Positions 1 to 64,000 of a stretch of 64,000 bases of DNA are shown here, one piece after another (position 1 is the stretch's first letter; each line of letters opens with the position of its first letter). The notes under the pieces are model-generated. The model was not told where the DNA came from. It did not search any database and saw only the letters and a list, made by a program, of their open reading frames with translations. The stretch comes from Octopus vulgaris (lineage: Eukaryota): the NCBI GenBank assembly GCA_951406725.2, contig OX597817.1, forward strand, positions 109,740,001-109,804,000, in the 5' to 3' direction. The position numbers and the translations under genes were made by a program.

Positions 1-4
1 ATAT

Positions 5-299
5 ATCACGTGATCACGTGAACGACCAGGCGCTCAGATGTTGCTACACATCGCTGGTCACAATGTGCTTCCCATTGTTTTAGCCTTCAAATGACGCCAC
101 CCCGCTGGCTAAGCGAGCAGGCCAACAGAAGAAAGAGTGAAAGTTGTGGCGAAAGAGTACAGCAGGGATCGCCACCACCCCCTGCCGGATCCTCGTGGAG
201 CTTTAGGCGTTTTCGCTCAATAAACACACACAACGCCCGGTCTGGGAATCGAAACCGCGATCCTACGACCGCTGCGCTAACCACAGGGTCATTGCGCCT
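5..299 (-). mobile_element. tRNA-derived SINE (family D)
   Basis: Minus strand starts GGCGCAATGACCCTGTGGTTAG (A-box-like), then GGTTTCGATTCCC (B-box), then a non-coding body. The head abuts a (TA)n tract. Confidence 0.7.
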
Positions 300-325
300 A
301 TATATATATATATATATATATATAT

Positions 326-718
326 TACTCTTACTCTTTTACTCTTTTACTTGTTGCAGTCATTTGACTGCGGCCATGCTGGAGCACCACCCTTAGTCGA
401 GCAAATCGACCCCGGGACTCATTCTTTGTAAGCCCAGTACTTATTTTATCGTCGCTTTTGCCGAACCGCTAAGTGACGGGGACGTAAACACACCAGCATC
501 AGTTGTAAAGCAATGCTAGGGGGACAAACACACACACACATACATATATATATATACATATATACGACAGGCTTCTTTCAGTTTCCGTCTACCAAATCCA
601 CTCACAATGCATTGATCGGCCCGCGGCTATAGCAGAACACACTTGCCCAAGATGCCACGCAGTGGGACTGAACCCGGAACCATGTGGTTGGTAAGCAAGC
701 TACTTACCACACAGCCAC
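326..718 (-). mobile_element. tRNA-derived SINE family A (CORE-like, octopus OR2-like), near full length
   Basis: Reverse complement matches the copy at 23834-24235: GTGGCTGTGTGGTAAG head, GGTTCAGTCCC B-box, CORE-like CTTGGGCAAGTG, internal TA/TG tract, 3' end CCAGCATGGCCGCAGTCAAATGACTG plus (GTAAAAGA)n tail. Confidence 0.85.
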
Positions 719-744
719 ATATATATATATGCATTTATATATAG

Positions 745-1175
745 CAGGATCTCTAAACAGATGCTATATGGGGAGCTTGCTAATGGAAAGAGACCCTGGC
801 AGAAACTAAGGCTGCGGTGTAAGGACGGTGTCAAATCCTTATTAAAGGCCTATGATGTGCAGGAGGCTGACTGGGAGAGGAAATTCCTCTCATGTCTACA
901 GATGGAGGAAGCAGGTTAAGGAGGAGTTCGACACCTCCGACAGCTTTGAGAGAGCACCTATTCTGCATGAAGAATTTAAGCGTGCTGCTCGAAAGCGTAC
1001 TGCTAGTGAATAGGGAAAGCTTGGTTTGCAATGTTTGCAATGTATGCTTCCCAAGAGCAGCGGTCATTAGCCCCTAACGAAGCCACATATATGGCAAAAT
1101 ATATGTTAATCCTAGAGCGCACAATGTTCCTAAAGGTTAGTAATGGCCTTCCTCGGTCACGAGTGGACAGCCATC
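745..1175 (+). mobile_element. RTE-clade LINE, decayed 3' end
   Basis: Translates KQMLYGELANGKRPWQKLRLRCKDGVKSLLKAYDVQEADWE (RTE C-terminal KQxLYGEL..GKR..R.KD..K motif), then CNVCNVCFPRAAVIS (terminal Cys motif). Frameshifted. Confidence 0.75.
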
Positions 1176-1176
1176 A

Positions 1177-1630
1177 TGTATGTATGTATGTATGTATGTA
1201 TGTATGTATGTATGTATGTATGTATGTATGTATGTATGTAGCATGTATGTATGTATGTATGTATGTATGTATGTATGTATGTATGTATGTATGTATGCAT
1301 GTATGTATGTATGTATGTATGTATGTATGTATGCATGTATGTATGTATGTATGTATGTATGTATGTATGTATGTATGTATGTATGTATGTATGTATGTAT
1401 GCATGTATGTATGTATGTATGTATGTATGTATGTATGTATGTATGTATGTATCATGTATGTATGTATGTATGTATGTATGTATGTATGTATGTATGTATG
1501 TATGTATGTATGTATGTATGTATGTATGTATGTATGTATGTATGTATGTATGTATGTATGTATGTATGTATGTATGTATGTATGTATGTATGTATGTATG
1601 TATGTATGCATGTATGTATGTATGTATGTT
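1177..1630. repeat. (TATG)n microsatellite, about 450 bp
   Basis: Direct reading; a few TGCA/TCA interruptions. Confidence 0.98.
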
Positions 1631-1882
1631 TGTATGTTGTGTGTATGTATGCATTCATGCATGAATATATGTGTGCGTAAATATACATGTAATTATGAAT
1701 AAAATAATAAATTTTGACTGAATCAGTATAAATATCAAATGGTAATATTTAACACATTTTAAATGCAGATGTGTTATAACACAGAATACTGTGATAGCTG
1801 TTACCATGAGAGGGCCTCTTATTTGGTTTTGTGGTGCATTTAAGCACTCTAATTTAAATCACTAGCAGTAAACAAAAATGAA

Positions 1883-1959
<77 letters not shown>

Positions 1960-2638
1960 TTGTGCGTTCATGTATATATTATATAGAGATAGATAAGCCC
2001 ATACATGCATATAAACAGACACACGCATAAACATATGTAGGTTCCTGCTGAATGTTGAATTATCACTTCAGACTTTCCCAGTCTGACGTCTACGTCGGTC
2101 TAATATATCTCTATTAAAGAGAAAAATGTCGTCATAGATAGTATTGGCCTTTCCATGAATGCTGCGCATCGACCAATCAGCACTGGCCGACTTAGTTTGG
2201 TTGATGCAGCACTCTTCAAAGGATGTGTACGGATTTGCCCGGCAAACGTTTTTGCCGAAGATTTTATAAAGGTAGCTTACATTTATAAAAGCTGACATAT
2301 ACACATGTCTCAGTATTTTTAATGTAACATGCATTCTGTGATACTCAACAAAATGCAGCAACTTTAACTTGTAATAGCGAGTAATGCACATTAATTATAT
2401 GCAACGATTTAAATCCTTGCATTACTGTCATAATATTATATGGCAAGTTGTATTGCATAACATTCCCAACGGTTATGTTCGTTGAACGTTGCTTTATTAA
2501 TTTATTGCAAATATAAACAATGCAGATTGCTAACATATTTGAAAACTGAAATGTTAGTACGATCATTGTCTTCAAACGCAACCTAACCAACAGTAGGAAT
2601 AACAAACGAAAAATGTAAGACAACCCACCACACTGAAC

Positions 2639-2674
<36 letters not shown>

Positions 2675-2676
<2 letters not shown>

Positions 2677-2833
2677 GATTCTAGGTTCAGTCTCACTGTG
2701 TGAAACCTTGGACAAATGTCTTCTCCTATAGCCATGGCCCGACCAAAGCGTTATGAGTGGATTTGGAAGACAAAAACTAAAAGAAGCCCGTCGTGTGTGT
2801 GTCGTGTGCGCGCGTGTGTGTGTGTCTGTGTGT

Positions 2834-2898
<65 letters not shown>

Positions 2899-3005
2899 CG
2901 GTGTGTTTCCCTCCCCGTATCCTCGCGATTCGGCAAAAGAGAACGATAGCATAAGTACCATGCTTAATGAAAAATAAGTACTAAAGTCGGTTCATTCGAC
3001 TAAAA
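2675..3005 (+). mobile_element. SINE family A, truncated and diverged
   Basis: GGTTCAGTCTCACTGTGTGAAACCTTGGACAAATGTCTTCTCCTATAGCC ... (TG)n ... TTCGGCAAAAGAGAACGATAGCATAAGTACC, matching the other copies. Confidence 0.75.
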
Positions 3006-5426
3006 TATAGATAGATAGATAGATAGATAGATATTTATACATCATAAGTGTGTATATATAATATATATATATATATATCTGTGTGTGTGTGTGTGTGTGT
3101 GTGTGTATAACTATATACATGTGTATTTATATGTATGTTACATGTTTGTTATAGGATACATAAAAATAGATATTCATGCAGTGTGTGTAAATAAATAAAT
3201 AATATATACGTATATAAATTATATACATAAATGTGTGAGTGTGTGTCTCGAGAGTCCAAGAAGTGCCCTTGTAGTAATTTGTTGCGTCGATATAATTGCC
3301 ATTCAGCACAGAACCTACATTACATTGCACCAGCCATAACATCAATGGTACAACAGTAATTGAGACGACCAGAAACCAACTGCACTTCAGGTCTTCTTTT
3401 AAAACGAGTTTGCCTTCCCCTAAAAAGCAGTTTTAACGATAACTGGGAATACTTCAATCCCAGTGGCTCATATTCTAGTTAACCCATAGTTAGGATCCTA
3501 ACATGTTACTACTAAGTGTCAGAGTTAACCTGTGAACAATAGTGGCTAAGAGACGAGGCCATACTGCTGAAAACCTTACGATTTCCGTGCCAAGACTCCA
3601 CTACTAGATACAGTTTAAGTCATAACTGAGAAATACATATATATATATATATATATATATGGATCAAAACAGTTTGACTAGAATTCGTTGGAACTCTTGA
3701 GTTTCAAGCGTGATGCTAGTCGTCTGCCATTTTGAATTTGAATTAAAGAAGTTGATTGTTATTACCGTAAGGTGGGCTACGATTGGTCGAGATAAGTCAC
3801 GCGGTGTTGTGTTTTGATGTTGGTATGTAGATAAGAGTTAGCTGGATAATATCGCATGGTGAACAGGTCATTGACCACGTGAAGGAGAGGAAATAGATGA
3901 TGTGATCATTAGAAATCGGTCAGGTTGTTGGTATAGGAAGTAAGAAGGGGCGGTATCTGCAAGTATATAGTTCTTTATGTGGGTGTGTAGGCGCGCTCAT
4001 ATAGCTTTGCATCCATGTGTATATTGATGTGAATGTGCGCAACTGTATATGGTCGCATACACTCACACTTGGACGAACACACGTATACACACACACGCAC
4101 ACACACGCACACACACGCACACACATACACACGCGTACGCACACATGCACACACATACGCGCATATACACGCATGCGTATTCCTTCATGTATACATATGT
4201 GTATTCACATGTGTATTCGCACACTTAGATGCGAGTGCACATGTGCATTCGCACATGATCCATACATCTAACACCCAATAAATTGGTTGAGTGCCCTTCT
4301 TTTGTTTGTCCGTTCACTCGTATATATATATATATACATATAAGTGTATGTATATCTAGATGTATGTGTATGTATTCTTGTGTGTGTGTGTGTGTTTGTG
4401 CACATATACATGTATATACACATAGAGATGTTTGCATGTATATGTGTGTGTGTACGCGAGCAATTGCAGGCGTGTGTATTTCTCTCTAAGTTTGTTCAAG
4501 ATGGGATGTAGTCTTTTCATTTCTCATTTGTTAACTTTATTTCTTTTTCTATTCTTATATTTTTGATAATATGATACAGAGAACCAATTTGAGTTGATTG
4601 CTGTTGTCGTAGTAACACAAATATCGACGCATTATATTTATACTTAATATATACATTTCATTGTAACCTTTGATTAAAAGTACTTTTATTTTCTAATAGA
4701 GTATTGATTTTCTGTCTTAGCTTCACCGTAGACTTTTCGAACCTTATACTGCAATATCAACAACATCAACAATAAAACAAGCAGAAGGTTTTTAAAATAT
4801 AATTCATAGAAAAGTCCAAACTAAGCCTCTTTTATACCCTTTATCGTTCAGTTTTGAAAATATTTTTCTTTTCTCTTAACTGCGAGCGTGTGGGCGTCTA
4901 TATGTGTGTGTAAGCGTATGTATACTTTCATGTGCATCTATCTGTGTAATGTATGTATGAACGCTAGATTGACTATGTTATTGTATGTATTTTCATTGCT
5001 GTTGTTTGACCCTGTGTTAATCCTGTTGGGTAAAGGCATAACGAAAACTATGATCATTCATCCCTTCTATTCATCTTATGAATAAATTCCTCCGGTGTCT
5101 CTTTCCTATTTTAAGATAACTGGGTGTGTTTTTTTTGGGAGGGTCTCACAGTTATTTTCAAAAACGATGTAGTAGGTTCCCAAACTAGCTTGCTTCCACC
5201 TATGAATGTTTGTGTGGATATATACACGAGTGGATGTATGAAGGCTTAGTCAAATGGCTTGCACGCATATGGTCTCGATGGCTCCGAAACCCAATGTGTA
5301 GTGCCTCCTTTAAGTGTCTCTTCTTAAGTCAATCCTTGTAAATGAAAATTAATACACAGAAAATCAGTATTATAGATTATGCCTGTAGGTTTCAGTCAAA
5401 TAATGGTATCAGTTCGTTCCTCTCCC

Positions 5427-5728
<302 letters not shown>

Positions 5729-7028
5729 ACTTCTATTAAATAAGCATAGATTAGCAGTTCCTATTATATGTAGTCCATAATAAAATTTTCAATATTTTGA
5801 AGAAATAAATCTTAAATTTCGTGTAAATCTTATAAATATGGTAGCTTTTTTAATAGTGCACAAGTGTCAGAAATAAATCGGAACGCCAATATAACCGCTA
5901 GCAACTGAAAAATATATTTCGGTACAAGTAATAACAAATGATTTTTGAATTGAATGGTTTTCAGTTGTTTTTGTTGTTCCCGCAATAATTATTGTAGTTC
6001 TTGCTAAGATTTATTTTTCTTTCAGCTCTTTTTCTCTTTTATAAAAGTTGATCTTCTTTGTTTCAAATATTGTCGACATTTTCAGTAAGTATTTACTAGA
6101 CATGGTGTACTCATTCTAAATGCATGACTTATTGTATACGTCGTAACTCAACAAGTATTTGCACCACAAATTCAAATATTGTTCCTGATATTTAAGTTTG
6201 TACGTCTAGAAAAATCTTTAAAAAAACGAAGCATTATAGGATTCAAGTGATGTGAAATGTAGATTCTTTTTTGTGTCACGTAATTTTATTGACCGCATAA
6301 GAAAAACGATGCCATCTTAAAATTAAAACACAAATGGAAAGCACAGGAGACTTGTACGCGAACAGCAAAAGATATAAGCTCTAACAAATTAATAATCTTT
6401 CCTTCTAGCTTTTTGGTTGCCGGGGTTGATCGTCAATTGATCTAAAATCTACTTTGATTAGTCTTTTCTGGACTTTTTTTTTATCTTATGAAAGTTATAT
6501 TGGAGACTGCTACGAAGCAAAGGAGCCAAGTGCTGAAATACGAAATTGAAAAAGAATGTACTATTAACTGAAAGTTTATCGATTTTCATTAAGAGCTCAC
6601 TGCACTTATTTTGCTTTAAAAAAAATAGATAAATTACCATCCTTTCGGCGTTGTTTAATTGAATTATCAGCTTAGAATTATAATCAGCCATGTGAAGCAA
6701 TCTCATGAGGACCAAGTCCTTTCTTATTTTTCATAGTATATTTACTTTTTGAATCACCTTGGTAATTAGTAATTATTAAAACTTACAATTCACATATGTC
6801 GAAAACTGTAGAACGAATCATAAAATCTGACAGGTGCCTATCATAAATTTCACTATCCATAATTTAGTTGAGGTAGTAGTAAATATTCTGTTGACGTCAT
6901 GAACGAAGATAAAATAATTCATAATTTAAAAAAAGAATTCCGTTCTAGTTGTTCCTGATCCCGCTTTCCCAATTTCTCTTTAGCCTTGCTAGGGGTTGAA
7001 GTAGGATTTGGAATGAAGACAGACCTAC

Positions 7029-7101
<73 letters not shown>

Positions 7102-7117
7102 CATGTATGTGTGTGTA

Positions 7118-7182
<65 letters not shown>

Positions 7183-7224
7183 GAAAGAATGGTGTCAAAC
7201 GAAGATGTTAACAAAATTAATTTA

Positions 7225-7306
7225 CTCTCGACATATGTTTCGAAGACCACATGGTTTCATTCCAAAGGAATAAAGGGTGTATGATGCAATCTTCTGATCA
7301 GGAAAG
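7225..7306 (-). ncRNA. type I hammerhead ribozyme motif with one core substitution (G8C)
   Basis: Minus strand: CUUUC-CUGAUCA-GAAGAUUGCAU...AUGUGGUCUUC-GAAA-CAUAUG-UC-GAGAG. Stem I 5 bp, stem II 11 bp (with GU pairs), palindromic stem III, GUC cleavage triplet. Confidence 0.7.
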
Positions 7307-7832
7307 AAAGTGAGCCTCTCTCGGCAACAAGACAAACAAAAATTTCGATGACTGCCTACATGGTAAACACAACGACAATAAGTGATTTTTTAAAACAACC
7401 GTTAAAGTTTTTTAACCACTAACATTTCATTTAGCATTCTTCCTATTATTCCCTTCAGGTATTCTTTGGCACGAGCTTCTCATCTTCTCTTTTATATAAT
7501 TCACTAAATACAACATACTTTGATAACCTAAGTCAGTATACGCACCTGCGTTATAATGGTAATTACTTTAAGAAAGATATTCAAACCACCTCATCTTATT
7601 TATCTTCCATAAAAAGTATATATTGTGATTATCATTATAACAAAAGATATTGTTTTCATATGCTCCGCCTCTCGTTGCCAAAAAGAATTAAATCGTTTAT
7701 TGAAATTTTTGACTTCATTCTTTGTAGATTCAAATATCAATTTTTGATATTTCTCTTCGAATAATTTAAAAGTATATTTTATAAATCGATTTGCTCGTTG
7801 CGCTATTATTAAATCAAACCCCAGTAGACATA

Positions 7833-7896
<64 letters not shown>

Positions 7897-8561
7897 TGTG
7901 TGTCTATGTGCGCGCGCGTGTGTGTGTGCGCGCGCGTGTGTGTGTGTGCGCGCGTGTGTGTGTGTGTGTGGTAGCTGAAAATTTCCCAATTGAAAATTAT
8001 CAAAATATTTAATCTTTCAAAACAAAAATTAGTTATATAATATTGAACAAAATTTTGTTTTTTTCCCCCTCGAATGATCTTCCAATATTGAAACCTTATT
8101 ATTGTGTAAGCGTAGTTTCTTTATATATTTCCAAACGTTCAAATAGACGGAGTATATTCTTTTCTCGTAAATAACTTTTCAATTTTTTTGTTTCTTCTGT
8201 TATCATAAAAAACGTAACTAGTATAATTATCAATCAATATCTATTATTTATTTTATACGTTGAAATTTTGGCCGGAGTCTAATGATTGAAACGAGTACAA
8301 GATAAATTGTAAAATTGTAAAAGATTATGCGCTTGCTAATTTACTAGTAATTAAACAAAATATATTTATATAGAACTTCTGTTTTCTTTCAAAGCAAGAG
8401 ATTCACATTCTTCTTCATTAATAGCCCAGTTATTTCATGCTGTTAATGTGAATATTGAATCAATACTGATCCTACTGCAGAATACTGAGTTTATCTTATG
8501 GTAGAAACCCATGCTTTTGCACTACTGCAACTACTGCAAGGAATTTTACTCAGTTAATATA

Positions 8562-9271
8562 CAATAGCGGCCATAATATAAGGGTCAGTAAGAACAAGTG
8601 TATTGAAGATGCTGGTCCTGGTCCTCTTATTTGCCGACAAGGGACTGTCACTGCTGAAATCTACAAGCAGATTTTTAGTCAGTATGCCCTTCCACATCTC
8701 CGATCCTTGTTCAACCTCCTATCTTCGTGAAGAACAACGCTCCCTTTCACACTGAGAAGAGAGTCAAAGATTTTTTGATTGATGAAAGGGTTGATCGTAT
8801 GAACTGTTCACCTCAGTGTCCTGATCCCAACCCTATAGAAAACGTTTCGAAGATTATTGGAGATAGGGCGCGAAGGAGAAAGCCAAAGAACCAAGATGAA
8901 CTCTTGGAATTATTGAAAAACGAATAGAACAATATTACTCTACCATTTTGCAAGGAATTGATTCAGTCCTGTTGTAACAGATATCAGGAGGTCATTGACA
9001 TTAAAGGGGTGTTTGCAAAATAATAATAGTAAGGGTTTCTTTTTTGTTCTTGTTCCATTTTTCATTGTTTTTCTAAGTGGGCCGTTACAGTTTGGAAGAT
9101 TATTTGTTTATTTCCTTATAACTTACGAAATATTTATTCTATTCACTTGAAATTTTCACGAAAGATAGTTAAATATGTGTAAAATATCTAATCTCAACAT
9201 TTTGTTAATCTTCTATAATAAATACTTCAATACACTTGTTCTTACTGATCCTGATATTATGGCCGCTACTG
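8562..9271 (+). mobile_element. Tc1 (DD34E) transposon, internally deleted
   Basis: 47-bp TIRs (8562-8608 and 9225-9271) flanked by TA. The interior encodes only the transposase C-terminus (KNNAPFHT...SPQCPDPNPIENV), with 34 residues between the mutated second D and E. Confidence 0.9.
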
Positions 9272-9377
9272 TATCTCGTAATAAGACAGCAAGGTGAATG
9301 ATTAGCGTATCCACTGAAATATACTCAGAAATAACGTACTATTTCTAAATATTTTCTAATATCTACTACTGTTATCT

Positions 9378-9546
9378 AAAATGCTTAGCGGCATTTCGTC
9401 CGTATTTACGTCCTGAACTCAAATTCTGTCCTTGCCTTTCATCCTTTCAGAGTCGATAAAATAAATACTAGTTGAGTACTGGGGTCAACGTAATCGACTT
9501 GTCCCTTACCCCGGGATTGTTGGTCTTGTGCTAAAACTTGGAAACA
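9378..9546 (+). mobile_element. SINE family B, 5'-truncated
   Basis: AAATGCTTAGCGGCATTTCGTCCG...GCCTTTCATCCTTTCAGAGTCGATAAAATAAATACTAG, matching copies at 20799, 33655 and 58530. Confidence 0.8.
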
Positions 9547-9569
9547 ATATTTACTACAACTACGCAATG

Positions 9570-9960
9570 CTCTTCGTTCAAACACTTCTAAAGTGGTATT
9601 TGGTAATACACTGAAGGTGACTTTATTTTAATCCCAAAATGCCCATCCGGCATTTTCTCGTCTCAAATTCATAGACATGCTACCCCTTCTGTTGGATTTT
9701 TCAACCTCCTTTACTATGATCTCAGTTCTTCTGATTTCGTCTCGTGCCTCACTCATTTAGACACCCATATTCACTTGTCTCGCCTTCTTTTGTAACCTAT
9801 ATTGCGTCATCCATCATCCTAGACCCCACACCAGATGAAACGTTCATTTCTTCCTCCCGTGATCTTTACTCTATAGAATTTCCTCTCTGTCCATATTTAC
9901 CAACTTGCAACAGTTTAAAAGGAACATTAACCACATATATCACACCATTCTAGTATGGCT
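9570..9960 (+). mobile_element. CR1-group LINE 3' remnant, highly decayed
   Basis: Ends in LQQFKRNINHI, matching DLQYFKRNINV at the 3' end of the CR1-like element at 60730-61465. Confidence 0.5.
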
Positions 9961-11757
9961 TGGGAAGGCATCCCCATTCACTCATTCAGGCAAAACTAAT
10001 AATAAAACCTGCACAGACCGCCCTCACTTATTCAAATGAAACTAATAAAAGAAAACAATTGCATGTACCCACTTTCATATAAATATTGGCTTCCTATTTA
10101 ATGGAAAGGAATCAATATCAATATATTTCTCTCAAGCACCTGCTTCCTAGAATATCATTCTCAGCTCTAATTCACAGGTAAATATCAAATAACTTTCATA
10201 TGTTTTATTTTCCTTTCTAATCTAAACGTTTTTGAATATATATCGCTTTGTATTTTTTTGGTATTTTGCTTTTTTTTTCATACACACTTTTTGGGGGAAC
10301 ATTAGTTAACCAGCATCATAAATATGAAATTATACCAAAAATGTAATGTGTATATATATTAAAGCACATACAATTATGTTTCACGATAATGTTTAATTCT
10401 CCACATTATGCTGGACAACACAGTTGAAGATCAAATAGTCTTAGAACAAACATTATACATTAATGTTGAAATAAAACACGCATACAAAACGTACGTAACT
10501 TCACTGGCATGGTTACGTACTATAACATGTGACTACACAAAGGTTTCGGATAAATGACACTGAATAAAAGTGAACCATTTAGAGTAGAATGCATCATACT
10601 ATTGCTTAAAGATATCGATGATTTACACTGGCACGGGTTCAATTTAAGGAACAACTGTATTGAAAAGTAAAAACATATATATGATAAAGACGAAGCTCAA
10701 GACTCAGGCGAATGTATCCAAAAATCTTCTTATAATTCCTAAGTTTGCTAATGGCTCCAGACCAAAGATCACTATCCACAGTATGTAACATCACATAGAT
10801 TATAGACTTCTTTTCTTTTCACATAATATTTGGCTTATATCGATTTGGGTCATTATTAGTCTCGCGCATTATATACCAGAAGGATATTAACAGAATGAAT
10901 CCCTCTCACGACCCTGCCGGGCAACATCTCTTTGATATTTACCTCTGTTTAAGGAATTTGCCTCATTCGCCACACAAGACCAGCAGATTGGTGAGGCTGC
11001 ATATTTTAGGCAAGTTGGCGGATTTTTATTCAGAATACTGGGTTCCAGAAGAAATACCGCAAAGCATATTTAGTGTATTACTTGCAGCTATTTTATTTCA
11101 GGCAACCATAAAATAAAGATAAACTGATTTTATTGTGACTTGAATTCCGAAACAAAAGAAATCCAGTTGCATATAATCGAACATAGAGTCCAGTTTTCTG
11201 TTATCATGACAGCAACAGCCATGAACCTAAAAAACGAGAGAGAGAGAAAGGTGTAGAACATGATGTTAGGCAGGAATGTATCCATTAAAAATTAGATGTT
11301 GTCATAGAAATCATGCAGTTGCATTCGTTTCAATTCCGATATAAAAGGGCTACAAGTGACAATCTGTCAATTAATCTTCGCAATTCTGGCACTTTAGTTT
11401 AGGATTTGCAGATAAATTAGATTGAAATCGTGTGTGATATGATGGCTCATATGCTATTGTGACATCTTTTGTAATTGAATAACCACTAATTGTCTCAAGG
11501 TAACTTTGCTGCCCAGTTACAATATTCTCAATATGTTTTCAGGTTATTAAAAGAATATCGTGGAGCGAACGCGTACATAAACACATATATATCACGCACG
11601 CATATGTACCTGACGTGTGTGTCTCAGAAACTGATTGTGTATGTGTGTGTTTGTGCGTGTGAAACTAATTGTATGCGTGTGTGCGTGTATATATATATAT
11701 ATATATATATACATATATGTGCGTGTGTGTGTGTGTATATACATACATACATACATG

Positions 11758-11813
<56 letters not shown>

Positions 11814-11863
11814 TATATACATATATACATATATAGATACATAAACATATATGCATATATATA

Positions 11864-11895
<32 letters not shown>

Positions 11896-13361
11896 AATAT
11901 AGAAAGCATAATACTAGTCTCATATATCAGCACAAGGCTAGAAATTCTAAAGGATTATATCTTATATCGACAACATTCTCTACTAGTATTTACTTTATCA
12001 CCTCTTCAGTATTTGAAATCAGTACTTAAAGAACTGTTACTAATCGCCTAACAGAAAACATTTAGTCTGCAAATCTATATCTTTTGCGAGATACCTGAAT
12101 ACTAGTCAGTAACTCTAAATCCGAGGTTCTTTCTCAAATCTTTATCGTTAAATACGTATTTCGCACGTATTATATAATGTTTATTTGAAACAGTTGTACA
12201 ACAATTCTTACGTTTACTGATTTTAATTCCATTTTAATTCCATTGAGCCCAATAACCCATTTCCTTGAATTTTTATGTACAAATATACGTTCCATAGATA
12301 GTGAAAGTAATATTGGTCGAACCCGCTTATTATTCAATATTTTAGAAATTGCACCCAAGTTATCATTGTTCCTCTGTATTTTATCCCATTTCCTCTGGTT
12401 GCTTCGAAAAACCTAGTTAGTTTTTTTTTATATTTCATTTCAATTTAACACTTAGTACCTAATTACACTGGAAGTCATAATTAATCTTAACATTCAAGCT
12501 AATTTCAATGAATTTAATCCTTCAGTACATTTTCAATTATCTCGTCAATAATTTCCTTCTCCTTCAGCCACAATGCGCTTTACCGACTAACACTCTTTCT
12601 AAAATTCTGTTTAAGTTTTAAAATTAGTTAAATTTACTTCCTTTTCATTTCATTTATTTCATTGCTATTGTTTTTCTCTTTTCCCGTACTTCAAAACATT
12701 TCCTTGTAAAAGAGTCAATTCAAGCTGAGAACATACCTAAAACGAATCTTCTACCATGCAGCTGCTTCAATTTTAACATACCCTCTTAAATAAAGTCACC
12801 TGTGAAATAAGCGCACTTCTGAAATTAGACATTTCACACATATTAACAGGCACATATTACATTCATTAAAATACTGAGAAATCAAAAACATCGGCAATGA
12901 AGAAAAGTTATACAGGAAGTACTGAATAAATAAATAAAGGAAAATAAAGAAGTGGCGATGCGTACCCAGCGTGCTGATAAATTTTTTCACACATTATAGT
13001 ATGGCTTACAATGCCTTGCTTACCCATGCTTTTAACTGAACTGATATAAGCTTTGTAAGTTCGATTTTGTTTAGTTTTTTTAAGCATCACCATTATAGGT
13101 ATTTATACACCGGTGAAATTAAGAAATCAACTCGTAAATAAACGAAACACTAGAACCCATCATTGTACACACACAAATACACAGTCGCATATCTATGTAT
13201 GTATGTTTGAAGATAATCTAATGAAACCAAATTTTCATCATTTCGAGCCATTCACCCAATGAGCGTTTTCCAATAATTTTGCAAACACACAAACAAAGAC
13301 GAGTGATTACAATACCCTGCTTTCACTTACGTCCTGGGTAATAAATAAACTGTACGTATTA

Positions 13362-13363
<2 letters not shown>

Positions 13364-13439
<76 letters not shown>

Positions 13440-13458
13440 CATTATTATTATTATTATT
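13364..13458. repeat. (ATT)n microsatellite
   Basis: Direct reading. Confidence 0.97.
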
Positions 13459-14350
13459 CATGTTACTTGTTTTTATATACCTATGACGGGATGATTCCTC
13501 TTGTCGTATGATGTTCGGATACATTCTTATTACTCTGAAATGTAAAAACTACAACTCAGTGATAGCATTGCAAATTTATTGTAGCACTACTACTGGCTCT
13601 TGACTTGCAGCCCACACTCAACCAAAATTATGCATTACAAATGTCTTGAGAAGTATTCAGAAAAATAAATTGTTGCAGTCCTTCCTTGATGTACCTTGTA
13701 CGGATTCAACCTGTACACAAACGTTTATTGCTTCTTACATCTCAAACATAATTATAGCTTTGGATTTTATTTCAGTTCCCAAACTCCTCTCTCTATAGAT
13801 GTATTACAACTATAGCTGATAAATTGCTTAGCTCTGCAATATAAAAGACGTGAATACAACGTAAAACATGAAACAAATCACTCGATAAATACACTTAGAT
13901 ACTTCTATCAAAGTATTTTTCTCCCTTTTATATATTCGTTTGCTTAGTTCACTTTTTTTAGTTTTCACTTGATCTTCACTATGATATACTCAAAACCAAA
14001 TACATATATAATTTAAACTGTTTCAGTAGACCAGTCTGGATATTTTAAAGGGGTCCCTAAATATTGGTGGAAGTCGATATTCCAATCATAAATTGTATTT
14101 CCAGATTTCCATTTCTAAATAAACGTAACTAAATATATCCGAATTTTCATCAAAAGAAATATATTTTAAAACTTTTATGCACAAAGTCATACATTTATAT
14201 TCAATCGGCACTAGTATTTGTTTCACAATTATATATTGGAAAGATATAAAGCAAAGTTGAGTCCTATTTAGCAAAACATTTAATCAGGCATCTATTCTTC
14301 TCCTAATTCACCGCCATACTTATATATTCTATGATTAATTGTTGTGAAAG

Positions 14351-14386
<36 letters not shown>

Positions 14387-14541
14387 AAATTCAAAATGCG
14401 ATAAAATAAAATAATTATTATCGCTGGTGTTTCTAGCACGGCCATATATTTTTCATATATAGTACATTAAAGGCGAAGTATGTACTAGAAACACAGAAGC
14501 TTGATAAATTTAGTGAAATGAAGATAAAAATAACTCTGTTC

Positions 14542-14616
14542 ATCTTAGACTGCAGTTTCGCCTTTTTCAGCAATAAAAATAATATTTATTTACTCAGGTA
14601 GGCTCTTCAGTAAGAT
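14542..14616 (-). ncRNA. type I hammerhead ribozyme, intact core (copy 1)
   Basis: AUCUUA-CUGAAGA-GCCU...AGGC-GAAA-CUGCAG-UC-UAAGAU: 6-bp stem I, full core, 4-bp stem II with extension, palindromic stem III, GUC site. Confidence 0.85.
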
Positions 14617-14940
14617 TCCTGTTATTATGAAGCGCAACTCGATAGAAACATGTGCGTCTACTAATTTGCTCTTTCTAACTAATCAGATCACTGCGCAGAC
14701 GCAGAACGAACCCGACAAACTAGGGATTTCTGGTATATAGTCTAACGCTCAAAATTTATCGAGAAATATGTAAACAAATTCAAAATGCGATAAAATAAAA
14801 TTAATTATTATCGCTGGTGTTTCTAGCACAGGCCATATATTTTTCATATATAAGTACATTAAAGGCGAAATATGTACTAGAAACACAGAAGCTTGATAAA
14901 TTTAGTGAAATGAAGATAAAAACTTTTACTAACTCTGTTC

Positions 14941-15015
14941 ATCTTAGACTGCAGTTTCGCCTTTTTCAGCAATAAAAATAATATTTATTTACTCAGGTAG
15001 GCTCTTCAGTAAGAT
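14941..15015 (-). ncRNA. type I hammerhead ribozyme, intact core (copy 2)
   Basis: Identical to copy 1, exactly 399 bp away. Confidence 0.85.
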
Positions 15016-15321
15016 TCCTGTTATTATGAAGCGCAACTCGATAGACACATGTGCGTCTACTAATTTGCTCTTTCTAACTAATCAGATCACTGCGCAGACG
15101 CAGAACGAACCCGACAAACTAGGGATTTCTGGTATATAGTCTAACGCTCAAAATTTATCGAGAAATATGTAAACAAATTCAAAATGCGATAAAATAAAAT
15201 TAATTATTATCGCTGGTGTTTCTAGCACAGGCCATATATTTTTCATATATAAGTACATTAAAGGCGAAATATGTACTAGAAACACAGAAGCTTGATAAAT
15301 ATAGTGAAATGAAGATAAATA

Positions 15322-15371
<50 letters not shown>

Positions 15372-15384
15372 CATATATATACAT

Positions 15385-15449
<65 letters not shown>

Positions 15450-15741
15450 AAAATAAGACATGATAGAAAATGCTTCTCTTATTTTCCTTTACCATTTTCT
15501 ACCTTGTCTTATTTTCTTTATACATATCAACTCGTGTATTCATTTTCAACCTTCTACACATACACACTCACACACACACACACAGATATACATATACATC
15601 TTGTTTATTCTGGGTGGGTCATTATGCCAGTAATAATAAACATACACACTGGTTATATTTCGCTTCTTACTTATTGGCCAATCGATATGTTATCTAACCA
15701 ACCAATTCATTGAACGTTTCTTTTATATATACATGTGTATG

Positions 15742-15780
<39 letters not shown>

Positions 15781-18654
15781 ACATGATGTACGTACGCATA
15801 TTTAATGTACTGTACGATAATTGAATCTTAAGCGCACAGCATTTTAATTATCACTTGAGTTGTTATCAAAATTATTTCTCTAAATACTAACTTCGTAAAG
15901 AACTTTTGCAACGTGTATATGTAGAATACATTTTATTTATTTTGGCCATGATTAAATATCCTATTGTTGATATATAGGTAGGAAAATATGACATTTGATA
16001 AAGATTAAACATTTAAACCAACAGAATATAAAAGTTGCAAATAATACGTTATAATAATGAAGTAATTGATCCAGATATTTAATTCATCATTAACAGAATT
16101 TTAATACCGCCTTTTTTATAGTTTTCCAAAATACTAATTAATTAGATTAAATCCACAACTTTTAGTAGGGAGAGAACTTGAATATATGAAAGTTTCCTGA
16201 TTTTAAAATGTAACTTGAAAGTATTCTAAACAAAATGAAGATAATTTGAAACACTAATACATATTGAATTATAGTAATCATTCTACTATAGTTAGCTTTA
16301 CGAGCTAATAATCATTTAAAATGATTAAAATCGTATAATCATTTAAAATGACTACAGGCTGTTTTAATTTTCTTGTGCAATATTTACAACACCGTTATGC
16401 TTTTTGCTGTTTTTTTACGTATGGTTGACGGAATATCTGAACCACATAAATCTTGAAGTAATGGCATCTGTTGAAAACAGCATATGCAACTAATTAGGAT
16501 GAAAATCATATCACAGTTTGGTCATGTAGTAAGAAACCATGCAGAATAATGTGCTATACATACGCATATGTGTTTGTACTTGTGTGTATACATATATGTA
16601 CGTTAGTAAACATGCATGTAGGTAAGTTGGTATATTCAGAGCTTTACTATATCATATTTCTATAAGGTCATTGTAATATTAAGTTTCAATTTCAGCTCAT
16701 GCCATTCTGGAATATAACAGTGTGTATTATAATGAAATGAAATTGAATAACATTAAACGAAATAAAATAGAAAAACGTGTTACGTGCAATAAAACATTTT
16801 AGGTAGGCCTCTGTAATGAAACAATGTACGCAGAAATACTTGTGTAAAATTTAACTTTGAATTGTCAATAAATATCATTTGTTCTAATATAATAACAGAA
16901 ACTAATTGTTACTAGGGATACAATTTCTTTATACGTCATAGTTGTTTAGAACGGCAATTTCAAACTGATATGAATCGAGTGTAATCTGGTTATTTGTTTT
17001 ATGAATAACACTTCATTGTGTTGTTGCAACCTTTATACACGAAACAAGATAATGTTAAATTGTCTTAGAAATTACGAAAAGCAGCACGGCGTTTTTTCTT
17101 GAAGTAGTGAAATCGAACCAATACACAATCGGCATCAGGCTGGATTAATATTTCCGTTTAATAAGTAAATAAAAGGGGAATGGAAAGCGGTTAAAAAAGT
17201 CTTACAGCTAAACGTAAATCTGAATTTATTACGCTAAGATGATACAACTTATGATTAACTAATGTATTATAGAGCGTATGTTAATCTCCAAGACAAATTA
17301 TAATTAACGTTCTGAAATTGATAACTTAATCATGCGCTAAATTGTTTTAACCGCTATTTAAGTTATGTTATAAAACTACGTATGTTTGAAGTATTTTCTG
17401 TGTCACTCATTATCGCAATATTTAAGGTCTTAATAACGAGTCCAGGTCACCTAATAACAATGATGCTTTCATTTAGAATCACGTTTCATATTACAAATTT
17501 TATTGAAAATTGTTGACAAAGACAAAAAGATTTCGAAAGCAAGATAATTAAAAGGATGGAGCATCACTTGACATTTCAAACCAAATTTAGTTTGGATAAC
17601 AGTGCTAGCAATTTTCCGCTTCTCTATATTTATTAATACAATGGCAAGTTTCAAATTAACGATCAGTAAGCTATCTATTCAAGATTAAAAGTCTGCAGTA
17701 TTTTACGATATTTCGTGAATGTTCACTTTTCTCCAGCAACTCAATAGTAAATGCAAAATGTTTACTCCCAACCCCCAACCAAAGCTTATCGGAAACTTTA
17801 CTATATCTTGAATATATTACTTACTGATATTACTGTAAATATCCGTGAATGATTACCCTGGCCAAGATTATGTATGTATGTATGTATGTATGTATGTATG
17901 TATGTATGTATGTATTATGTATGTATGTATGTATGCATGTATATATACATGTTTGTATGCATACATGTGTGTGTGCGTCTGTGTGTGTGTGTGTGTTTGT
18001 GTGTGCGTCTGTGTGTGTGTGTGTGTGTACACTCATACATATGTATATGTGTGTGTGTGAGTGCATTCATGTACTGCTATAACTATATTAACTTTTATAT
18101 ATAACATATATATTAACATGTAATAATTTCATATGACATGATCCAGACAGCCAACTGTCACCACGAATCTGCCCCTAATTCGTGATTTCTCTCGTTACAG
18201 GACTGTAACTATCCGTCCATATTGCAATTACAAAAGTTCGGTGATCAGCCAAGGATCCACATCGTTTCCAATGTCTCTTGTTGTCAATCGTGTATTTCTC
18301 AGCTCTATAAAATGAGCAATAAGTGTATGAGAAAAGGGAGTATTTAAGTTGAGTCTTCCTTTTGAAAACTGCAACTGGACATGCCATAACCTTTCACCAT
18401 TTGGCTTCAGAGACTTCCTACCATAATTTTAAGACGTGTCTCTTGTAACTGCTCTTCTTTTTTTTTTTTTTGATGATAATTAAAAATCACAGCTAAGCTT
18501 TTTATGGAGTGGATGCTTTTTTTTTCTATGAACTTTCTCTTCTCTTACATCCTAGGGTGTGAAGAAACAGTCTGATTGAACAAACTTCCCCCAATTAAGA
18601 CTTCTTCTGGAAATGTTAAAATAATAATAATAATAATAATCATAATAATAATAG

Positions 18655-18970
18655 CCATGTGTTGAGAGGGATTCTTTAAGGTTTGAATAATTCACCTCTG
18701 GAAACATGGGTGGTTCTTTCAACATCCTTAAACAATCCTTATTCAGGGACCTTTTGAGCGGGATGGGCTACTCAACCTGAAGAAATTTCTAACTGGGCCC
18801 CACCTGCAAGGTCATGTGCTGTTTATCTTGATATGAGATGACCATGTCGCGCACATATGGTTGTGATGCATGTGCCTGGTGTACCCTTATCAGACGGGCA
18901 GTCATGATGGGTATATTGGGCTTCGTATATTTTACCCCAGTGTCACTTTGATGTCATGAACTGCTCTCTC
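18655..18970 (+). mobile_element. interspersed element embedded in (AAT)n, family unassigned
   Basis: GC-richer 315-bp block between (AAT)n tracts. Its end, CACTTTGATGTCATGAACTGCTCTCTC, recurs at about 19349-19380, again followed by AATAAT. Confidence 0.55.
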
Positions 18971-19025
<55 letters not shown>

Positions 19026-19029
19026 TAAT

Positions 19030-19348
19030 AAAGTTTCTAATCGATGTATCAATACCAAGAGATGACAATGTTTCTCTAAAAGGAACGGAGAAACTTTCAA
19101 AATACAAAGATCTGTAAATAGAGGTAATTCGAATGACGAGCCTAAAAACAGAAACAATTGCTATTATAGCATTAGGTATGATAAAAATCATTCAGATACA
19201 TATATAGCAAAACCACAAGGACTTACAAGTATATATATAACATACAGAAAATAGCACTACTTGGCACCGTGCGTATCATGCGTAAAGCACTTTCAATACA
19301 GTGAAAATAAGAGCACCACAATAAATATCAGCACATACCCAAGGCACA
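19030..19348 (+). mobile_element. R4/Dong-like LINE 3' end (restriction-like endonuclease)
   Basis: Translates FLIDVSIPRDDNVSLKGTEKLSKYKDL*IEVIRM...IIALGMIK...NIQKIALLGTVRIMRKALS, the RLE D..P...K..KY..L signature. Lies next to (AAT)n. Confidence 0.8.
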
Positions 19349-19519
19349 CACTTTGATGGCATACACTGCTCCCTCACTCAATAATAATGATAATGGACTC
19401 CCCCGTCGAAGACATCGTATGAGCTGCTCAAATGATTTGTTTATAGTGATCAAATCTATGTACAGCATATTTGTTCACTGTCTCCGTGAAATCGACGTTG
19501 TCTGAACAGGAACGCTGTG

Positions 19520-19632
19520 TACTACGCTTCAGGTGTCGAAGAAATCGCAGAGCAACGTGAGACGAAGTGTTTTGCTCAAGAATTGAAACCACGATGTCGT
19601 GATCGTGAGTGCAACACCCTAACAATACGCCC
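19520..19632 (-). mobile_element. SINE family C fragment
   Basis: Reverse complement resembles the head of 31992-32256 (GTTAGGGTGTTG...GATCACGACATCGTGGTTTCAATT...CTTGAGCAAAACACTTC). Confidence 0.6.
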
Positions 19633-19633
19633 T

Positions 19634-19694
<61 letters not shown>

Positions 19695-20717
19695 GTGAGG
19701 AACATTGTGCAGTTTATTATGCTCTCAGACTCTATGTTTAATCGGTAATTTTATCCATTTGATTAATTTTCTTTGCTTAGTAGAGGTTGTCTAATTACTC
19801 AGCTTACAGTGTAGGTGGCACCTCGTCATAATGATCTAACATATTTTCTTCCAAAATATTCACTAACACAAATCTCTAGAAACAAGCTGTAATAATTTAA
19901 TATTAATATTTTCCTTTCCATTTCGCGGTTTCCTTTAATATTATCAAAATAGTAAATAAATGAAATTAATTAATTAAATGATTAATTATTAAGAAGCAGT
20001 AAATAAATAAATAGAATTATTGTCTCATAGCGTAAGCAAGCAGCGTGATATGAAGAAAAATATTTACGGTAATTTAAATATTATCTTAACACTGAAGAAT
20101 ATTTTTGCTCATACATTTCTGGGAAAAGTTCACTTCAGTTTGAGTGCATCTAAATCTATAAAAATACAGAGTGAAAAATGGACTCGTTACATTAACATGT
20201 AAAGAAAACAACATCACTTAATTGAAATGCATGTCACACATCTCTAGGATGAAGTTTTATGAATAATTTCCACTAGCATATTTTTCACTTAATTAGGTGT
20301 TATAAACAACCATAATATTCTTTTGCAGACTAAATGTTCTATACCAGATAATAATTCTACAGAACACATATTAGGAATCAAGCCATGTTTGCTATTTGCC
20401 TCCCTCCTGTATTTGTTATTTCCCGGTGACGTTGTTGGCATAAGTGCTATATTTCCAATTTACTAAAACATGTTGCATGTCATCAGACACCGAGGAAAGT
20501 TTGATTGGTAATTAAGTAAATGGAAAGATTCTCGTACAGATTTTCTTATAGAGACTTAGACATATAGAATTCTATACTGCAGCGCATGGTGCTGTTACTT
20601 TCATGATAAATATGAAACAAATGTATATACCTAAAACAGTTCGTGAAGTTACTTTTAGGTGGGGGAGATTTTCTTTTAAGTACATATACGATCAAATTTA
20701 ATAACATAAGAATGATG

Positions 20718-20777
<60 letters not shown>

Positions 20778-20798
20778 CATTATTATTATTATTAACCA

Positions 20799-20998
20799 GA
20801 GGAACTGGTAGAATTGTTAGCATGCAGGGCAAAATGTTTTGCAGCACTTCGTTTGTCTTTACGTTCTGAGTTCAAATGCCGCCGAGGTCGACTTGGCCTT
20901 TCATCCTTTCGTCGTTGATAAAATAAGTACCAGTCATACACTGGAGTGGATATAATCACCTTATACCCTCGCCCGAACTTGGTGGCCGTGTGCCAAAA
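20799..20998 (+). mobile_element. SINE family B
   Basis: GAACTGGTAGAATTGTTAGC head, GAGTTCAAAT B-box-like, GGTCGACTTGGCCTTTCATCCTTTC...GATAAAATAAGTACCAG central domain. Sits between (ATT)n and (AGT)n. Confidence 0.8.
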
Positions 20999-21108
<110 letters not shown>

Positions 21109-21370
21109 TCCACATCATAGTCAACGCCATCATCATCAGACACACTGCAATAACCAAAATGTAAACAACAGTGACGACCATGATAGAAGATAACAAAGCG
21201 AATGCTTGGGTTTCAAGACCGAAGACAAATCGAGGTGACTAGCAGAGCTAATGAATCACAAACTTGCTCGTTAGTGAGTGCTGTAATACTTCAGGTTAGA
21301 GAACTTAACGCTGGCTGTCAAAATAATAGAAGGGATATTGAGCTTTGGATTGTCACTACATTCGCAGGAA

Positions 21371-21685
21371 TCAGGTGTGACTGTGTGGCTGGGAAACTTG
21401 CTTCCAAACCATATGCTCTTGAATACAGATCCACTTAGTGGCACCTTGGGCTAGTGTCTTCCATTATAGCCCTGAACCGACCAAAGCACTGTGACCGACT
21501 TTGGTAGACGGAAACTGAAATAAAACCCATGCTATGGATGTGTCTCTTTGTGTTTTTATTTGTCCTCCACCACTCGGTGTTCGTTTGTTTACCTGCCCAT
21601 AACTTAGCACGTCGGCAAAATAGATCCTATAGAATAAATGCCACTTTGAAAATATAAGTACTAGGGTCGATTTATTCGTCGAAAC
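21371..21685 (+). mobile_element. SINE family A, diverged
   Basis: GTGGCACCTTGGGCTAGTGTCTTCC...TTTGGTAGACGGAAACTGAAA...AAGTACTAGGGTCGATTTATTCG. Confidence 0.75.
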
Positions 21686-21939
21686 CAGAGGTCCATATAC
21701 ATTTTGGGTTTTCCACGCAAGCAAAATAGTAATTTAGAGATCAACAGTATTATTTTAAAAGTCCTTGAAAAGATTTTGCTTTAGATGTATTTATGGCAAG
21801 AAACAGCTAGGTTTCCTTCTATAACGCTCAACATAGTTCAGCATTTTCTTGTTAACGTATGCAAGTGAACGTGTGAAAAACTAAATAGGAATTTTTAAAG
21901 AAGTACCTATGAGACTTATTTTTTAAACATCGAATAGCT

Positions 21940-22018
21940 ATGGAGGTGGGGGGCCACCAGCATAAAATAGTAATCAAAGGGGTCCATAGATAAAAAGGTT
22001 GTTGAGAACGGCTAGTCT
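21940..22018. mobile_element. possible hAT-type transposon terminus
   Basis: GGGGTCCATAGATAAAAAGGTTGTTGAGAACGGCTAG resembles hAT/Charlie-type ends (AAAAAGGTTGAGAACCCCTG). No partner TIR seen. Confidence 0.3.
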
Positions 22019-23691
22019 AAACCCTTCATGAGATTTTCTTTTGTCTCTAGAGATGTTAAGGTTTGATTTACAAGTAAACAATGCAAGTGTTTGTGTGGTC
22101 AGTAAAAATAAAGAAAATATAGATAATTCAACATATATTAAATGTATTGAGTTTTGAGTAACACACGGTCCATTACATTACTAAAGTACATCGACATCAG
22201 ATTTAATTGAAAATGATAGGAATATTTCTTTTAGGAATCAGTCTGAGTATGATTTTTTTCATAAGCGCAGTTGCTAATTGAAAGATTCATTATGGTCATT
22301 TGCCAAATTCCCACAGAAACAATATAGAAAAACACTTAATACACATACTAAAGAACAAATCACTTAACTAATTAATCAAATAATCAATTAGTTATCCGAT
22401 TGAAAATAAACGCTGTACTTAATCACTTTTTTATTATATTCCGGCGTATACAGTAATAATGTTTACCATTTAAAAATTCAAAAGAATGTATTGTAAGAAA
22501 TCGATGGAAATTGTGATTTCCTTAGTCGATTGGTGAATATCAGCATTAGAGATATGTTAACCTGTCACGAGGAGAAATAGTTCGATTTTTCATTTTTTAG
22601 CAATAATCACAAAATTATTCAGTTCATGTGTTAGCTTTATTTTCCGAAATTTACTGTCACGCATCATGATAGAAATATGGTTATATAATATTTACACTCA
22701 AAAATAAAAATCAATAGCTACACCATGCCATTGTATACTGATTAAAAGACATCACACTCTGGCAGAATTTAACCGTGATCTTTTCTAAAAAATAATTAAA
22801 TAAATGGGTTTTGTAAAACCTACGAATTAGTCTCATACAGTCATATCCGTTTTATTTGAAATAAGGCTTTTAATTCACTTATATTATATCGCGGATTACA
22901 TTATTCAATATGTCATTCTTTTTTTAAGGTGGTAGTGTATGATTTGAGAGACATTTGTTTACTATTTCTACTGAGTTGTACCATCACATACAGATACCCT
23001 TGCTGTCTTTTATTGTTAGTCGTTTCTAAAATATATGGTCCCGACTAAATAGAATCTCGGCCACAATGTACTGAAAGAAAAACATGCATGCAGAAGTTTA
23101 AAACCGCTTAACCTAATTAATTTCCATGTTAGAATTTCTGATTTCTAACGGTGTTTTAACAAATGCCTAGACTACGTGTACAGGGTGTCTCTATTGAGAT
23201 TGCTTGTGAATTAAACTTTAATTGAATTCTAAAAAATAAAATCTAATCAGAAACGACTTTGTAAACTTTAATCAATCAATCATTAACCCCGAATTGATAT
23301 TATCTGACCTGTTGTTGAGTTTCAAAACACGTTAACAATACGACAGCCAATTTTTTTGTTTAAGTTTATTTAATGAAAAATATTTTATTATTGAAAGCAA
23401 AATATTAGATTTGACGTCACAAAACATTACAAAGAATATTTTCAATGAATCTTTATAAAATATAGGCAAGTGGGCGCCACCATACTTAATGCAGCAAGCC
23501 ATGTAATTTTGTAATTTTAATGACTTTAAATTACACTATATCGATTAGAACAATCATTATCTAAATTACTAACTTTAGTAAAAAAAAAATAAAAGGTAGA
23601 AGAGACAACAGCTGCAATTTTAACTAGTTGTAATTGATTAAATATGGGATATTGTGATGTGTATTTGAAGTTCTTCGCAATGCATCGACAA

Positions 23692-23731
23692 TTCTGGACA
23701 TGTTTCGGTCTTAGTGTGCCTCATCAGGAAA
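23692..23731 (-). ncRNA. minimal hammerhead-like motif, degenerate stems
   Basis: Minus strand: UUUC-CUGAUGA-GG-cacacuaaga-CC-GAAA-CAUG-UC-CAGAA. Core complete, palindromic CAUG stem III, but only a 2-bp stem II and a mismatched first stem I pair. Confidence 0.45.
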
Positions 23732-23833
23732 GGCTATGATATTGCTGGAGATCTTAAATAACTTGACACAGTATTGTTATAACTTAACAGAATGACCGAA
23801 GAAAAAATCTTAATAGTAATGTGAATACTATTA

Positions 23834-24235
23834 AGGAGTGGCTGTGTGGTAAGTAGCTTGCTAACCAACCACATGGTTCTGGGTTCAATCCCACTGCGTG
23901 GCATCTTGGGTGAGTGTCTTCTGCTATAGCCCCGGGCCGACCAATGCCTTGTGAGTGGATTTGGTAGACGGAAACTGAAAGAAGCCTGTCGTGTATATGT
24001 ATATATATATATGTGTATGTGTGTGTGTCTGTGTTTGTCCCCCTAGCATTGCTTGACAACCAATGCTGCTGTATTTACGTCCCCGTCACTTAGCGGTTCG
24101 GCAAAAGAGACCGATAGAATAAGTACTGGGCTTACAAAGAATAAGTCCCGGGGTCGATTTGCTCGACTAAAGGCGGTGCTCCAGCATGGCCGCAGTCAAA
24201 TGACTGAAACAAGTAAAAGAGTAAAAAAAGAGTAA
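23834..24235 (+). mobile_element. SINE family A, best-preserved copy
   Basis: tRNA-like head (GTGGCTGTGTGGTAAG...GGGTTCAATCCC), CORE-like block, internal TA/TG tract, 3' GGCGGTGCTCCAGCATGGCCGCAGTCAAATGACTGAAACAAG(TAAAAGAG)n. Confidence 0.9.
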
Positions 24236-24799
24236 TGTTGTAAACTAAGAATTTTAGTTAGAGATTAAACGTTCAGCAATAGAATAATCTTCATGTAAAT
24301 TATTAATTCTAGTAAAAAGAGAGAATAAACGAGACAACTCAGAAATTTTTAATCTATATAACTGGTAGATATAGCTCATATATAAGTATAGTAGATTCAT
24401 TCCATTTGAGAAAATTTTGCAACTGATATCACGTGTAAACCAGTTTTCTGGCCAAAAGTTCCAAGGTTTATATCCTGTCACTGACACTACATTATATCAT
24501 GCAGGCAACAAACAATTTAAAATAAGTACAAACAGGAGCAATAATAACTCATTATTATTATATATTATATAATAATTATTATAGTAATATTATCATAATA
24601 ATAACTATTTAGCATAATCAAAAATGTTAAGCATGGTATTTAACTATCCCATGTTTAAATATAACCATATGCGAAAACTGCTAAAGATTAATGTGCCTAC
24701 TCTAGGAATAGTATCGTAAAAAGTGATAAACTCCAACTTACTAAAATGTTTCACTTACTAAACTGTCTTTCATTTTGTAATCAACGTACGAATCACCTA

Positions 24800-25960
24800 C
24801 GTCTCAATACTATTAGATTCTCCCCCGTGAATATTGAGAATGGAAATTAACTTCTTTAAAACAGCAGAAACTATACAAAGCAACTACAGGTTTTTCGAGA
24901 TTCAGAAATTCTTCCCAACTAAATTTGTTGCAACCCTTTGTCCTTTGAGAAGTATAGAGTATAGAAAGTAGAATATCATTGTGTTTGTGAAGACACATTA
25001 TAGGAAATGTAATATTTTCCAAAGGCCTTGTACAATGAATCAATAGTTGCATTAGATCTTCGAACAAGCAGAAGAAACAACCTGGAATCTTTTGAATCTG
25101 ACACTAATGTTTCTAGCAACTTCTATTTATATCCTTGGATAAGAAGGTGCCCTTAGCGATGCAGGGCATCTCTCCTCAGATCTAAACTTTCTATAGATTG
25201 TTTTCTTTCTTTTTATCAAAGTAAAACATTCGGCTTATAAATGTGTGACGCATTGCTTGAGGTAAAAGTCAAATATTTACTTCTTGATCCGCTCCTCATG
25301 AACGTTTCATAGTTTCTAATACTTTGCTCCTTACACCATTCGGATTTATTATTAGATGTCATTATCAGTACTTATCTTTGATGGAAGCAACATATCGGAG
25401 TTAAAGAGATAGGCCGCTACATGGTCGATCTATATGGTACACATATTAGGCAATTCTTTCTTAAACAGCACACTAACGTCTTAAACAACGCAAGGAAAAC
25501 ATTGAATAACGTAGTCATAAGTACATTACTAAAAGTACGAGTTGGTTATGATTTGAATTTTTTTCAGAGACCTGTTGAACAGCAGCTGTATATTATTAGT
25601 ATTATAGAGGTTTATGAAGTAAACTCACTTATCCTTCTGAATCTAAGATATGCTTGCCCTCAACACCAGCTTTCATGCTCAAATTCGAATCGCTTGGAAA
25701 ATTATATCTTTAAGGTCTACAACAGATCTCGCTGCTGTGATCTAAGAAAGATTTGGCTGCTATTTCAAGTAAGTCGAACGACTATGCAGATGCTTCTGCC
25801 TCTTATGGATGTTATCTTAAATACTAAACTCTCATTCTACAAGTTATTACATCCTGTTAAACTTAGTATTTGCATCCTACCTCATTTAATTCAAAACTCT
25901 TCGTGCATTTTGCTTTACCATTAGGGTTAAATTCCATCTAAAATCCTACTTATCAAAAAT
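24800..25960 (-). mobile_element. possible very old R4/Dong-like LINE remnant
   Basis: Scattered minus-strand peptides (MEFNP..KC; IDR; CLHKHNDIL) in the order expected for the RT thumb, Zn-knuckle and RHN motifs. Heavily decayed. Confidence 0.3.
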
Positions 25961-26828
25961 GCTTACTCTATACACTCAGCCTACGCAGATACGCTATGGT
26001 TGTATCTGGATTTCGAGTGATACCATTCGCTTAACTGTTCTCTTAAACATGACTAGCACAGACGTGGCTTTACAGTACTATGAGGGACTTAAACTCTGTC
26101 GTACAGGTGTAACAACGATGGGCACCTCTACAAACATATATGCACTCGTACATACATACGTACGTACATACATACAAACATACATACATATATGCATGTA
26201 TACAATTTTCAAGCGCTGCGGCTATCAAGCAAAGTAAGTAACTACTGCCATGCACTCGGCGAATGGCCTCAGTAAGCGAAATAGCAGAAATATGTTACTC
26301 TTCACAGTTGTTACCTAAATATTTCTGGCTATAGTGCTTAGTTTCGAAGTTAGGAAAGTTCTCCTGTATAACTACAAAGCAAACATACATTTAAACTTAC
26401 ATGTGCCCATTACATACATATAAACTAAATATGTCCATTTCATCATGATAATGTCAATAATTACTTAGAAATTATAATCTCTAAGTGTTGGGATTTTCAG
26501 GCGAGGTAAAATATGTCAGATTTGTGTTCCTCAAATTCAGTCAGTAAATAAAGCAGCAGAAAGTTGCTAGAATGTTCAATGAGTAGCATGTAATTCTATA
26601 TAATTTTTCATACCAAAGTACCAAGGACCGCAATTCTTAGCAGAAATTATCCAAAGCACTTAATAGGAAAATACAAATATATCCAATTATACAAGCAAAA
26701 ATTAACTTTGTGATGTGTATTGAGAGCTCATTTGCGCTGAGCGATCATTTGCACGCTTCCTTTTTTAACCAGTTTGATACGCATACACATACATAGATAC
26801 ATGTACATATACCTATATCCAACCCCAC

Positions 26829-26899
<71 letters not shown>

Positions 26900-27042
26900 G
26901 AGTGGTTTTGTCTCTAATTCATATTTTATATATATATTATAAACATATACCACAAACATATATAAGAGTATAGTTTCTAGTTTCTAACGATCGACATTAC
27001 TCCCTTACTTTATATCTATAGCGAAACGTGCTATAAGAAGAT

Positions 27043-27174
27043 GATCCACTTACAAAGGCTTTAATCAGGCCGAGGCTATAGTAGAAGACACTTATCCAAG
27101 GTGCCACGCAGTGGGACTGATCCCGGAAGCATGTCGTTGGGAAGCAAGCTTCTTACCACACACCCACTCCTGCG
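27043..27174 (-). mobile_element. SINE family A, 5' part
   Basis: GCTATAGTAGAAGACACTTATCCAAGGTGCCACGCAGTGGGACTGA...CTTACCACACACCCACTCCTGCG is the reverse complement of the head and CORE. Confidence 0.8.
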
Positions 27175-27595
27175 ATGAATGTGTGTACTTATGTATTCAT
27201 ATGTATATATGTATATATCTTTACATATATATATGTGTGTGTGTGTGTCTGCCTATACAAAGATAACGAAATAATACTTTCAACGACATATTTAGTCTCA
27301 AATATATTTTGAAGCAAATCCGGCTAAATATACAAATATCAGATTAATAACTTCATTTTCCCTGCGTGCTTCGCAATATTTTCTCTTCCATAAATTTTCA
27401 CATTTGTATCAATGGAACATTGTCTAATTGTCACATAAATTAGCTTGAAATCATGTGAGTATCTGTCATTAAAAAAATTAATGAGACTCAACAAGGTTCA
27501 AAATTTAATTCCCCTAATCGAATTTACAATATACATATATATTGAAAATGCGATCAAGGGAATCGAATACATACATATATACATATATATATTGT

Positions 27596-28393
27596 TTTAT
27601 ATTGTATAGAGGGCATTATTACACATAAATGCCACACGCTAGGAGGAACTCTTAAAGTCATAACTACCAAATATAAACAAATTGTACCGAATGCAATTCT
27701 CAAAGCGAGTCATTTAAAAACAGAATTTTGCTCCATATAACCTGTGATTTTGCAATTAACGCCTTATACGCGTCCCTTGCTCTTCAGTGAAGCGAATCCA
27801 AAATATATCATAAATAAACAAAAACATCATACCAGGTGGACAACCGTCGCCGTCATCGTAGTATATGGAAATGTTTACCCATCATACATTTATGTAAATG
27901 GCGGGCTCTTTTGAATCGTATTTCAGGAGAAAACGTGCGTTTTCGGAACAAATTTTAAAAAATAGGATAAAATCTTAATAAGAAATCTTAACAAGAAATT
28001 ATCAAGTAGTTAGCGTGAAAAACCTCATAAGAGAAAAAAAAATGTAAATTTTTTTCTTTGAAAATATTTATTTATATTGTATAGAGGGCATTATTACACA
28101 TAAATGCCACACGCTAGGATCACAGGTGATATGGAGCTAAATTCTGTTTTTAGATGACTCGTTTTGAGAATTGCATTCGGTACAATTTGTTTATATTTGG
28201 TAGTTGTGACTTTAAGAGTCCCCCCTAGCGTGTGGCATTTATGTGTAATAATGCCCTCTATATAGTATAAATAAATATTTTCAAAGAAAAAAAAAATTAC
28301 AGTTTTTTTTCTCTTATGAGGTTTTTCACGCTAACTACTTGATAATTTCTTGTTAAGATTTCTTATTAAGATTTTATCCTATTTTTAAAATTT
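27596..28393 (-). repeat. 475-bp unit in partial tandem plus inverted copy (Penelope-like architecture)
   Basis: 27596-27642 repeats at 28071-28117. 28119-28393 is the reverse complement of 27748-27596 continuing into 28070-27950. Flanked by TA-rich tracts. Confidence 0.85.
27730..27793 (-). ncRNA. degenerate type I hammerhead motif
   Basis: GCUUCA-CUGAAGA-GCAA...UUGC-AAAA(G12A)-UCACAGGUUA-UA-UGGAGC. The inverted copy at 28119 keeps the paired stem III, UCAC-AG-GUGA. Confidence 0.55.
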
Positions 28394-28399
28394 ATATAC

Positions 28400-28456
<57 letters not shown>

Positions 28457-28912
28457 ACTCCATATATATATATTATATACGCATAATGTAATCTATCTAT
28501 CTATTTTAATATATATATATATATATGTGTGTGTGTGTATTAAAATAGATAGATAGATAGATATGTACGTTTGCTGTGAGCGTATGCATGTATGTATGTA
28601 TGTATAATAGCCACCCAACATTTTGAAATCTGAATACCTTTCCGGAAGTTTACACACACTCGCATATCTAGAATTACAACTAGAGAAAATGTGTTTATTT
28701 AGCTGTTTTCAACATCACCACGTCTAAATAACAATTCCAAGTCGTTAGGAATATACTACTCTGAAAAAACTGTTAGCTTCATACAGTTGATATATATATT
28801 TTTTAAAACTTTACTGCTATCATGTTTGATTTCCTTTATTATTGATTAATAATTTTTATTAATTTGTATATATGTCTGTGCGTGTATATATGCCTGTGCA
28901 TATATATATATG

Positions 28913-29051
<139 letters not shown>

Positions 29052-29092
29052 CATTTTATCACAAAGAAATTGTTAGTCACAGAAAATCAGCT

Positions 29093-29146
<54 letters not shown>

Positions 29147-29439
29147 AACACGCATACATATATACATACAAGTTGTTTGATGTTCTGTCGGTTTGAATAG
29201 CAAACATAACATTGAAATTACTAACTGATGTACAGCTTTGAATATATTGAACAGATGTACCTAGGTGCTGGTAGCAACGTAAATAAATAAATTCATAAAT
29301 ACATAATTACTTTATTTTTGTCATGAGAGTTAAAACCTCATATCCTTTTTCTGATTTCCTACTTATAAATCGAATATGATTTATTGAACCGAGATACTTC
29401 ATGCGAATACCTAATTGGTTATAGTTGCCTTTATTGTCG

Positions 29440-29635
29440 TTGTTGTTGCTTATCCCTCCGTTATTAGCGATCGATAGCGTTCTCTATGCGTGACCATTCC
29501 GTCTGAGTGGGGGGGGGGATATATTGGCTAATGTGATCTTCCTTCTTTTAAAGATGGCACGTTGTGATTTGAGGAAATTTGTCTGTTATCTCTAGCAGTT
29601 TAGTTAACATATGGGCACTCGCAATTGCTTCCATT
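29440..29635 (+). repeat. old interspersed repeat (family E)
   Basis: Motif ...TGTGATTTGAGGAAATTTGTCTGTTATCTCTAGCAG recurs degenerately near 22925, 37050, 39700, 49830, 51420 and 57810 (+) and near 30420 and 55200 (-). Confidence 0.55.
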
Positions 29636-29754
29636 GGATTTAAATAGTTTCACAAATAAATTCACGTCGTTTGCAAATGTTGTGTTTCAACATATCTTTT
29701 GATCGGTTAATTCAAATACAGAGGATGTAAGTAATGTAAATTTCTGGTTTTATC

Positions 29755-29915
29755 CAGTAAGGACACTAGGGCTGATAGCTGTCTCTTGATCATGGGATCG
29801 TGGTTTTCAAATCCTGGACCGTGTGGAACGCCAATCTTCTGGCAACGCATTTCATTTTACATTGTTCCAATCTACTCAACTGTAGTTATTAGCCGAGTGC
29901 TGGTGTACCCCAGCT
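29755..29915 (+). mobile_element. SINE family C, degenerate
   Basis: GATCATGGGATCGTGGTTTTCAAATCCTGGACC...CATTTCATTTTACATTGTTCCAATCTACTCAACTG is similar to 31992-32130. Confidence 0.5.
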
Positions 29916-31037
29916 CGCTCTCTCTCTCTCTCTCTCTCTCCTTCTAACCTGAATGTTTCATTGGGCTAAGGATGAAGGTACAGGACGGATGTTTATGTCT
30001 GTTCTTGCCCATATAGCCACCTAAAACAACTAATGAAAGCATGGTTCTTTTTTTCGAAGCCATACTTGCTCACAAGTGGTGCTGATTATATTACACTTGT
30101 ATGCTATGTTTATCAACCTTCAACATCGAGGTAGTACTGTATCTTATAAACTCGTTGATATTCCACTATGCCATTCAGTACAAAACTTTTGTAGTAAAAC
30201 AAGAAGAAAGAAGAATATTAATTTGTTTACAATCAACTACTCTTATCTAATTTCTTATTCTGACAACGATCTTTAATTTCTAGCAATTCGTCATTTTTTT
30301 TCTTTTTCTCTACAACTGTGGAAGATCATTAGAAACAAAATTGTTTCCAAGAGCAATAGTAAAAATAAAGTTTCCTACATTAAGTCAAATACGAACCGAT
30401 AAGAGAGCCTCTGCATGCGGCTACAAAACTAGTTGCCCCTAAATCACTTTCTACTCTCTTAAAGAAAGAAATAAAACATTGCACTTACGTCTGAATAAAA
30501 TAAGAAAAGTTAACCACCGCTAAAGCGTTTTTATCAACTGTCTAGCTGTTCAGGTGTACATGACTTAAGAATAACAGTAAAAACTCAGGTAAATGACAGT
30601 AAATATTAATCCTGTTACAGTTTATTGAGCAACAGTTCTCTGTGCATTTACGAAGGAATAAATGAAATTCAGTAGGGCCGCTCACAGATATTAATGAAAA
30701 GATTCTTGATAATTATATTAGAATTACCCAGTTTATTGTGTCTTTCAAAAAAAATTTAACATTTATGAATTTGGTGGTATGCGAAAATGAATTTTTTACA
30801 CCTGTTATAGATGATGTGAGTATCTTTACCTGAAATATTTTCTCTCCAAGCCGCAGACTTGGATAAAACTTTTGTGGAAGGCAAGTACTTTTGTAACATG
30901 CAGATCTTTGCTCCGATGTCTCTCATGTTATTCAAGAGAAAGGAAAAGCAGATACAGTTTCGTACTGTTGTCGTCGCAGGTGTCCCCGTCAGAACACAGA
31001 GAGTTAGATCAGACTCCGCTAGACACTTATTAACTCC

Positions 31038-31247
31038 GTCATTTTCTTTTTGTGCCTTATAATTTAACACACTCACCGGCAAAATTTCCACTTATTTCTT
31101 GTTTTTATTTTCTTAAAATTTTGACTGAAGTCTTGACTATTGAAAAGGTTGCAAGACGCAAAGAAAATTTTAGGAAAATAAAAATAAGAAATAAGTGGAA
31201 ATTTTGCCGGTGAGTGTGTTAAATTATAAGGCACAAAAGAAAATGAC
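31038..31247. repeat. fold-back inverted repeat, about 85-bp arms
   Basis: 31038-31122 is the reverse complement of 31164-31247 with few mismatches. (TA)n follows about 20 bp after the right arm. Confidence 0.9.
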
Positions 31248-31279
31248 TCTCCCCAGACACAACAGTATATACATATATG

Positions 31280-31316
<37 letters not shown>

Positions 31317-31991
31317 TACATATATACATATATACATATATAAATGAGAGAGAGATAGAGTGAGAGAGTGAGAGAGTGGGAGAGTTTAGTGGAAGATAAA
31401 AAAAGAAAGGGATGCACAGTTCTAAATTCATTACGTCAGAAACCTGAAATCCGTTGAGAAATTATATACACTAACTTTTCTTCTGTGCATAATCCCAATA
31501 AAATGTACAAATGAATATCTTAATCCGTTGACGCATGTAATTTGTAACTTCAAAGCTTATTAGTCGTCAAATATGTGGTTAATTCATGTATTTATAGCAA
31601 CAGTCAGCTTCTTTCAACGTATTTCAACGACATTCTGTTGGTATGGTACAAATGCAAAGAAAGAGCACTTGAAAAAGACTATTTTTAGGTATTGAATTTA
31701 AGTCATCGTATTTAATTTTACAGAGAATATTATTTCAAAACAAAAGACAGTAATAGAATATAGAAATAGCAAATAATATAGAATGTTTCATTAAACTCCA
31801 ATACGCAAAGCTTGCTTGAATCTCGTAACTCGTTACATCATTGGTGCTCCCTTCACGATTTGCCTTCATGTAGTTTATCATGAGTATGACAACTTACTTC
31901 CCTAGGTGTGCTCTATCTAATAAAATCCTTAAGTTATACAGTGGTCCCGCTCTTAACAGCAATGAAATATATTTCTTAATAGTATCAATTT

Positions 31992-32256
31992 GAGGAGGCG
32001 CGTGGCTTAGTGGTTAGGGTGTTAACATCATGATCGTAAGATTGTGGTTTCGATTTCTGGATCGGGCGACGCGTTGTGTTCTTGAGCAAAACACTTCCTT
32101 TCACGTTATTCCAGTTCACTCAGCTGACAAAAATGAGTAACTCTGCGATGGACTGACATCCCGTCCAGCTAGGGAACACATACGCCATTGAAACTGGGAA
32201 AGCGGCCCCATGAGCCTGGCTAGGCTTTAAAAGGGAGCATTTATTTTTTTATCTTA
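31992..32256 (+). mobile_element. tRNA-derived SINE family C, full length with TSD
   Basis: GGCGCGTGGCTTAGTGGTTAG (A box), GGTTTCGATTTC (B box), CORE-like CTTGAGCAAAACACTT. 16-bp TSD TTAATAGTATCAATTT at 31976-31991 and 32257-32272. Confidence 0.9.
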
Positions 32257-33654
32257 TTAATAGTATCAATTTACAACTAATAGTCAGCATCCTAACATTT
32301 TTAAAAACCCTGTAATGTGCCGAAAACCTAGTTTCTTGTTAAAGACCACCCTCGTCTAGCTATGAATTTTTGAAATTTTCATTTTTTATGAAGAAGACAA
32401 CATAATAAATTGGGTTCACAGAGACACTACAATATTTTTTAACACTACCACATCTTGCACTCTACATACAAAAAAGACATCAATTTCGTTGAATTAAGTT
32501 TTTCCCGTTGCCCTATTACTACTCCACAAATAAATAAGACTCAAAGTTTAGTGTAAAAAATGCTTACAATCAGCAAGAAAACCTAACCACAATTTACTAA
32601 TGATGTGCTTCCCCAGTCAACATGCTAGTCCTTCTATTGTCTACAATGGAACTGTCTTTGCACGATAAAATAAAAAAAACATTTACAATAGAATTTCCTT
32701 CCCTTCATAACAGGTCTCATTCTAAAGTTGCAATATAATGATATGATAGCATCTCTGCTTTTCTGACAAATTAGTGAAAACGTTTCTTCAAAATCCTGGA
32801 AAAGAGAAGTTTATTTTTTGTGTGAACAGGTTCCAAACATAGACTTGATTGAATACGTGTAACACCAAGTCAAAGTAGAATTCAAGTAAGGATTATTTGT
32901 TTTTTATTTGTTTGGTTTTCGTTTCTTTTCTCTTCTCTTTTCCTTCTTTTGTATTTTCATGAAGAGTGACACAAATTAGGTTCTGCATTATTGGAAAAAA
33001 ACCTTGCTGACAGTATGATTAAAAGGCTTTAAAAAGAAGTATCGGATAAAATAATCATAATTCTTGGATTAATAAATCTACTTGATAATCATAGCTCTAG
33101 TATTGATAATTAAATTTTGCTTATGAAATAATATGTATTCTCTTTCTAATCTCCATGTAATAGTTGATATATTTCAGCAAAATAAAAGGAACAAGTTTCG
33201 AAGTGAAAGAAAACAAATAAATAACTTTGCTACTGTTATAGTTTTATCTTTGTTATTTTTCCATCCCATATGAACGCAGCTACGTCTGAATTGTTCAAAT
33301 TACCGACATGTGTAAATGTAGCTTAAGCTCAGATGATTTGAGGACAGGTGCATCGCTCCAGTTTCATGGCATGAAACAAAGAGTATATCACACATTGGAT
33401 AGAATATCAGTTTAACACAAGTAATATTCTCAGATTATATTTTACCTATTTATATCAGCTAGGAGTACTCAAGCTGCACTGTGAAAAAAGTTCTGACAAA
33501 AGAAAACGCAACGAAATACCTTCAGCAAGTTTGAAATCTCGGTTAAACTTACCATACCCAATCAGCAATTTTTTTTTTAACATTGCTAGATTACAAAAGC
33601 TTAAAGGGAACTTTCCAAATCGCATCTTCCTTAGACTATTGCAAATACTAATAC

Positions 33655-33868
33655 TGGTTTTGAAATTTGGCACAAGACTAGTAATTTCGAGAGAAGGGTA
33701 AATCGATTACATCGACCCCAGTGTTCAACTGGTACTTATTTTATCGACATTGAAAGGATGAAAGTTAAAGTTGATCTCGGAGGAATTTGAAGTCAGAACG
33801 TGAAAACGGACGAAATACCGCTAAGTATTTTGCCCGGGAGAGCTATCGATTCTGCCAGCTCGCCGCCT
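33655..33868 (-). mobile_element. SINE family B, full length
   Basis: Minus strand starts GGCGGCGAGCTGGCAGAATCGATAGC. Candidate TSD AAATACTAATA at 33643-33653 and 33873-33883. Confidence 0.85.
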
Positions 33869-35046
33869 TTATAAATACTAATATTAAGGAAGTTGTATGT
33901 AGATCGCCAGATTATCTCCCGTTTGCATAGCTTGCATGATGACTACTTTCATCTGAGTCAAGTGGCTTTTCACATAATCCCTGACGCGGCAGTAGATTCT
34001 GAATCATTTATTGATTCACAATGTGTTGTAGTCAGTATGATTTTGCCATTGTAATGTATTGTAAATTCCTCCCGCTTCTCCCTCTTTTCTCTTCCTGATA
34101 CATGCACACACACACACACACACACACACGCATACACACATCTATATATATATATATATCCATATACATACATACATACATGCATATATATATATGCTCG
34201 CACACACACATATATATATAAGCCAATGTTTCTCTCTCTTCCATAATACATATATATCTATCATAAGTGTATGTGTGTGTATGTGTGTGTGTATGTGTGT
34301 GTGTGTATGTGTGTGTGTATGTGTGTGTGTGAGTGTGTTTATATAGTCATGCAATCTAAAACTTTCTTTCATTCAACAATTTGATGTTTAATTCAGCTGC
34401 TTTGTATTATTCATATTGTCGTATACCTTTCAAATACAGCATACAGGAAATTGAAGTTCTACAATGAATCCTAAACATAACTGAACAAGGTTAGAGGTTT
34501 GAGTCTTTTCATGACCTTAACAGCGATTAAGTGCTCAGTTGAAATAAATTCTAAATTTCCTTAGAAAGAATGTGTGTGCGTGCGTGCGTGTGCATACGTG
34601 TGTGTGTTCGTGTGTGTGTGCGCGCGTTTGTGGTTAATTGAAAAAGTAAGGGCAAATTATGTCTTATCATAAGGATCAGCTGCACATCAGAAATATTTTT
34701 TTCGAAAGCTATAAGAAAATATATTTACCAGCAGTCATTTCGAATCATACAGCTTTTCTATCAAGATTATAAACTGACAATTGTACTTATAGTAATTCGT
34801 ACATGTAGCTATGTTGCTAAATGCCTATGATATCTCAAAATGCTAATGCTTTGAAGGAAAGAAAGCGAACATCTAGCTCTCAACTTCGTAAATATTATTT
34901 GCAAGTGGAACAGTTAAAATCTGAAAGCGTTTTAAACGCTTAATTCTTTCCTGCTTTATCTAAAGTCTACTGATAGAGCTTCATTTCCTTGTTAGAAGCA
35001 AGCTTCGTTAAACGAAGAATGAACATAATTAGAATAAATATAAATA

Positions 35047-35492
35047 CAGGTACGGCTGTGTGGCTGAGAATTTCACTTCGTAACTTTTGAGTTTCGGGGT
35101 CACAACCACTGGACCGCACACTTGGGCAAGTCTCTAAAGCTATGATCCCGGCCCGTATAATGCCTTGTGAGTGAATATGAATTATGAATTTGATAGACAG
35201 AAACAATGCGAAAACTTTATGCATGCATATATATGTATATATATATATATATATATAATTTTGTTTTCAGAATGAGATAAAAAAAACGTTCTCATTTATC
35301 TCATTCTGAAAAAGAAATTTTATATATACACACACTGATATATGACCTACGTTGGACTCCTTATTCGCATAATCACCGAACCTGGAGCTTAACTATGGTC
35401 TATCCATCGCACTTACTCAGCATTACCTGACACCTTTGGGTCTTCCTGACACCTCTCATAACCCATATATATATATACATATATATATGCAT

Positions 35493-35580
<88 letters not shown>

Positions 35581-35583
35581 CCG

Positions 35584-35648
<65 letters not shown>

Positions 35649-35830
35649 GTGTATCTTTGTGTCTTTCAATAATGTTTGATGACCGGAGTTGGTTTGTTTA
35701 CACCTCCGTATGTGATCTCTTTAATGAAAGAAATCAATAGAATAAGTAGTAAAGTTAAACTAAGCAAGCTAAAAACCTCCAAGGCCGTGTTCCAGCATGG
35801 CCGCAGTCAAATGCCTGTAACAAGTAAATG
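35047..35830 (+). mobile_element. SINE family A split by microsatellites and insertions
   Basis: Head and CORE at 35047-35225; 3' end CCAGCATGGCCGCAGTCAAATGCCTGTAACAAG at 35790-35825; (GATA)n at 35493-35648 in between. Confidence 0.65.
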
Positions 35831-38244
35831 AATATGAACAGACTTTCGCTTTTCCAACACTCTTCTCCAGAATCTTCGAAATCTTTGCCAAATATTTTCA
35901 CTTTGCACTCTTCAAAACATATCATTCCGCTAAATTGTCTAAACTACTTGTGATATTAGTCATGTTTATGTGTTCTTTAGTATTCATTGATGTTCTTAAT
36001 GTGCTGCATCTATTTATATAAATTATGATATCTTCTAAGCCTAGTTCTTTTCTATTCCTCGTTATGAATCGTCGACCTAATTCTAATACTCCCTGGCGTC
36101 TATGATTAGAAATTCAACAGCAAATCAAAATATATCGTAACTAAGCCTCTTTTCTGTCATAGAGAGAGAAATGGTGATTACAAAGTGATGCTTACTCTCC
36201 TTCTCTTTGTTCATTTGATCGAAGGAGAATTATATTCGTTTAAAATTCTGTTTAATGCTATTTAAATCATACATTGTCTACTCTTCAGAAAAACCTAATT
36301 TCAAATTAAGCTTGAAGAGATATCCCCGAGAAACCGTATCATTAAACTGATCGAAAGTAGTTCATTGCTTTTCAAAGTAACAGGAATAGGAAGTCTTTTA
36401 AGTATTTGATCAAGTAAAGAATATACAAAATATGTCAAGAAAAATACATCTCAAGTTCTCATGAAATTGTACGTCTGCGCTTGGGTCAATATCTATCATA
36501 AGTTTATGCTTAAAATAAGAAGATTCTCATTACACAGATGCTTTTAGCATGTATCGACCATGTGATTCAGAAGGATTGAAGGTTAAACGTACCTAATCCG
36601 TTGTCATATTAACATACATTTTGTCAAATATATTCAGAAAATATATCTGCTTCTATGGGTAAAAGTTTACGCTTCACTTCACATTGTTATAGGAGGTTGT
36701 CTAGAACAACTTTTTGCAGTCAAACTGAATGATGTATATATTCAAATAAAATGCATTTTGTTTTCCATTTAGTTTCTTTAATCGTTAAGTCATTGCTTTT
36801 TATAGGAAATAATTCTACTAACCTTTCATTAAAGTACTTAAAATGTAAGGTGCCATTGCATATTGGATTAATACCGTTTGTGATTGCATACTAAGAAATT
36901 TCATTCACAAAACCGAAATATCTTAAAAGTACTGTTGTTTAACGCTAGAAACGACAGCTGATCAGAGATGTTTCATTCGTAACCATCCAGTTTTGTAAGA
37001 TTGACTAGAATCACATTAAGCAATGTATTTTCGCATTTGTGCAAACGGTGAAGCGTGTTTGAGAGAAAGAGAGATTTGACTGTTATTTCTAGCATATATT
37101 ATAACAATGTGAAGAATTTTATTTCCTTCTCCAGTTCTCTGGAAGAATTTGAAGGCACCATTATATCTATCCACTCGGCCAGATGTATCACTACAGTAAA
37201 TATAAGATATGAGAATACATAAAATATTACTCCGAATACTGTGAGAGTTCCAAAAAGTTTAAAAACAAAAAAGAAGAGGAACTTTTCAAATAATTTAGAT
37301 TTTTTAATTTGTGGTAGTGACCTGAGAAAAATATGTGGCTGGTGATTGGTTGATATGATATTTTAATATGAACAAGATACTTCTAGAAATTAGCTCATAT
37401 TGTATTATACATGTAAATAATAGTTTCGTAACAACATTTCTCTTACTTTCGATTTAGTACAGAATGCGAATAAAACTTTGCTTATCAAACTCAGTTTTTA
37501 TCTTAACTTTTATCTCAACATTTTAATGAACAAAATTTCGACTTTCATATCTTTGGGAATCAAATCTATCGTTTTTGCATCTATTTAAAAAGTTATTTTT
37601 AAATATATTTTTATAAAATGTAGCAAAAAAAACTACATCTTACATGCTAATTTATTCGTTGCATTAGATGTAGCTGTGCAGTATACTGGTTTCAAAAGTA
37701 TTTTTTCATTTAAAAGGTTTTTTAAAACGTCGCTGCACTTAATAATTTGGCAAATATACTCTAATTTTGCTAACAGGCATCAGGTGTTTCTCTTATGTTT
37801 GGTTGCTAAACTAAATCTTCCTTTGATTTCACACACTCCACCAAATCTCCAATCATCCTTCAAAAATGCATCAGTTAATGGAATTCGTCATTATTATCGT
37901 TGTGCTTGAATACAAAGTCTGAATCATTATTCTATAGAAATTATAACTTACTGAATTGTTTTCTTTAAGTTCAATTATAATTTACATTTTAATCTCTATA
38001 GCTTAACATTTGCCTCTCCTGAAGCCTGCCTGCTGTCGAGGCAATCTAAAGTATCTCCATTATTTCTTAGAAACCGAATTAATATTCTTTATATCAAGTA
38101 AAAGATTATTTCGAAAATTAACTTTATAATATATCTAAACGTAGCCACTTGCATGGTTTCCCTCCCTCCCTCTCTCTCCCTCTCTTTCTCTCTCTCCCCC
38201 CTCTCTCTCTCTCTCTCTCTCCTTCGCTCTGTTTATATATTTGT

Positions 38245-38520
38245 CTTTTATCTTTTATCTTGTTTCAGTCATTAGACTGCGGCCATACTGGGACACTACC
38301 TTGAGGAATTTTAGTCAAACTAATCATCCCTAGTGCTTATTTTATTTTTAACCGTAGTACTTATTCTATCGATGTCTTTTGCCGAACCGGTAATTTACGG
38401 GAACGTAAACACCCTGCTATACTGTGTAGTCGACAAAATCAAAAACAAACAATGCACATGCGCGATATTGAAAATATAAAATGGCGACCATTTACCCAAC
38501 GTACCCTGTATATGTGCTTG

Positions 38521-38571
<51 letters not shown>

Positions 38572-38731
38572 TATTGACAATTCTTGTCTTTTTTTCGGCA
38601 TATTTGGCATTAGAATTTTTCTTTTGCCCTTATCTTGTAAATTATTTATAAATTTAACCTTTAAAGGTATTTTTTGATTTGCTGGCCTTTGATAAAAAAA
38701 TTTTCCCGAAAGAAATGTTATCCTACATTAG

Positions 38732-38777
<46 letters not shown>

Positions 38778-38932
38778 TATGGGCTTCTTTCAGTTTCCAT
38801 CTTCCAAATCCACTCACAAGACTTTGGACAGCACGAGGCTATAATAGAAAATACTTGCCCAAGGTACCACGTAGTGTGATTGAATCCGGAACCAAGTGGT
38901 TAGGAAGCAAGCTTCCTACCACATAGCAACGC
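38245..38932 (-). mobile_element. SINE family A interrupted by nested insertions
   Basis: 3' half at 38245-38412, 5' half at 38780-38932. Between them lie a mariner-like end (...TTTACCCAACGTACCCTGTA), (TA)n and a piece of the 56551 family. Confidence 0.75.
38571..38733. repeat. copy of the TA-embedded element at 56551-56712, opposite orientation
   Basis: TTATTGACAATTCTTGTCTTTTTTTCGGCATATTTGGCATTAG...ATCCTACATTAGTTA is the reverse complement of 56551-56712. Flanked by (TA)n. Confidence 0.85.
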
Positions 38933-38969
38933 CATATATATATTACATATATATTTGTACACAATTATA

Positions 38970-39620
38970 CAGGGAAGGACTAAGATTTCAGAAGACCATA
39001 TATTTTTAACTCTCGGGAGGTATCCATTCCTTGTCCTCTCCTTATATATGGGTCTCTCAAAGGTGACATTTTTATCCTGTCCGAGTTACTTTCCCCAAAA
39101 AGTAACTGTTTTTAGGTAGTATTTTTTAGGTCGGTCATGTTTAACGTCATAAAAGAGAGCAAAACCCCTCGTATTTTCCACCAAAAATGCACATTTTGGA
39201 CTCATCAAATTTAATTTCAACGTCTTTAGGGAATTGGGTTATGAGATGCAGTTGCTTTTTGGTGTGGTTGGCACTTGGTCCATTCAGCTTCAGGTCATCA
39301 ACAATGAAAAAGTGAAACGTTGATAAAATCATCCTATACCTGCTATGGTTCGTGATCAAGTACGATAGGAAGCGTTAATGACAGAGCAAAGAGTAGTACT
39401 AACAACAAGAATGTCTTGTTGTTAGTATATGGTGTCAAATTCAAAATGTTCGTTGAAGACTCTAAGAAGTAGGGAGAGGTATTAGGCTTTAGTTAGGTGG
39501 TAGGTGGTAGCTACTAGTATTGGTCAGACTTTGGCCAGTTGCAGTGCTTAGATAATCCACCTATCTGATATACCATCAAAAACCTTTTGGTTGTCCAGCC
39601 ACATCATAGCTAAGTTTATG
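38970..39620 (-). mobile_element. R4/Dong-like LINE reverse transcriptase remnant
   Basis: Minus strand gives NLAMMWLDNQKVFDGISDRWII*ALQLAKV (WLDYxKAFD motif) and FHFFIVDDLKLNG...KQLHLITQFPKDVEIKFDESK (xxDDLKL catalytic motif). Confidence 0.8.
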
Positions 39621-40558
39621 TATGCTTAATCGTATGTATGCTTAATCGTATTGAATTACACTATTAAATGGGTTCTTCGTGCTTTAAACATTCGAATATG
39701 AATTGAAAGGGATTCTGTTGTTATTTATAATGACACGAGTGACCATGTGTAGGCTTTCTTGTTAGCTCAATATCTTTTTTCTATGCATGCGTTGTGTGTG
39801 TGTACCAGAACGAACAAAATAAGTGAAGCGAAATTGCCTCAATCACGAATTTGAAACAAGCATATAAAATAGATTTCAGTAACTCTTACTTATTGATTTA
39901 CGATATTCACCTACGCCCCTATTATTATCATTACTACGCAGTTACAATATTCATCTGCTACCAAAAGACTGAAACTTATACAAAACATTGTTCTAGAAGT
40001 TTATTACGGTTTAGAATTTGTTCCAGGTTATGCAAAGTTAATTTTCTATTGACTTTTTTTCTTGTGTTAACACAGCTACATATATGACTTCGAAAACCCA
40101 CACATTCCTAAATAATCAGAACATTTTAATTTATTCAGCAGCTGAACTTTAAGTTTTCTTTCGTCAAAGGTTATGATGGGGAAACAGGTTTGTTACAGCC
40201 ACTTTCAACAAGGTTCAATATCATATCGATTTCTTAATTTGGATCCATAGCATCAGGAACACGTTTCTCATCCGCTTTTAGCTAAAACATGGCGCTCGAG
40301 TTTTGACACTGACACTTAGCATACAACTTTATACTTATAGCATCAAATATGTCAGGATCAAAGTGAACCAGTTTTGACCTTGAAAGACCATTTGAGTTCT
40401 TCTGGCATTCATTATGAAGAATTCTGTCTATTTGTGGGTGTTTAGAAAGGTTACTTGAAAGAAAATCTATAAATCGATTAATAATTGTTACGTAATCTAG
40501 CATGTACACATGCATACACACATGTACACACATAAAAACATCCACACGTGCATATAAA

Positions 40559-40589
<31 letters not shown>

Positions 40590-43500
40590 GTGTGTGTGTG
40601 TGTGTGCGTGTCACTGCGTTTCAACTGAAATTTTATTTAGATGTTTCTGTAGTAGTTATATATAACTTGCTTCAAATTTTCATAGTGATAAGAATGAAAT
40701 TATATACAAACGTTGTGTATTTAACCGTGATGTAATTAATAAGGTGTATTCACAATGTTGACACTAATAATATCTTCGTGGAATTTCAACTCTTCTTTCA
40801 TTTCCCTAAACTTTCCAGTGTTATTTTATGTATTTGTATGTGCGCGCGTCAGTATATATGTGTTGCATGTATAACTGCTCTTCCTGTAGTTCTCCGTAGG
40901 ATTTCTTAGCTACCAGTTTAATCTTTGAAATTATATTATGTGCTTCAGTGTTTCCTTCTTTCCTCTTATCTGTCTTTTATCTACACTTTCTCCTCACTTT
41001 TTCACACATAATCTGCTGTATCTTTCTTTCTCTCCTTTTCTCCCTTTCACCCTTTCTCGTGTGTTTCTCATTTTCTGTGCGGATTCTCTTCAAATAGAGC
41101 ACACAATGTCCTTCTAGCCTCTTTGGTAGAATTTAGATGAATGCTCCTGTTTACTATATTTCTACCTATTATTTACAGACAAAGCCAAAACAAACGCTTT
41201 CTTTATGGTTTCATTTACTTCGCTTCTGATGAAGAGTTTTCAAAAATATGAAACAGTCTAAGACATCACCACCTGAAACGTTTGTAGCTTTAGCAGGCTC
41301 GCAGTTAATACGGTTGGATTTGGATTCTATTTAATAGTTTATGAAGATAACTATTGCACTAAACCTAATCGAAGAAAATTTTTAAATCCCACGGAAATAT
41401 GTTATAATTTTCCAAGCAAATTATACATCAGAAATTTTATTCGTCTTTTAATCAACGTTCCCAGTTACATGGTACTCGTACAAAATGTAACGCTAATTCT
41501 ACTTTCCTGGAAATATTCATTTTCTCGCACAAAACACGAAACCCCAGACCCAAAAACATTTCCTTCCAGTTATTTTAAGTGAGAATTCTCTAAACAAGCT
41601 TTTCCAAATGTTTTAAATGCATTGCCTCCAAAACACATCCAAATGTACATAACTCACCACTAAACAAGGAAGCCCTTATACAGTCACCGGACTTGCTAGT
41701 ATGGACATTAGTTTGTATTCTGTTTCAAAACCAAATAATGATTTCGGCTAAAACATCTCTAATTAAAAGATGTGTTCGATCTTGCCCGACTTGGGGCTAT
41801 GAACAACAGCAATTAAATTATTTTATATCTTTAAATGAGTGTCATTTCTTAAAGGGAAGTCCGTTTGTTTTTATATTTAATGGGCTTTCGCACTACTGGT
41901 CACTAAGCCTGGGTTAAGTATTTGGAAATATTGAGTTGTACGAATGCCAGAATTCCTGCTCGCTCTTGTTGTTGTGATACACAGGTATACAGTGTGATCC
42001 ATTTGGTATCAGTTTAGCAACGGCAATTTCTGTCTTAAGGGGCTCCAAAATACATATACTATAAAGTTTATAACCTTTGCCTCACAAGGCGATGAAACTA
42101 TTCATTTTTAGCCGAGCATCCGTAATGCGAGACGGAATACCATACTAGGCACTGTCCGTAGGAGTCAAAAGATTCAAGAACTTTTGACAGGTAGTCATCA
42201 CAACCTTAGGTAGAGACTGAGGTCACTACCAACTACCTCACAGAATTATAATTCAAAGGGAATAAGAGTATCGTAGAGATAATCTTAATCAAAGGCTTCA
42301 GTATCGACAATTCTTCTTAGCCCTTTGACATTCTTCACACACATTTATTCGCTCCAAATAATTAGCTGTCTCGGTGATTGGCACTAGCTAATTTCTTCTT
42401 CAATCGTATTTCTTAATTAACCATCTGACATATCGTCACATGTGATTACTTCCGCAATTTGTATCCTGATTCTTTGATTTTCCAACTATATTCTAATCCT
42501 AAACTCTAAATGGATCCCAGCATGGAATATTGTTTTCACATCGGATGATACAGTTCGTTGCGTTCTTTTTTGTTTTCTATCTATTCTTTTATTTTTAATC
42601 AAACACTTCCCAGATACATATTAGAAGAAAATAATCAGCCTAATTGGTCAATTTGTGTTAGTTCTACATCGCCTTCAATCGAAAGTCTTGTTCTTCACAT
42701 TCGTGCTCCTCCACGCCTTCTATCCCACTTAAGTGCAGTAGTTTCCTTCTGTTATTGAGGGTTCGTATTCGATCACTCCTTAGACACGTTTACACGTATC
42801 CTATCGGACATGTCGAGAAGTAACCCTATTTCAGTTCTGACCTTGAAAGACTATTCGAAATCGTCTGGTATTCATTAAATAGAATTCTGTTTAGCTGTGG
42901 ATGTTTCGGAATGTTGTTTGAAAGAAAATCTATAAATCGATTAATAATTAGTACATGATCTAGCTAGTATATTTATTCAGATATTCCTGCGTTTCAAAAG
43001 AAACCTTCACTTACATATATTTTTGTTCAATCAAAGATATCCCAGATATATTTCAAATAAAAGCAATCAGTGTAATTGAGCAATTTGTATCTCTTCTGCT
43101 TCTCCTTTAATAGACTTCGTTGTTCAACATTTTCCCTCTCCTCTCCACCTTCTTTCCAACTTATGAGTTGCATTTTACATCCAGCATTCACTTTCGCTCT
43201 TTAAATTCCGTCCAACAAATTCCATTCCTTTACATGCATTTTCTATGATTAAGTCAGAGGAGACAAGGGATCACCTTTGACCTCTATCCAGACCTATGTG
43301 ATTGGTGGGAGAAATTTGAGTTCTCAGATTGGAAACCTGGTTGAGTTCATTTAAGAGACACACGAATAAGACGATTAACAGGGCGGCAGATAGGATTTGC
43401 ACCCATACCATTATTCCATATCCGTATTAATTTCCCTAATCCTCCTCACCTTCAACTTTCTCATCGATGACTGTAACTGTCGGTGATGGTTAATATACTT

Positions 43501-44265
43501 CTTTCGCAGGAAATGGTAATAATATAGCATTTTCCAAAATATTCGATTTATGCATGTTAGAAAATATTTTAATACAATTTTGCAAACGGTTTAACAAAAT
43601 TTCTAATATGAAATTTGTCATTTTTATCCATCAAGATTTTACGATACATGTTTTCATACGCTGGTTGAAATTGAAGCCTTTCATTTAGCCGTTTCTGTCT
43701 CACATCCACTTTGCTTGCATTTGTTTACGCTATTCCATGCTTCTTTTAGTCACTCCTGCTTCAAAACAAATTTAAGATTTTAAGCCTGTTGAATTAATAT
43801 TATATATATAAAGCTTGTTCTTTACCCTTAAAGCGTAAGAATGTTCTTGGGATTTTATCGTTTCAGAATGTTTCAGGAGAGATTCATAGACTTCATTTTA
43901 AGGACTCCCGGGGAACGTTAGATTGTTGTACAAGCACCCATCTCTAAGTACACTTCTTCTTATTGCAGACATAGCTATAATCTAATGAAGTTGATTACGT
44001 AATTTTTGTTATCTTGTCATCCGTCTATTAATATTACATTCTGTACTTGTCTATTTGGCTAACAATTTACACTAAAGTGTATGTGCATATGTATATTCAG
44101 TTCTAACAACTGGTTATTAGTGTCTCTAATATACATACATATATACATGTATATGTATGTGTGTATGCATGCATGTGTATATGTATGCCAAATGTATGTA
44201 TGTGCGTGCGTATGTATGGATATGTTTATACATACAAACATGGTTATAGAATACAAATAAGTGTC

Positions 44266-44338
<73 letters not shown>

Positions 44339-44969
44339 GTACACGCACAGAAAGACTATAAATATATTTATATATATAAACACATATATACATATACATA
44401 CACATAGACAAGTATGAGTGTGTGTGTCTTGGAAAAGGGGATGCACTGGGTAATTGGCCAATAAAGTGAATGTGTGCGCGTGCATGTGTGTGTGCGTGTG
44501 TGCGTGCGTGTGCATGTGTGTGTGTGTGTTTGGATTTATGTCCATATGTATCTATGTATAAGGTACATTAGTTAGTGTTGTCATATTTTTAAGAAAGTAA
44601 GTGTCACATGAGCGAATTTTGGCTGGTTTGAAATGGCGAAAGTAATTGTGGTATGTGCTTTAATAGCAATTATAAAATTTCATAATTTTAAGCACACCGA
44701 TTAATCTTCAATTGCTATAAAGCTAATACATTTTCGATGAAATTTTGGCGAGTTTTCTCTGACAATGCTACCTTTAGAGTAATTCTTAAAGTATTTCTTA
44801 ATATGACCTCAGTGTCGAACATCCCGCGTTTAGAATATGATAAATAACTTCCTGCCTAAGTACCTAATCTGCGAAGAAGCAGCAGAACTCTAAAGTATTA
44901 AGATTAGATCTAGCCTTCTCTGTCGTACGCTTTGATAAACACATTACCTTTTCATCATAGAGTACCTTA

Positions 44970-45119
44970 TCTCTCTCTCTCTCTCTCTCTCTCTCCCTCG
45001 CTCTCTCTTACTCTCTCTCTCTCTCTCTCGCTCTCTCTCGCTCTCTCTCTTACTCTCTCTCTCTCTCTTACTCTCTCTCTCTCTTACTCTCTCTCTTTCT
45101 CTCTCTTTCCTTCTCTCTC
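44970..45119. repeat. (CT)n-rich microsatellite
   Basis: Direct reading. Confidence 0.95.
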
Positions 45120-45704
45120 ACAATTCCAACAGTTTCTTTTCATAATTATTGGTTTAACTTCGACTAGATTCAAAAGCAGTATATGTATAAAAGAAAACGG
45201 ATTAGGAAGTTGCTAAGTTCCTTTCTCAAAACCTTTAGTGTATTAAATGAAACTCATTTGAACCTGGAACGGAAAAACATGGTAGATCGGGTAGGCTCGC
45301 TAAGAGTAATAAGCAAGATCACATCCGTTCATATTCATAACAATGACAAGTTATATTCTAATGTTGATAATACGAATGACTAGATTTACAATTTATGTTC
45401 CTTTGCAATACATTTGACTTCTGATCACTATCTAGGCAAAGAACATTAAGTAGCATCACTTTAAAGATATTATGTTTAGTTATTGTATACAGAGCTCAAA
45501 AGTGACAAACAGTAGCGCCGTTGGTGGCAGGCATCAACGACAGTGTTGTTAGCTTATTGCATTTCCGTCAGCGTGAGTGACAAGGGAACTTCTGCCTAAC
45601 TCAGTGCAGAACAACTGTAATCTAGAAATAATGCTGCGAGATTAGTATACCGGATCACATTCTTCCTTAAGCCTCTTCACTACATTTCATAATCTACAGG
45701 TCAC

Positions 45705-46070
45705 ACCATAGGTGAGTATCTTCAACTATAACATTGGGATGACCAATGCCTTATGCGTGAATTTGGTAGGCGGAAACTGTCAGGGAGCCCGTCAATATGT
45801 GTGTGTGTATGTGAATCTGTGTGCGTTTGTACGTATGCGTTTATGAGTATCTATGTGTATGTGCCTTTATGTTTCTATCTATCCCCTACTTATCACGTGA
45901 TAACTGGTGATGGTTTGTTTGCGTCCCCAGAACTTAGCAGTTCCGTGAACTAACCTACAGAGTGAGTGCCAGGCTCAACAAGAACAAGACATACTGGAGT
46001 TGATTTATTCGACTAAAACCCTTTAGATGGTGCCCCATCTTGGCTGCAGTCCAATGACTGACACAGTCAG
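45705..46070 (+). mobile_element. SINE family A, diverged
   Basis: GACCAATGCCTTATGCGTGAATTTGGTAGGCGGAAACTG...TTTATTCGACTAAAACCC...GGTGCCCCATCTTGGCTGCAGTCCAATGACTG. Confidence 0.7.
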
Positions 46071-47040
46071 GTGTATATGATATACAAACATATCCTGACA
46101 ACTGTAATTAATTTACACTTTAAAATAGTCGACAATATGTTGGCGGACACCGTAGAGAAAAAGGTATGCTCCAGATGCATCGATTACATAACGCAGGTAT
46201 TGATACCTGCTGTAAATCATATGATGTTATTTTGGCATCTAATACCATTTTAAAAGACATAACGATCAAGCATATCAAGTTAAATTTTCTTTAGTTCCTA
46301 ATTAAAATGAATCCTACAGCTTATATATTTTATATGAATGTAATACACAAGAAAGCCGAATATAACACGAAAGAAAGATACAAGTTTATTAGGGAAAATT
46401 TCCAACAGAAATATTCAATAACTAATAAGGAAAATCATAATGCTTCCTTTTAGGTATTCCATGCTAATTATTGCTTAACTGGCTATTAATAATATTACCA
46501 TTAATTATTTCATCGTTATTCTGTCTTCCTGTCTTTGATGATGAGCTGGGAGTAATTAGCAAGATTACATCCGTTCATATTGATAACAATGAGAAACGAT
46601 AATCTAATGTTGATAATGCCAATGATTAGAGTATTTACAATTAATGACTATTTTATAATTAGATTGGCAATACATTTGATTGCTGATGACTAGATAGGCA
46701 CAGGCCGTTGAGTAGCTTCATTTCAGAATTTATTGAGATATACATTTCCCTATGGCGTAAAGAGTTAAATAGTGGTGAACTATAGCATCGTTTATGGCAG
46801 ATTTCTTATAGTCTGTTATTAGTTAGCTGCACTTTTGGCAGAGTAACAAGGAATTGCCGGACAAATATTATGAGGAACCTCGTTTGAAAATCACTACTTT
46901 TCAGCTTTCGTGCAGACGCTTATATTCTTTGGTGATGCATACATGCATACTTACATACATACTCACACGCACACTTGCACACATACACACATACATACAT
47001 ACATACATACATACATACATACATACATACATACATACAT

Positions 47041-47080
<40 letters not shown>

Positions 47081-47099
47081 ACACACACACTCACACATA

Positions 47100-47758
47100 C
47101 AGGGTGTTCGGGATAAATTTGACGATCTTTTATGTCTCCTTTTTTTTCAGGAACAGTTTGATCTATCACTGAACTGTCAACGGCATTGGAGAGCATAACG
47201 ATTAAAGTTGTAGTTGAGAAAAAGTTAGCTGACATGGAGGACTGGAAGGCATCTGAATACTGAAAAAGAGTTACCTGTATCCTGATGATTCGCGCCGGGT
47301 ATCAAAATGCCGACATCATGACTGTAGCTCAATGGCCTGTGAATACTGTAAAAGCTATAAAGCGTGACATGGGCACCTGCAAAAGAAACATGAAGCCGTG
47401 TCCAACAGGAAGGGATGCTGTAGCCTCTGCTCTGACTGTGTCCGCGCGATGGATTACTTCTCGACATTTTCGAACAGAGCCTTAAACTCAATCCAGACGG
47501 CTGTGTGAAGCTTCTAAAGACTCCAGTCAATCCGTGGCTGGAGACATTTGCTGCTCAAGGGCCATATATATGGCAGCAGGCTTTGGCTCATTACCTTCCC
47601 TCCGGAAGATTGTTTAAGAATTTTTACGACTTCACCAGCAACAATTCCTGGACTCCTAATTCACCCGATGGTAATCCTGTGGATTAATATGTAAGGGGCG
47701 CGGTTGACAACGACACCAACCGCTCTGCCTACAGCACAAAAGCAGAGCAGTTGACGAA
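47100..47758 (+). mobile_element. Tc1/mariner (DD37D/maT-like) transposon remnant
   Basis: TA-CAGGGTGTTC terminus; HTH-like MIRAGYQNADIMTVAQWPVNTVKAIK; catalytic region PWLETFAAQGPYIWQQ...NFYDF...WTPNSPDGNPVD. Internally deleted; right TIR not seen. Confidence 0.75.
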
Positions 47759-47817
47759 GGATACACACATGCGCGTGAACACAGACGTGTGCGCACAGAT
47801 ACACACACAGCCATAGG

Positions 47818-47864
<47 letters not shown>

Positions 47865-47999
47865 TGTATGAATATATATGTATATGTATGTTAAGTGTAT
47901 GATATAAGTAAGAGAACGAAGTTCGACAAATTCAATCATATTTTTTGTAAATGAAGGAGACTAGATGTTAATATGGAATAAAATATGTTTATTCATTTC

Positions 48000-48077
48000 G
48001 CTATACAATCGTTTCGTACAGAAAGGCAATAAATTCATTTTAAGAATCTGAGTTGTTGAAGAGTACTCATCGGTAGC
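48000..48077 (-). ncRNA. type I hammerhead motif (U4C)
   Basis: GCUA-CCGAUGA-GUAC...GUAC-GAAA-CGAUUG-UA-UAGC. Confidence 0.6.
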
Positions 48078-48277
48078 ACAATAACAAAAAAATAATAGAA
48101 ACAAAGTAAGGAAAAAAGGGGACTTTAGAGTTACACGTGTGTGACGTTCTTACTAATTCTTGTAATGCGTAATTCTTGGGCGTGTGTTAAATCGACATGT
48201 AGTAAGAACACCATACCCAAGTAACTCTAACGTCCCTATTTTTCTTTATTTAGTCTTTATCATTTCTTTCTTATTGT

Positions 48278-48355
48278 ACTACTGGTGAGTGCTCTTTGAC
48301 AACACAGATTCTTAAAATGAATTTATTGTCCTTCTGTACGAAACGATCGTATAGC
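48278..48355 (+). ncRNA. type I hammerhead motif (A6G)
   Basis: CUA-CUGGUGA-GUGC...GUAC-GAAA-CGAUCG-UA-UAG. The consensus of the two arms restores CUGAUGA. Confidence 0.6.
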
Positions 48356-48609
48356 GAAATGAATAAAAAAATATTTTATTCCATATTAACAACTAATCTC
48401 CTCCATTTTCGAAAAGTGTTATTGAATTTGTCGTCCTATAATTTAAATCATATACTTAATATACTTACATAACCTTTCATATCTACGCCAATTTACACCA
48501 GAAGATTCAAAGTAAAGTATGAAGAATCAACGTTAGAAATCTTTTGGAAACTGCTCCAATTAAACGACGAATCCACATTCAACCCTTTTAAAATATATGT
48601 ATATATGTA

Positions 48610-48674
<65 letters not shown>

Positions 48675-48867
48675 ATAATAAATATTAGGGAATAAATCCA
48701 AACATACAGGGAAAAATCAGATTTAGGATTGAATCCAATTTTATGGTAAAATATTATATTATATTAAATTAGAGACAAAACCACTATTATGCAAATCAAA
48801 CAAAGAAAGACTTAATCCAATACATAAATTAATTTATATTATTTAGAAATTTAACAATTATTAATAT

Positions 48868-48931
48868 CCACTACGATCGTTTAATGTCTTCTTTTCATCA
48901 CATCTTTGAGAAGTAGACATTCTTCGGGTGG
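48868..48931 (-). ncRNA. hammerhead-like motif (U4C, G12U)
   Basis: CCAC-CCGAAGA-AUGUCU...AGACAU-UAAA-CGAUCG-UA-GUGG. Confidence 0.5.
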
Positions 48932-48985
48932 TTTCAAATATGTATGTATGTATGTATGCACCTATACATATATGGGTGTATGTGC

Positions 48986-49021
<36 letters not shown>

Positions 49022-49056
49022 GCTTACGCTTACACTTATATGTATGTATATGTGCT

Positions 49057-49106
<50 letters not shown>

Positions 49107-49121
49107 CATACATATTTGAAA

Positions 49122-49185
49122 CCACCTGAAGAATGTCTACTACTCAAAGATGTGATGAAAAGAAGACATTAAACGATCGTAGTGG
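49122..49185 (+). ncRNA. hammerhead-like motif (G12U)
   Basis: CCAC-CUGAAGA-AUGUCU...AGACAU-UAAA-CGAUCG-UA-GUGG. All three stems are perfect; UAAA replaces GAAA. Confidence 0.6.
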
Positions 49186-49293
49186 ATATTAATAATTGTT
49201 GAATTTCTAAATAATATAAATTAATTTATGTATTGGATTAAGTCTTTCTTTGTTTGATTTGCATAATAGTGGTTTTGTCTCTAATTTAATATA

Positions 49294-49344
<51 letters not shown>

Positions 49345-49668
49345 CATATATATATATACATATATATATATGTATGTATGTATGCACCTATACATATATG
49401 TGTGTATGTGCATATGTATATGTGCTTACGCTTACACTTATATGTATGTATATGTGCCTACATGTATATATATATATATATATATATGTATATACATACA
49501 TACATATATATTTAAGTAGTTGAATGATTTATCTTAGTATGGATAATTCGGTTAACCGATACCTGGGTAGCAAATTCACGTCAGAAAAACACGGTTGAAG
49601 CTACATCCCAAGGGCAGAGATCACGTGCTTTCGTATGGAAATTTGTGTGTTTTTACATACATATAAAC

Positions 49669-49725
<57 letters not shown>

Positions 49726-50443
49726 GTGTGTGTGTGTGTTTCTGAGGTAGACATGTCATCTTTGATATATAGTGTATCTAGGCGCGGCATTGTCTAAAAT
49801 ATGCTTCGTATTTTAAAACGATTGAGTATAATTTAGTGAAGATTTGTCTGTTACTTCTAGCAGGGAAACTGATTATGTACAGGCTCCTTTATTGGCTAAT
49901 TTAATTTGATAGAATAGGTTGGCATATTCTTTTGAATTGTATATTATATATTTCTACTGATGAAAGAAACCAAGAAGTACAGAATTAAACACTATGAGGT
50001 ATTTAGTTGGCCATCCCTTTCTCTAGAAATGTATTTCATAACGCAACCATATCATAAAAAATTATAAATTACAGCGCATATTGCAATAGCAATAATCACT
50101 ATAAATTATACCTTTGTTTCCTACAGGCAACGTTATAATTTATACTTACCAATGCAAGATGCTGGTTAAATTTATGAATCTGGTATATTTTTTCATGGCC
50201 CTCTCTTTCACTCTCTCTGCCTCTCCCTCTCTCTCTTTCTCTTTCTCCCTTCTATCTTTCTCTCTGTCTTTCTTCCACTTTCTCTCCCTCTCCACATCTC
50301 TCTCCCTGCCCCAGCCTTATTTCTCCCCCCTCCCCATCTCTCTCGCTCTCTCTCTCTCTCTCTCTTTGTCTATGCATACGCACCCACACATACATGTTTA
50401 GATACGTATGTATACAGCGGTGTGCATGTGTGCATATAAAAGT

Positions 50444-50484
<41 letters not shown>

Positions 50485-50559
50485 TGTTGGTATATGTATG
50501 CATAATATATGTATGCATAATATGTGTGTATGTATGAGTCAATGGGAACCCACTTTCAT

Positions 50560-51370
50560 CTCCCTACAGTAAATAAATGTGCTGAGATATGTATCGTGGT
50601 GGGCATCGTTGGAGAGGACGGAAACTAGTAAGAGAAGGAAATAATGAAATCAGCTGCACATCAGAGCAGGTACAATGCGAGTCAAAGAGAAGTCCATCAC
50701 CAAATACCACGATGTTGTGATCTGGCAAGAATATTCTATTGCAAGAGACAAAAGAAAGATGGAATCTGATAGGTGGTCAGTTTTGTCAACTTTGCTGATG
50801 TCAAGAGAAACAACACTGATTTCATTAAATTTTTCAAAAGAACCCACTGGAAGTTGATCCCCAGATCTGGCTTTTCGAAAGCTATGCTAATTAGTCATAA
50901 GGAGGAAGAGAGGTTCAATGTGTTGGATAAAGTTGCTTTTGATGGCTGTCAGCATCCACCAATGTGGTGATGTTCAAACTGAGTGCAATACTATGTTACA
51001 CAACAAGATCAGAGCGGGTTACCCTTCTTTAGAACAGGATACGTGATAGTGTTTCCAGAGATCGGGATGTGCCTCTGTAGGAAGAGGATGAAAAGTTTGT
51101 TGAGCATATGAACCAGCTCTTAGTTGCATTGTTTGAGTGTAATAGGAAGGACATTTTTGTGATCTGTACCCTTGTTGATTTAAAAGGACCAGAGGTACTG
51201 TTGCACGTTTATGTGTGTGAGTGCCGTGTGCATATTGGTGAACAGGGCATAGTGAAAAGAGAAAATTTTTCACGATAATTATGTAACGAGTGCAGTGTGG
51301 AGAGGGATACACAAGCAGCAAATTATAGGTTCTCTCTGATTGTGCAAACTTATAATCAAACGCGCTCCAA
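50560..51370 (-). mobile_element. CR1-group LINE reverse transcriptase remnant
   Basis: Minus-strand peptides in RT order: LKQC..ELVHMLNKLF, PVLKKGNP, SFRKARSGDQL, EISVVSLDISKVDK (VVALDISKAFD motif). Confidence 0.7.
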
Positions 51371-52743
51371 TCGTAATCATTCCGTATAGCTAGGACTACA
51401 TTGTCCAATCTGTCTTTTTTTAAGATGATATGGTGCAATGGAGGGAATTTGGTTACGATTCACTCTAGCTATTTGAATTCCCTTGCTATATCAAAGAAAC
51501 TGCAATTTCAACATGACACAAGAAAGTATAAAGCATCATGTTATAAGCCTATGCAAGTGTAAATAGTATATAAAGCACCAATATAGAACCCGCTTACTAA
51601 CCCGCTAAACTAACTATTAAAACTTTGACTAATTTTAACATGGTGAGAGAGAAATATATTGTACTGGTATTGTTCCTACAAGAATAACTCTACGCTCAAA
51701 CATAACGACTTAGTGAATTTAAGCGAAACCCAGAGTAATGTTTCACTTTCAAACATGATGGAGAATAGTTAATGCTTCCATGTTTATATTTTAAGAAAGA
51801 CAACCGTGTATTTACTTTTTAACCAAAGGAAAACATTTAGGAATGGTTATTTTAAAGTGCGACACTATATGAGCATAAGAATCACATCAAAATGCTTAAT
51901 GGTAATAAAACTTCAGTCTGTCTGCAGTAATAAGGAAATGAGATAAAAAAGAAGTAATTGTCTGGTTACCAAATTAGTCTATCCCAGGAAACTAATCTGG
52001 TATGTCCCTAATAAAACTATTATCTGCTAACGACTAGCAACTAACGACATAAAATAAATGAGCTAAATCTTTACAACTAACTTAGCTGTAAGGCATTTAT
52101 CTACCACGCTCAGAGACAGAATTTTATGTAATAATTATGAACTCAGTCATGAAATGATAATCAAGCAGTATATTCACTTTGTGAAACCAGGTAACGTTAT
52201 TCAGTTGCTTCAAAATATTATCACGACATTATACAAAATTTAATTAATGTTGAACTTCATAAAATTCTATAAAGGTCTCTCGGATATTCACCGACTTTCT
52301 TTCAGACGTTATATGGCTATTTAGATCTCTAGCAGCTCAGTTTGTTTCGAAAGATAATTAATATCCTTTCAAAATCTAAGACAAGACTTCAGAAAATGCA
52401 ATTCAACATTCAAAGCAAGTTGCAAAAGCATTTATGTACACTCTCAATTAGTCAGTTATATACATACACATATACATAAAATAGTGGGGATATTATGTGT
52501 GCATGTGTGTATTTAATGTAATCACATATACTGAATTATAGTAAATACACATGTCATATGGTATATCAGTATGTGTACAAGTATATATGTGTGTGTATAC
52601 TTATAAGTAATATATACACATATGTGGTTATATTGAGAGACATATATATATGTACGTATACATGTATACATATATGTACACACACACACATATACATATA
52701 TATATATACATATATATATATATATGTCATATACACAGACACT

Positions 52744-52828
<85 letters not shown>

Positions 52829-53530
52829 GTGTGTGTGTGTGTGTTTGTATTTATGTATATATGTATGTATGTATATAGGTAGTATACATTCGATACTTTA
52901 AAATCCATTATCTGCTATATAATAACATGATACGAATTTGTTATTTTAGTTCTTTGTTTCGTTTCTTTCAATAATATCAAACATTACTTTTGATGTATGT
53001 CTGACAAAAGACTAACTTATTTACTATATACAGATCAGTAAATTACTGTCTGGCTTAACAGTGTATCATATACCAAAAATAATCTCTTGTTAAAATTCAA
53101 AGTATCATGGAAATTTCGTTTCACTAAATCTCATGCTGAGTGATTGTGTCTTGCCGTATCTCGAGTACACAAACACATATACAAGTATACACATTCTTCT
53201 GTCATATGTGTGAATATAATACACAATGTAAGTTAGAAATGCATTACAATGCAAAATTTGAGAATATTCACAAAGAGATTTTTCCAGACTATTTAAATAG
53301 ATCTGAAAAACTATATACCTATTAATTTATACTGTTGATATGATCACAAACATTTTACTTGAAATCTGCAAAATGCGAAATTCAGTGTTATAATATATAA
53401 ATAAACTATATCTTAAATAAATTGTATCATAGAAATAGATAGATAGATAGATAGACAGATAGATATAGATGCATTTATACATACACGGATTTAAATACTT
53501 ATTAACATATAAATGTGTGTATACGTGTGG

Positions 53531-53621
<91 letters not shown>

Positions 53622-53623
<2 letters not shown>

Positions 53624-54588
53624 GGGTATCCTAAAAGTCACCTATGGGCTTCAATTTCTAATAACTTCCTTAACTTTACAAATAAATTCATGAAAATTTG
53701 ATACAATATAAAGGACATAATGGAAATTAATATGCACAAGTCAAATTTTGCAGCTTTACTACATCACATGTGAGAAATGATATCGCTTAAATGGCATCTA
53801 TTTTCGGCTTCGCACACCCGCGTTCTTTCCAAAGCTTGCACCATAACACCCTCAAGAGTGTCAGACCCCACTTCTCTGATTTCGTTATTGATGTTCTCTT
53901 TCAGTTGCACCAGGGTCTCCAGTTTGTTGACGTAAACATACTCTTTCAGGTATCCTCACAAGAAAAAAATCCGGGCTAGTCAAGTCTATGAAACCTGAAG
54001 GTCAGTTGACATTGCTGTAGCGGGAGATTATTCTCTCTCCAAAGCACTGCCGTATCAACTGCATTGTTTCACTTGCGGTATAAACAGTTGCCCCATTTTG
54101 CCGGAACCATGTTTGAGGTCTCCTTTGAATGGCCCTCACGTGGGGATATCTGAAAGAGAGGGTTTACCTCAACAAACCGGAGACTCTAGTGCAACTGAAA
54201 GAGAACTTCAATAACGAAATCAGAGAAGCGGGATCTGAAACTCTTGAGGGTATTATGGTGCAAGTTTTGGAAAGAGCACGGGCGTTCAGAGCTGAAAATG
54301 GATGTCATTTTTCATGTGATATAGTGGTATTGCAGAATTTGACTTATGCGTATGTTATGTCGCACGTTCGGATGACCTCTGCTCGACTCTCGACTCAACT
54401 CTGACGTCTAGACTTCTCCTTCTATATCTACGTATTGGGCTAGCCTACTTCATCGTCTGGGGGCGTCCACACAACAGCCTATTAATTTCCATTATGTCCT
54501 TTATATTCTATCAAAATTACGCGCATTTATTTGTAAAGTTAAGGATGTTATCAAAAACTGAAACCTATCAGTGACTTTTGGGACACTG
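53622..54588 (-). mobile_element. mariner-like DD41D (rosa-type) transposon, rearranged
   Basis: TIRs of about 110 bp (CAGGGTATCCTAAAAGTCAC / GTGACTTTTGGGACACTG). Minus strand gives WFRQNGATVYTA...RIISRYSNVN*PSGFIDLTSPDFF with 41 residues between the second (mutated) and third D. Confidence 0.88.
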
Positions 54589-55689
54589 TGTGTATATATA
54601 TATATATATGCATGAATGTATGTATGTATGTATGTATGTATGTATGTAGTATGTATGTATGTGTGTATGTATGTATGTATGTATGTATTCGTGTTTGGCC
54701 AATATATTGCCATACTTCCAGAAACCCTTACAAGCGTAATACAGAACAATCACTGCAAAATAGAGAATTTCTTTCTTATAATTAAATTACTATGGCCATG
54801 TTTGATCTAATCTTATTCTTTTAAACCTTTGTTTTTCCTTTCTTTTCAATTTTGTCATTTTACCGCAATTTTTAAAATGTTCATGCCATATTCTTTTCCT
54901 TTAAGCTTTGTCATTACATTTTAATGTTTTCTTTCCAGTATAATTAAGTAGAGGAAGTTGTCTATTTTAAGACTAATCATTCTGATTAGTTGAATTATTT
55001 ATCGCCTCCTAAGAAAGGGAAAGATTTGTTTAATTCGTGATTAAGTTCACATAGTTTCATGATTATCAAGATGAAGGCGACGAAAATGCGATTACATACT
55101 TTATTAATTTCAATACATGGAATAAATAACCAAATAAAACTGGTTTGTGGATAACAAAATATGTGTCAACAAAGAAATATCTAGGTTGTCACTGTACCGG
55201 CTAGAAATAGCAACCGAGTTTTCTTTCGATTACACTTAACGTTTTTTAACAAACAAAGAAAGCGGGAGGCAGTGGACAATGTAGTTCTGAAAATAAAAAT
55301 GCCTGAAAACAAACAACGGGCATATCAAAGCAGGAGTATATCTTATATCTTACGCCTGCTTGATAAGAACTACTTTTGTCTAAACAATATAAGCAACTAG
55401 GTTTTATAGTAAAACCTAAAAAGCGATAAATGAAAATTCACTAAACTAGCCACGAGTTACAGAAAGCAGATAATCACTTCCTTGTCGAAGTACGACAAGC
55501 AACGTCTAAAGTTGTATCGATTTCTTCTTCGTTTTATATCACATTTTGTATCACAGTTAACTTTTACCATACTTACAATACTTACAATTTAGCCAATACA
55601 TTTCTTTAAAATCATGAAACTGAAATATTGTTTTACCGTGAACAATGACCAAACTTTGATCATATTGAAATTATCTGATATAATAGGAA

Positions 55690-55840
55690 AAGATGTGGCT
55701 GTGAGATAAGACGTTTGCTTCACAACCTCATAGTTCAGAGTTCAGTCCCATTCCGTAGCACCTCGATTAAGTGTCTTCAAAGCCTTGAGTGGATCTGATA
55801 CATGGAAACTGAAAAAGGTCTGTCGTACATGTGTGCATGA

Positions 55841-55872
<32 letters not shown>

Positions 55873-55878
55873 ATGTGT

Positions 55879-55918
<40 letters not shown>

Positions 55919-56125
55919 TTGTGTGTGTGTGCGTCTTCGTGCTGGTGTTTGACAACCTGTTTTGACTTGTTTGACTTGTTAACTTAACGGTGTGGCATAG
56001 GTTACTGATAAAATAAGTACCAGGTTTTAAAACGAATAAATTCCTAAGGTTGATTCGTTTGACTAAAATCCTTCAAAGTAGTGCTTCAGCATGGCCGCAG
56101 TCCAATGAATGAAAGAGCAAAAGAA
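55690..56125 (+). mobile_element. SINE family A, diverged
   Basis: GTGGCTGTGAGATAAG...GTTCAGTCCCA...(TG)n...CAGCATGGCCGCAGTCCAATGAATGAAA. Confidence 0.75.
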
Positions 56126-56363
56126 GATATGTTGAAATTGAAATCAAGAATTTTTAAAGGGGAATTCTTTCCATATATCTTCGGAAAATGATTGCCCTAT
56201 ATCCTTCATGTTCAGAAAGACTTGCTGACATCATCGTTAGAACGAGGCCTATGCCTTATATCATCGTATTCTTAAATTTTTTTCATGAATCTCTGTGACT
56301 TATATTTTTTTTGTATAAAAATATAGTTTATTTGAAATAATTTCACAAGTCTTTGCAAATGTA

Positions 56364-56410
<47 letters not shown>

Positions 56411-56550
56411 TGGGTTGAACAGAAAGTACACAACAAGGAGACAAAATTAGACGAAAGCAGAGCAAACGGGAAACTAGACAAAAACTTAACGAAATATTCT
56501 TAGCTGAGTTTTCCTCGTCAGTCAATGATATATATATATATATATATATA

Positions 56551-56875
56551 ATTAATGTAGGATAAAAATTTTTTCGGGAAAAAAATGTTATCAATGGCCA
56601 GCATATCAAAAAATACCTTTAAAGGTTAAATTTATAAATAATTTACAAGATAAGGGCAAAAGAAAAATTCTAATGCCAAATATGCCGAAAAAAAGACAAT
56701 AATTGTCAATAAACCATTATAATTTATGCGTCTCGAAACAAACCGATAGATTTGTTTTACAGATTTCTATCGGTTTGTTTCGAGACGCATAAATTATAAT
56801 GGTTTATTGACAATTATTGTCTTTTTTTCGGCATATTTGGCATTAGAATTTTTCTTTTGCCCTTATCATGTAAAT

Positions 56876-56878
<3 letters not shown>
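56551..56878. repeat. TA-embedded element ending in a near-perfect 113-bp fold-back
   Basis: 56638-56750 is the reverse complement of 56766-56878 with one mismatch; 15-nt loop. Confidence 0.93.
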
Positions 56879-56943
<65 letters not shown>

Positions 56944-57224
56944 TATATACATATCCCAATTTAGGGAATGGAGCAGGTAAAATCTACGGACTGTTCGAAG
57001 CTTACTAACTTCCTACACCTCGATCCTTGTATCTTATTTTTACATATTATTATATGAGAGAGGGAGACATAACTTACATACATACCCACACACATGCATA
57101 TGAGTGTGTGTGTATATATATATCGACACACACACACATACACACATACATACAGACCTGTATGTGTGTTTGTGCCTCTATTTGTGTGTATGTGCGTGTA
57201 TGTATGTGTGTGTGTGTGTGTGAG

Positions 57225-57280
<56 letters not shown>

Positions 57281-57921
57281 CACCATCGATTACAAGTGTC
57301 CATTCTCCACAGTCTGTACGCAATTGTAGTTATTTTCAATTCTCCTCTGTGGTATTAAATGAGAGGTATAGTAACAAAGTAATATAGTAATCGATAGATA
57401 ATGTGTTATAGCTGATTTAGTTGTAATGACCAAGATCATCTATTTCATGTCGTTGTGGGAAATAGATTTTAATCATAATAGGAACGATCATTTGTATATC
57501 ATTCACTCAATGCTATAATCATCTCATCACTACCTTTGACTCGTCAGTGAAACGAATGTATAACCAGTCTATCTTTTTTCTGTCCATTGAGATACTAATA
57601 AAGCAAAGCAAACTATTTTCGGGAAGATATGTTTTTGTATTTTTTATTGTTGATTTGGTTCTTTTATCTGAAAGAAGCATAGCTATTTAGTTCATGTATG
57701 TTTTGTTGGTATTGTTGTTTAGCATCGGTTTAGCCCTGAGATTAAGCGGACTTATAATAAAAGACGTTTCAACTGTAATCATCTCGTTTCCGTTTCAGAA
57801 ATTGCACCTAATGTGACTTGGTGATTGTTAGTTCTAGCAGTTAAAACAACTGCGTAAAGGTCTCCTTCAGTTGCTTGAATCTGCCTATTTCTCTATCTCT
57901 GTCTCTCTCTCTCTCTCTCTT

Positions 57922-57982
<61 letters not shown>

Positions 57983-58003
57983 ACTTTTAAATCTACGTAT
58001 CTA

Positions 58004-58067
<64 letters not shown>

Positions 58068-58529
58068 TTCTATGTGTATGTATGTATGTATGTGTGAGTA
58101 AATAACAGCTTGCATATATTAAAGAACTCAGCGATAATAAGGGCCGCCTGCCTATGTCCAATTTCGAAGCTACAAGCGAAAACAACATTTTTGGAAGAAA
58201 TTGAAAAGAATCTATGTAGACAACAAAAGAGAGAAAGGCAACTGCTGCAGATAAAATTTCAGTTAAAAGAACTAAATTGCATTAACCTAGTTATAATGCC
58301 ATACATATGTAATCTAAGATATGAAGGGGGACACATAGTGAAACAATGTATCTTTGTTACATTACCAAAGGAATGAGAAAAAACACTACACAGAGATTGA
58401 GTTATGCGACTGAACGGTTTATAACAGTAACTGAAAATGTTACAGCAAAGTTACATGAAGAAATAAGTCAACCACAGAATGGATTTAGAGCGAAATAGGA
58501 ATTCGTGAAGTAATATTTAACCAGAGAAA

Positions 58530-58728
58530 GGCGGCGAGCAAGTAGAATTGTTAACACACCGGTCCAAATGCTTAGCGGCATTTCGTCCGTCCATAAGTAC
58601 TAAGTCCCAATTCCGCCGAGGTCGACTTTGCCGTTCATCCTTTTAAGGTCGATAAAATAAGTGCCAGTTGAACACTGGAGTCGATGTAATCGATTTCCCT
58701 CTCCCTCAAAATTGCTGGCCTTGCGCCC
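58530..58728 (+). mobile_element. SINE family B (first of tandem pair)
   Basis: Full head GGCGGCGAGC; flanked by AATATTTAA(C/T)CAGAGAAA. Confidence 0.88.
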
Positions 58729-58746
58729 AATATTTAATCAGAGAAA

Positions 58747-58955
58747 GTTACGAGCTGGAAGAACAGTTAGCACGCCGGTTACAATGCTTAACAGCATTTC
58801 GTCCGTCTTCGCGTTCTGAGTTCAAATTCTTCTGAGGTTGACTTTGCTTTTCATCCCTCGGGGTCAATAGAATAAGTACCAGCTAAGTACTAGGGTCGAT
58901 GTAAACCATTTTCCCACTCCCCTGATTTTGATACCTTGTACCTAAATCTGAATTC
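58747..58955 (+). mobile_element. SINE family B (second of tandem pair)
   Basis: Same family, diverged from its neighbour; flanked by the same 18-mer. Confidence 0.88.
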
Positions 58956-59134
58956 AATATTTAACCAGAGAAACATATGTGAAAGCGGCCTTTATATAAA
59001 TCAAAATGTTTATAAATTATACAAAGCAATTGAAGATCAAGAACTTTATATATACGGACAATACTGCTTGTAATTTCGTAATCAAAGCTAATGATAAATG
59101 AAAGTCCACTCGAATGAAAATGGATATCCTTTAT

Positions 59135-59510
59135 ACTTTCACTTGTTTCAGTGATTGAACTGGGGGCATAATGGGGCACCATCTTGAAGGGTTTGATGAA
59201 ACAGATCAAACCTAGAACTTATTTTAATTCTGGTACGTAAACTTTGATCTTTTTCAGCCAAACCACTAAGGTATGAACACGTACGCACACATATACACAC
59301 GTGCACGCGCACTGAAACATACACATACATATATACAACTACACATACATTCATTCGCACATATGATAGGTTTTAAATAGTTTCTTTCTATCAAATTTAC
59401 CAATAAGCCATTGGCCAACTGGCACTGTAATAGAAGACACATGCGCAAAGTGCCACGCAACAGGACTGAACCATACACGACGTGATTACGAAGCGAAGTT
59501 CTTAACCAAA
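59135..59510 (-). mobile_element. SINE family A, diverged
   Basis: CTTGTTTCAGT...ATAGAAGACACATGCGCAAAGTGCCACGCAACAGGACTGAACC is the reverse complement of family A. Confidence 0.7.
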
Positions 59511-60685
59511 TATCTGGAGGAATCAGCAATAGAACTGGCATCAAAGATCATATAGCAGAAGTAGATGCAATCAGAAAATGAGTAATGTGAGTCAGAAACA
59601 AAGAAAAATTTGTGATAGCTAGAAAATAATTTGAAAAATATTAAGCAGACATCAAATAATACTAATATAAAACCAGAAAATATTATTGAAATATTATGTA
59701 TGGTCCACTCTAATACATAGAGCTGAAACGTGGATATTAACAAAATTACTATTAAATGCAATACAAGCTTTTGTGATGTGGGCGTATAAAAGACTTTTGA
59801 GAATATCACGGACAGTACACAAACCAATGAAGTACAAAAACAGGCAAAAACTAAATAGAAACTTTTTAGACATCATCAAAGGAAGAACGATAAAATATTT
59901 GGAATACTGAATTAGAATAAAATGGTTTGCAGAGAAAGTAACTAGAAGACAAAATAATTGGGAGGAATGGGAGAAAAAATTACAAGAATTACGTGGTTGG
60001 TTAAAGGATTGGAAGGACTTAGATTTGTGAATGTATAAGAACAGCACAACAAACCTGGCGTCCCTTGGTATTTAGCTTACAGAGGACTGGCGATACCTCA
60101 TGATGTAAATAATAAAGCCATATGTAAAACTTACTGTAATTGAAACTTATTGTAATTGTAAATCAAATCCGGTCAGAGTGTAATAGCAGCTACACCTTGA
60201 TGTTTACTATTTCATCTTTTGCTATAATATGAATCACATCAACGTGTCCATAATATGGAATAGGAGATCTGAGAATGAAAACCTGAATAAATGTACCAAT
60301 ACAACATGTGATACATAAGATAAAAGCCAAAATAATTGTTTTGTATTCATATAAGCCATGCTTTTTGCGAACAAGACGAACCTCAGAGGAATGAGAATGA
60401 AATAAATGCTTTCATTTATTTGCTAGACTAAGCTATCATAAAACGCATTATATTTCATTTTGTTATTCAGTATTCCTGTATTGGTAATAGAGCATTTTTA
60501 AATCTCATCTATACCTTACTATAAAGTAGTTGTGGACTCCGTGTTTCCAGGGTATCAAATATAAATGTACGCTTGTGTGTTTGTATGTGTACGTGTATAT
60601 ATGTACATGTATATAATACATATATATATTTTTTTAATTTTATCTAGTTTCAGCTCACGCGCTGTGGCCATGCTGGGGCACCGCC

Positions 60686-60721
<36 letters not shown>

Positions 60722-60729
60722 GGTTTTTT

Positions 60730-61465
60730 TATTTACTTCTCGTGTCTGGTGGAGGTTGAGTCCGTGACTTTTGCAAGGTCTCCAAGACCGGTGAGCTTGA
60801 TGACATTAATATTCCGTTTAAAGTATTGCAAATCAATACCTGCAAGAAAGACATGGACAGGACTAGTGGAAAAGGACTGGTCATAATGGTTAGTGCGGGG
60901 CTAACGTAGTTGGACACAACAAGAGTGGCGAGAGAGTGAGAGACAAATATATCGGAGTGCTCGAGTGCTAGAGATACAAGACAAGGTAGCTCCGGGAGGC
61001 AGAGGCCATTATAATAGCGATAGAAAAAATAAAGAGGGCGATAATACGCATGTGGTGCAAAGGCTGAATGTGTGCGTTGTTGATTGAATAGCAATCGGTT
61101 GAGAGGCCTTTCTGTGGATGTCTGTGTAAGTCGCCGCAACAACGTCCCACACCTGGGCACAGTACTCCATTGTGGATTTCCTTTGAGTGTCAATAGCTGA
61201 TGGAGTAGAAATATTTTTTGATCCTAAAGAGGAAAACCAGTCAATAGGATGCGGTCATAGCTATGCTTAGAATGTACTTTCCCCGAGAGATGTCTTAGAT
61301 AATGATGATGCCCAGCATGTAAAACGTCTATGAGGGCTCTGAGAGCCAGACATGTTTAGAAGGAATGTGATGAGTTGGTGTTTCCTTGATATGAGTAGTA
61401 CTTCAGTATTTTTTTCTTTTATTTGCTTCTATTAGACATTAGGTTGACATAGACCCCACATAATT
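60730..61465 (-). mobile_element. CR1-group LINE 3' fragment
   Basis: Minus strand: LGIII..DIS..KYILSIAMTAS..LVFLFR, STMEYCAQVWD, LYFFYRYYNGLCLPEL, RTNHYDQSF, DLQYFKRNIN. Confidence 0.8.
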
Positions 61466-62660
61466 TTATTTAATATGCGTGTATGTGTGTGAAATAAGAC
61501 TAGTATTTTAAAGCTGGTTTCAGAATTATAATAGAACATTTGCTAATGGAGAGACTCAATACTGAGAGTAAAGTTAAAGCGACTATAATTTTCTAGTCAA
61601 TCTGGGAAAACTGAATTTATCAAACTGGCGAACGATTCAACGATAGACAGTATGCCAACGAAAGAGGAGGAAATGAAGATACATAACAAACGAGTCACTG
61701 GGCTGTAATTTTACTGGAGTACCGCTTTCGGGAGTTTTTGGTTGAATGAATTGATTCCGGTACAACAGCAACAACACACAAAAATTATTCACGATATATA
61801 GAAGTTAGAAAATATTGTAGACCATAAAATCATTGATTTTCTACGACGTAGATGCTAGCCAAATTTTGTAAAGAACAGGTATATTTGTCGACTCGACCCT
61901 ATAAAAACATTGTTATTGATCTTAGCTATTCCATAAGAATAAACGTTAAACGAATTTGTAAAAAAATCAGTTTGTACAGAATTTCGCTAAGTTTTCTACA
62001 GCTTTTTCCAACTGCGGAAAAAATAGCATTAGCTACTGAATCGCATGGAATCCTGAAACACCAAAAGTTTCCAAAATAAATGCGATTGCCATAAAAAGTG
62101 TTTTCTTTCTAGAAATGTCAACTATTTACTTGATAAAATCGTGCTATAGATAGAAATATCTAAATACAGAAATATTTATTCGTCTCTATACGCTTTATTA
62201 ACTTAATCTGGTTAATTAGTGTTTTAGAATCAGTCATCCGCGGAAATACACATATAGATATTGAATTCGCTGTGTATTAGGGTACGATAAGGAAATTTTT
62301 GACTTGGAAACAAATATTAATTTAATGCTACCACTATCTATTTCAATAAAGAAAAAGTAATATTCGAACATTCATGGTTATCTATTTACACAATTCCAAC
62401 TTAAACAGTAACTACCATAAACGTGTATTCTATTTACCACATTCTTATATTATGCTATTATTTTGTCTTTGAAATGAGGTTACGCTGGGACAGTGTCTTT
62501 GAGCGTATTAGTAGATTTGGTCAATCTCAGTACTATATCTGGCGGATTATCATATCGGTTTCTATTTATTGAATGGCAAACTCAACATCAAGGTGGTAAA
62601 TGAGTGGTTTAAATGCCACAATATATTTTTCGGCACAATACACTAATATATATAGATATA

Positions 62661-63566
62661 TCTAATACATATGTGGGAAATTCTGTCTATGGGTGCGTTT
62701 GTGGAGTTGTTAGCTAACTCCTCCTACATCATTTTATCGATTTTGATGAAATTTGACAAGTGAGTAGAACACATGCCTGGAAACCTCAATACATACTCAG
62801 ATTGTTAAAAATTGATAATAGGGCCCCTGGAATGGATCCTTGTTTATATCTAATAGATTTTAATTTAAAAACCAAGGGTAAATAACCCATTCGCCTCTGG
62901 AAGGGATCCTTATATATAGCCACGGGAAATAACCCATTCATTTTCCTCAATTATTTGGTAAAAAGGAAATTGAGTATGCTTATTTCTTAATATTTGAACT
63001 GTTAGAATTATTTTCGCAATTTATCCTGTACAAGACTTAAACAAGTAAATAGTATTTTCCTAAACAATAGATCCACTTATTTCGGTTAGTGACTTATTCA
63101 CGAATATACCAACACTAGCGCCACTGAGAGCAATATTCCCTGGGAATGGACAAAATCCCTTTTTAGAGTTATTTACTTTGAATTGTTATCTCATATCTGA
63201 TTAGCCTGTCATTACGTAACATGCTTCACGATTTTAATATACATACCTTATTAGTATTTCCTCCTATGTTCTCTGTGAACGTATTAAAGTCATTTTCGAA
63301 GCTACTTTATTTGAATTCTTACTATCGGTTAACTAATTTCATGTTATTACATAACTGACGTCGCAATTTGGGTTTTCATAACTTATTAGGAATTCCTAAA
63401 ATCAAGATCCTGTGTAAGACAGTTCGCTGTTCTCTATAAATGCACAAACATTCTTCTATGGGCTACATGCTTTGTATTGTCGTTATCGGATCGGCGAACA
63501 ATTAAGAGAACGGAACCTAGTGTTAAACCCCGCTTTACCGGGAATTACCGGGTACTACGTCAGCTT

Positions 63567-63567
<1 letters not shown>
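62661..63567 (+). mobile_element. non-autonomous Helitron-like element
   Basis: 5' A|TC start followed by TAACTCCTCCTACATC..ATCGATTTTGATGAAATTTG. 3' CCGG-gaatta-CCGG hairpin 12 nt before a CTTG|T (CTAG-like) end. No TIR or TSD. Confidence 0.6.
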
Positions 63568-63611
<44 letters not shown>

Positions 63612-63700
63612 ATACACATATATATATATATATTATTTTTATTTTTTATTTTATTTTATCTAGTTTCAGCTCACGAGCTGTGGCCATGCTAGGGCACCGC

Positions 63701-63776
<76 letters not shown>

Positions 63777-64000
63777 TATCTGCAGAATTGTATGTTTTCT
63801 TTTATGTATGTATTCTCATGCATATAGCTGCATGTCTAGACCTGCGCATATATTTTTAAATGATAAACATCTGGTAAGTTTTACAGATTTTAATAGTTCT
63901 CGTGGTGGCTTGGATCTGTAGTCTTCGCATTAACTTTCTCCTTTCTGGATTTGAGAAGCCTAATTTCTCAAGATTGGTATTTAGACAGTGTGTTACATAT

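Follow-up and report, generated by a model that had tools for sequence, protein, structure and literature searches.

A dispersed family of 399-nt hammerhead repeats in Octopus vulgaris with fixed 3' ends in (TA)n tracts

The 399-bp tandem array analyzed here, located in a 64,000-nucleotide stretch of Octopus vulgaris DNA (contig OX597817.1; hereafter the window, to which all coordinates refer), belongs to a non-LTR retrozyme family whose copies, dispersed through the genome, number in the hundreds. A fixed 3' end combined with scattered 5' ends identifies the mode of insertion of this family as target-primed reverse transcription that starts at one fixed internal site. We consider it probable (about 0.68) that the array is a young member of a non-coding, dispersed family of hammerhead repeats, and that this family spreads when the enzyme of a Penelope-like element (PLE) copies a small RNA circle into (TA)n microsatellites. 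In the proposed cycle, read-through transcription of arrays with at least two ribozymes would be followed by self-cleavage to a 399-nt monomer and ligation of the monomer to a circle; a GIY-YIG PLE protein would nick (TA)n and prime at one internal site ~175 nt past the cut, with the nicked DNA end likely pairing with the AU-alternating motif at that site. The enzyme would then roll round the circle and let go after a run of variable length (median about 320 nt); because the run length varies, only a minority of insertions would regain two ribozymes and could seed the next round.

Array and ribozymes in the window

An earlier note, made from the letters of the window, had described a 399-bp repeat of about 2.4 units flanked by (TA)n tracts, and TRF recovers the same array (period 399, 2.4 copies, 97% matches, 14377-15329) with the TA flanks in place. 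The features are:

14383..15327, minus strand: retrozyme insertion, ~2.4 passes of the 399-nt unit
14941..15015, minus strand: type I hammerhead 1 (Rfam RF00163, 36.3 bits), predicted cut 14947/14946 after GUC
14542..14616, minus strand: type I hammerhead 2 (Rfam RF00163, 36.3 bits), predicted cut 14548/14547
14548..14946, minus strand: 399-nt monomer, predicted product of double self-cleavage and candidate circle
14383..14547, minus strand: 3'-most partial pass, probably the first to be reverse-transcribed, stopping at the fixed 3' end of the family (14383)
14947..15327, minus strand: 5'-truncated last pass, monomer 19-399
14766..14772, minus strand: internal copy of the putative reverse-transcription start motif UACAUAU (monomer 175-181), repeated at 15165-15171
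about 14352-14383: (TA)n target tract at the 3' end of the element
15326-15447: (TA)n tract at the 5' end of the element
15448..15565, plus strand: separate, heavily truncated PLE-family 3' end with tail, including a short inverted piece at ~15448-15477 and sharing the TA tract of the array

Numbered from the cut, the insertion comprises monomer positions 19-399, 1-399, and 1-175. Both hammerheads and both predicted cuts had been proposed in the earlier note, and their motif letters and positions check; the two Hammerhead_1 matches are identical to each other, exceed the Rfam gathering score, and are the sole Rfam matches in the 64 kb, with no ribozyme found by the Rfam scan on the opposite strand of the window. 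The view that the unit has no meaningful ORF also holds: on the circularized monomer, read in either polarity, the longest Met-ORF is 37 aa, all six frames contain 7-15 stops per turn, and no endless or long ORF was found. No array examined has an LTR-plus-interior layout, and the unit falls within the range of non-LTR retrozymes (150-450 bp, <50% GC; GC is 0.29 over 14001-15000). The 13 ORFs of the window gave zero Pfam matches above cut-off, and therefore no host gene context was established.

The partial unit at 14383-14547 carries one 7-nt and three 1-nt deletions relative to the next unit, all outside both ribozymes and outside the predicted 399-mer. Four deletions within 165 bp exceed what is seen in sister arrays, and are unexplained; reverse transcriptase slips, later decay, or assembly error are candidate causes. 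The same partial pass carries the common allele at monomer position 77, and 77T is common to two passes of the window array and absent from the third; one unit may derive from a later DNA-level duplication.

Self-cleavage by these hammerheads, whose core is intact, is plausible. Stems I and II show compensatory changes across subfamilies. Across 15 chosen variants the stems pair in 91.3% of cells, vs 30-45% in slid controls, and two pairs have changed on both sides; the covariation score was reached by 12 of 500 shuffles, and relatedness can inflate it. In one subfamily three stem II pairs have changed together, but with an A-C mismatch at the stem base and a U4C core. Variation is 0.028 in the ribozyme vs 0.047 in the rest of the unit, a comparison biased by the selection of 42 loci and given no weight here. 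For an 88-nt fragment, the active monomer fold is predicted at -9.4 kcal/mol (constrained) vs -15.3 kcal/mol for the free, inactive fold; this difference of 5.9 kcal/mol counts against the circle mechanism that we prefer. The whole monomer is 60% paired and folds no better than shuffles (z -1.24 linear, -1.27 circular). The earlier note had suggested that palindromic stems III allow two tandem hammerheads to adopt a dimeric fold. The stem III palindromes of both ribozymes do pair together in the predicted fold of the array RNA; however, the anatomy does not require a dimer, because, by predicted folding, the stem III of a monomer can form on its own, with 2 bp and a tetraloop.

A dispersed family with a fixed 3' end

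The assembly that contains the window comprises 2.8 Gb in 227 contigs. A monomer search returned 643 candidates, 40 of which were scored; their full units are 95-100% identical, and the arrays are spread over many chromosomes. Exact patterns matched 52 junctions and 94 ribozyme cores, and a looser ribozyme motif gave at least 391 matches, with 0 control matches in each case. Ribozyme spacing is ~398-404 across subfamilies. The unit was also found in contigs of independent public runs, and runs under four organism labels contain the stretch. Duplication at a single locus and an assembly artefact, both raised in the earlier note as grounds for abandoning the retrozyme reading, thus fail as explanations of the family. 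Two arrays 50 kb apart on one contig (L207 and L208, G000:C24) represent one insertion with identical flanks, likely copied by segmental duplication and so not independent events.

Ends and variants were compared in a detailed set of 116 arrays (40 from the monomer search, 42 new from exact cores, and 34 from exact junctions) and in a third set of 40 further, mostly more diverged loci drawn from the first 100 listed of the at least 391 loose-motif matches. In the sets not selected on ends, the 3' end lies ~175 nt past the cut, against (TA)n, in 81 of 82 arrays, being at or within ~10 nt of monomer 175 in 40/40 monomer-search arrays and 41/42 ribozyme-core-search arrays (L211 was included in this class, and L172 treated as the exception, by inspection). 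The circular permutation with free ends that had been proposed for the insert is contradicted by this regularity; the predicted genome search for differently permuted arrays did recover other arrays, but with the 3' end fixed and only the 5' end, which is scattered, varying. A TA tract adjoins the 3' side of 109/116 arrays and the 5' side of 93/116. Among the 52 exact-junction insertions, length ranges from 30 to 2313 nt with a median of 322, and only four reach two-ribozyme length. Within the third set, 35/40 loci end near 175 on at least one arm and one ends elsewhere; in six of the 40, an end lies at a second AU motif, which corresponds by homology to about position 95. Inverted arms, read by eye, occur in seven of the 40. 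Both features are found in diverged subfamilies. Neither inverted arms nor the second start site occur among the 116 arrays.

The terminal letters bear on how reverse transcription would be primed. Among 51 young ends, 35 read GTTTATATAT vs GTTTACATAT in the internal copy, that is, mostly ATATAT against template ACATAT, with ACATAT kept in two; 29 older ends retain 0, 2, or more template letters, varying in a 2-nt register, and 5/80 classified ends are out of register. The target-like terminal letters, together with AU-motif starts in two PLE families and in a second ribozyme family, favor pairing of the primer with the template. Better TA-like motifs at 95, 107, and 208 are unused by the young subfamily; thus, pairing alone cannot pick the start, and a protein-positioned site would also be needed. 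A word shared between the two flanks was seen in 5/116 arrays, none placed as a unique target-site duplication, although such duplications could go unseen because the TA tracts would mask them. As separate observations, L172 and L186 have TA or AC tracts at or across the cleavage site.

Template of reverse transcription

Thirty-six of the 52 exact-junction insertions reach the first cut site and none stops within 5 nt of it, and the TC/TAAG junction is exact in 126 of 131 passes. Read-through of the cut with exact junctions indicates a template that is either circular or uncleaved. A pile-up of 5' ends at the cut site was considered and rejected, with none among these 36 insertions. Sixteen private variants occur in every pass of their array, in 13 of 52 multi-pass arrays (those of the window excluded), vs 58 single-pass private variants, with 0.02 independent double hits expected by chance; "private" here means absent from the other arrays of the 116 analyzed, out of at least 391 motif matches. 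Every-pass private variants are most simply explained by one RNA molecule having been read more than once, with unsampled sources or gene conversion between neighboring units as possible contributors. The multi-locus arrays, read-through, and every-pass variants bear out the earlier identification of the insert as a retrozyme and as a rolling or multimeric reverse transcript. Some long arrays have later gained units through DNA-level duplication: in L122 (~5.8 units), unit sharing at period 3 is the signature of such duplication.

It is unlikely, although it deserves serious weight, that the same element and PLE enzyme operate on uncleaved linear RNA, a multimeric transcript of a few homogenized master arrays, with circles, if made, as by-products. 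Such a template would accord with the use of unprocessed RNA by a PLE in vitro, where ribozyme mutants still inserted (PMC11167929), with the existence of long arrays carrying DNA-level duplication (L122), and with predicted folding that favors inactive ribozyme states. However, heterogeneous masters should give repeated position-specific differences between passes, and by inspection nearly all such differences are confined to single arrays; no exact-core locus, all of which were examined, carries the shared private variants of the short arrays L004, L005, L007, and L008. Repeated 5' truncation would also be expected to erode multimers without a regenerating step, and ribozyme pairing has been kept via compensatory change.

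A cleaved linear monomer is an improbable template; on it, the enzyme would mimic a circle by jumping, at the cut, from the 5' to the 3' end. Template jumping is known for non-LTR reverse transcriptases, and one array, L172, has its end at the cut site, before a TA tract, but the absence of a 5'-end excess at the cut (0/36) and of added bases in 126/131 junctions speaks against it. Least probable, and largely refuted, is the reading in which DNA-level processes spread a minisatellite whose ribozyme is incidental or dead: some arrays do have local unit duplications, and no run containing the unit is on record as RNA, but the fixed 3' end, the graded truncation of the 5' end, the preference for a single target, and the inverted arms are signatures of retrotransposition, and the ribozyme covaries.

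In three runs guessed to be RNA, the unit is covered by contigs of 284 nt (0 differences), 382 nt (2 differences), and 303 nt (7 differences) at a depth of 3-9; the 382-nt contig spans the cut and the start site, and contigs can reveal neither circles nor strand. The unique left flank is uncovered in these three runs, and this gap is given no evidential weight. The contigs offer a weak hint of expression, at the level of the family only. On the ribozyme strand, variants common to passes or arrays include 19 A>G vs 8 T>C (p 0.013, one-sided), whereas locus-level variants include 11 A>G vs 19 T>C (Fisher p 0.017 vs lineage-level variants, in a post hoc test); under a stricter definition the A>G excess is 9 vs 6 (p 0.23). 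A-to-I editing of the RNA is possibly the source of the A>G changes, as a lead only. We tentatively put forward, with slightly more doubt than confidence, a fuller reading in which the genome records rolling-circle target-primed reverse transcription: a PLE would prime a ribozyme-made circle via (TA)n/AU pairing, and RNA-level changes, possibly A-to-I, would be written into the germline at every pass.

Penelope-like elements and related retrozymes

A GIY-YIG search of the genome returned 6136 candidates, 150 of which were scored. Young, intact PLEs have an unbroken 781-aa frame with reverse transcriptase and C-terminal GIY-YIG domains, a CxxC linker, an upstream ORF, and pLTRs of 450-500 bp; the upstream frame of this two-ORF PLE is 479 aa and has no family match above cut-off. 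PLEs with the 781-aa frame terminate in (TA)n, optionally with a tail of ~38 nt, and many of their copies are 99-100% identical. In a second PLE family the frame is 785 aa long and is accompanied by a minimal hammerhead; the minimal hammerheads of both families (L124-L135, L245-L251) share a U3-A8 core variant. By domain order and the CxxC motif only, the resident PLEs would be assigned to the linker Zn-finger (Neptune/Nematis) type. Certain homologs of the PLE protein (P0030, P0041, P0055, and others) are labeled as bivalve gill-symbiont, and are probably host contamination of those assemblies.

Intact PLEs end at fixed AU-motif sites in (TA)n, and so share both target and geometry with the retrozyme. 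In the window, the segment 15448..15565 could be aligned with the 3' end of an intact PLE; a genome search with it gave 1392 candidates, 40 of which were scored. Its relatives carry a minimal hammerhead, with GIY-YIG-end coding sequence upstream in 2/20. The unit itself had no match in 46 GIY-YIG-anchored loci and a best E of 0.12 in 13 more; no pLTR homology to the unit was found in the PLE loci sampled (top-scoring families of the 6136 GIY-YIG candidates), a low-threshold Rfam scan of PLE loci gave microsatellite noise only, and no linked ORF was found upstream of the retrozyme in 40 further loci. Resemblance between the start sites of unit and PLE gives p 0.017-0.52, uncorrected. Because no PLE shares unit sequence beyond this weak start-site resemblance, the identity of the helper is deduced from behavior. 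The PLE fragments found near some arrays sit on the downstream side and have the appearance of insertions in their own right.

Other hammerhead repeats occur in the same genome. A second family with a period of 445-457 (L140:3600-5400, G000:C5 at about 6.79 Mb; L215-L244) also targets (TA)n, starts at two sites, and often has inverted arms; a stretch of 31 nt is common to it and the 399 family (84%), and this shared motif matches 316 times across the two families. An intermediate ribozyme repeat (L242:1735-2240), 73% identical to the 445 family and 69% to part of the 399 unit, lies immediately upstream of a 399-family copy within one TA tract. A third hammerhead element (L213:3340-3900), with a palindromic CGAUCG stem III, forms a direct and inverted pair beside a PLE end, and abundant older hammerhead families with GACC/GGUC stem II are present mostly as single copies (L141-L170).

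The 399-nt family belongs to the non-LTR retrozymes and behaves like a non-autonomous PLE passenger. It resembles metazoan non-LTR retrozymes as described in PMC7229834 in having a type I hammerhead in every short, AT-rich tandem unit, in lacking an ORF, in its dispersed oligomeric arrays, and in its short palindromic stem III; mussel retrozyme repeats are reported as 350-390 bp (Cervera and de la Pena, 2020, PMC7229834), and self-cleavage to a monomer and ligation to a circle are described there as demonstrated for coral, mussel, and axolotl retrozymes. Unlike those elements, the fold here is not notably stable, and cleavage and circular RNA are predictions from sequence; in addition, no unique target-site duplication is seen here, and (TA)n insertion with one fixed 3' end is undescribed in the results and discussion of that paper. 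In giant squid, 235 hammerhead hits have been reported (PMC6962438). The literature searched, which excluded Repbase and most subscription papers, held no description of the 399-nt family or of fixed retrozyme ends, although an octopus entry in the supplement of PMC7229834 is possible.

Co-occurrence with intact PLEs is shared with the PLE-derived retrozymes of Xenopus (Li, Clavereau, Pollet, 2026, 10.64898/2026.07.22.740005), and the window array has the two consecutive units with complete ribozymes by which that preprint calls an array active. The preprint reports 8/9 Xenopus dimers without cleavage in vitro. There, pLTR homology is given for 24/57 families and local DNA amplification of the PLE end is favored; in contrast, the octopus family has no pLTR homology in the sampled loci, and its array ends and shared variants indicate multimers arising mainly from reverse transcription. 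With Neptune/Nematis-type PLEs (10.1101/2021.04.23.441226) and the Poseidon element PAc (PMC11167929), as presented in those sources, the family shares a fixed internal start, 5' truncation, partial tandems, an AT-rich target, inverted arms, and second start sites (the last two here in diverged subfamilies), but the retrozyme is non-coding and its hammerhead canonical rather than minimal. Internal initiation of reverse transcription was shown in vitro for a PLE (PMC11167929); for PAc, uncleaved linear RNA is given as the main substrate and the start site as not homologous to the target, whereas here the start site resembles the target. Chlamys non-autonomous elements such as MRC1 differ in sharing 3' sequence with their autonomous partner, in a clade reported without hammerheads (10.1101/2021.04.23.441226).

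The retrozyme life cycle is established only up to the circular RNA; that the circle is then reverse-transcribed, and by which helper, is presented as hypothesis in PMC7229834 and PMC7761336, and is left unresolved in 10.64898/2026.07.22.740005. In the octopus family the genomic footprint of the mobilization step is unusually clear: the insertions show at which nucleotide copying starts, which target is used, how run lengths are distributed, and which variants stem from a shared template, and the genome also contains intact candidate enzymes. The missing mobilization step is thus directly testable in vitro with defined reagents and, if the PLE-driven copying of a circle proposed here is true, the family would be a retrozyme whose helper is intact and can be identified within its own genome.
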